Both the position numbers and the translations under genes were made by a program. A stretch of DNA of 36,561 nucleotides from Candidatus Omnitrophica bacterium CG11_big_fil_rev_8_21_14_0_20_63_9 (lineage in GTDB: Bacteria; Omnitrophota; Gorgyraeia; Aquiviventales; Aquiviventaceae). Shown in pieces: positions 1-36,561 of the stretch; within the stretch, counting starts at the first letter, position 1, and each line of letters opens with the position of its first letter. A model generated the notes under the pieces. It was not told the DNA's origin. It saw only the letters and a program-made list of their open reading frames with translations, and did no database searches. The stretch spans positions 4,456 through 41,016 of the forward strand of contig PCVX01000006.1 in assembly GCA_002796105.1 (NCBI GenBank). Reading direction: 5' to 3'.

Positions 1-2
1 GC

Positions 3-149
3 CCGCCGGTAGTTGGCACCGTGTTTGGATTGCTCAGCGGGGCGGTCAACACCGTGGGGTATCTTGCAAACGGCACGCTGGAGCTGGCCGGCTCAGCGAT
101 CCCGTTAGCCAAGACCATCGGGCCGATGCTGCTGCCGTTTCTTTTTTAG
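3..149 (+). CDS. 3' end of a hypothetical, probably membrane-associated protein (truncated by window start)
   Basis: Frame open from nt 3 to TAG at 147-149: PPVVGTVFGLLSGAVNTVGYLANGTLELAGSAIPLAKTIGPMLLPFLF*. GC3-rich codons; not in the ORF track because no start is in the window. Confidence 0.55.
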   Translation, partial: PPVVGTVFGLLSGAVNTVGYLANGTLELAGSAIPLAKTIGPMLLPFLF

Positions 150-308
150 GACTCAGGGTCCTGCGAACCGCCGGGCTGTCCGGAGGGGTGGTCGGATGCC
201 GGCTCGGTGTCCTGCGAGGCCAGCGGCGTGTGGTGCGGGGAAGGGTGCGCCACCGTCGGTTCCTGCAGTCGTATCTGTACACGGTAATCACGTATCGCTT
301 CTAAGCTT

Positions 309-465
309 GCCGCGGGTCCTGTCGCGGCACCACCCTATCCGTCCTCGCCCCGGCGGACTATCGCCGCCGCTGGCTGCGACCGAGCCGCTGGCGGCAAGGA
401 AGTGTCGGAGCGCGGCGGCGATCCGACCGGGTGGATGGGGGCCCTGGCGCCGCGCCACCCGCGGC
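309..465. repeat. Long imperfect palindrome (rod-like hairpin) upstream of mqnP
   Basis: Nested inverted repeats: GCCGCGGGT 309-317 / ACCCGCGGC 457-465; CGCGGCACCA / TGGCGCCGCG; CCCTATCC / GGATGGGG; CCCGG / CCGGG; ATCGCCGCCGC 360-370 / GCGGCGGCGAT 412-422. Confidence 0.7.
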
Positions 466-475
466 TGATGCTTCC

Positions 476-1330
476 ATGATGATCGCTCTGGCACCAAGTC
501 GGTTTAAGACGTACGCCAGCTTCGTGAAGCTGGAGCACACGGTGTTTTCGCTGCCGCTGATCTTTGCCGGCGCGCTGCTTCAATCGCACCGGTGGCCGTC
601 CGCAGGGCTACTGGGGTTGATCCTGCTCGCGGCGATCGCCGGCCGGGTGGTGGCGATGGGGTTGAACCGGGTGATCGATGCGCGCATCGATGCGCGCAAT
701 CCGCGCACGCAGCGCCGGGAGCTGCCGCGCGGCGCGATGCAGCGCGCAGAAGCGTGGATGGTCACCGCGGCCGCCGGGCTGGTCTACATCGCCAGCGCCG
801 GCGCGATCGCGCCGATCTGCCTGTGGCTGTCCCCGATCCCTGTGGCGCTGTTCGTGATTTACCCCTACCTTAAGCGCTTCACGGCGCTCGCTCATCTGGG
901 GTTGGGGCTGGCATGGTCGATGGGGCCGGTGGGCGGATGGCTTGCGGTATCGCAGTCGCTGGCACCCTTCAGCCGGGTCGCGTGGTTGTGGCTCTTTTCG
1001 GTGCTGTGGGTGACCGGGTTCGACATCATCTACGCCACGATGGATGAGGCGTTCGACCGGCAGGAAGGGTTGCGCTCGCTGCCGGCGCGCTTGGGCAAGC
1101 GGCCGGCGCTCATCATCGCAGCACTCCTGCACGCCGCCGCGGTCGTCTCGCTAGCACTGCTATGGTTCACGCAGCTGCACGGCGACGCCGCGCTGTGGTG
1201 GCTGGCCGCCATCGCGGCGCTGTTTGTGTGGCAACATGCCGTGGCCGGCCGTAACCCGGAGTTCGCGTTCTTCAAATTGAACGGCATCCTGGGATTTGTG
1301 GTGCTGGGTTTCGTACTCGCAGGACTCTAA
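476..1330 (+). CDS. mqnP: UbiA-family prenyltransferase of the futalosine menaquinone pathway (MqnP-like)
   Basis: VKLEHTVFSLP, Asp-rich NRVIDARIDARNPRT and FDIIYATMDEAFD motifs, multiple TM segments, mqn context. Start is ATG 476 or 479. Confidence 0.9.
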   Translation: MMIALAPSRFKTYASFVKLEHTVFSLPLIFAGALLQSHRWPSAGLLGLILLAAIAGRVVAMGLNRVIDARIDARNPRTQRRELPRGAMQRAEAWMVTAAAGLVYIASAGAIAPICLWLSPIPVALFVIYPYLKRFTALAHLGLGLAWSMGPVGGWLAVSQSLAPFSRVAWLWLFSVLWVTGFDIIYATMDEAFDRQEGLRSLPARLGKRPALIIAALLHAAAVVSLALLWFTQLHGDAALWWLAAIAALFVWQHAVAGRNPEFAFFKLNGILGFVVLGFVLAGL

Positions 1331-1340
1331 GGAGCAGCGG

Positions 1341-1892
1341 ATGAGAGTCGTCATTGGCATGACCGGGGCGTCAGGCTTCGTGTTCGGCGTCGATCTGCTG
1401 CGGCGGCTGCAGGCGGAGAAGTACCTCATCTTGTCGAAGTGGGGCCGCTACACGCTCAAGGAAGAGACCGGGCTCACCGAGCATCACCTCGCAGAACACG
1501 TGAAGCGCACGTTCTCAGAAGAGGATTTGGCCGCGCCGTTTTCATCCGGCTCGACCTCTTTTGACGCGTACGTGATCCTGCCATGCTCCTCTTCGACGAT
1601 GTGCAAGATCGCCGCCGGCATCGGCGATACGCTGACGACCCGCGTGGCCCAGGTGGCGCTGAAAGAGCGGCGCAAGTTGATCATCGGGCTGCGGGAAACG
1701 CCGCTGTCCACGATCCATCTGGAGCAGGCGCACAAGCTCTCGCAGGCCGGCGCGATCATCATGCCGCTGGCACCACCCTTCTATCACCGGCCACAGACGA
1801 TCGAACAGATGGTGGAGCAGTTCACCGGCAAGGTGCTCAGCCTCCTTGGGTTTGAGGCCGCCGCTGCCTGGAAGCCTGAGGCACTTGAATGA
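1341..1892 (+). CDS. ubiX: Flavin prenyltransferase UbiX
   Basis: GMTGASG, APFSSGS, PCS, LKERR, RETP and PPFY motifs; AAGGAG SD before ATG 1341. Confidence 0.93.
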   Translation: MRVVIGMTGASGFVFGVDLLRRLQAEKYLILSKWGRYTLKEETGLTEHHLAEHVKRTFSEEDLAAPFSSGSTSFDAYVILPCSSSTMCKIAAGIGDTLTTRVAQVALKERRKLIIGLRETPLSTIHLEQAHKLSQAGAIIMPLAPPFYHRPQTIEQMVEQFTGKVLSLLGFEAAAAWKPEALE

Positions 1893-1895
1893 TGA

Positions 1896-2207
1896 GAGAC
1901 CGGTGTCTTCGGCACTCCGGCTCGCCCCCTTCGTGGGGCCCGGCCTCCTGCTCGCTCAGACGCGGGCTCCGGGCGCTCGCCTTGCAGCGAAGCGGCCACC
2001 AACTCCGCGCCCGGCTGGGGCGCGATCGGACAGGTGGCCGCGGCTTAAGGGCTCTTCGCTGCCGGCTCGCTGAGCCCGCGGATTCGCTCGCAGTTCGGCC
2101 CGGGCCCCTCGGCGAGCCTCGCCGGGCTGAAGCCGCACACTTCGCTCGCCTGGGGGTGCCTCTAACATCGGCCCGCAGTTGGGGGTTGCCGCCGAGACCG
2201 GCCTGTC
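1896..2207. repeat. Intergenic structured palindromic element between ubiX and ubiD (probable MITE/REP-like insertion)
   Basis: Nested inverted repeats span 1911-2160, e.g. GGGGCCCGG 1935-1943 / 2100-2108, CGCGGGCTC 1961-1969 / 2072-2080, GCAGCGAAG 1984-1992 / 2054-2062, GCGGCCACC 1992-2000 / 2033-2041. Flanked by direct repeat GAGACCGG at 1896-1903 and 2194-2201. Confidence 0.75.
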
Positions 2208-3962
2208 ATGCCTGACCTCCAGTCGTTCCTCTCCGTGCTTGAGCGCGAGCACCAGCTGGCCACGGTGCGCGTCGAGGTGGACCCTGAGCTTGAGATCACC
2301 GAGATCGCGACGCGGGTGGTCAAAGAGCGCGGGCCAGCACTCCTCTTTGAGCGCGTGAAAGGCTCCGGCGTTCCGCTGGCGATCAACCTGCTTGGCAGCG
2401 AGCGGCGCATCGAGCTCGCCCTAGGCCGCCACCCGCAGCAAGTCGGCGCAGAGCTCAAACGCCTCATGGAAGCCGCGATGCCGCCTCGCCCCAAGAAGCT
2501 CCTTGATGAGTGGCGCACGGTCGGCCGGGTCCTCGCCATGTCTCCTCGCCGGGTCAAATATGCCGCCTGCCAGGCGGTCGAGGAGGTCCCAGACCTGGCC
2601 CGGCTGCCCGTCTTGAAGTGCTGGCCGAAAGACGCCGGACGGTTTGTCACGTGCGGCATGGTCCTTACGCACGATCCGGACACCGATGCGCGCAATTTGG
2701 GCATCTACCGCATGCAAGTCATCGGGCCGGACCAGGTGCTGATGCACTGGCAGATCCAAAAAGGCGGAGGCTTTCACTATTGGAAGGCGGAGCAGCAAGG
2801 GAAAGCGCTCGCGGTGGCGGTGGTCATCGGCGGCGACCCGATCTACTATTTGGCGGCGGTAGCACCCCTGCCGGAAGGGATCGATGAGCTGGCTTTCGCG
2901 GGATTTCTGCGCGGCAAGCCGGTGCCGCTGGTGTACGGCAAGACCAAGGTGACCGCGGTGCCGGCCGATGCCGAGATTATCCTGGAAGGCGTGGTCCCGC
3001 CGGATGAGCGGATGCCTGAGGGGCCCTTCGGCGACCACTTCGGCCACTACTCGCACCCGGCGCCCTTTCCGGTCATGTGGATCCAGACCGTGACCCGCCG
3101 GCAGTCTCCGGTGTATCAAGCCGCCGTCGTGGGCAAGCCGCCGCAAGAAGACCGCTACATCGGCGATGCGGTGCAGGAGATGATGCTGCCGATGATCCGG
3201 CTGATCCACCCGGAGCTGCGGGACATCTGGGCCTACTACGAGGCTGGGTTCCACAGCCTGGCGGTGGCCTCGGTCCACAACCGGTTCGGCAAGGAGGGCA
3301 TGAAGACCGCGCTCGGCCTGCTGGGCACCGGCCAGATGGCACTCACCAAGTGCGTCGTGCTGGTAGACGCGGACGTGGACGCCCGGGATTTTTCCGCGGT
3401 GCTGCGCGCGATCCGGGAGCACTTCGACCCGTCGAAGGACTTCCTCTTGCTTCCCGGGGTGCCTTTTGATACCCTTGATTTCACGAGTTTGACCCTGAAC
3501 CTGGGCAGCAAAATGGTGCTGGACGCAACACGCAACGGCGCGCCCAGTCAGCCCGCAGGGACGATTTCCGAAGCCCAGGTAACCTCGCTCCATCCCCGCA
3601 TCAAACGCGCCAAACTGCTTGAGCGGTCGCTGCTCGCGGTCCAGGTTGCTGGGGAAGGGCGCGAGGTGGTGAAGGCGCTGGTAGCGGCCCAACCGCTGGC
3701 TGGCGTGCCGCTCATCGCGGTGGTCAGCGAGGATGTGAATCTGGAAGACCGCGAAAGCCTCTTATGGGGCATCTTCACGCGGTTCGATCCGGCGCGCGAC
3801 CTGATCTTTACCTCGGCGGAGCTCAACGGGGCCTGGCCGGTGTACCGCGGCCGGATGGGCATCGACGCGACCTTCAAGACCGGCTACCCGGATCCTGTCG
3901 TAATGGATCCTGCGATCATCGCGCGTGTCGACCAACGATGGCATCAATACTGGAACGCGTAA
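2208..3962 (+). CDS. ubiD: UbiD-family prFMN decarboxylase of menaquinone biosynthesis (MqnL-like), long form with duplicated C-terminal domain
   Basis: RNLGIYRMQ, EGPFGDHFGHYS and GKPPQED motifs; two C-terminal ...DAT units (GSKMVLDAT, GRMGIDAT). Confidence 0.92.
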   Translation: MPDLQSFLSVLEREHQLATVRVEVDPELEITEIATRVVKERGPALLFERVKGSGVPLAINLLGSERRIELALGRHPQQVGAELKRLMEAAMPPRPKKLLDEWRTVGRVLAMSPRRVKYAACQAVEEVPDLARLPVLKCWPKDAGRFVTCGMVLTHDPDTDARNLGIYRMQVIGPDQVLMHWQIQKGGGFHYWKAEQQGKALAVAVVIGGDPIYYLAAVAPLPEGIDELAFAGFLRGKPVPLVYGKTKVTAVPADAEIILEGVVPPDERMPEGPFGDHFGHYSHPAPFPVMWIQTVTRRQSPVYQAAVVGKPPQEDRYIGDAVQEMMLPMIRLIHPELRDIWAYYEAGFHSLAVASVHNRFGKEGMKTALGLLGTGQMALTKCVVLVDADVDARDFSAVLRAIREHFDPSKDFLLLPGVPFDTLDFTSLTLNLGSKMVLDATRNGAPSQPAGTISEAQVTSLHPRIKRAKLLERSLLAVQVAGEGREVVKALVAAQPLAGVPLIAVVSEDVNLEDRESLLWGIFTRFDPARDLIFTSAELNGAWPVYRGRMGIDATFKTGYPDPVVMDPAIIARVDQRWHQYWNA

Positions 3963-5032
3963 CGCACAAGATTGAAAATCACGAGCGATTGACGCGCGAG
4001 GACGCGCTCGCCTTGTTCCAAGCGCGCGACGTCATCGGCTTGGGACGGCTCGCCGATCAGGTGAAGCGTGCCCGGTGGGCCGACCGCGCGCATTTCGTCA
4101 TCAACCGGCAGATCAACCCCTCCAACGTCTGCGTGCTCTCCTGCCGCTTCTGCGATTTCGCCACCAAGCGCGGACGGCCCAACGCGTACGAGATGACGAT
4201 CCATGAGATCGTCGAGCGGCTGCACCCGGATTTGCGGGAGGTGCACATCGTCGCCGGGCTGCACCCGGACTGGAAGTGGGAGTTTTATCTGGACATGTTC
4301 CGGGCGATCAAGCAGCGGGTCCCGCAAATCCAAATCAAGGCGTGGACGGCGGTCGAGATCGATTACTTCTCCAAGAAGTTCCGCCTCAGCGTCGAAGACG
4401 TCCTTGAGCAGTTGCGCGCGGTCGGGCTCTCGGCGCTGCCAGGCGGGGGCGCGGAGGTGTTCTCCGAGCGCGTGCGCAAAGCGCTCTTTCCGTTTAAGAT
4501 CGGCGCGCCGCGATGGCTGGAGATCCACCGCATCGCCCACCGGCTGGGCATCCCCACCAACTCGACGCTGCTCTACGGCCACATGGAGACCTACGAGGAG
4601 CGGGTCGATCACATCCTCAGGCTCCGCGAGCTGCAGGATGAGACCGGCGGGTTCATGAGCTTCATCCCGCTGGCGTACCAGCCCGGGAAGACCCAGGTCG
4701 TCGCGCGCCAGACCCCGGCGACTGAAGACCTCAAGACCGTGGCGATTGCCCGGCTGCTGCTGGATAACTTTCCGCACATCAAGGCGTATTGGGTCACGAT
4801 GGGCGAGGAAAGTGCGTCGGTGGCGCTGCACTTCGGCGCCGACGACATCGACGGCACCATCGGCGAGGAGCGCATCATGCACGCCGCAGATGCCGCCTCA
4901 CCCGTCAGCCTCACCCGCGGACGGCTTGTTGAACTGATCCGAGAAACCGGCTGCGTGCCGGTGGAGCGAGATGCCCTCTATCATACCCTCCGCGTCTACG
5001 ACGACGCTGCTTGCGAAAGTCCCGTATCTTAA
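3938..5032 (+). CDS. mqnE: Aminofutalosine synthase MqnE (radical SAM)
   Basis: CxxxCxxC (CVLSCRFC), EVHIVAGLHP, PGGGAEVF, HIKAYW, GADDIDGT. ATG 3938 overlaps the end of ubiD. Confidence 0.9.
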   Translation: MASILERVTHKIENHERLTREDALALFQARDVIGLGRLADQVKRARWADRAHFVINRQINPSNVCVLSCRFCDFATKRGRPNAYEMTIHEIVERLHPDLREVHIVAGLHPDWKWEFYLDMFRAIKQRVPQIQIKAWTAVEIDYFSKKFRLSVEDVLEQLRAVGLSALPGGGAEVFSERVRKALFPFKIGAPRWLEIHRIAHRLGIPTNSTLLYGHMETYEERVDHILRLRELQDETGGFMSFIPLAYQPGKTQVVARQTPATEDLKTVAIARLLLDNFPHIKAYWVTMGEESASVALHFGADDIDGTIGEERIMHAADAASPVSLTRGRLVELIRETGCVPVERDALYHTLRVYDDAACESPVS

Positions 5033-5810
5033 CAGCACGCCGTTTTTCCGCGGGCTGTCACTGAGCCCGCACATGGCGGTGACCGAGGCTGCCCCGCGCG
5101 AGGTGGGCGAACGCGCCGCCGCCGGTGAAGTGGCCGCCGGCTTGCTGCCGCTGGCCGATTTCCTCCGGCTGGAAGCCCAATTCGAGCGCGTGGGCCCCTT
5201 CGGCATTGCGGTGCGGGGCAGGGCGCGCAGCGTGCTGCTCTTTTCGCGCAAGCCCATCCGGCAGCTTGAGGGCGCGACGATCGCGGTGACGGACGATACG
5301 TCCACGAGCGCGGTGCTGCTGCGGCTCATTCTTGAGCGGCGCTACCAGATCGTGCCAGCCTCGTACGAGCGGCGGCTCCATTCTGAGCGGCGCCGGCAGC
5401 AAGCAAGCGCTTCCAAAGAGCGCCGCCAGGACACCGAAGCCGACGCGCTGCTGCTCATCGGCGATGAGGCGCTGCGCTATAAGCGCAGCAACGTGCACTA
5501 CCCCTTCGAGACCGACGTGGCGTTTGAATGGTGGTTGTGGCAGCACGTGCCGTGCGTCTTCGCGGTGTGGGCCATCCGCAAGGACGTCGCCGTAGGCGAG
5601 AAAAAACTGCTTGAGACGTCGCTGAGCCGTGCGCTCGGCGTCAACCAGCGCCAGCTCGACGTGATCGCCCATGAAGCCTCGGCAACGTTCGAGCTGCCGG
5701 CGCAAGAGCTGCAGGACTACCTCGGCAAGTTCATCTACCGGCTCAGCCGCGACGAAGAAGAAGGCATCTCCCGGTTCCGGGAGCTCATGCATGCACACCA
5801 CCTGCTCTGA
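4971..5810 (+). CDS. mqnA: Chorismate dehydratase MqnA
   Basis: VPYLNSTP, SVLLFS, STSAVLL, LLIGDEAL and PCVFAVW motifs of the MqnA/DUF178 family. Confidence 0.9.
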   Translation: MPSIIPSASTTTLLAKVPYLNSTPFFRGLSLSPHMAVTEAAPREVGERAAAGEVAAGLLPLADFLRLEAQFERVGPFGIAVRGRARSVLLFSRKPIRQLEGATIAVTDDTSTSAVLLRLILERRYQIVPASYERRLHSERRRQQASASKERRQDTEADALLLIGDEALRYKRSNVHYPFETDVAFEWWLWQHVPCVFAVWAIRKDVAVGEKKLLETSLSRALGVNQRQLDVIAHEASATFELPAQELQDYLGKFIYRLSRDEEEGISRFRELMHAHHLL

Positions 5811-6894
5811 AGCGATCGAAGAAAAAGTCCTCTCGGGCAAGCGGCTCAGCCGCAACGAGGGCCTGCAGCTGTGGCAGCGCGCCGATTTGCTCGAGCTGGC
5901 CCACCTGGCGAACCTCGTGCGTTTCCGCTTGCATCCTGACCCGGTCGTGACGTTCGTCATCGATACGAACCCCAACTACACGAACGTGTGCATCACCGAC
6001 TGCGTGTTTTGCGCGTTCTACCGCAAGCCGGGCCAAAAGGACGCCTACACGCTGACGGTCGAGCAGGTGATGGAAATCATCCAGCGCTCCGTGAACCTTG
6101 GGGCGACGACCATCCTCCTGCAGGGCGGGCATAACCCGAGCATCCCGTTGGACTATTACCTCTCGCTCATCCGCGAAACCCGGCGCCGGTTCCCGAACGT
6201 CACCCCGCATTTCTTCACCGCCTCGGAGGTCACGCAGATGGCCAGCGTGTCCGGCCTGGCCATCCGCGACGTTCTCCAACAGCTCAAGGACGCCGGCCAG
6301 CGCACCTTGCCCGGGGGCGGGGCGGAGATTCTTTCGGACCGCATCCGCCGCCGCTTGGCGACGAAGAAGGGCCCGGCTGAAGCGTGGCTTGCAGTGCACC
6401 GCGAGGCGCATGAACTGGGCTTCAAATCGACGGCGACGATGATGTTCGGACACATCGAGGAAGACGAAGACGTTATGGAGCATCTCGACCATGTCCGCAA
6501 CCTCCAGGATGAAACCGGCGGCTTCACCGCATTCATCCCCTGGACCTTCAAGCCGGGCAACACCCCGCTGCACAAACATATCCGCCAGCACGCCGGCCCG
6601 ACCCGCTACTTGCGCATGATCGCCTTCTCGCGGCTGTACCTCGATAACGTGCCCCACATCCAGGCTTCCTGGTTCTCCGAAGGGAAGAAAACCGGGCAAA
6701 TCGCGCTGCACTTCGGCGCCGATGACTTCGGCGGCACGCTCTTCGATGAGAACGTCCACGCGGCGACCGGCTTCATCAACAAGACCGCGGTGGATGAAAT
6801 CATCGCGCTCATCCAGGAATCCGGGTTTGACGCCGCGCAGCGCACAACGCTGTACGAGATCCTCCGACGGTGTGAGCCTGCCCTTGCGACATGA
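5791..6894 (+). CDS. mqnC: Dehypoxanthine futalosine cyclase MqnC (radical SAM)
   Basis: NYTNVCITDCVFCAFYR, ILLQGGHNP, PGGGAEIL, FTAFIPWTF, IQASW and GADDFGGT motifs. Confidence 0.92.
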   Translation: MHTTCSEAIEEKVLSGKRLSRNEGLQLWQRADLLELAHLANLVRFRLHPDPVVTFVIDTNPNYTNVCITDCVFCAFYRKPGQKDAYTLTVEQVMEIIQRSVNLGATTILLQGGHNPSIPLDYYLSLIRETRRRFPNVTPHFFTASEVTQMASVSGLAIRDVLQQLKDAGQRTLPGGGAEILSDRIRRRLATKKGPAEAWLAVHREAHELGFKSTATMMFGHIEEDEDVMEHLDHVRNLQDETGGFTAFIPWTFKPGNTPLHKHIRQHAGPTRYLRMIAFSRLYLDNVPHIQASWFSEGKKTGQIALHFGADDFGGTLFDENVHAATGFINKTAVDEIIALIQESGFDAAQRTTLYEILRRCEPALAT

Positions 6895-7352
6895 CGGAGA
6901 TCTCTCTGTCCTCCGGCCTGGGGGAGGAAATGTCCCCCGGCATTCTGGTCACCTGCCTCATCCTCTCGCCTGATGGCCGCATCACGCTCGACCCTGGCGC
7001 GCTGCATGGCCGCAGCCGGCTTGAGCAGCCGGTCCAGTGGGCGGCGCGCCGCGAAGAGCTTGCCGACCCGCAGTGCTACCGGTTCATCTGGGTCGCGATG
7101 GAGTTGGACCATGCCCAGCAGCCGTTTCGCTACAAAGGTCTGGCGGTCTCCGACGTGTGGCTCGATGCTCAGGGGCGGGGCTTTAAAGCGATGGCGGATT
7201 CGGTCAACCGGATCAGCGACGCGCTGATGGGGCGCGCCGATGCAAAAACGCTCAGCGGCAAAGAGCGCAGGGCGCTGGAGCAGCACCTGAAAACGATTTC
7301 GGAAAACTTGTGGGACCGGGCGGCTGAGCCGGTGAAGAGGGCGCTCTTATGA
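6891..7352 (+). CDS. YwhD-family protein (function unknown)
   Basis: DPGALHGRSRLE, YRFIWV, RGFK...VNRI and LWDR match the recalled YwhD pattern (DxGAMHARS..E, YWxVWV, RGYK..HVN, MWER). ATGA overlaps with both mqnC and bioB. Confidence 0.75.
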   Translation: MTEISLSSGLGEEMSPGILVTCLILSPDGRITLDPGALHGRSRLEQPVQWAARREELADPQCYRFIWVAMELDHAQQPFRYKGLAVSDVWLDAQGRGFKAMADSVNRISDALMGRADAKTLSGKERRALEQHLKTISENLWDRAAEPVKRALL

Positions 7353-8356
7353 ACTGGGCGGACCTGATCCAGCGGTCGCTGGCGGGACAAGGGATCACCC
7401 GCGAAGAAGCCAAGGCAATCCTCGCGCTGCCCGATGAGCAGGTGCCGGCAGCACTCCAGGCGGCGTTTGAGGTGCGCAAAGTCCATTTCGGCAAGCGGGT
7501 CAAAATCTGCGTGCTGCAAAACGCGCGCAGCGGGCTGTGCCCGGAAGACTGCCACTACTGTTCTCAATCGTCCATCTCCAGCGCCAAGATCGACAAGTAC
7601 CCGCTCATGACCAAAGAGCAGCTCGTGGAGGGGGCGCGGCGCGCGGCCGACGCCGGAGCCAAACGGTACTGCATGGTCACCAGCGGGCGCGGGCCGGTGG
7701 ACGACGAGATCGAGTACTTCTGCGACGTCACTCGGGAAATCCGACGGCACCACTCGCTGGAAATCTGCGTGTGCCTAGGGCTGCTCTCCGAGGCTCAGGC
7801 CAGGAAGCTGAAAGATGCCGGAGTCGGCTGGGTCAATCACAACCTCAACACGAGCGAGCGCTTTTATCCCGAGATTTGCTCGACGCACACGTACCAGGAC
7901 CGGGTCGACACGGTGAAGAACGTGCGCAAGGCCGGGATGATGACGTGCAGCGGCGGGATCATCGGCATGGGCGAAACCGATGACGACATCCTCGACATGG
8001 CCTTCGCCTGCCGCGAGCTGCGGATGGACTCGATCCCGATCAACTTCCTGCACCCGATTAAGGGCACCCCGATGGAAGGCTTCCAGCTGCTCACGCCCAT
8101 GAAGTGCCTGAAGGTGCTGTGCGTGTTCCGCTTTCTGAACCCGGCCAGCGAGATCCGCGCGGCGGGCGGCCGGGAAGTGAACCTGCGTTCGGTGCAGGCG
8201 ATGGTGCTCTATGCGGCCAATTCGATCTTCGTGGAAGGATACCTAACGACTTCGGGCCAGAAAGCGGAAGAGGCCCGCCGGATGATCGAGGACTTGGGCT
8301 TCGAAGTCGAAGCCGAGCCATGCGAGGCATCCGCAAGCGTCAAGGAGGGGCAATGA
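7349..8356 (+). CDS. bioB: Biotin synthase
   Basis: SGLCPEDCHYCSQS, NHNLNTS, CSGGIIGMGE, SIPINFL, IRAAGGRE and ANSIFVEGYLTT motifs. Confidence 0.96.
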   Translation: MNWADLIQRSLAGQGITREEAKAILALPDEQVPAALQAAFEVRKVHFGKRVKICVLQNARSGLCPEDCHYCSQSSISSAKIDKYPLMTKEQLVEGARRAADAGAKRYCMVTSGRGPVDDEIEYFCDVTREIRRHHSLEICVCLGLLSEAQARKLKDAGVGWVNHNLNTSERFYPEICSTHTYQDRVDTVKNVRKAGMMTCSGGIIGMGETDDDILDMAFACRELRMDSIPINFLHPIKGTPMEGFQLLTPMKCLKVLCVFRFLNPASEIRAAGGREVNLRSVQAMVLYAANSIFVEGYLTTSGQKAEEARRMIEDLGFEVEAEPCEASASVKEGQ

Positions 8357-8898
8357 CGCGACGGTGGATCGTGACCGCGCTGGGCCAGGACCGGCCTGGG
8401 ATCGTCGCCGGGGTGACGAAAGTGTTGTACTGGCTGGGGTGCAATTTGGAAGACTCCGCCATGACGCGCCTGGAAGGCGAGTTCGCCATCATGCTGATCT
8501 TTTCCACGCCGTCCAAGCTCACGCCGGAGGCATTGCGCAAGGCGTTCGTTCCTCTTGAGCGTACGCTCCACCTCGCGATCCATTTGAAGGCGCTGAGCAA
8601 GAAAGAAAGTCACGCTCCGCGAAAGGCGGGCAAGAGCCACTTGATTTCCGTGTACGGCGCGGATCGGCCCGGCATCGTCTTCAAGGTGTCCGAGGCGCTG
8701 GCTAAGGCCGGCCTCAACATTACCGACGTGCACACGCATCGCAGCGCCGGGGGCGGGCCGTCGCTGTACATGATGCTACTTGAAGTTGAGGTGCCCGCCA
8801 CCCGCACGCCCGCCTCACTGGAGACCCACCTCAAGCAGCTGGCCAAGCGCCTCAAGGTGCAAGTCAGCCTCCGGCAAAGCGACACCGATATTCTCTAG
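8353..8898 (+). CDS. Tandem ACT-domain protein (GcvR-like)
   Basis: Two ACT units, each with DRPGIV; AAGGAGG SD; ATGA overlap with the bioB stop. Confidence 0.88.
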   Translation: MTRRWIVTALGQDRPGIVAGVTKVLYWLGCNLEDSAMTRLEGEFAIMLIFSTPSKLTPEALRKAFVPLERTLHLAIHLKALSKKESHAPRKAGKSHLISVYGADRPGIVFKVSEALAKAGLNITDVHTHRSAGGGPSLYMMLLEVEVPATRTPASLETHLKQLAKRLKVQVSLRQSDTDIL

Positions 8899-8915
8899 CC
8901 CCGGCGCAGTTGCCG

Positions 8916-9413
8916 ATGCCTCTCGCCATCCGCCGATTCCCCGACTCGATCCTCAAAGAGCGCACGAAATCTGTCGATGAAATCGACACCCGCGTGCGAG
9001 CGCTCATCAATCGGATGATCGATCTCATGCGCCGTCAGCCGCACTGCGTCGGCTTAGCCGCGCCGCAAATCGGCAGCAGCGCGCGCATTGCGGTCATGGA
9101 CGCCACCGGCCATCCGAAGGTGAAGGAAAGCCGCGGCCTCATCGTCCTGGTGAACCCGTTGGTCGAGCAGGCCGAGGGCCGGGTGGTGGGACGCGAAGGG
9201 TGCTTGTCCGTGCCGGACTTCACCGGTAACGTAGCCCGCGCCGCGCGCGTGCGCGTCACGGCGCTGGATCAGTTCAGGGTGCGCTTTACGGTGACGCTGG
9301 AAGGGTTCGAGGCGGTCGTCGCCCAGCACGAGATCGATCACCTCGACGGCATGCTGTTTCTCGATCGGGTGGTGAGCCCTACCGACGTCTTCCGAAGGAA
9401 GACCTATCTCTAG
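8916..9413 (+). CDS. def: Peptide deformylase
   Basis: GLAAPQ, EGCLS and QHEIDHLDG motifs. Confidence 0.95.
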   Translation: MPLAIRRFPDSILKERTKSVDEIDTRVRALINRMIDLMRRQPHCVGLAAPQIGSSARIAVMDATGHPKVKESRGLIVLVNPLVEQAEGRVVGREGCLSVPDFTGNVARAARVRVTALDQFRVRFTVTLEGFEAVVAQHEIDHLDGMLFLDRVVSPTDVFRRKTYL

Positions 9414-10276
9414 TTAGTTTTGACCGGTTCGATGACGTTCAGGCGGGGGATCGAGGGGATCAGGTCTGCGGCATGGGCGCGCTCGAAGAGCAGTTTGAGC
9501 GCTTCGCGGCAGGGCTTGGAGAGCGTGAGCGATTCCTCGTTGACATACATGCCGATGAATTGGCGCGAGCGGTTGAGGTCGGTGCCGCGCCCGTAGCGCA
9601 TGGCGTAGGCGAGCGCGTCGTCCTGGTGCGCGAACGCGTACAGGATGCTATCGCGCAGCACCGTGGCGACTTGCTGCGCGACCTTGCGCTTGAGCGACTT
9701 TTTAATCACGTTCAGCCCTAAGGGCAGCGGCAAGTGCGCCTGCTGCTGCCACCAAAGCCCCAAGTCCAAGACCGGCAGCAGCCCGGCGTCCCGGTAGGTC
9801 AGCTGCCACTCGTGGATGACTAATCCCGCCTCGACCTCGCCTTTCAGGACCGCCTGAGGCACTTGCTCAAAGGGCATCTCCACCGCCTCGAACTCAGGGA
9901 TCGCCAAGCGCAGCAGCAAGTAGGCGGTTGTCTGCTGTCCCGGCACGGCGATGCGACGACCTCGCAATTCTTCTGGGCTCTTGGGGGTTTGAGAAATGAC
10001 GAGCGGCCCGTAGCCTTGCCCGACGCTGGAGCCGACCGACACGATCCAGTAATCTTTCGAGAGCACCGGATAGCTGGCGGCTGAAATCGCGGTCATTTCA
10101 AGGTCGGCACTCAGCGCGCGCGCGTTGAGCGTTTGGATATCCTCGATGACGTGCTCGAACTGGAAGCCGTTGACCGGCACCGCGCCCGCGGCGATGGCAT
10201 AGAACATGAACGCATCGTCCATGTCCGGCGTGTGGCCGACTCGAATAAGCTTGGGGGTAGAGGTGGTCAGGCCCAT
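9410..10276 (-). CDS. mqnD: 1,4-dihydroxy-6-naphthoate synthase MqnD
   Basis: GHTPDMDDAFMFY, DIQTLN, GYGPLV, PGQQTTA, GLVIHE, LPLPLG and IGMYVN motifs. Confidence 0.92.
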   Translation of the reverse strand: MGLTTSTPKLIRVGHTPDMDDAFMFYAIAAGAVPVNGFQFEHVIEDIQTLNARALSADLEMTAISAASYPVLSKDYWIVSVGSSVGQGYGPLVISQTPKSPEELRGRRIAVPGQQTTAYLLLRLAIPEFEAVEMPFEQVPQAVLKGEVEAGLVIHEWQLTYRDAGLLPVLDLGLWWQQQAHLPLPLGLNVIKKSLKRKVAQQVATVLRDSILYAFAHQDDALAYAMRYGRGTDLNRSRQFIGMYVNEESLTLSKPCREALKLLFERAHAADLIPSIPRLNVIEPVKTN

Positions 10277-10974
10277 TCCTCGTAGTGGAGTTTTTCTTTC
10301 GGCACGCCGAAGCTTTCCAGGTCCTTGCAGATGGCCTTGACGACCTCCAGCCACCCGCACAGGTAGATTTCCTTGTTCGCGAAGTCAGTGATGTGTTTTT
10401 GGAACGTCTGCTGGATGTGGCCGGTCTCGCCATGCCACTCTTTCGGGCGGCTGACCGTCGGGACGTAGTGGAAGTTGCGGCGCAGGCCGGCCAGCGACCT
10501 GAATTCCGATTCGTACAACAGCGCGTGCTCGTAGCGCGTGCCAAACAGCAGCCACACGTTGCCGGTAAAATTGACCTGGAAGAGGTGCTTGATCATCGAG
10601 CGCAGCGGGGCGACGCCGGTGCCGGTAGCCATGAAGACCGGCTCGTAGTCCAAGGGCTCTTTCAGCAGAAAATTCCCATGCGGGCCGGACAGGCTCACCG
10701 GGTCGCCTTCCTTCAGCTGCCAGAAGTACGTCGAGGCGATGCCCCCCTCCGCTTTCTGGATGCATAGCTCCAGGGTAAAGGGCTCGTGCGGCGCTGAGGC
10801 GATGGAGTAGGCGCGTTTCACGGTCTTGCCTTCGTGCGGCACGTTGATGATGATGAACTGGCCGGCTTTAAAGGGCAGTTGCGGTGGCTCCTGCAGCCGG
10901 AAGCGGAAGCTGCGGACGTTGTACGACAAGCTTTCAATGTGCTCTGTGGTGGCTCGATACGCTGTTGCGGGCAT
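10267..10974 (-). CDS. FNR-type FAD/NAD(P)-binding oxidoreductase
   Basis: FKAGQF, RAYSIAS, GGIAS, GPHGNF, ATGTGVAP and YLCG motifs. True start is ATG 10974; the longer ORF extension is antisense to mutY/mutT. Confidence 0.9.
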   Translation of the reverse strand: MPATAYRATTEHIESLSYNVRSFRFRLQEPPQLPFKAGQFIIINVPHEGKTVKRAYSIASAPHEPFTLELCIQKAEGGIASTYFWQLKEGDPVSLSGPHGNFLLKEPLDYEPVFMATGTGVAPLRSMIKHLFQVNFTGNVWLLFGTRYEHALLYESEFRSLAGLRRNFHYVPTVSRPKEWHGETGHIQQTFQKHITDFANKEIYLCGWLEVVKAICKDLESFGVPKEKLHYEEWA

Positions 10975-11004
10975 GCGTGGCTCGACGATGTCGAAGCGTG
11001 GGGT

Positions 11005-11013
11005 ATTGTAACA
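11005..11013 (-). promoter_or_regulatory. Extended -10 promoter for the reductase-mqnD unit
   Basis: Minus strand reads TGtTACAAT about 30 nt upstream of ATG 10974. Confidence 0.55.
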
Positions 11014-11036
11014 GAAGGCGCAAACCCGCCGCAAGC

Positions 11037-11064
11037 TTGGTGGGCGGCTTGGGCTGCCCACCAA
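11037..11064. repeat. Short palindrome (REP-like) between divergent promoters
   Basis: TTGGTGGGCGGC-TTGG-GCTGCCCACCAA. Confidence 0.55.
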
Positions 11065-11127
11065 CTTCATGACGAGCGTCTCGTTGACGCTTCGCTCACG
11101 CTCTGTTATCGTGATCGCGTCACGTCG

Positions 11128-11823
11128 ATGGCCGCCTCCAGCCCGCTCCGCGCATTTCAACGCCGCCTGCTCGCTTGGTACGCCGTGCACCAGCGCAAGC
11201 TGCCCTGGCGCGAGACCCGCGACCCCTACAAGATCCTCGTCTCCGAGGTCATGCTCCAGCAGACCCAGGTGGATCGGGTCATGCCCAAGTACCACGAGTT
11301 CCTCAGGCGCTATCCGAATCTCGAAGCGCTGGCGAAGGCGCGCGCCGCCGAGCTGCGCCGCGTCTGGTATCCGCTGGGCTACAACGTCCGGCCGATGCGG
11401 CTGCGGCAAATCGCCCGCCGCGCGCTGCGCGACCACGCGGGACGCATCCCGGATTCCTACGACGGGCTGCTGGCGATGGACGGCATCGGCCGCTATACCG
11501 CGGGCGCGGTGCTGAGCTTCGCTTTCGAGCAGGACGCGCCGATCCTCGACACCAACGTGGCGCGGCTGCTGTCGCGCTATTTCAAAGTGCGTGGCGCACC
11601 CAAATCCGGCGGCACGCAGCGTCGGCTGTGGCGGCTCGCCAAAGACGTGATCCCGAAAGGGAAGGGTTACACGATCAATCAGGCGATGATGGACTTCGGG
11701 GCGATGGTCTGCACGGCGCGCGCCCCTCGCTGCGAGGGCTGCGCGCTGCGAAAGAGCTGCCGCAGCTTTCCCTGGCATAATGCCGTCTCTTGTGCGCGTC
11801 CACGCCGCCATCGCGCTCATTGA
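11128..11823 (+). CDS. mutY: A/G-specific adenine glycosylase, short form without the C-terminal domain
   Basis: LPWR, VSEVMLQQT, LGY, HhH GIGRYTA, DTNV, NQAMMDFGA and Fe-S motif C-x6-C-x2-C-x5-C. Confidence 0.9.
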   Translation: MAASSPLRAFQRRLLAWYAVHQRKLPWRETRDPYKILVSEVMLQQTQVDRVMPKYHEFLRRYPNLEALAKARAAELRRVWYPLGYNVRPMRLRQIARRALRDHAGRIPDSYDGLLAMDGIGRYTAGAVLSFAFEQDAPILDTNVARLLSRYFKVRGAPKSGGTQRRLWRLAKDVIPKGKGYTINQAMMDFGAMVCTARAPRCEGCALRKSCRSFPWHNAVSCARPRRHRAH

Positions 11824-12199
11824 GCGCGATGGGCGCATCCTCGTTTGCCGCCGCCGTCTCCGCGGCGTGCTCGGAGGGTATTGGGAATTTCCCGGCGGCA
11901 AACGGCGGCCTGGAGAGACTTGGACGGCGTGCGTGCGGCGGGAGTTGCGGGAAGAGCTGGGTGTTGAGGCCGCAGCGCTGAGGGCCATCGGGACCTTGCG
12001 CCACCGCTATCCTCAGCGCCGGGTGACGTTGCAGGTTTTTCGCTGCCGGATTGGACGAGGAAAGCCTAAGCCATTGTATTCACTAAAGTTACGATGGGTG
12101 TCTCCCGCGGGTCTTCGCCGGTATCGCTTCCCGCCGGCCAATCAGCCGCTGATCGCTCAGCTGGCGTCTGGTTGTGGCATCCGCGGCATCGTGCTATAA
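11780..12199 (+). CDS. mutT: 8-oxo-dGTP diphosphatase (MutT-like Nudix hydrolase)
   Basis: WEFPGGK...GE...RELREELG Nudix box and C-terminal FPPAN. Confidence 0.88.
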   Translation: MPSLVRVHAAIALIERDGRILVCRRRLRGVLGGYWEFPGGKRRPGETWTACVRRELREELGVEAAALRAIGTLRHRYPQRRVTLQVFRCRIGRGKPKPLYSLKLRWVSPAGLRRYRFPPANQPLIAQLASGCGIRGIVL

Positions 12200-12200
12200 T
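12192..12200 (+). promoter_or_regulatory. Extended -10 promoter for iscA
   Basis: TGcTATAAT overlapping the mutT stop codon; AGGAGG SD downstream. Confidence 0.6.
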
Positions 12201-12231
12201 TAACACGCTTGTAGACTGATAGGAGGAAAAA

Positions 12232-12558
12232 ATGATTACGCTCACACCAGCAGCAGCGCAAGAAGCGAAACGGCTGATCGAGAAGGAGCAGAAGCCCAAC
12301 CTCGGGCTTCGCGTCGGCGTCAAAGGCGGCGGCTGTTCGGGTATGACGTACGTGCTTTCCCTGGATGAGGCGACCCCCAAACAGTACGACACCGTTACTG
12401 AGCAGGAAGGCATCAAGCTGATCGTCGATGCCAAAAGCCAGCTCTATCTCGACGGGACGACGATCGACTTCAAGAGCGCCGTCATGGGCGGAGGCTTCGA
12501 GTTCCAAAACCCGATGGCCAAGAAGTCGTGCGGCTGCGGGACGTCTTTTTCGACCTAA
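12232..12558 (+). CDS. iscA: Fe-S cluster assembly A-type carrier (IscA/HesB)
   Basis: GGGCSG and CGCGTSF motifs. Confidence 0.95.
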   Translation: MITLTPAAAQEAKRLIEKEQKPNLGLRVGVKGGGCSGMTYVLSLDEATPKQYDTVTEQEGIKLIVDAKSQLYLDGTTIDFKSAVMGGGFEFQNPMAKKSCGCGTSFST

Positions 12559-12579
12559 TCGTTCCCCAGGCTTGACGCC

Positions 12580-12618
12580 AAGGCTCTCCGGAAGGTTCCC
12601 GGAGAGCCTTTGGTTTTT
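12580..12618 (+). terminator. Intrinsic terminator after iscA
   Basis: AAGGCTCTCCGG / CCGGAGAGCCTT stem followed by TGGTTTTT. Confidence 0.7.
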
Positions 12619-12629
12619 GGCGGTTTTGG

Positions 12630-12659
12630 TTGACACCCTTGCCGCGGCCTGCCTATAGT
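12630..12659 (+). promoter_or_regulatory. Sigma70-type promoter of the mscS-trehalose operon
   Basis: TTGACA-18 nt-TATAGT. Confidence 0.65.
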
Positions 12660-12708
12660 GCCAGAAGAGCTTTTGTTGTTTTTGCCGCCCTTGCCATGAG
12701 GAGTCACG

Positions 12709-13758
12709 ATGGCGCTTGAATACCTGACCCAATTCCCCCCATGGATTCAGCAGATCGCCTTCTCCCTCGTCGCCTTCCTGATGGTCTACCTCGTGGGCCA
12801 GCTCGCCAGCCGCATTCTCTGCCGCCGGCTCAGCATGTTGGCCGAGAAGACCTCCTGGCAGTGGGATGACCTGCTGATTCGTGCCTTGCGCAAGGGCATT
12901 CCGTTGTGGAGCGTCCTGCTGGCTGCGTACGTCTCGGTGGGGTTCTGGAGCCTGCCGGCCCACCTGATGGATGCGCTGGTGCGGGCGATCTACGTCCTGG
13001 CCTGCATCTCGGTTACCTTTATCGCCGCCGGTTTGGCAAGCGATCTGATCGTGCTGTACAGCAGCCAGTTTCAGCACGCGATGCCGGTGACCAGCCTCAC
13101 GCGCCACATCGCCAAGATCACTATTGTCGTGCTGGGACTCCTGATGATCTTGCACGGCATGGGGATCTCGATCACGCCGCTGCTCACCGCGCTGGGTGTT
13201 GGCGGTTTGGCGGTTGCGCTGGCGCTGCAGGACACGTTGTCCAACGTGTTCTCCGGGTTCTACCTGACGATGGCCCGCTCGGTGCGCGTCGGGGACTACA
13301 TCAAGCTGGAGTCCGGCGAGGAAGGGTACGTCGAGGATATCGGCTGGCGCGCCACCAAAATCCGGATGCTGCCGAACAACATGGTCGTCGTGCCCAACAA
13401 TAAGCTGGGCAGCGCGCTGATCACGAATTACTATCTGCCTGACAAGGAGCTGGCGGTCCTGGTGAACATCGGGGTCGATTACGGCAGCAACTTGGAACAG
13501 GTCGAGCGCGTGACGTGCGAAGTGGGCAAAGAGGTGATGCGCTCCGTTACGGGAGGAATCCCCGAATTCGACCCGTTTATCCGCTACCATACCTTCGGCG
13601 AATACAGCATCGATTTCACCGTGATTCTGCGGGGCAAGGAGTTCGTCGACCAATACCTGATCAAGCATGAGTTCGTGAAGCGGCTGCACCTGCGGTATCA
13701 GCAGGAGGGGATCACGATCCCGTTTCCGGTCCGCACGATCCGCCAGGCGGCGGAGTAG
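12709..13758 (+). CDS. mscS: MscS-family mechanosensitive channel
   Basis: LGVGGLAVALALQDTLSN, GDYI, IGWRATKIR, VPN and GITIPFP motifs. Confidence 0.93.
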   Translation: MALEYLTQFPPWIQQIAFSLVAFLMVYLVGQLASRILCRRLSMLAEKTSWQWDDLLIRALRKGIPLWSVLLAAYVSVGFWSLPAHLMDALVRAIYVLACISVTFIAAGLASDLIVLYSSQFQHAMPVTSLTRHIAKITIVVLGLLMILHGMGISITPLLTALGVGGLAVALALQDTLSNVFSGFYLTMARSVRVGDYIKLESGEEGYVEDIGWRATKIRMLPNNMVVVPNNKLGSALITNYYLPDKELAVLVNIGVDYGSNLEQVERVTCEVGKEVMRSVTGGIPEFDPFIRYHTFGEYSIDFTVILRGKEFVDQYLIKHEFVKRLHLRYQQEGITIPFPVRTIRQAAE

Positions 13759-13766
13759 GCCGGCTC

Positions 13767-14597
13767 ATGGCCGACCGTCGTCGGCGGGAGAGGCTCCAGC
13801 ATGTCCTGCGCGGGTGGAACGCCTTCGAGCGGCGCTTGCAGGGCCGACCGATTCAATGGGTGCTGACGGACTTCGACGGCACGCTCGCCCCGATCCGCCG
13901 GCATCCGGATCAGGCCGGCTTAAGCGGCGCTTCGCGCGCTGCGCTGCAGCGGCTGATGCGGGATGTGGGCGTGTCCGTGGCGATCGTCAGCGGCCGCTCC
14001 ATCAGCCAGCTGCGAGCATTGGTCCGGCTTCCCGGCGCCGTGTATATCGGCAACCATGGGCTGGAGATGAGCGGCCCGTCGGTGCGTTTCGTGCATCCCG
14101 GGGCCCGGCGGGCGCGGCCGGTCCTGCGCCGCATCGCCGGGCAGCTGCGGCGCGCGCTCCGGGATGTGCCCGGCAGCCTCGTGGAGGATAAAGGGCTCTC
14201 CTTAAGCGTCCACTGGCGGCGCGTGAGACCGTCGGATGTTGAGCAGTTCTACCGGAAATTGAAAAACGTTCTAGCGCCGTGGGTCCGGCGGCGCGCTGTC
14301 AGGGTGGCGAGGGGCAAGCGGGTGGTGGAAATCCGCCCGCCGGTCGTGTGGCACAAGGGAAGCGCGGTCGAATGGCTGATGAAGCGCTCCGGTTCTTCAA
14401 AGAGTCTTGTGATCATGTTCGGCGATGACCGGACGGACGAGGACGCCTTCCGCGCGGTCAACCGGTGCTTCGGGATCTCGGTGTACGTGGGCCGCCGGCC
14501 GGGCGGGACCGCCGCGCGCTGGCGATTGGACGGGCCGCGCGAAGTCCGCGTGACACTACAGCGACTCTGGGGCCATGGCCATGGACACACAGGCTGA
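13767..14597 (+). CDS. otsB: Trehalose-6-phosphate phosphatase (HAD IIB)
   Basis: DFDGTL, VSGR, GNHGLE, EDKG, HWR, KG and GDDRTDEDAF motifs. Confidence 0.92.
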   Translation: MADRRRRERLQHVLRGWNAFERRLQGRPIQWVLTDFDGTLAPIRRHPDQAGLSGASRAALQRLMRDVGVSVAIVSGRSISQLRALVRLPGAVYIGNHGLEMSGPSVRFVHPGARRARPVLRRIAGQLRRALRDVPGSLVEDKGLSLSVHWRRVRPSDVEQFYRKLKNVLAPWVRRRAVRVARGKRVVEIRPPVVWHKGSAVEWLMKRSGSSKSLVIMFGDDRTDEDAFRAVNRCFGISVYVGRRPGGTAARWRLDGPREVRVTLQRLWGHGHGHTG

Positions 14598-15297
14598 CGT
14601 CGCAACGGCAGGCCTTGGCCCGCATCCCGTCAGGCCCTTCCGTTTTTATACGAGCCTCATCCTACAGGAATCCACCGGCCTTCGGGCGGCGACCTTGGCC
14701 GTACTGCTGAAGCTGCTGCGGACGGTCCCGGAAAGCTGCATTTACCATCACACGCATTTCTTCCTCCTGCAGCACAACTACCTGATTCCGGAGCCGACCA
14801 ACGATTTCGCGTACTGGATCGCCGAAGTGCTCGGCGAGGAAGGGCTGGGCGAGCTGCTGGCCAGCATGGACATCCTGGAGCACCGGACGCTGGCTAGCCT
14901 GCGCGAGGCGCTCATCGAGACGATCGACCGCTATGTGCAGGAGCACCCGACCGCCCGATTGCGCTTCGTCGGAGAGGGCGAGGAGTTTTTCTTCATCAAG
15001 GCGGTGCACGTGATCGTGCCGACCCGGTTTCAGGCCTCCACGCTGGAGGAGTTCGCATACGCGCTGGAGCACGTCAGCCCGGCTTCGCTGTACTTCCACA
15101 TGTTCGACGCGCGGCTTCGCGTCGGGGAGCGCGCGAACGACTTTGCGGTATGGCTGAGCCAGCAGCTGGGCTTGGCCGAGCTTGGCGAGAGCGTTGCGGG
15201 ACTCGACCCCTACGGGCATACACTGGAGGCGCTGCGCGCCATCCTCCTGGGGTTGGTGCGCGAGGAGCTTCGTCGGACCGAGAGCGCCCATGCCTGA
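14575..15297 (+). CDS. DUF5752-like protein associated with trehalose synthase
   Basis: Two internal repeats (CIYHH...NDFAYW and SLYFH...NDFAVW); located directly upstream of treT. Confidence 0.8.
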   Translation: MAMDTQADVATAGLGPHPVRPFRFYTSLILQESTGLRAATLAVLLKLLRTVPESCIYHHTHFFLLQHNYLIPEPTNDFAYWIAEVLGEEGLGELLASMDILEHRTLASLREALIETIDRYVQEHPTARLRFVGEGEEFFFIKAVHVIVPTRFQASTLEEFAYALEHVSPASLYFHMFDARLRVGERANDFAVWLSQQLGLAELGESVAGLDPYGHTLEALRAILLGLVREELRRTESAHA

Positions 15298-16522
15298 CCT
15301 CGCCGCGTACGAGCCGATTGCGGGTCCCAGCGTCGTCAGCGACCTGCGGGAGCTGGCGAAGCGGCTGGCCGGACGCCGGGTGCTCATGGTGAACTCCACT
15401 CGCCTGGGGGGCGGGGTCGCGGAGATTTTGAACCGCATGGTTCCGCTCATGCGGGAGGTGGGCGTCGATGCGCGATGGGACGTGATCGAGGGGACGGACC
15501 CATTCTACCGCGTCACGAAGAAATTCCACAACGCGCTGCACGGCAAGGCCGAAGAAATCCCGCCGGAGATGTTCGAGACGTTCCTCGAGGTCGGGCGCAG
15601 CAATGCGCAGCGGATCGATCTCGACGTCGATATCGCGTTCATCCACGATCCGCAGCCGATCACGCTCGTGGAGCAGCGGCCAAAGCGGCCGGCTGTCAAG
15701 TGGATCTGGCGCTGCCATATCGACGTGTCGCGCCCGATCCGGACGGTGTGGCAGTTCCTCGAGCCGTTCGTGAAGCGATTTGACGCCGCCATCTACTCCT
15801 CGCCGGCGTTCGCCCAGCGCATGGACATGCGCCAGGTGCTGGTTGCGCCCTCGATCGATCCGCTCAGCGAAAAGAACCGGGAATTGACCCCGGAAGAGAT
15901 CGACGCTGTGCTGGCCAGGCTTGGCGTTCCGAAGGACCAGCCTATCATCACGCAGGTCTCGCGGTTCGATTATCTCAAGGACCCGATCGGGGTCATTGAG
16001 GCGTTCAAGCGGGTGCGCAAGTCCGTCAAGTGCCGCCTGGTGTTGGCCGGCGGGACGGCCAGCGACGACCCGGAGGGGGAGGAAGTGCTCGCCAAGGTGC
16101 GGGAGCAAGCCAAGGGCCATCCGGAAATCCACTTGCTCATGCTGCCCGCCGACAGCCACTTGGAGATCAACGCGCTGCAGCGGGCCTCGGCGGTCGTCGT
16201 ACAGAAGTCCATCCGGGAGGGGTTCGGCTTGACGGTCTCTGAAGCGCTCTGGAAAGCTCGCCCGGTTGTGGCGTCGGCGGTGGGCGGAATTCCGCTGCAG
16301 GTCAAGCACGGCTACAGCGGGCTGCTCGTCCACACCGTGGAAGGGGCGGCGCACGCGATCAAGCAGCTGTTGAACAACCCGGCGTACGCCAAGCGGCTGG
16401 GGGAAAACGGGCGCGAACATGTGCGGCAGAATTTCCTGCTGACGCGCCACCTGATGGACTACCTGCTGCTCTTTCTGGCGCTGGACTACCAAACGGAGAC
16501 GATTCGGCTCAATGGCGTATGA
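15290..16522 (+). CDS. treT: Trehalose glycosyltransferring synthase TreT (GT4)
   Basis: NST..GGGVAEIL, FHNALHG, IHDPQP, WRCHID, VSRFD..KDP and EGFGLTVSEA motifs. Confidence 0.92.
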   Translation: MPDLAAYEPIAGPSVVSDLRELAKRLAGRRVLMVNSTRLGGGVAEILNRMVPLMREVGVDARWDVIEGTDPFYRVTKKFHNALHGKAEEIPPEMFETFLEVGRSNAQRIDLDVDIAFIHDPQPITLVEQRPKRPAVKWIWRCHIDVSRPIRTVWQFLEPFVKRFDAAIYSSPAFAQRMDMRQVLVAPSIDPLSEKNRELTPEEIDAVLARLGVPKDQPIITQVSRFDYLKDPIGVIEAFKRVRKSVKCRLVLAGGTASDDPEGEEVLAKVREQAKGHPEIHLLMLPADSHLEINALQRASAVVVQKSIREGFGLTVSEALWKARPVVASAVGGIPLQVKHGYSGLLVHTVEGAAHAIKQLLNNPAYAKRLGENGREHVRQNFLLTRHLMDYLLLFLALDYQTETIRLNGV

Positions 16523-17120
16523 GGTGGTGTTTTTTGATCTGGGCGGCGTGGTGGTGGACGTGGAATCCGACCGGCTGATGCACCAGCTCAGCCAGCTGAT
16601 CGGCAAATCATTCGAAGACGTGCAAGCGGCGGTCTATCACAAGGAGCTGCTGCTGCCCTTCGAGCTCGGGCAAATCGCCGCCCGCGCGTACTATGAAGGC
16701 CTGAAAGGACAGCTCAAATTCTCCTGGACCTACGAGCAATTCGTGCGCGGCTGGACCGGGATTTTCTCGGAGAACCTCGAAGTCCGGCAGATCATGGAGC
16801 GGGTGAGGAAACGGCACAAGCTGCTGGCGCTGACGAACACCAATACGCTGCACCTTGAGTACATCAAGACCCAGGTGACCGCCGCCCCCTTGTTCCACGA
16901 TTGGGTGGCTTCGTGCGAGGTGGGGTACCGCAAGCCGGATCCGCAGATCTATCTGGCCGCCCTGGAGCGTGCGGGGAACATCAGGCCGCAGCAGGCGGTG
17001 TACATCGACGACCGGCCGGAGCTGGTGGAAGCGGGACGGGAAGTCGGCCTCACCGCGATCCGGTTTGAGAATGGCCGCCAGCTCGAGGCCGACCTGCGCG
17101 CCGCCGGCGTGAACATTTAG
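16512..17120 (+). CDS. HAD-family phosphatase (YihX/glucose-1-phosphatase-like)
   Basis: FDLGGV, LTNT, RKPDP and YIDD motifs. Confidence 0.85.
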   Translation: MAYEVVFFDLGGVVVDVESDRLMHQLSQLIGKSFEDVQAAVYHKELLLPFELGQIAARAYYEGLKGQLKFSWTYEQFVRGWTGIFSENLEVRQIMERVRKRHKLLALTNTNTLHLEYIKTQVTAAPLFHDWVASCEVGYRKPDPQIYLAALERAGNIRPQQAVYIDDRPELVEAGREVGLTAIRFENGRQLEADLRAAGVNI

Positions 17121-17125
17121 CCCGT

Positions 17126-17452
17126 ATGCATACCGGCAGGGTGCCGTACCAAAAAATCCTGTTCGTGTGCATCAACAAGCGGGCGCCAAGCGAGGTGTGC
17201 TGCTCGCAACGCGACAGCGAGGCGGTTGCCGAAGCGCTCAAAGCCCGCGTCAAAGCGCTGGGCCTGTCGCGGCATGTGCGCGTCAGCAAGTCCGGCTGCC
17301 AGGACCTGTGCGCGAAAGGCCCCAACGTCATGGTCTTCCCGGACTACGTATGCTACGACGGCGTCACGCTGGACGATGTCGAGCGCATCATCCAAGACGC
17401 CATCCGAGGAACTCAATCCTCGCCCGCCGCTTCGAATCCTGCGCCGACTTGA
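17126..17452 (+). CDS. Thioredoxin-like [2Fe-2S] ferredoxin
   Basis: Cys pattern VCIN...CC...SGCQDLCAKGP..MVFPD. Confidence 0.88.
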   Translation: MHTGRVPYQKILFVCINKRAPSEVCCSQRDSEAVAEALKARVKALGLSRHVRVSKSGCQDLCAKGPNVMVFPDYVCYDGVTLDDVERIIQDAIRGTQSSPAASNPAPT

Positions 17453-17453
17453 T

Positions 17454-19109
17454 TTAGCGCGTCCGGGCAAGCGCCCGAGCCGCTTCCGAGAGGACGAGGA
17501 GGGCCAGCCCCATGAGGACGAGCGCGATGAGAGCAAGGCCATTGAAGGCGGGTTGTCCTGCGAAGAGCTGAGACAGCCAGGGCCCGGCGGTCAAGATGAG
17601 CGACCACATCGTCATGGTCAGCATGAACGCCGCCGGGATCGCGCTGATGAGCCAGGGCTTCTTCGTGCGCTTGAGCCACACGGTGATGGTCAGCAGCGTC
17701 AGCGCGGCCAGCAGCTGATTTGACGTCCCGAAGAGCGTCCAGAACACCTTCCAGGCCGGCACGATGTTGCCGGCCGCGTCTTTTACGACCCAGCTCATGC
17801 TCAGCGCCGGAAGTGCCAGCGTCAGGAGCGTGGCCCCAACCCCGCCCCAGCGGCCCTTCCACCCGGTGAGTTCCTGCAAGACGTAGCGCGCCAGGCGCGT
17901 GGCCACATCCAGCGTGTCATAGATGAACGTGGCGAAGGCCAGCAGCGCGAACGACCTCGCGAAGTCCGGGTTCACGCCGAAGCGCTCGACGAAATGGCTG
18001 ATCCCATTGGCATAGATCCGATCCGGCGACTGCTGCGTTGCCGGATCGCCTGGGGAGAGCAGCATGACGGTGGCGAGGGCGAGCACCGCCACGACCCCTT
18101 CCAGCAGCATCCCACCATACCCGACGATACGGCAGTCGGACTCCTTGGCGATCTGCTTCGAGGTCGTGCCGGAGCTGACGATCCCATGGAACCCTGAGCA
18201 GGCCCCGCACGCCACCGTCACGAACAGCAGCGGAAACAGCGGCAGTCCCTTTTGGCTCGTCCATCCCAAGAAGGCCGGATACTGGATGCGGTCGCCGCCC
18301 AGCAGCAGCCCGATAATGCCGGCCGCGAGCGTAACGTACAGAAAGAAGCCGCCCAGGTAGCCGCGCGGCTGCAGCAAGAGCCACATCGGCACGATCGAGG
18401 CGATGAAGCAGTAGGCCAGGATGATGCCATTCCAGAAAAGCTGCGGCCGCACCGCGCCGAGTGCGGGCAGCGCGAGCGGCGCGTGCTGCGCTCCCCAAAT
18501 CGCCAGCCCCACCAGCGGCAGGAAGATCGCGGTCGCCATCCCCAGCGACATGCGCAGCCGGTACAGGCACAAGCCCATGACCACCGCGAGCATCAGGTAC
18601 ACACTCGAAGATGTCGCGACCGCGCCGCCGTACGTCGGCTCGACGAACGAGCTGCTGGTGAGATCCGCAAAGGCGATGATGACGTAGATGAGCGACAGCC
18701 ACACAAACGCGAGAAAGAGCAAGTAGGCGCGTCGGCTCAGGTGCTCATGGACCAGCTCGACGATCGATTTCCCGTCATGCCGCACCGAGCTGACCAGGCT
18801 GGAGAAATCGTGCACCGCGCCCAGGAAGATGGCCCCCACCACGATCCACAACAGCGCAGGCAGCCAGCCGAACCAGAGGCCGGCCAGGATCGGGCCAACG
18901 ATGGGGCCGGCTGCGGCGATCGCGGAAAAGTGCTGGCCGAGTAGGAGCGGCGCTTTCGCCGGCACGAAGTCGACGCCGTCGTTGATGCGGGTCGCCGGGG
19001 TCGCGCGCTTCGCGCTCAGGTCAAACCACCGGGCCAAGAGGCGGCCATATCCGAGATAACCCAGCAGAAACAGGCCGCACGCGGCGATGGCCACGGCAAA
19101 TAGGCTCAT
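17454..19109 (-). CDS. cstA: Carbon starvation protein A family transporter
   Basis: TPA...DGVDFVP, GQHFSAIAAAGPIVGP, LLQPRGYL, ACGACSGFH and LFGTSNQLLA motifs. Start is ATG 19109. Confidence 0.93.
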   Translation of the reverse strand: MSLFAVAIAACGLFLLGYLGYGRLLARWFDLSAKRATPATRINDGVDFVPAKAPLLLGQHFSAIAAAGPIVGPILAGLWFGWLPALLWIVVGAIFLGAVHDFSSLVSSVRHDGKSIVELVHEHLSRRAYLLFLAFVWLSLIYVIIAFADLTSSSFVEPTYGGAVATSSSVYLMLAVVMGLCLYRLRMSLGMATAIFLPLVGLAIWGAQHAPLALPALGAVRPQLFWNGIILAYCFIASIVPMWLLLQPRGYLGGFFLYVTLAAGIIGLLLGGDRIQYPAFLGWTSQKGLPLFPLLFVTVACGACSGFHGIVSSGTTSKQIAKESDCRIVGYGGMLLEGVVAVLALATVMLLSPGDPATQQSPDRIYANGISHFVERFGVNPDFARSFALLAFATFIYDTLDVATRLARYVLQELTGWKGRWGGVGATLLTLALPALSMSWVVKDAAGNIVPAWKVFWTLFGTSNQLLAALTLLTITVWLKRTKKPWLISAIPAAFMLTMTMWSLILTAGPWLSQLFAGQPAFNGLALIALVLMGLALLVLSEAARALARTR

Positions 19110-20425
19110 GCCACCGACCTCTGCGACCACCAGTACAAGGGAATGCCCAGCGCCATCCAGCCAAAGCCGAAGGCGGTGTCTTTCGGTGCTTCGATCCACA
19201 GATTGGCGATAAAGCCTACCATGGTCAGGCAGAACAACAGCGCGGTCCAGGGATATCCCCACGCGCGGTACGGACGCTGGAGCTTGGGCTGCCGCCGCCG
19301 CAGGATGATCACGCCGGCGACCGCCATCACGTAAAACACGGTGATCGCCACCGTCGAGTAGGTGGCGATCTGGTCGAACGTTTTCGTGCAGACCAGGACG
19401 ATGACGACGGCCGCATTCACCCATAGGGCGAGCGCCGGGGTCCGGTGCTTGGGATGCAGCCTGCCCAACCGGGCGAACAGGGCATGGTCCTGCCCCAGGG
19501 CATACAGGATGCGGCCGCCGGTCAGGATGTAGCCATTGGCCGCGCCGAATGCCGAGCAGGCGATCAACCCCGCCATGAGCAACCCGCCCCACGGGCCGAT
19601 GGCGCCCTCAACGACCCTGGCGGCCACCAGCGGTGTCGAGGGCAGTGCGGCGATGGGGACCGCCAGCATGTAGGCCGCGCTCACCGCGACATACAGGAAG
19701 CCCGTCAACACCAAACCCTGCAGCATGGCTTGCGGCACCGTCCGGGTGGGGTCCTGCACTTCTTCGGCGATGTACGCCGCTTCGGTCCACCCGCCGTAGG
19801 CGAAGAGCACGAAGACCAGCGCCACACCCATCGACTGCACCGTTGAGAATTTGACCGGAGGAAGGCTCCAGTCGGGCGAAGCGGATGCGTTCCCCAAGAA
19901 GAGGTGGATCCCTGCCAAGACGACGATCGCGAGTGCTGCCATTTTCACGAGCGTGAAGAGGTTCTGAACCAGCGCCCCCCAGCGCACGCCGGCCACGTTG
20001 ACCCACGTTAGCAGCAGCGTTGCTCCCACGGCCAGCGCGCGCCCCGCGCCCGGCGGATACGGCATAACGCGGCTAAGATACTCCGCGAAAAAGAATACCA
20101 GAATGGCGATCGTGCCGGTGCGCTCGACGAACAGCTTGGTCCAGCCGAACAGGAAGCCCCAGAAGCGGCCGTAGATGCGGCTGATGTAAACATAATCACC
20201 GCCGGTGGAGGGAAAGAGCGCAGCCAGCTCCGCATAACAGAGTGCTCCGCACAAGGAGAGCAGCCCGCCGAGGACCCATAAGAGCACAATCAAGCCAGGC
20301 GACTGCAGGTGGTTGGCGATCGAGCTGGCACTTCGGAAGATCCCCACGCCGACGATGCAGCCGATGACCAGCATCGTGGCGTCCCGGAGGGTCAGGGAGC
20401 GCAACAGGGTCGGCTGACGGCTCAT
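19106..20425 (-). CDS. APC-family amino acid permease
   Basis: IVGVGIF, YAEL, GGDYVY, FAYGGW, EEVQDP and RPYR motifs; many TM segments. Start is ATG 20425. Confidence 0.92.
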   Translation of the reverse strand: MSRQPTLLRSLTLRDATMLVIGCIVGVGIFRSASSIANHLQSPGLIVLLWVLGGLLSLCGALCYAELAALFPSTGGDYVYISRIYGRFWGFLFGWTKLFVERTGTIAILVFFFAEYLSRVMPYPPGAGRALAVGATLLLTWVNVAGVRWGALVQNLFTLVKMAALAIVVLAGIHLFLGNASASPDWSLPPVKFSTVQSMGVALVFVLFAYGGWTEAAYIAEEVQDPTRTVPQAMLQGLVLTGFLYVAVSAAYMLAVPIAALPSTPLVAARVVEGAIGPWGGLLMAGLIACSAFGAANGYILTGGRILYALGQDHALFARLGRLHPKHRTPALALWVNAAVVIVLVCTKTFDQIATYSTVAITVFYVMAVAGVIILRRRQPKLQRPYRAWGYPWTALLFCLTMVGFIANLWIEAPKDTAFGFGWMALGIPLYWWSQRSVA

Positions 20426-20441
20426 GGGGAGGCCGAAGCGC

Positions 20442-21272
20442 TCAACACGAGGAGCTGCAGTAGTGCCAGTGCCACGGCTCGAAGGCGGTGTGGTAGGCGT
20501 TATTTCGTGGATACGAAATGGCAAATCCAAAGCCTTGGGCATGCCGCGCAAGCCATTGGTATTCCGGGAGCGCCTCAAATTCCTCCGGGCGGTCCTCGCC
20601 GTTGATGCCGTCTTCATTGATGAAGTCGATCGCCTGCCGTGCGGGGTTGCCATGCTCGCTATGGCCTGGGAGTGCCACGAACCGGTTGGTTTCCACGATC
20701 GAGTAGTCGTGATTAGGCAGGTAGTGAAGGAACAGATACAGCTGATAGGCCGGCGAGCGGTAGCCGGATTCGACGAGCAGGCGCCTGCCGAGGTCGAGCT
20801 CCATCGCGTCCATCATGCGTCCGTACGCTTCCAGCGCCGGCCGGGGCAAATACTGGGGGTTCAGGATGGTTTCTTCGCGCTCGCCCTGCGGCCGGCGGAT
20901 GGTCTGACGCCCGACCGGTAGGATCGTGGGGGCGGTCATCGGCTCGCCGAAGTAATGGCTGGTGGCGCCGAGCTCTGCGGCTCGCAGCGCGCGGAACTCA
21001 TCAAGGAACACCCGCTGCTGGCCGGTAAGCGGCTCGTACAGCGCTTCCCATGCGAGGAGGATCGCGGAGCCGTCCTGCTGCTTCTCCGTGATCATCGGGT
21101 GGAGCGTTTCAAGCGCGTGGTGGAGTAGCTCGATTTCGAACGACGTCAGTCGCTCTGTATTGACCGCCTGAAGAGAGGGTGCGGCCCAGAAGAGCGACGA
21201 CACCACAGAGGCACAGAACACCACAGAGACACAGAGATGTTTCCAGGGGTTCTCTCCGTGTCTCTGTGCCAT
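20442..21272 (-). CDS. VanY-like M15B D-Ala-D-Ala carboxypeptidase, probably exported
   Basis: SGYRS, ALPGHSEH, AID, SYP and FEPWHW motifs. Start is uncertain because it lies inside a palindrome. Confidence 0.85.
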   Translation of the reverse strand: MAQRHGENPWKHLCVSVVFCASVVSSLFWAAPSLQAVNTERLTSFEIELLHHALETLHPMITEKQQDGSAILLAWEALYEPLTGQQRVFLDEFRALRAAELGATSHYFGEPMTAPTILPVGRQTIRRPQGEREETILNPQYLPRPALEAYGRMMDAMELDLGRRLLVESGYRSPAYQLYLFLHYLPNHDYSIVETNRFVALPGHSEHGNPARQAIDFINEDGINGEDRPEEFEALPEYQWLARHAQGFGFAISYPRNNAYHTAFEPWHWHYCSSSC

Positions 21273-21289
21273 TCTGTGTTTCTGTGGTG
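21201..21289. repeat. CACAGAG-type inverted repeat element
   Basis: 37-nt arms (21201-21237 and 21253-21289), 31/37 complementary, built from CACAGA(G) units. Confidence 0.85.
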
Positions 21290-21298
21290 CAAGTTTTT

Positions 21299-21994
21299 CT
21301 AGCGTTTCTTGCCCCGGATTTCCTCAATGAGGTCGGAGGTCCAGCGGCCAGCCAGGTCCTTGCAACCCAGCCCGAAGGCCAGCGCAGCTCCCAGGCTGAA
21401 TCCGGCCAAGACGATCAGCAGCGCTTCCTGGAAGAAGGGGATCTGTAGCTGCCGCAGCGCGGCCACCGCAGCGAAAATCACCACCACGCTCTGCACCAGC
21501 TGGCCGAGCAAGTGCGCTTGAAGGATCCCGGCGTTGCTGGCGGCCGTGCGCACGGTGGTGCCCAAGAAGGACGCGACGAACATCCCGAAGATGACGATCA
21601 GGAGCGCGGCGATGATGTTGGGCACGTACGTGACCGCCGACTGGAACAGTTGGGCGGCTTGGGTCAGATCGAGCGCGTTGAACACCACGGTGACGACGGT
21701 CAGCATGACGAGCCAGTAAAAGATCATGCCGATCAGCTCGGAGAGCCGGTGCTTGATGCCGCCGCGACTGAGCACAGAGGTCAGCTGGACTTGGTCGGCC
21801 AGCTTGTCGATCGGGACCGCCTTCAGGATTTTCACGATGAGCTGCTCGAGCACTTTCGCGATCACCCAACCGATGAGGAAGAGCAGCAGGGCGCCGAGGA
21901 GACGGGGCAAGAACGCCGCCAGCTGTGCTAGCAACGTCCGCACCGGTTCCACGATCACTTCGTCAAGCCACGAGCCGGCCACGTACCCGTCCAT
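21299..21994 (-). CDS. Conserved TM-helix-repeat membrane protein (MscS-related/CmpX-like)
   Basis: Two LP.(L/I)..A.L...(I/F)G TM-helix repeats (FLPRLLGALLLFLIGW, YVPNIIAALLIVIFG) and ALAFGLG. Confidence 0.82.
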   Translation of the reverse strand: MDGYVAGSWLDEVIVEPVRTLLAQLAAFLPRLLGALLLFLIGWVIAKVLEQLIVKILKAVPIDKLADQVQLTSVLSRGGIKHRLSELIGMIFYWLVMLTVVTVVFNALDLTQAAQLFQSAVTYVPNIIAALLIVIFGMFVASFLGTTVRTAASNAGILQAHLLGQLVQSVVVIFAAVAALRQLQIPFFQEALLIVLAGFSLGAALAFGLGCKDLAGRWTSDLIEEIRGKKR

Positions 21995-22032
21995 CGAGCC
22001 ACCCCCCTGTGGTTGGCGTGCCCCCTCACAAC

Positions 22033-22410
22033 TTACTGCGGCGTGCCCGATTCGGTCCCCTCAGCCGAGAAGACGTACTCCGGCTGGATGACCGACTCAT
22101 AATTTGGAGGAGCAGGGAAGGGGAACGTGAAGAATTCGTACAATCCTGCGGCGGTGCGGATGAAGCCGTATCCAAGGCCGCGCAACAACCCCCAGGTGAA
22201 ACCTGCGGCGTTGCCGGAACTTTGGGAGGTTTCGTGGATGCGCTTGGGGACCTCGACCCAGCCGGTCACGGTATTGATCGTGCCGCGGGTCAGCTTGGCG
22301 AAGCCTTTGCCGGCATCCATGCCTTCAGCAAAAGCGGATGCCGAGGCGCTGCAGCAGAGCAGGGCGACCCACAATGCCCGCCGAGCCCAAATCGGGGGTG
22401 CGGAAAACAT
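22033..22410 (-). CDS. Exosortase-system-associated protein (TIGR04073-like)
   Basis: Signal peptide, then KLTRGTIN..TGWVEVP...G..RG....R..AG.YE..TFPFP. Confidence 0.8.
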   Translation of the reverse strand: MFSAPPIWARRALWVALLCCSASASAFAEGMDAGKGFAKLTRGTINTVTGWVEVPKRIHETSQSSGNAAGFTWGLLRGLGYGFIRTAAGLYEFFTFPFPAPPNYESVIQPEYVFSAEGTESGTPQ

Positions 22411-22458
22411 CACCGTGCTTCTTACTTTAGCAATGCCGCTTAGGAAAAGCAAGTCGCG

Positions 22459-22467
22459 TGGTACAAT
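22459..22467 (+). promoter_or_regulatory. Extended -10 promoter (near-leaderless)
   Basis: TGgTACAAT ends 9 nt before ATG 22477; no SD. Confidence 0.55.
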
Positions 22468-22476
22468 GGCCGCCTT

Positions 22477-24066
22477 ATGCCAGCTTCCGCGCACGAACAG
22501 CGTCTGGTGCGGTGGCTCTCACAGCCCGGCGCGTATCCCCATCCGGCGCAGGCCATTGAGCGGCGCGAGACGCATGTCTCGCACGTCTTCCTCGCCGGCG
22601 CCTTCGCCTATAAGTTGAAGAAGCCGGTGAAATTTCCCTTCCTCGATGCCTCCACGCTGGCGCTGCGAAAGCGCTTTTGCCGGCTCGAGCTGTCCTTGAA
22701 TCGCCGCTTGGCTCCCGCGGTCTACCTCACGATGGTTCCGGTGGTGGAAACGCCCCGCGGACTGCGGTTGGGGGGCCGGGGTAGGATTATCGAGTGGCTG
22801 GTGAAGATGCGCCGGCTGCCGGAGGAGCGCATGTTGGACCAGGTGGTCGCGCGCCGCCAAGTCACCCGGCGCGACATGCGGCGCATCGCCAGGCGGCTGG
22901 TGCCGTTTTTCCTGCGGGCGGCCCGCGGGGGGCGCATCGCGCGCTTTGGCGAGCCGGCACAGGTCCGCGCGCTGGTGCTCGGCAACTTGCAGGAGTGCCA
23001 GCCGTTCCTTGGCACTTTGTTGGAGGAAGGGGACCGGCGGTTCGTGGAACAGGCCTACCGCCAGTTCCTGGCGCTGAATGAGCCGCTGCTGGCGCGCCGC
23101 GTGCGGGAGCGCCGTATCATCGACGGCCACGGCGATTTGCGCTGCGAGAACATCTGCATGACCCAGCCGGTGAACGTGTTCGATTGCGTGGAGTTCCAGC
23201 CGGCGTTCCGCTGCGCAGATGTCGTGAACGATTTGGCATTCTTGCTGATGGACCTGGAGTCCAGGGGCCGACAGGATTTGGCTCAAGCGCTCCAGGACGC
23301 GTGCCGGGGCCCGCTGCACGATCCGGATTTTGAGCGGCTGCTGCCGTTCTACAAATGCCACCGCACGCTGGTGCGGGGCAAGGTGCGAGGTTTTGCGTGG
23401 CTGCAGCATCCACGGACGGTCCAAGGCCGCCGCATCCGCGGGCTCTCGCGGCGCCACTTCCAACTGGCGGTCGAGTACGCCAAGCGGTTCTCGCGACCCC
23501 GGCTCATCGTGGTGGGTGGGTTGATCGGCAGCGGCAAAAGCACGCTGGCCCGCGGCCTCTCGGAAGCGCTGGGCGCGGCGTGGCTGCGCACCGATCAGAT
23601 CCGCTTGACCGAGTTTGCGAAACGGCGCCGCTCCAGGCAGGGATTTGCCGAGGGAATCTACGCGCCCCGGGTGTCTGAACAGGTGTACGACCGGATGATC
23701 CGGCGGGCGGAGCAATTAGTGCGCTGCGGAGAGAGCGTGGTGTGTGACGGCACCTTTTCCAAAGCGCAGGGTCGGGAAGCGCTGTGGCGCATCGCCAAGC
23801 GCTACGGCGCTGGCTTCCACTTCTTTGAATGCGCGATCCCCAAGGCGGTCGCGCTGCGCCGCATCGCCAAGCGCTACGCCGCGCGCACGGATATCTCTGA
23901 AGCCCGCCCGGAGCACTACGACCGGCTCAAAGCGGATTTTGAGCCGGTGCGAGGATGGTCCGCCCGGGAGTGGACCCGCATTTCCGACAACCGCGCCTCC
24001 GGCGCTACGTTTCGCGAAGCGTTGCGTATTCTCCAACGCCTGGCCTATAATGGGGTTTCGGGTTGA
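22477..24066 (+). CDS. APH-like kinase fused to a P-loop kinase (Rv2004c / COG2187+COG0645 type)
   Basis: ETHVSHVFL, YKLKKPV, LNRRLAP, HGDL, FDCVEF, Walker A GLIGSGKS and SEA motifs. Confidence 0.9.
   Translation: MPASAHEQRLVRWLSQPGAYPHPAQAIERRETHVSHVFLAGAFAYKLKKPVKFPFLDASTLALRKRFCRLELSLNRRLAPAVYLTMVPVVETPRGLRLGGRGRIIEWLVKMRRLPEERMLDQVVARRQVTRRDMRRIARRLVPFFLRAARGGRIARFGEPAQVRALVLGNLQECQPFLGTLLEEGDRRFVEQAYRQFLALNEPLLARRVRERRIIDGHGDLRCENICMTQPVNVFDCVEFQPAFRCADVVNDLAFLLMDLESRGRQDLAQALQDACRGPLHDPDFERLLPFYKCHRTLVRGKVRGFAWLQHPRTVQGRRIRGLSRRHFQLAVEYAKRFSRPRLIVVGGLIGSGKSTLARGLSEALGAAWLRTDQIRLTEFAKRRRSRQGFAEGIYAPRVSEQVYDRMIRRAEQLVRCGESVVCDGTFSKAQGREALWRIAKRYGAGFHFFECAIPKAVALRRIAKRYAARTDISEARPEHYDRLKADFEPVRGWSAREWTRISDNRASGATFREALRILQRLAYNGVSG
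24022..24051 (+). promoter_or_regulatory. Putative sodN promoter inside the end of the upstream gene
   Basis: TTGCGT-18 nt-TATAAT. Confidence 0.5.
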
Positions 24067-24101
24067 TTTGTGAGGCCCTACCCACCACTGAAGGAGGCAC
24101 C

Positions 24102-24569
24102 ATGTCACCCATCCGCCGTTTGACCCACACGTTTGACCGTCTGCTAGGGATCGAACCGCTCCACGCGCACTGCGACGTGCCTTGCGGCATCTATGACCCG
24201 CACGGCGCGCAACTGGGTGCCAAAACTGTGTTCACCATGGTCAAGAAGATGACGGATCTGCCTGTCCCTCCGTCCAGCGCCCCGGCGCAGGAGCAGTTGG
24301 CCTATCGCAATACCATTGTCCGTATGACGACGACAAAAGAAGACCATGCGCGTTTGTGCAAACAGGAGCTCCTCATCCTGTGGACCGACTACTTCAAGCC
24401 GGAGCATCTAAGCATGTTTCCCGACCTCCACGAGACGTTTTGGAAAGCGGCCAAGCTGTGCTCTGCCGACAAGCAAAACGTCGACCTTGGCAAAGCGCAA
24501 GAGCTGGTCGATGCGGTCAACAAGATCGCCGAGATGTTCCAGAAGGCCGAGGCCGCCAAGAAGAAGTAG
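24102..24569 (+). CDS. sodN: Nickel superoxide dismutase precursor
   Basis: Ni-hook HCDVPCGIYDP after a leader ending in ...LHA; LWTDYFK motif; AAGGAGG SD. Confidence 0.96.
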   Translation: MSPIRRLTHTFDRLLGIEPLHAHCDVPCGIYDPHGAQLGAKTVFTMVKKMTDLPVPPSSAPAQEQLAYRNTIVRMTTTKEDHARLCKQELLILWTDYFKPEHLSMFPDLHETFWKAAKLCSADKQNVDLGKAQELVDAVNKIAEMFQKAEAAKKK

Positions 24570-24575
24570 CGCCCT

Positions 24576-24884
24576 ATGCGATATCGGCTGATGCGGGTGC
24601 AGGGTTCCAGCATGAGCCCGACCCTCAATGACGGCGATCTCGTCATTGTGGATCGGGAGCTTACCGACGTCCCACCGGCCGGGACGATCGTGGCGGCGCG
24701 TCCCGCCGGACTGGATGGCAAGGCGGTGGTCAAGCGCGTCAGCGCCGTCTGCGCCGAGCAGCTCACCCTGTTGGGCGATAACCCCTTCGACAGCCTGGAT
24801 TCCCGCCGCCTAGGCCCTGTGCCCCGTAGGGACCTCCTCGGTTCGGTGCGCCTCCGTTTATGGCCCTGGTCCCGCATTCGATGA
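24576..24884 (+). CDS. sodX: Ni-SOD maturation protease (S26-like)
   Basis: GSSMSPTL, VVKRV and GDNPFDSLDSR motifs; adjacent to sodN. Confidence 0.9.
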   Translation: MRYRLMRVQGSSMSPTLNDGDLVIVDRELTDVPPAGTIVAARPAGLDGKAVVKRVSAVCAEQLTLLGDNPFDSLDSRRLGPVPRRDLLGSVRLRLWPWSRIR

Positions 24885-26263
24885 AGCGCATCTTGGTCAT
24901 TCTCGCGATTCTCGTGGTGGTGGGGATCCTCGCCTTGGGGATTTTTATCGCGACGTTCGACGCCAACCGGTACCGGCCGGCCGTCCTTCGCGAACTCCAG
25001 AAAGCGACCGGCAAGCCGGTGCACCTGGACCGGTTGAAGCTCGCATGGCGCGGCGGGATCGCCTTGCAGCTCGAAGGATTACGCATCGATGAGTCTGCGG
25101 CTGCACCGGAACCGTTGATCGCCATTGAGCGGGCCAGCGCCGTTGTCCGCTTGTGGCCGCTGCTGCGCCGGGACGTTCAGATCACGTCGGTCATCCTTGA
25201 GCGGCCGCATATCCTGATCGCGCGCGACGCCCAAGGCCGGGTCAATCTGCTGGGCTTGGCGGCCGCTGGAGCGCCAGCCGCCGCGTCAGGCCAGGAAGTG
25301 GAGCTCGGCGCGCAGCCGGTGACGATCAATATCGCCTCGCTGCAGATCAAAGACGGCACGGTGCATTGGACCGACGCGATGAGCACGCCCGCGATGGATC
25401 TGCGCTTCACGGCCGTCAATCTGACGGCAAAGAACATCATGCCGGGACAGCCGATGGACATCGAGCTGACCGGGGCGTTGGTATCCGACACGCCGAATCT
25501 GCGCGTGGCCGGACGACTCACGCCGCCCGGCCCGGAGAACGCCGGATCGATCGAGCGGCTGGCGTTTGACGTCAACCAGCTGCCGCTTCAAGACGTGTTG
25601 CCGCCCAGCCGTCCGGAGGACCCGAAGCTGCGCGGCATGGTGACGATGACGCTTGAAGGCGAAGCGGCCAGCTTGGCGCCTGAGAAGGTCCTGCAGTCCA
25701 TCAGCGGCACCGGCACGGTGAAGCTGGAACGGGGCGTGCTGGCCAACATCAATATCCTGCGCATGGTGTTCGAGCGGCTCTCGATCATCCCCGGATTGGT
25801 GCAGACATTCGAGGCGCGGCTGCCGGAGGACTACCGGGCCAAACTCACCGCCACCGACACCGTGCTGGAACCCATCACCTTGCCGGTATCGTTTGCTCCG
25901 GGCTTGCTCCAATTCGACCGCTTCACGATCCGCTCCGATACCTTCGGGCTCTCCGGTGCCGGACGGGTCGGGATGGACGGCACGGTCGCGCTGAACACGC
26001 AGCTGCGCATTGATCCAACGCTGTCGAAGGCGCTCATTGCGAGCGTCAATGAGCTGCAAGCGCTTGCCGACGCCCAGGGCGCCATCGAGCTGCCGGTGGC
26101 GATCCAGGGCAAGCCATACGGCCTGGCGGTCTTGCCCGATCTGAACTACGTCGCGTCCAAGGTCGTGACGACGAAAGTCGAGGATTTGATCGGCAACTTC
26201 CTCAACAAGGCGTTCGAGCGCGAAGAGCCAAGCGCCGAGCCTGTCCCCGCACCCGCCCAGTAA
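24881..26263 (+). CDS. AsmA-family protein
   Basis: N-terminal TM anchor, FDANRYRP...ATGKPV start, beta-rich body, C-terminal LPVAIQG. Confidence 0.82.
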   Translation: MKRILVILAILVVVGILALGIFIATFDANRYRPAVLRELQKATGKPVHLDRLKLAWRGGIALQLEGLRIDESAAAPEPLIAIERASAVVRLWPLLRRDVQITSVILERPHILIARDAQGRVNLLGLAAAGAPAAASGQEVELGAQPVTINIASLQIKDGTVHWTDAMSTPAMDLRFTAVNLTAKNIMPGQPMDIELTGALVSDTPNLRVAGRLTPPGPENAGSIERLAFDVNQLPLQDVLPPSRPEDPKLRGMVTMTLEGEAASLAPEKVLQSISGTGTVKLERGVLANINILRMVFERLSIIPGLVQTFEARLPEDYRAKLTATDTVLEPITLPVSFAPGLLQFDRFTIRSDTFGLSGAGRVGMDGTVALNTQLRIDPTLSKALIASVNELQALADAQGAIELPVAIQGKPYGLAVLPDLNYVASKVVTTKVEDLIGNFLNKAFEREEPSAEPVPAPAQ

Positions 26264-26278
26264 ATTTTCCCGCGCGCC

Positions 26279-26308
26279 TTGACGTTTCGCACAGACCTTA
26301 GGTAGACT
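26279..26308 (+). promoter_or_regulatory. Sigma70-type promoter upstream of the riboswitch
   Basis: TTGACG-18 nt-TAGACT. Confidence 0.6.
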
Positions 26309-26340
26309 TCATGTAACAGTAGGTCGCAACACGGGTTTGA

Positions 26341-26424
26341 CATTCTCGATAACGGCAAACTCCGAGCAATCGGAGGACGCAAAGCCACGGGTCCTACAGG
26401 GACAGCCGGGTTACCGAAAGAATG
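26341..26424 (+). ncRNA. Cyclic di-GMP-I (GEMM) riboswitch aptamer
   Basis: GGCAAAC-TCCGA-GCAA-TCGGA-GGACGCAAAGCC...GGGTC...GACAGCCGGGTTACCG: GNRA-capped P2, conserved GCAAAG junction, P1 from CATTCT/AGAATG. Confidence 0.9.
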
Positions 26425-26469
26425 CATATGTTCACGACATCCACCGCACTGACTGCACGCAGCCATGCT

Positions 26470-26500
26470 GCGTGCGTTTCCTTTTCCCGCACGCTTTCTT
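26470..26500 (+). terminator. Putative expression-platform terminator of the riboswitch
   Basis: GCGTGCG / CGCACGC stem followed by TTTCTT; competes with hairpin 26455-26475. Confidence 0.5.
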
Positions 26501-26512
26501 CCTGTGGGCGCC

Positions 26513-26884
26513 ATGCTTGAGCCCAGCGCCGTGCTTCTCCTGCTGGGCCTGATTGGTGCATGCCTGGTGGCCTTGACCTTCACGATCGTCTGGCTCACCT
26601 GGAACTTCCATCAAACGCTCCGTCGCCTGGACGCCCTGCTCAACGTCGCCACGCCGGCCATCCGCGAGGCGCGCCGCTCATTACAGGAACTCCGGCGCAT
26701 TCTTGAAAAAACCCATCATGCGACTCGAACGGTTGAAATGGTGGTCCAGCGGGCGTGTGATGCGGCCTCGGAGGCGCTGGAGCATGTGGCTGATTGGACC
26801 GGTAAGGCGCGTTCGCTGTGGCGACCATCGCATCGGACAAATGGGGCGAGGGGGGAACCTCGCCGTCGGCATCCGGGCGCTTGA
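26513..26884 (+). CDS. DUF948/YtxG-like membrane-anchored coiled-coil protein
   Basis: N-terminal TM segment followed by amphipathic helices; precedes a YtxH-like gene. Confidence 0.65.
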   Translation: MLEPSAVLLLLGLIGACLVALTFTIVWLTWNFHQTLRRLDALLNVATPAIREARRSLQELRRILEKTHHATRTVEMVVQRACDAASEALEHVADWTGKARSLWRPSHRTNGARGEPRRRHPGA

Positions 26885-26932
26885 GGAAAGCATCCGGAGT
26901 GTGGCAGTGGGTGTATAGAGGAGGGTTCGTGG

Positions 26933-27235
26933 ATGCAACAGAATCGTCGTCGGGGTGGTGCAATTCGGACGGCCGGAGTCTTCACGTTGGGAGCCGCGCT
27001 TGGCGGCCTGTGCGGGGTACTCTTCGCGCCGGCAGCCGGTCAGGTGACGCGGCGCCGGTTGGCACAGCGCGCTCGCAACCTGCAGCGCGAGACCGCTCGT
27101 CGCCTGGGCAGAACGCAGAAGGTGCTGGCCCACAAGGCGGTGGAAGTGCGTGAGGCTGCCGGCGAGTGGATTACCGACCACATGCCGCGCGCGCACAACG
27201 GCCGACAGATCCGCCGCCACGCGCACACGAACTAA
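26933..27235 (+). CDS. YtxH-domain protein
   Basis: FTLGAALGGLCGVLFAPAAGQVTRRRL signature; GAGGAGG SD. Confidence 0.85.
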   Translation: MQQNRRRGGAIRTAGVFTLGAALGGLCGVLFAPAAGQVTRRRLAQRARNLQRETARRLGRTQKVLAHKAVEVREAAGEWITDHMPRAHNGRQIRRHAHTN

Positions 27236-27257
27236 GCATTATCAGCTCGAGTTAGGG

Positions 27258-27291
27258 AACGGCCCCCCGGTCTTGCGGTGGGGCCGTTTTT
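27258..27291 (+). terminator. Intrinsic terminator
   Basis: AACGGCCCC / GGGGCCGTT stem followed by a T tract. Confidence 0.75.
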
Positions 27292-27324
27292 CCTTTCCCA
27301 CTCTGCTATAATCGGGTCAATCGC

Positions 27325-27489
27325 ATGCGCAACGCACCCGCTCGGCAAGTCGCCGAAGAGCTCAAAGTCCTTCTGGAGCGCCTGCGGGCGCTCGGCAAGG
27401 AAGAGCGCGTCCGCAAGGGGCCTGACACGGAAGCGATCGAAATCGCGGTCGTCAACCTCGATGCCGCGATCGATATCCTGACCGAGTAG
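27325..27489 (+). CDS. Small hypothetical protein (54 aa)
   Basis: MRNAPARQVAEELKVLLERLRALGKEERVRKGPDTEAIEIAVVNLDAAIDILTE*; coding-like codons; TGcTATAAT at 27304-27312; below the ORF-track cutoff. Confidence 0.7.
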   Translation: MRNAPARQVAEELKVLLERLRALGKEERVRKGPDTEAIEIAVVNLDAAIDILTE

Positions 27490-27570
27490 AGCTCTACCGC
27501 TTCCAGCCCCTCATGCCACGTTGGTCATTCTGTCATCACCGCTGCGGCATCATAACCAGGCGTGAGCCTA

Positions 27571-27856
27571 GAGTTGGTTTCACAACCTCGCGCGAGCCGC
27601 GTTGCGAACGCCAGCGGGCTAGATGCCAGGAGCGACGACGAAGGTGTACCCCCTGGGGTACTCCGAGGAGGAGCGACACCGCAGATGGCCCGCTGCCGCC
27701 GCAACCACCTGTCGGACCATGGGCTGGGCCGATCTGCGTCGCCCCGCGTTGTTGCTCGTCGCTCGCGTACTCGTCTGCGAGTACGCCACGCTCCTCGCGC
27801 CTCGCGGGGCTCGCACCTCGGCCCAGCGCGGCTGCGGGAGGTTTTGAAACCAACTC
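27571..27856. mobile_element. Non-autonomous MITE (286 bp) with terminal inverted repeats and TA duplication
   Basis: TIR GAGTTGGTTTCA(C/A)AACCTC (18/19 match, extends imperfectly to ~33 nt); TA on both sides (27569-27570, 27857-27858); two internal GTAC-closed hairpin modules. Confidence 0.85.
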
Positions 27857-27869
27857 TAAGGAGGTCGCG

Positions 27870-28202
27870 ATGAAACGACTGATTCTGGGATTGGCGGCGG
27901 GTCTCATGCTGGGCGCCATGGCCTACGGGCAGGATGATGACGCGCTGCAGAGCGCGCGGCTTGAAGAAATTGCGGTGGGCGCCGGCAGCCGCGCCACCTT
28001 CGCGGTGCCACCGGAGTACGGCCGGCTGGCCGATGTCGCGGTGAATTCTGGGGTCCACTACCTGTATTTTGAGGATTCGCAGGGAGTCATCCGGCTCGTC
28101 CTGATCGGCCCGCGGGGCGCGGTGCCGCGCTCGCGGCTTGACGTGCAGCTGCTCAGCCCGCAGGTCTACGTGGTGGAGCGCGCTGCTGCGCCGGCATCGT
28201 AA
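27870..28202 (+). CDS. Hypothetical secreted protein
   Basis: AAGGAGG SD; signal peptide MKRLILGLAAGLMLGAMAYG; LYFED motif. Confidence 0.75.
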   Translation: MKRLILGLAAGLMLGAMAYGQDDDALQSARLEEIAVGAGSRATFAVPPEYGRLADVAVNSGVHYLYFEDSQGVIRLVLIGPRGAVPRSRLDVQLLSPQVYVVERAAAPAS

Positions 28203-28212
28203 TCCGTAATCG

Positions 28213-29244
28213 ATGCCCAGCACGACACGTCCCCGCAGCGCGTACCGTGAGCTGCTCGACGACCTGAAGCGGTTGGCGGGCGCAGGCCAGGCCACGCTTT
28301 CCGAGCGGCTGCGGCCGCTGCGGGTGATCGAGGGCAGCGTGACGACCGATCGCGCCAACCGGCTCGTCTATGACGTGGCGGGCTCGCGCGACGGCGCGGA
28401 TGGGTTCAGGCCGCGGCGCATCACGCTGGATGGCGCGTGGCGGTTGAACGCCGATCATGAGCTGGAGCTTCGGCTGGCGCAAGCCGAATCCGCCAGGCCG
28501 CGGACGCTCACCCTGCGCGGTGCGATCGTGCAGGCTAAAGCGAACCATCTGGTGTTTGCGCTGCGCGGCCAGGACACCGGCGCGTTTGTGCGCGCGCAGC
28601 GCCTGGCGCTCTCAGGGCGCTGGCAGGCGGATCGGCACAACCGGCTGACGTTCCTCGTCGAGAAGTCCCGCGGGGAAGAAGACCGCCTCACGCTGGCGGG
28701 CGCATGGGCTGTGGGGACGCGCCACGAGCTGCTGTACCGGTATCGCCAGCGCTCCGCCGGCCGGCCAAATGAGCATACGCTGATGTTCCGCGGAGCCTGG
28801 GACATCGCCGGCGCGAACCGGCTGGTGTACCGGCTCTCTGGATCGTCTGATTCGGCGTTTGAGTTTTCGGCCAGCGTGCAAAGCCGCGCGTTGCAGGCGC
28901 GCGAGGGGCGGTTGGCGTATCAAGTGGGCATCCGCACCGCCCGGGGCTCCACGCATCGCGAGCGGGTCGCGCTGTTCGGCGCCTGGAAGCTGCACAAAGA
29001 TGCCTCGGTGTCTTTCGAGGTCCCCTATGCCGACGGGCGGATTCAGGCCATTCGTCTGGAAGGCGCCGTGGCTCTTGGGCCGCGGGAGCAGGCGGCTGTG
29101 GCGCTGCGCACCCGGCGAGGCGAGCCGTTGGGGCTCACCCTTACGTTGACCCGGCAGATGACGCGCGATGCCGGCCTCTTTGTGCAAGCGCGCCGGAATG
29201 GCGAGGAGCGGTCGATCATGGGCGGAGTCCGTATCCGGTTTTAG
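28213..29244 (+). CDS. Hypothetical all-beta repeat protein
   Basis: About nine ~30-aa repeats of LxGxW...(N/H)xLx(F/Y); ends in GGVRIRF. Confidence 0.8.
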   Translation: MPSTTRPRSAYRELLDDLKRLAGAGQATLSERLRPLRVIEGSVTTDRANRLVYDVAGSRDGADGFRPRRITLDGAWRLNADHELELRLAQAESARPRTLTLRGAIVQAKANHLVFALRGQDTGAFVRAQRLALSGRWQADRHNRLTFLVEKSRGEEDRLTLAGAWAVGTRHELLYRYRQRSAGRPNEHTLMFRGAWDIAGANRLVYRLSGSSDSAFEFSASVQSRALQAREGRLAYQVGIRTARGSTHRERVALFGAWKLHKDASVSFEVPYADGRIQAIRLEGAVALGPREQAAVALRTRRGEPLGLTLTLTRQMTRDAGLFVQARRNGEERSIMGGVRIRF

Positions 29245-29246
29245 CG

Positions 29247-29663
29247 ATGAGTCTGTTCCCGGTGTCGCCGAAAAAGGAAGCGGAATTGCTGCACGCCATG
29301 CGCCGGCTGGGTATTTCGGAGCGCGACCTGGAAGAGTCGTTCATCCGCTCCAGCGGCCCAGGCGGCCAGAACGTCAACAAGGTGGCGACGTGCGTCGTGC
29401 TGCGCCATGCGCCCAGTGGGATGGAAGTGCGCTGCCAGCAGGAGCGCTCGCAGGCGATGAACCGGTTCCTGGCGCGCCGGCTGCTGGTCCACAAGCTCGA
29501 AGCGCAAAGGCTCGGGCGCTTAAGCGCCGAGGCGCAGCGGATTGCCAAGATCCGCCGCCAGAAACGCAAGCGCTCAAAACGAGCCAAGGAAAAGCTGCTG
29601 CGGGACAAATACCTGCGCGCCCGGAAAAAATCGCTGCGCGGGCCTGTGCGTTCGGGAGAGTAG
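29247..29663 (+). CDS. GGQ peptidyl-tRNA hydrolase / release-factor-like protein (C12orf65/ArfB class)
   Basis: FIRSSGPGGQNVNK, CVVLRH, RSQ..NR motifs and a long basic C-terminal tail. Confidence 0.9.
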   Translation: MSLFPVSPKKEAELLHAMRRLGISERDLEESFIRSSGPGGQNVNKVATCVVLRHAPSGMEVRCQQERSQAMNRFLARRLLVHKLEAQRLGRLSAEAQRIAKIRRQKRKRSKRAKEKLLRDKYLRARKKSLRGPVRSGE

Positions 29664-29677
29664 ACGAGGAGACGCCA

Positions 29678-29863
29678 ATGGTGATCGGGCTGTTCTTTGT
29701 CGTGATGGGGATTCTGATCCTATTGAACCCGGCGGTACTTGTCGCCATGGTGGCGCTGTTGTTCATCATGATCGGCATGGGGATCATGGCCATGAGCTGG
29801 CAGTTTCGCCGGATGCATCGCCGCTCGGAGTCGCAGTTCGTGAACTGGATCACCCGATTTTGA
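29678..29863 (+). CDS. Small two-TM membrane protein
   Basis: GAGGAG SD; MVIGLFFVVMGILILLNPAVLVAMVALLFIMIGMG... Confidence 0.7.
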   Translation: MVIGLFFVVMGILILLNPAVLVAMVALLFIMIGMGIMAMSWQFRRMHRRSESQFVNWITRF

Positions 29864-29866
29864 ACC

Positions 29867-30748
29867 ATGAGCCAGCCAAGGATTTTGGTGGTCTACAAAA
29901 AAGACGCCTACCAGCAGTATCTGCAGGAGCAGCAGGATCCGCATCTGCTGCGGCTGCTGCGCCGGCGCCAGCCGGACGTCTTGGACATGCAACGGGCGCA
30001 CACCATCCATGAAGAGGCGATGGAGGCGGTGACCCACGCGCTGCGGCGCATCGGGGTGGCGTTCGATCTTGCATATCGGGCTGACTTGAAGGTGACGCGG
30101 CGCTATGACCTGGTCGTCTCCGTCGGGGGCGATGGGACGTTTTTGCAGGCGGCGCGCAGCGTGAGCCGCACGCCGATCATCGGGGTCAACTCAGACCCCC
30201 AGCGCAGCGAAGCGGTGTTTTGCGCGGCAAACGCGAAGAGCTTTCGTCGGTTGTGCGAGCAGGCATTGGCGGGCAAGCTGCCTGAGCTTCGGCTATGGCG
30301 GCTGCAGATTGCGCTGAACGGGCGGCTGTGGCCGGTGCGCGTGCTCAACGACGTGCTGGCGGTCCACGACGACCCGGCGACGATGAGCCGCTACCGGCTC
30401 AAGATCGGCTCCCGGGAGGAAGCGCAGAAGAGCTCAGGGCTGTGGGTCTCGACCGCGGCAGGCTCCAGCAGCGCGGTGCTGGCGGCCGGCGGCCGTCAGC
30501 TGCCTTGGAGCGCGAAGGCGTTCCAATACCGGCCCAGAGAGCTGTATCGCGGCCGGCTGTCGCGCTGCCGGCTCACCGGCGGGGTACTGCATCCTCCGGC
30601 GCACGTGCGGCTGACCTGGCTCATGCGCCGCGGCGTGGCGTTCATCGACGGCCCCCACGTCCGCATCCCGCTGCGATTTGCCGACCACCTCGACATCAGT
30701 CTATCATCACAGGATCCGCTGCGGGTCTTGGGAGCGAGGGGCAGGTAA
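29867..30748 (+). CDS. NAD(H) kinase
   Basis: GGDGT, GVNSDP, LND and SSGLWVSTAAGSS motifs. Confidence 0.9.
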   Translation: MSQPRILVVYKKDAYQQYLQEQQDPHLLRLLRRRQPDVLDMQRAHTIHEEAMEAVTHALRRIGVAFDLAYRADLKVTRRYDLVVSVGGDGTFLQAARSVSRTPIIGVNSDPQRSEAVFCAANAKSFRRLCEQALAGKLPELRLWRLQIALNGRLWPVRVLNDVLAVHDDPATMSRYRLKIGSREEAQKSSGLWVSTAAGSSSAVLAAGGRQLPWSAKAFQYRPRELYRGRLSRCRLTGGVLHPPAHVRLTWLMRRGVAFIDGPHVRIPLRFADHLDISLSSQDPLRVLGARGR

Positions 30749-30786
30749 AAAGCAAGCGACCCCCGAGAAACTCGAGGGTCGCTTGC
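30747..30786 (-). terminator. Intrinsic terminator of the csp gene (possibly bidirectional)
   Basis: GCAAGCGACCC / GGGTCGCTTGC stem with a T tract on the minus strand; an additional cUUCGg-capped hairpin lies at 30790-30815. Confidence 0.75.
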
Positions 30787-30827
30787 GTGGTTAGCCTCGC
30801 CGAAGCGGGGCTAACAGGCTCAAGACC

Positions 30828-31031
30828 TTAGGCCTTGGTGACGTTAGAGGCTTGCGGTCCCTTCGGCCCTTGGGTGATTTCGAACTCCACCGCCTGGCCT
30901 TCCTTGAGGGACTTGAAGCCATCACCACCGATAGCGGAGTAGTGGACGAAAACGTCCTTTGAGCCATCATCCGGGGTAATGAAACCATACCCCTTCTGAT
31001 CGCTGAACCACTTCACGGTGCCCTTTGCCAT
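30828..31031 (-). CDS. cspA: Cold-shock protein (CspA family)
   Basis: GTVKWF, KGYGFI (RNP1), VFVHYS (RNP2) and GPQA motifs. Confidence 0.96.
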
Positions 31032-31296
31032 GTCTAACCCACCCCCTTCCTAGCTACAAAAACACAAAAACCGCACGGCAACCTCATCGGCCACCTTGCG
31101 GCTCCCAACGAAAGTCGATTGAATTTGGCTAGCTTGACTAAACTTCCGGACAGAGCACGAACTGTTAATGCGTCGTACCTCGTACGCGCTGCGTCTTCAT
31201 AACCACAAGGTTTCCAAGATGTTGCAGCGCACTAAGCTTTCGGTCCGGTTGGTAAGGAACGCCCAATGGACCTCAGCTAGACTAGGAACGCTCAAA

Positions 31297-31325
31297 AGGA
31301 TACCTGAAAACTCCTTTGGCGTCAA
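31297..31325 (-). promoter_or_regulatory. Sigma70-type promoter of csp, implying a ~260-nt 5' UTR
   Basis: Minus strand reads TTGACG-17 nt-TATCCT. Confidence 0.55.
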
Positions 31326-31374
31326 TAGAAATTTCTCCCGGGCAATAGGGTACAATACTCCAGGAGGTATCGGG

Positions 31375-32832
31375 ATGTGGAAAACCAGGCTGTTTCTTGT
31401 GCTGCTTTTGGTGGTCGCCGGGCCGCTGACAAGCGCCACAGCTCAGGTTAGAGAAGCCAAAGTCGCCGGGCAGTTCTATCCGGACGACCCGGCTGAGCTT
31501 CAGGAGCTTGTCCAGGAGCTGTTGAAGCGGCAGCCTGAGCCGGTATTTACCGGAAAACCCAGGGTGCTTATCGTTCCGCATGCCGGCTACCAGTATTCCG
31601 GCTTGGTGGCGGCCAATGGGTTCCGGCACCTCCAAGGGCATCGCTACGATGGGGTGGTCGTGGTGGGCTTCATGCATCAGAGGCCCTTTGCAGGCGCTTC
31701 GGTGGATACCGCCGAGGCGTATCAAACCCCTCTGGGCGAAATCCCCATCGATCAGGAAGCGGTCGCCATCCTCCTGGCGCATCAGGGTATTCGGCATGTA
31801 GAGGAAGCCCATGCGAGCGAGGAACACTCGCTGGAAGTGGAGCTGCCGTTCCTTCAGGAGGCGCTGGGGCGGTTCAAGCTGGTGCCTGTCTTGATGGGGA
31901 GCGCCGATTGGAAGGATGCCGAGCAGCTGGCCGAGGCGCTCTCCACACTGGCTAGAGTTGGAGATTACCTGTTCGTCTTCAGCAGCGATTTGTCCCACTA
32001 CCGGCCGTACAGCCAAGCGCAGCAGATCGATGAGGCGGCGGTCAGCGCCATGGTGTTGGAGACCTCCCAGGCGCTGCACCGGCTCTTTGCGACCGGCGAG
32101 ATCGAGGCCTGCGGCCGCGGGCCTATCGTGACCAGCGCGCTGCTGGCCGCCAAGCTCGGGTATCTCAAGCGTGAGCCGCTCTACTACGCGAACTCCGGCG
32201 ACACCTACGGCAACCCAAAGAGCGTCGTGGGGTATGCGGCGATTGCCATGTATGAGCAACCGATGCCGGCAAGCGGACGGCTTTCTCCTGAAGCGGGAAT
32301 GGCGCTCGTGCGGGCGGCCCGGGCGTCGCTTGAGTACGGGCTGCGTCGGCGGGATGGACCCAATCCTTCAGAGGAGCTCAAGCGCTATCCAGAGCTCTCG
32401 CAAGCCAGCGGGGTGTTCGTGACACTGCGCAAGCAGGGCGCGCTACGCGGATGTATCGGCCGCATCGAGGCGACCGAATCGCTCTCAATGCTCGTGCCGC
32501 AAGTGGCGCTGGACTCAGCGCTGCGCGACAGCCGGTTCCAGCCTGTCACCGCCGATGAGCTGGTTGAGCTGCGGGTGGAGGTCTCTGTGCTCACGCCGCC
32601 AGCCCGGCTGCCGGCTCATGAAGACCTGGTGCCTGGCAGAGACGGCGTGATTCTGGAATACCAGGGGCGACGCGGCGTGTTTTTGCCCCAGGTCTGGGAT
32701 GAAACCGGCTGGACCCGTTTGGAATTCCTGCGGGAGCTGGCCTCGCAAAAAGCCGGCCTACCGCCAGATGACTGGGAGCAAGCCACGCTGTACGTGTTCC
32801 AGGATCAAATGTTTGAGGAGCCTGCTAATTAG
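31375..32832 (+). CDS. amrB: AmmeMemoRadiSam protein B (MEMO-like) fused to protein A (AMMECR1-like), with signal peptide
   Basis: VAGQFYP, PHAGYQYSG, EHSLEVELPFLQ, SSDLSHY and ACG motifs, then GVFVTL, LRGCIG, DSRF and FLPQVW; AGGAGG SD before ATG 31375. Confidence 0.92.
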   Translation: MWKTRLFLVLLLVVAGPLTSATAQVREAKVAGQFYPDDPAELQELVQELLKRQPEPVFTGKPRVLIVPHAGYQYSGLVAANGFRHLQGHRYDGVVVVGFMHQRPFAGASVDTAEAYQTPLGEIPIDQEAVAILLAHQGIRHVEEAHASEEHSLEVELPFLQEALGRFKLVPVLMGSADWKDAEQLAEALSTLARVGDYLFVFSSDLSHYRPYSQAQQIDEAAVSAMVLETSQALHRLFATGEIEACGRGPIVTSALLAAKLGYLKREPLYYANSGDTYGNPKSVVGYAAIAMYEQPMPASGRLSPEAGMALVRAARASLEYGLRRRDGPNPSEELKRYPELSQASGVFVTLRKQGALRGCIGRIEATESLSMLVPQVALDSALRDSRFQPVTADELVELRVEVSVLTPPARLPAHEDLVPGRDGVILEYQGRRGVFLPQVWDETGWTRLEFLRELASQKAGLPPDDWEQATLYVFQDQMFEEPAN

Positions 32833-34165
32833 TGGAAGGGTCAGTGCGTTCGGGGGCGGCAGCAGGCGGTGAGTGGCCGCGCACGGCGCACTGGTTGGCA
32901 GCACAGGCAGGGTTGCGGTGGAGCAAGTAGCGGTGGGTGGCGATCCAGCGATAGATCCGAGTGCCCAGCCACCGCATGCCCGGCACATAGAGCACAGGCA
33001 CCAGCGGCCAGACCATCGGCAAGTGCGGCGCCATTCGCCGAAATGCTTCAAATCCTCCTGAGACTCTCCCGTTGGGCTCCAGCAAGACCATCTCGCTTCG
33101 ACACCGCTGTGGTGTGAGCGCCGGGTTCAGTTTCGCCAGGTCCGGCTGCGTATGGAAGTCCAACGGATCGACCCACCCGAACAGGTCCAACACCCGCAGC
33201 CGCTTGATGCTCTCCAGGCAGAACCCACACCGCCCGTCATACAGCAAGACTGCCCGCCCGCGGGCGGCATGAGATTCTTGTCGTTGCTCAATCCACCGCA
33301 CCAGCGTCTCCGGTTTGATGAACAGCAGCATCATCGGTGGGAACAGGAACAGGAAGATCGTCGGCACGTGCAGCGTGCACCAGAGCATGCCTTGAAAGGC
33401 GATGCCCAGCGGAATCCCCACTATGCGCAGCTTGGGAACCAGCCAGCACAGCGGGATGACGAACTCGCATACCACGCACGCCACCCCCAGCCAATAGCAC
33501 ACCTCCGGCTGGCCTGCCAGCCAGGCCCTTCCCGGAAAGTTCCGCACGACGCCGATGGGTGGATAGTTCATGAGGTGATAATACGGATTCTCCGTGAGCC
33601 AATTCCCTCCGGCGGCGATCTTGTTGAGCGCGGTGTACCAGAAGATCCACACGAGCTGCAGTTGGAGCAGCCGCTGGATGAAATAGGGGCGCAGGCGCTT
33701 GTATGAGATGCTCTTGGGCCGTCGGAGGCTGTCGAGCGAGAAGAAATCGCCGTGATAGCCGGTCGCGCACATAAGAAAGAGCGTGACCAGGAGAATATCG
33801 AAGCTCAGCGTGCCGATGTGCAAGTTGTTGAGCGCATAGAAGTAGTAGCAGGATAGCATCAGCAGGAGGGAACTTTGGTGCGAGCGGTATCCCAAGGCGC
33901 ATGTCGTTAGCGAGATGAGGAACAGCGCGACGAATGACCAGATCACCCATTCCGGGCTGGCTTCGACCAGTTGGAGAATCCACAGAGGAAAGAAGGAGAA
34001 GTTCTTGGTTTTGAACGCGGTATGGAGGTAGTTGTCCTCCATCTCGAAGAAGGATGGGACCATGTGCGCCCCGACCGTCCAGGCCACGGCGACGCGGAAC
34101 AGGCCCAGGCTGAGCGAGGGGCGCTTATCGAGGAAGGCTTGGTGCCACCAGCGTGCGCGCATCAT
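32825..34165 (-). CDS. HTTM (vitamin K-dependent carboxylase-like) membrane protein fused to a DCC1-type thiol-disulfide oxidoreductase
   Basis: SLGLFR, LGY, SLDS and QLQL...K....W HTTM pattern; C-terminal YDGRCGFC...G.EAF...YRWIA.HR. ATG 34165 overlaps the upstream stop (alternative start 34171). Confidence 0.85.
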   Translation of the reverse strand: MMRARWWHQAFLDKRPSLSLGLFRVAVAWTVGAHMVPSFFEMEDNYLHTAFKTKNFSFFPLWILQLVEASPEWVIWSFVALFLISLTTCALGYRSHQSSLLLMLSCYYFYALNNLHIGTLSFDILLVTLFLMCATGYHGDFFSLDSLRRPKSISYKRLRPYFIQRLLQLQLVWIFWYTALNKIAAGGNWLTENPYYHLMNYPPIGVVRNFPGRAWLAGQPEVCYWLGVACVVCEFVIPLCWLVPKLRIVGIPLGIAFQGMLWCTLHVPTIFLFLFPPMMLLFIKPETLVRWIEQRQESHAARGRAVLLYDGRCGFCLESIKRLRVLDLFGWVDPLDFHTQPDLAKLNPALTPQRCRSEMVLLEPNGRVSGGFEAFRRMAPHLPMVWPLVPVLYVPGMRWLGTRIYRWIATHRYLLHRNPACAANQCAVRGHSPPAAAPERTDPSTN

Positions 34166-34608
34166 TCGCATCGGTACATCACCTGGCGCAGCGGCGGCTC
34201 CTGCTGCGGCGTCAAATCAGGATACTCGGCGATGACGACAGCGAACGATTCGTAGGAGGGGAACTTGCGCCGCAGGTACCGGCAGAACGCCGGCCCGCGC
34301 CGCTGATCGGCCACAGTGACGAGCATGTTGCGGTGGATATTGTCGTACCCGACGGCGCGCGTTTCGAACACCCGGTGCGGGTCGAGGAGCTCAGGTTCGG
34401 CATTGCGCACGCCGTAGACTTCCGCGAAGCCGTAGCGGTCGGGCACATCGAAAAACATGATCCAGCCGGCCGGCGGGAATAAGAGGGCGAGTTTAGGTAA
34501 ATCGCGCTTGAAGAGCGGGGTGAGGTAATTGGCTCGCAGCGATTCGTAATGGAAGGCGAGCGACCAGCACAGGACGAACCAAGTGATAGGGATGCTGCGT
34601 CGAAGCAT
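34162..34608 (-). CDS. HTTM partner protein (SdpA/DUF5819-like)
   Basis: N-terminal TM/signal segment, GWIMFFDVP (W.MF..P-like), FCRYL and terminal Cys; translationally coupled to the HTTM gene. Confidence 0.65.
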   Translation of the reverse strand: MLRRSIPITWFVLCWSLAFHYESLRANYLTPLFKRDLPKLALLFPPAGWIMFFDVPDRYGFAEVYGVRNAEPELLDPHRVFETRAVGYDNIHRNMLVTVADQRRGPAFCRYLRRKFPSYESFAVVIAEYPDLTPQQEPPLRQVMYRCE

Positions 34609-34616
34609 CGGGGGTT

Positions 34617-34692
34617 ATTATATACCTTCCGGCGAGGCTTGGCAGGGTGATGCTCCGCCGCCTGCCGGTAAGGTGTGAGAGTTTGGTATAAT
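34617..34692. promoter_or_regulatory. Divergent -10 elements
   Basis: Minus-strand TATAAT at 34622-34617 (8 nt from ATG 34608); plus-strand TGgTATAAT at 34684-34692 upstream of aconitase. Confidence 0.55.
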
Positions 34693-34740
34693 GAACCAGG
34701 TTTCCTCGCAACGGAATCACTAACTCCTAAGAGACTCCAT

Positions 34741-36561
34741 ATGATTCGTCCTGAAGAGCTGGAAGCCATCAAGCGTCTGTATGGACGCCTCACCGAGGCG
34801 CATGCGGCGGCGCGCAAGAAGCTGGGCCGCCCGCTGACGCTGGCGGAAAAAATCCTCGCGTCCCACACCCGCGATTTGGCGTCGCAGGAGTTCGTACGGG
34901 GCACGAGCTACCTCTTGCTCCAGCCGGACCGGGTCGTGATGCAGGATGCCACAGCGCAGATGGCGATCCTGCAATTTATGCAGGCGCGCCGCGACACCGT
35001 CGCGGTGCCGACGACCATCCACTGCGACCACCTCATTCAAGCCCGCGTTGGAGTCGCCGACGACATGAGGGCGGCGCTCGAAGCCAACCGCGAAGTCTAC
35101 GATTTTCTCCGCAGCGCCTCGGCCCGGTACGGTATGGGATTCTGGGAGCCGGGAGCGGGGATTATCCACCAAGTGTTTCTGGAGCAATACGCGTTTCCCG
35201 GGGGGCTGGCGATCGGCACGGACTCTCACACTCCCAACGGCGGCGGGCTGGGCATGCTGGCGATCGGCGTGGGCGGTTCGGATGCGGCGGACGTGATGGC
35301 CGGGCTGGCCTGGGAAGTGAAGTGCCCGAGACTCATCGGGGTAAAGCTCACCGGCGCGTTCAATGGGTGGGCCTCCCCGAAGGACGTGATCCTCAAGCTG
35401 TGCGGCATCCTCACGACGAAAGGCGGCACCGACAAGATCATCGAGTTCTTCGGGCCCGGCACCCGTTCGATCAGTTGCACCGGGAAAGCCACCATCACGA
35501 ACATGGGCGCGGAGGTCGGCGCCACCACATCGGTGTTTCCCTTCGATGACCGGATGGTCACTTACCTAAAGGCGACCGATCGCGCCGACGTGGCGGCGCT
35601 AGCCCAGCAGCATGCGGCGGCGCTGGTAGCGGATCCAGAGGTCGAGCAGGATCCAAAGCGGTTCTTCGATGAGATCATCGAGATCGACCTCGCAGCACTT
35701 GAGCCGTACATCGTCGGGCCGCGCCGCCCGGACACCGCCCGGCCGATTTCGCAGCTTGCGAAAGACGTCGAGCAGGGCAAATTCCCGCCGCGCCTGAAGG
35801 CCGCGCTGATCGGCAGTTGTACCAATTCGTCGTATGAAGATATCGGTCGGGCGGCGGCGGTGGCTGACCAAGCTAAGCGCGCGGGCTTGAAATCGCAGTG
35901 CTACTTCCTGATTACTCCGGGCTCTGATCAGATCCACAACACCATCCGCCGCGACGGCCAGCTCTCCTCGCTGGAATCGATCGGGGGCACCGTTTTGGCC
36001 AATGCGTGCGGCCCATGCATCGGCCAGTGGAAGCGGGATGACATCACGCCGGGGGAAGTGAACTCGATCCTGACGTCGTTTAACCGCAACTTCCCGGGGC
36101 GCAATGACGGCACTGCGGATACACTGGCGTTTATGGGCAGCCCGGAGATCGTCACGGCCATAGCGCTGGCGGGCGATCTGCGCTTCAACCCGCTGAAGGA
36201 TTCGCTGAAGACGCCGGATGGCCGCTCGGTGCAGTTGCAGCCGCCCGCAGCCCCCGAACTGCCGTCAAAGGGGTTTGCCCGGGGGGCGGCGGGTTATCTG
36301 CCGCCGAAACCACTCGCTGAGCGCCAGGGCGTCCAAGTGCAGATCGCGTCGACGAGCGAACGGCTGCAGCGGCTGGAACCGTTTCCCGCATGGGACGGCA
36401 AGGATTTCGACCGGCTGCCGGTTCTGATCAAAGTGCAGGGGCAATGCACGACCGACCATATCTCGCCGGCGGGGAAGTGGCTGCGGTTCCGCGGACATCT
36501 TGACCGCATCAGCGACAACATGTTCACCCCAGCCATGAACGTGTTGACCGGCGGCGTGGGG
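34741..36561 (+). CDS. acn: Aconitate hydratase, mitochondrial-type (3' truncated by window end)
   Basis: Translated by hand from ATG 34741: [73 protein letters not shown]. Absent from the ORF track because it has no stop in the window. Confidence 0.95.

Follow-up and report, generated by a model that had tools for sequence, protein, structure and literature searches.

The window, by which we mean the whole 36,561-nucleotide stretch analysed here, carries a 286-bp non-coding element at 27571-27856. We read this element, with a probability of about 0.8, as a type II MITE that is mobilised by IS5-family transposases and carries a structured core kept for its single-strand fold. MITEs are usually seen as decayed ISs with a filler interior, but in this case the interior is the conserved part and the ends are exchanged. 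The window was taken from Candidatus Omnitrophica bacterium CG11_big_fil_rev_8_21_14_0_20_63_9 (GCA_002796105.1, contig PCVX01000006.1, positions 4,456-41,016), whose genome, labelled G000, measures 1.86 Mb and is 84% complete.

In the mechanism that we propose, IS5-family DDE transposases acting in trans would recognise the terminal inverted repeats of ~19 bp and move the element, which would insert at TA, usually within pyrimidine-TA-purine, and duplicate the TA. The borrowed ends flank a conserved passenger core consisting of an inner stem and two hairpins of ~105 nt in opposite orientation. Each DNA strand, and either transcript, would then bear one hairpin with a tandem-G.A internal loop, and we infer that the core is kept by selection on this single-strand fold, be it DNA or RNA.

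The element and its neighbours comprise the following features (window coordinates, strand, description):

27325..27489, plus: upstream 54-aa ORF without a Pfam family (orthologues in five relatives)
27569..27570, no strand: left copy of the TA target-site duplication (sequence; duplication known from filled and empty sites of another copy)
27571..27589, plus: left terminal inverted repeat, 19 nt, end class V1 (first 18 nt equal to the ends of the ~930-bp IS5-family IS at L260 and L270)
27590..27600, plus: conserved inner part of the outer stem, pairing with 27828-27837 (consensus fold and pair counts, helix 1)
27601..27705, plus: module 1, type A hairpin, with a GAC-type arm 5', a GAG-type arm 3' and a GTAC-containing apical stem (model R1, 108.8 bits; stems covary, helices 2-4)
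27630..27676, plus: purine zipper of module 1, four tandem G.A/A.G, 27630-41 versus 27665-76, around the apex (32 copies)
27706..27722, no strand: linker of variable sequence joining the two modules (unconserved in alignment A1 and in A2)
27723..27827, minus: module 2, type B hairpin, with a GAG-type arm 5' and a GAC-type arm 3' in minus-strand reading (R1, 34.4 bits on the minus strand; arm-swapped type kept across the phylum)
27756..27796, minus: purine zipper of module 2, two tandem G.A/A.G, 27756-60 versus 27792-96 (30-32 of 32 copies)
27838..27856, minus: right terminal inverted repeat (sequence and repeat finder)
27857..27858, no strand: right copy of the TA duplication (sequence; filled and empty sites of another copy)
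27859..28202, plus: AGGAGG (27859-64) immediately 3' of the right TA, then a 110-aa ORF with its ATG at 27870 and a signal-peptide-like start

The two 19-nt ends (27571-27589 and 27838-27856) agree with each other in 18 of 19 nucleotides and are bounded by TA at 27569-70 and 27857-58. With a repeat finder, the inverted arms reached 25 nt at 92% match (27569-27593 with 27834-27858). The element is short, lacks a transposase gene, and showed no conserved ORF. It occupies a 380-nt gap between the 54-aa ORF, which ends at 27489, and the co-directional 110-aa ORF, which starts at 27870 and had no Pfam family match either. A scan revealed no promoter-like or terminator-like sites inside the element and no promoter-like site in 27200-28100. 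Rfam returned nothing relevant around the window copy (E ≤ 10) and no matches in six distant copies (E ≤ 1).

Two observations concern the surroundings of this copy. One reading frame is open through the entire element (27562-27873), and its TGA overlaps the downstream ATG (ATGA, 27870-73); this is probably due to chance, as the in-element ATG sits in a covarying stem. A terminator-like hairpin followed by a T-run lies just 5' of the 54-aa ORF (27268-27296), so that a single transcription unit may span this ORF, the element and the genes 3' of it.

Mobility and the transposase partner

The element had been described in the earlier note as a MITE with flanking TA dinucleotides, and the MITE reading was confirmed by a congeneric genome in which the exact insertion site is empty. 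The site is filled in genome G034 (contig C26; copy L081, 3879-4168) and empty in G023 (contig C5), and the flanks of 667 and 1032 nt share 93-94% identity. A single TA is present in G023 as against two in G034, demonstrating that the TA is a true target-site duplication. At this target the TA is common to the TAG stops of two convergent ORFs, and the terminal G of the element rebuilds both. Next to this copy lies a different repeat of ~95 nt (L081:3134-3232), with matches of ~80% identity, on both strands, in six or more contigs of G023.

TA was present on both sides in 19 of the 32 distinct full-length copies from the taxonomic family. Among the 32 copies, a pyrimidine preceded the target in 27 and a purine followed it in 28. 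Most copies examined were intergenic or located at stop codons, and at least 9 of the 32 abutted an ORF whose TAG stop was rebuilt from the TA and the G of the element end, as counted with a crude ORF caller. The two ORFs that flank the window copy stand element-free at a distance of 42 nt in G027 and 75 nt in G023, sequences too diverged from the window to yield an exact empty site. A DNA-level search in G032 for the orthologous site of a copy in the congeneric G002 gave no match, these genomes being too divergent.

G000 itself contains a single copy according to BLAST, and no second one was found with 7-letter words. A check of copy number and empty sites thus gave one copy in the element's own genome, with further copies and an empty site in its relatives. 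Recent pairs of copies with different flanks occurred within single genomes (L057/L061 in G017, 99.7% identical; L014/L046 in G025, 98.3%). Copies from different genera are ~95% identical, while the host genes flanking the window site are 65-69% identical, which points to horizontal spread. We also found decay products, namely solo ends and two one-module deletion forms that keep both ends. Logan contigs from four other groundwater runs contained the same filled junctions, and no contig in these runs skipped the whole element. One joint from 27613 to 27720 (run X2, 25-letter side) came from a contig of 90-95% similarity and probably stems from another copy.

The family has six or more end classes, which differ from one another in both arms at once. 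Ends were paired in all 32 full copies except the chimeras L053 and L092. In the commonest class, V2, ~19 nt are identical to the ends of an IS of 0.88-0.92 kb, which contains a slippery A6G run and whose two ORFs match PF13340 and PF01609. The NCBIfam model NF033580 ('IS5 family transposase') scored 123 and 120 bits on the V2 ISs (cut-off 110), which are located at L169:3575-4456 in an Acidobacteriaceae MAG and, flanked by TA, at L251:1070-1988 in the family genome G026. For V1, the class of the window copy, we found an IS of the same type and ~930 bp with matching ends at L260, L270 and L286; the MAG in which it resides is titled delta proteobacterium and has it on three contigs. ISs of the IS427-type subgroup duplicate TA. 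An IS partner was identified for V1 and V2, so that the earlier note, which had guessed at an IS5-like partner, was right for two classes including that of the window.

A related IS with similar ends is present in the phylum genome G146, and the left end of an IS5-type gene in G157 was not found. Matches listed in a 15-mer pattern scan for V2 ends were mostly due to chance. An 18-mer scan for V1 returned 46 stretches, approximately the number expected by chance, of which only L260, L270, L286 and L293 were informative beyond the known copies; the 18-mer scan for V3 gave MITE copies and chance matches alone and no IS. L293:83-187, in a Vicinamibacterales MAG, is a 105-bp element with V1 ends, flanking TA and an unrelated short core, and is thus a second MITE riding the same IS ends in another phylum. 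A DDE_Tnp_1 ORF near a copy in G169 was considered as a candidate partner and belongs to an unrelated IS.

The cognate transposase gave no match in G000. With an IS5-type protein as query, 2 of 35 family genomes had matches, and NF033580 exceeded its cut-off in 3 of 151 phylum genomes. At E ≤ 0.001, NF033580 was found in 3 of 17 element-bearing genomes and in 25 of 134 others, i.e. without association. No DUF4096, DDE_Tnp_1 or Y1_Tnp match was obtained in G159, which is 98% complete and contains ~14 elements, and in G026 the IS is present and the element was not found. All host genomes are MAGs; since ISs are often left unassembled in these, an absent transposase is a weak negative. The ISs themselves are without the core, indicating that the transposase does not need it.

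The two-hairpin core

Folding of the whole element gave predicted energies of -175.7 kcal/mol on the plus strand (z -9.1) and -178.5 kcal/mol on the minus strand (z -9.05), and none of 200 shuffles folded as well on either strand. In the consensus fold, an outer stem formed by the ends and a conserved inner part encloses two hairpins of ~105 nt with a variable linker. Across 32 copies, 97.3% of the cells were paired and 42 of 84 pairs had changed on both sides; none of 500 shuffles reached the observed level, and slid controls were 33-44% paired.

We built a covariance model of module 1 from the 32 copies (R1). In the window, R1 matched 27601-27705 on the plus strand and 27723-27827 on the minus strand with the bit scores listed above, in agreement with the two modules in opposite orientation that had been proposed from the sequence. 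The same arrangement, one strong match on one strand and an adjoining weaker one on the other, was obtained for each element. Two hairpin types are kept across the phylum: type A, with a GAC-type 5' arm and a GAG-type 3' arm, and type B, which lies on the opposite strand with the arms swapped. A coding reading of the period-3 GAC/GAG tracts was rejected because the variation tracks pairing and not codons.

Tandem sheared 5'-GA-3' pairs are stable in RNA and single-stranded DNA, whereas the complementary TC/TC mismatches are not. In module 1, tandem G.A/A.G oppositions occur at 27630-31/27675-76, 27634-35/27671-72, 27637-38/27668-69 and 27640-41/27665-66, with C-G pairs between them. In module 2 (minus-strand reading, plus coordinates) they occur at 27792-93/27759-60 and 27795-96/27756-57. 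The four GA/GA pairs claimed for module 1 and the minus-strand zipper claimed for module 2 are thus in place, and their register is conserved among the 32 copies examined. In module 1 the G.A opposition is present in 31-32 of 32 copies and the A.G in 19-32; in module 2 the two tandems are present in 30-32 of 32 copies, and up to two further ones in 4-5 copies. The central G.A oppositions are near-invariant overall (30-32 of 32).

The purine tracts hardly vary, opposite to the stems, and between classes of the phylum the zipper loops are unchanged while the surrounding stems have turned over. In copy L060, two Watson-Crick pairs stand in place of one tandem, which confirms the tandem register. 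G.A tandems split by single C-G pairs make the element a clean natural model of purine-zipper structure, in RNA or in single-stranded DNA.

Wobble pairs differ in number between the strands. In an alignment fitted to R1, in which the copies are related to one another, G-U outnumbered A-C on the own strand by 66:16 in 74 type A hairpins and by 40:29 in 61 type B hairpins. On the plus strand of the 32 copies, the ratio of G-U to A-C was 23:5 in module 1 and 8:13 in module 2. With RNA parameters, the predicted mean energies of the pyrimidine-loop and the purine strand were -54.3 versus -56.7 kcal/mol for type A and -48.7 versus -53.4 kcal/mol for type B, a slight advantage for the purine strand. 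Of the 74 type A hairpins, 48 folded better on their own strand under RNA parameters, as did 52 of the 61 of type B. Under DNA parameters this was so for 26 of 74 in type A, which is no advantage, and again for 52 of 61 in type B.

The strand asymmetry is thus real in sequence terms, and both strands are predicted to fold. The earlier note had proposed one well-folded arm per strand: there is indeed one zipper hairpin per strand, but the pyrimidine strand is predicted to fold strongly as well, and the proposal thus makes the difference in energy larger than it is. Its broader claim, that single-strand structure and not a plain palindrome is under selection, is supported by the covarying stems, the near-invariant G.A oppositions in 32 copies and the excess of G-U over A-C. 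RNA and single-stranded DNA are indistinguishable as the acting form from these sequence data.

In plus-strand reading, the 5' arms of the two modules (27631-27639 in module 1, 27757-27765 in module 2) are exactly complementary to each other, and so are the two 3' arms (27667-27674 and 27790-27797). On one strand the arms follow each other as a, b, a', b', an interleaved and not a nested layout that the whole phylum retains. Such a layout would fit a designed loop-loop or alternative pairing, for which the arms, being invariant, are uninformative in terms of covariation. Two copies in different genomes (L012:1494-1819 and L067:2691-3027) carry an extra small hairpin of ~33 and 52 nt, respectively, at the same point of module 2. 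The two extra hairpins differ in sequence and have repeated CTCGT on their flanks, and each resembles a yet smaller element lodged within the MITE.

Host range and exchange of ends

Within the same taxonomic family, 25 of 34 genomes had matches, compared with 1 of 26 genomes sampled outside it. With all candidates scored, the numbers of matches per genome were 16 in G018, 15 in G025, 12 in G002, 7 in G029 and 5 in G017, and many family matches were located at contig ends. Of 151 genomes sampled from the phylum as a whole, other classes included, 17 contained the R1 hairpin pair, with ~4-14 elements in each. Records with exact core patterns were titled Candidatus Omnitrophota and some Planctomycetales; seven matches to the core patterns in records titled as other phyla had no further similarity and were discarded. 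The hosts of the element are Omnitrophota. The earlier note had likened it to multicopy GTAC elements of Deltaproteobacteria; from a MAG titled delta proteobacterium we obtained only the IS with the same ends. Our literature searches gave no text on MITEs or insertion sequences in Omnitrophota. For the annotation of these genomes it matters that the elements rebuild stop codons, part genes from upstream signals and can extend reading frames.

On a tree of the cores, the end class changed 12 times. The possible minimum was 5 and the mean of shuffled labels 16.8, and none of 200 label shuffles had as few changes, showing that the end classes cluster, but not cleanly. Elsewhere in the phylum the ends differ again: G159 has at least eight variants, G169 a second, unrelated class, and in G195, a single contig, four copies have four different ends. 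The zipper loop sequences are constant throughout. In the second class of G169 (GTGTTGCCAACC...; L328, L331, L332 and L333), the core is the same and taatg always follows the right end. This points to a different kind of partner and to either a site-specific target or an end that is asymmetric.

In copies L053 (117-406) and L092 (7200-7491), the left and right ends belong to different classes, owing either to recombination between sub-families or to chimeric assembly across repeats. Recombination inside the common core would account for the re-assortment, though not for the first acquisition of a new end class.

Type II MITEs are defined in PMC10969869. Like type II MITEs derived from IS5, the element is small and non-coding, shares only its TIRs with an IS, has a short target duplication, and occurs in multiple copies with presence/absence polymorphism. 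It is unlike them in that one conserved, covarying core is combined with many end classes that re-assort on the core tree, and in that the window element is G+C-rich rather than A+T-rich.

Possible roles of the core

We prefer a role of the core in cis, in the element's own propagation. The fold-back might bring the two ends next to each other, with the zipper serving as a recognition surface in either orientation. This is a guess and not a finding. We prefer it because full two-module copies dominate and every near-identical recent pair is full-length, whereas one-module forms that keep their ends are rare. A conserved interior with exchanged ends raises a testable question, namely whether the mobility of a non-autonomous element, or its toleration by the host, benefits from a structured passenger.

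In the main rival reading, which we consider less likely, the core would act at the RNA level for the host or render insertions harmless, the transposon ends being a vehicle only. By landing in the TA of stop codons or in short operon gaps, the element would be co-transcribed and provide a stable end or processing structure irrespective of its orientation. The sites of insertion agree with this: the rebuilt TAG stops abut at least nine copies by the crude caller, on both sides in L081, and the window copy lies between co-directional ORFs, immediately 5' of a ribosome-binding site. The core is poor in stop codons (2.8 over six frames versus 8.0 in Markov shuffles), the readable orientations relative to the neighbouring gene are about even (3 versus 4), and RNA parameters favour the purine strand of either hairpin type. 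The negative scans for promoter-like and terminator-like sites and the negative Rfam searches speak against an RNA role, as do the sequencing runs listed for the locus, among which there was no RNA run, and the position of the insertions, which differs between genomes and is not conserved. If harmlessness alone mattered, shorter derivatives that keep their ends should spread equally, and we saw two.

Two further kinds of known element share features with the present one. Correia elements (NEMIS/CREE) of Neisseria are likewise intergenic MITEs, their transcripts form a long hairpin, and they duplicate TA. PMC10969869 reports that they have promoters and an IHF site and that RNase III cleaves at their inverted repeats. 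They differ from the present element in host phylum, in the promoter-like sites that it lacks and in its core, a doublet of purine-zipper hairpins. The Rickettsia palindromic elements (RPEs), which are not known to have an IS partner, are palindromic too, and the core described here is stop-poor; copies here, unlike RPEs, are mostly intergenic or at stop codons. RPEs are described as palindromic repeats that can lie inside genes and leave the reading frame intact (PMC10969869).

We consider it rather unlikely that the doublet is an evolutionary unit in its own right, i.e. a phylum-specific module that binds a conserved Omnitrophota factor, or an orientation-free RNA, and persists by taking up the ends of unrelated ISs time and again. 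If this were true, the doublet would be an end-swapping passenger rather than a decayed IS.

A core without any function is highly unlikely. It would imply one young lineage that spread horizontally, with covariation and G.A loops inherited from a palindromic ancestor, and both the cross-genus identity of ~95%, far above that of host genes, and the lack of coding capacity would fit. Yet copies differ by up to ~25-40% and still have 97.3% of their stem cells paired, with 42 pairs changed on both sides. Moreover, the G.A loops are unchanged between phylum classes despite the turnover of the stems, and on the own strand G-U exceeds A-C.

REP and IS200/IS605 elements are not known to make a target duplication. 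The TA duplication at the G034/G023 site and the lack of a Y1_Tnp association (15 of 20 genomes with strong element matches versus 9 of 14 others; none found in G159, in G169 with ~13 elements, or in G017) contradict, together with element ends identical to those of IS5-family ISs, the hardly credible reading of a REPIN/BIME-like doublet moved as single-stranded DNA by RAYT or an IS200-type Y1 transposase, with an outer stem that is merely structural, even though REPINs with RAYT are also inverted doublets of hairpin units with conserved single-strand structure dispersed between genes, strand-specific wobble pairs occur here, and 25 of 35 family genomes have ORFs with a Y1_Tnp domain. The units differ in size as well, measuring ~105 nt here as against 20-40 bp for REPs (PMC3733652). 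The Y1_Tnp ORFs of the family, IS200- or RAYT-like, are mostly 200-330 aa long (nine matches in G025) and are unrelated to the distribution of the element.
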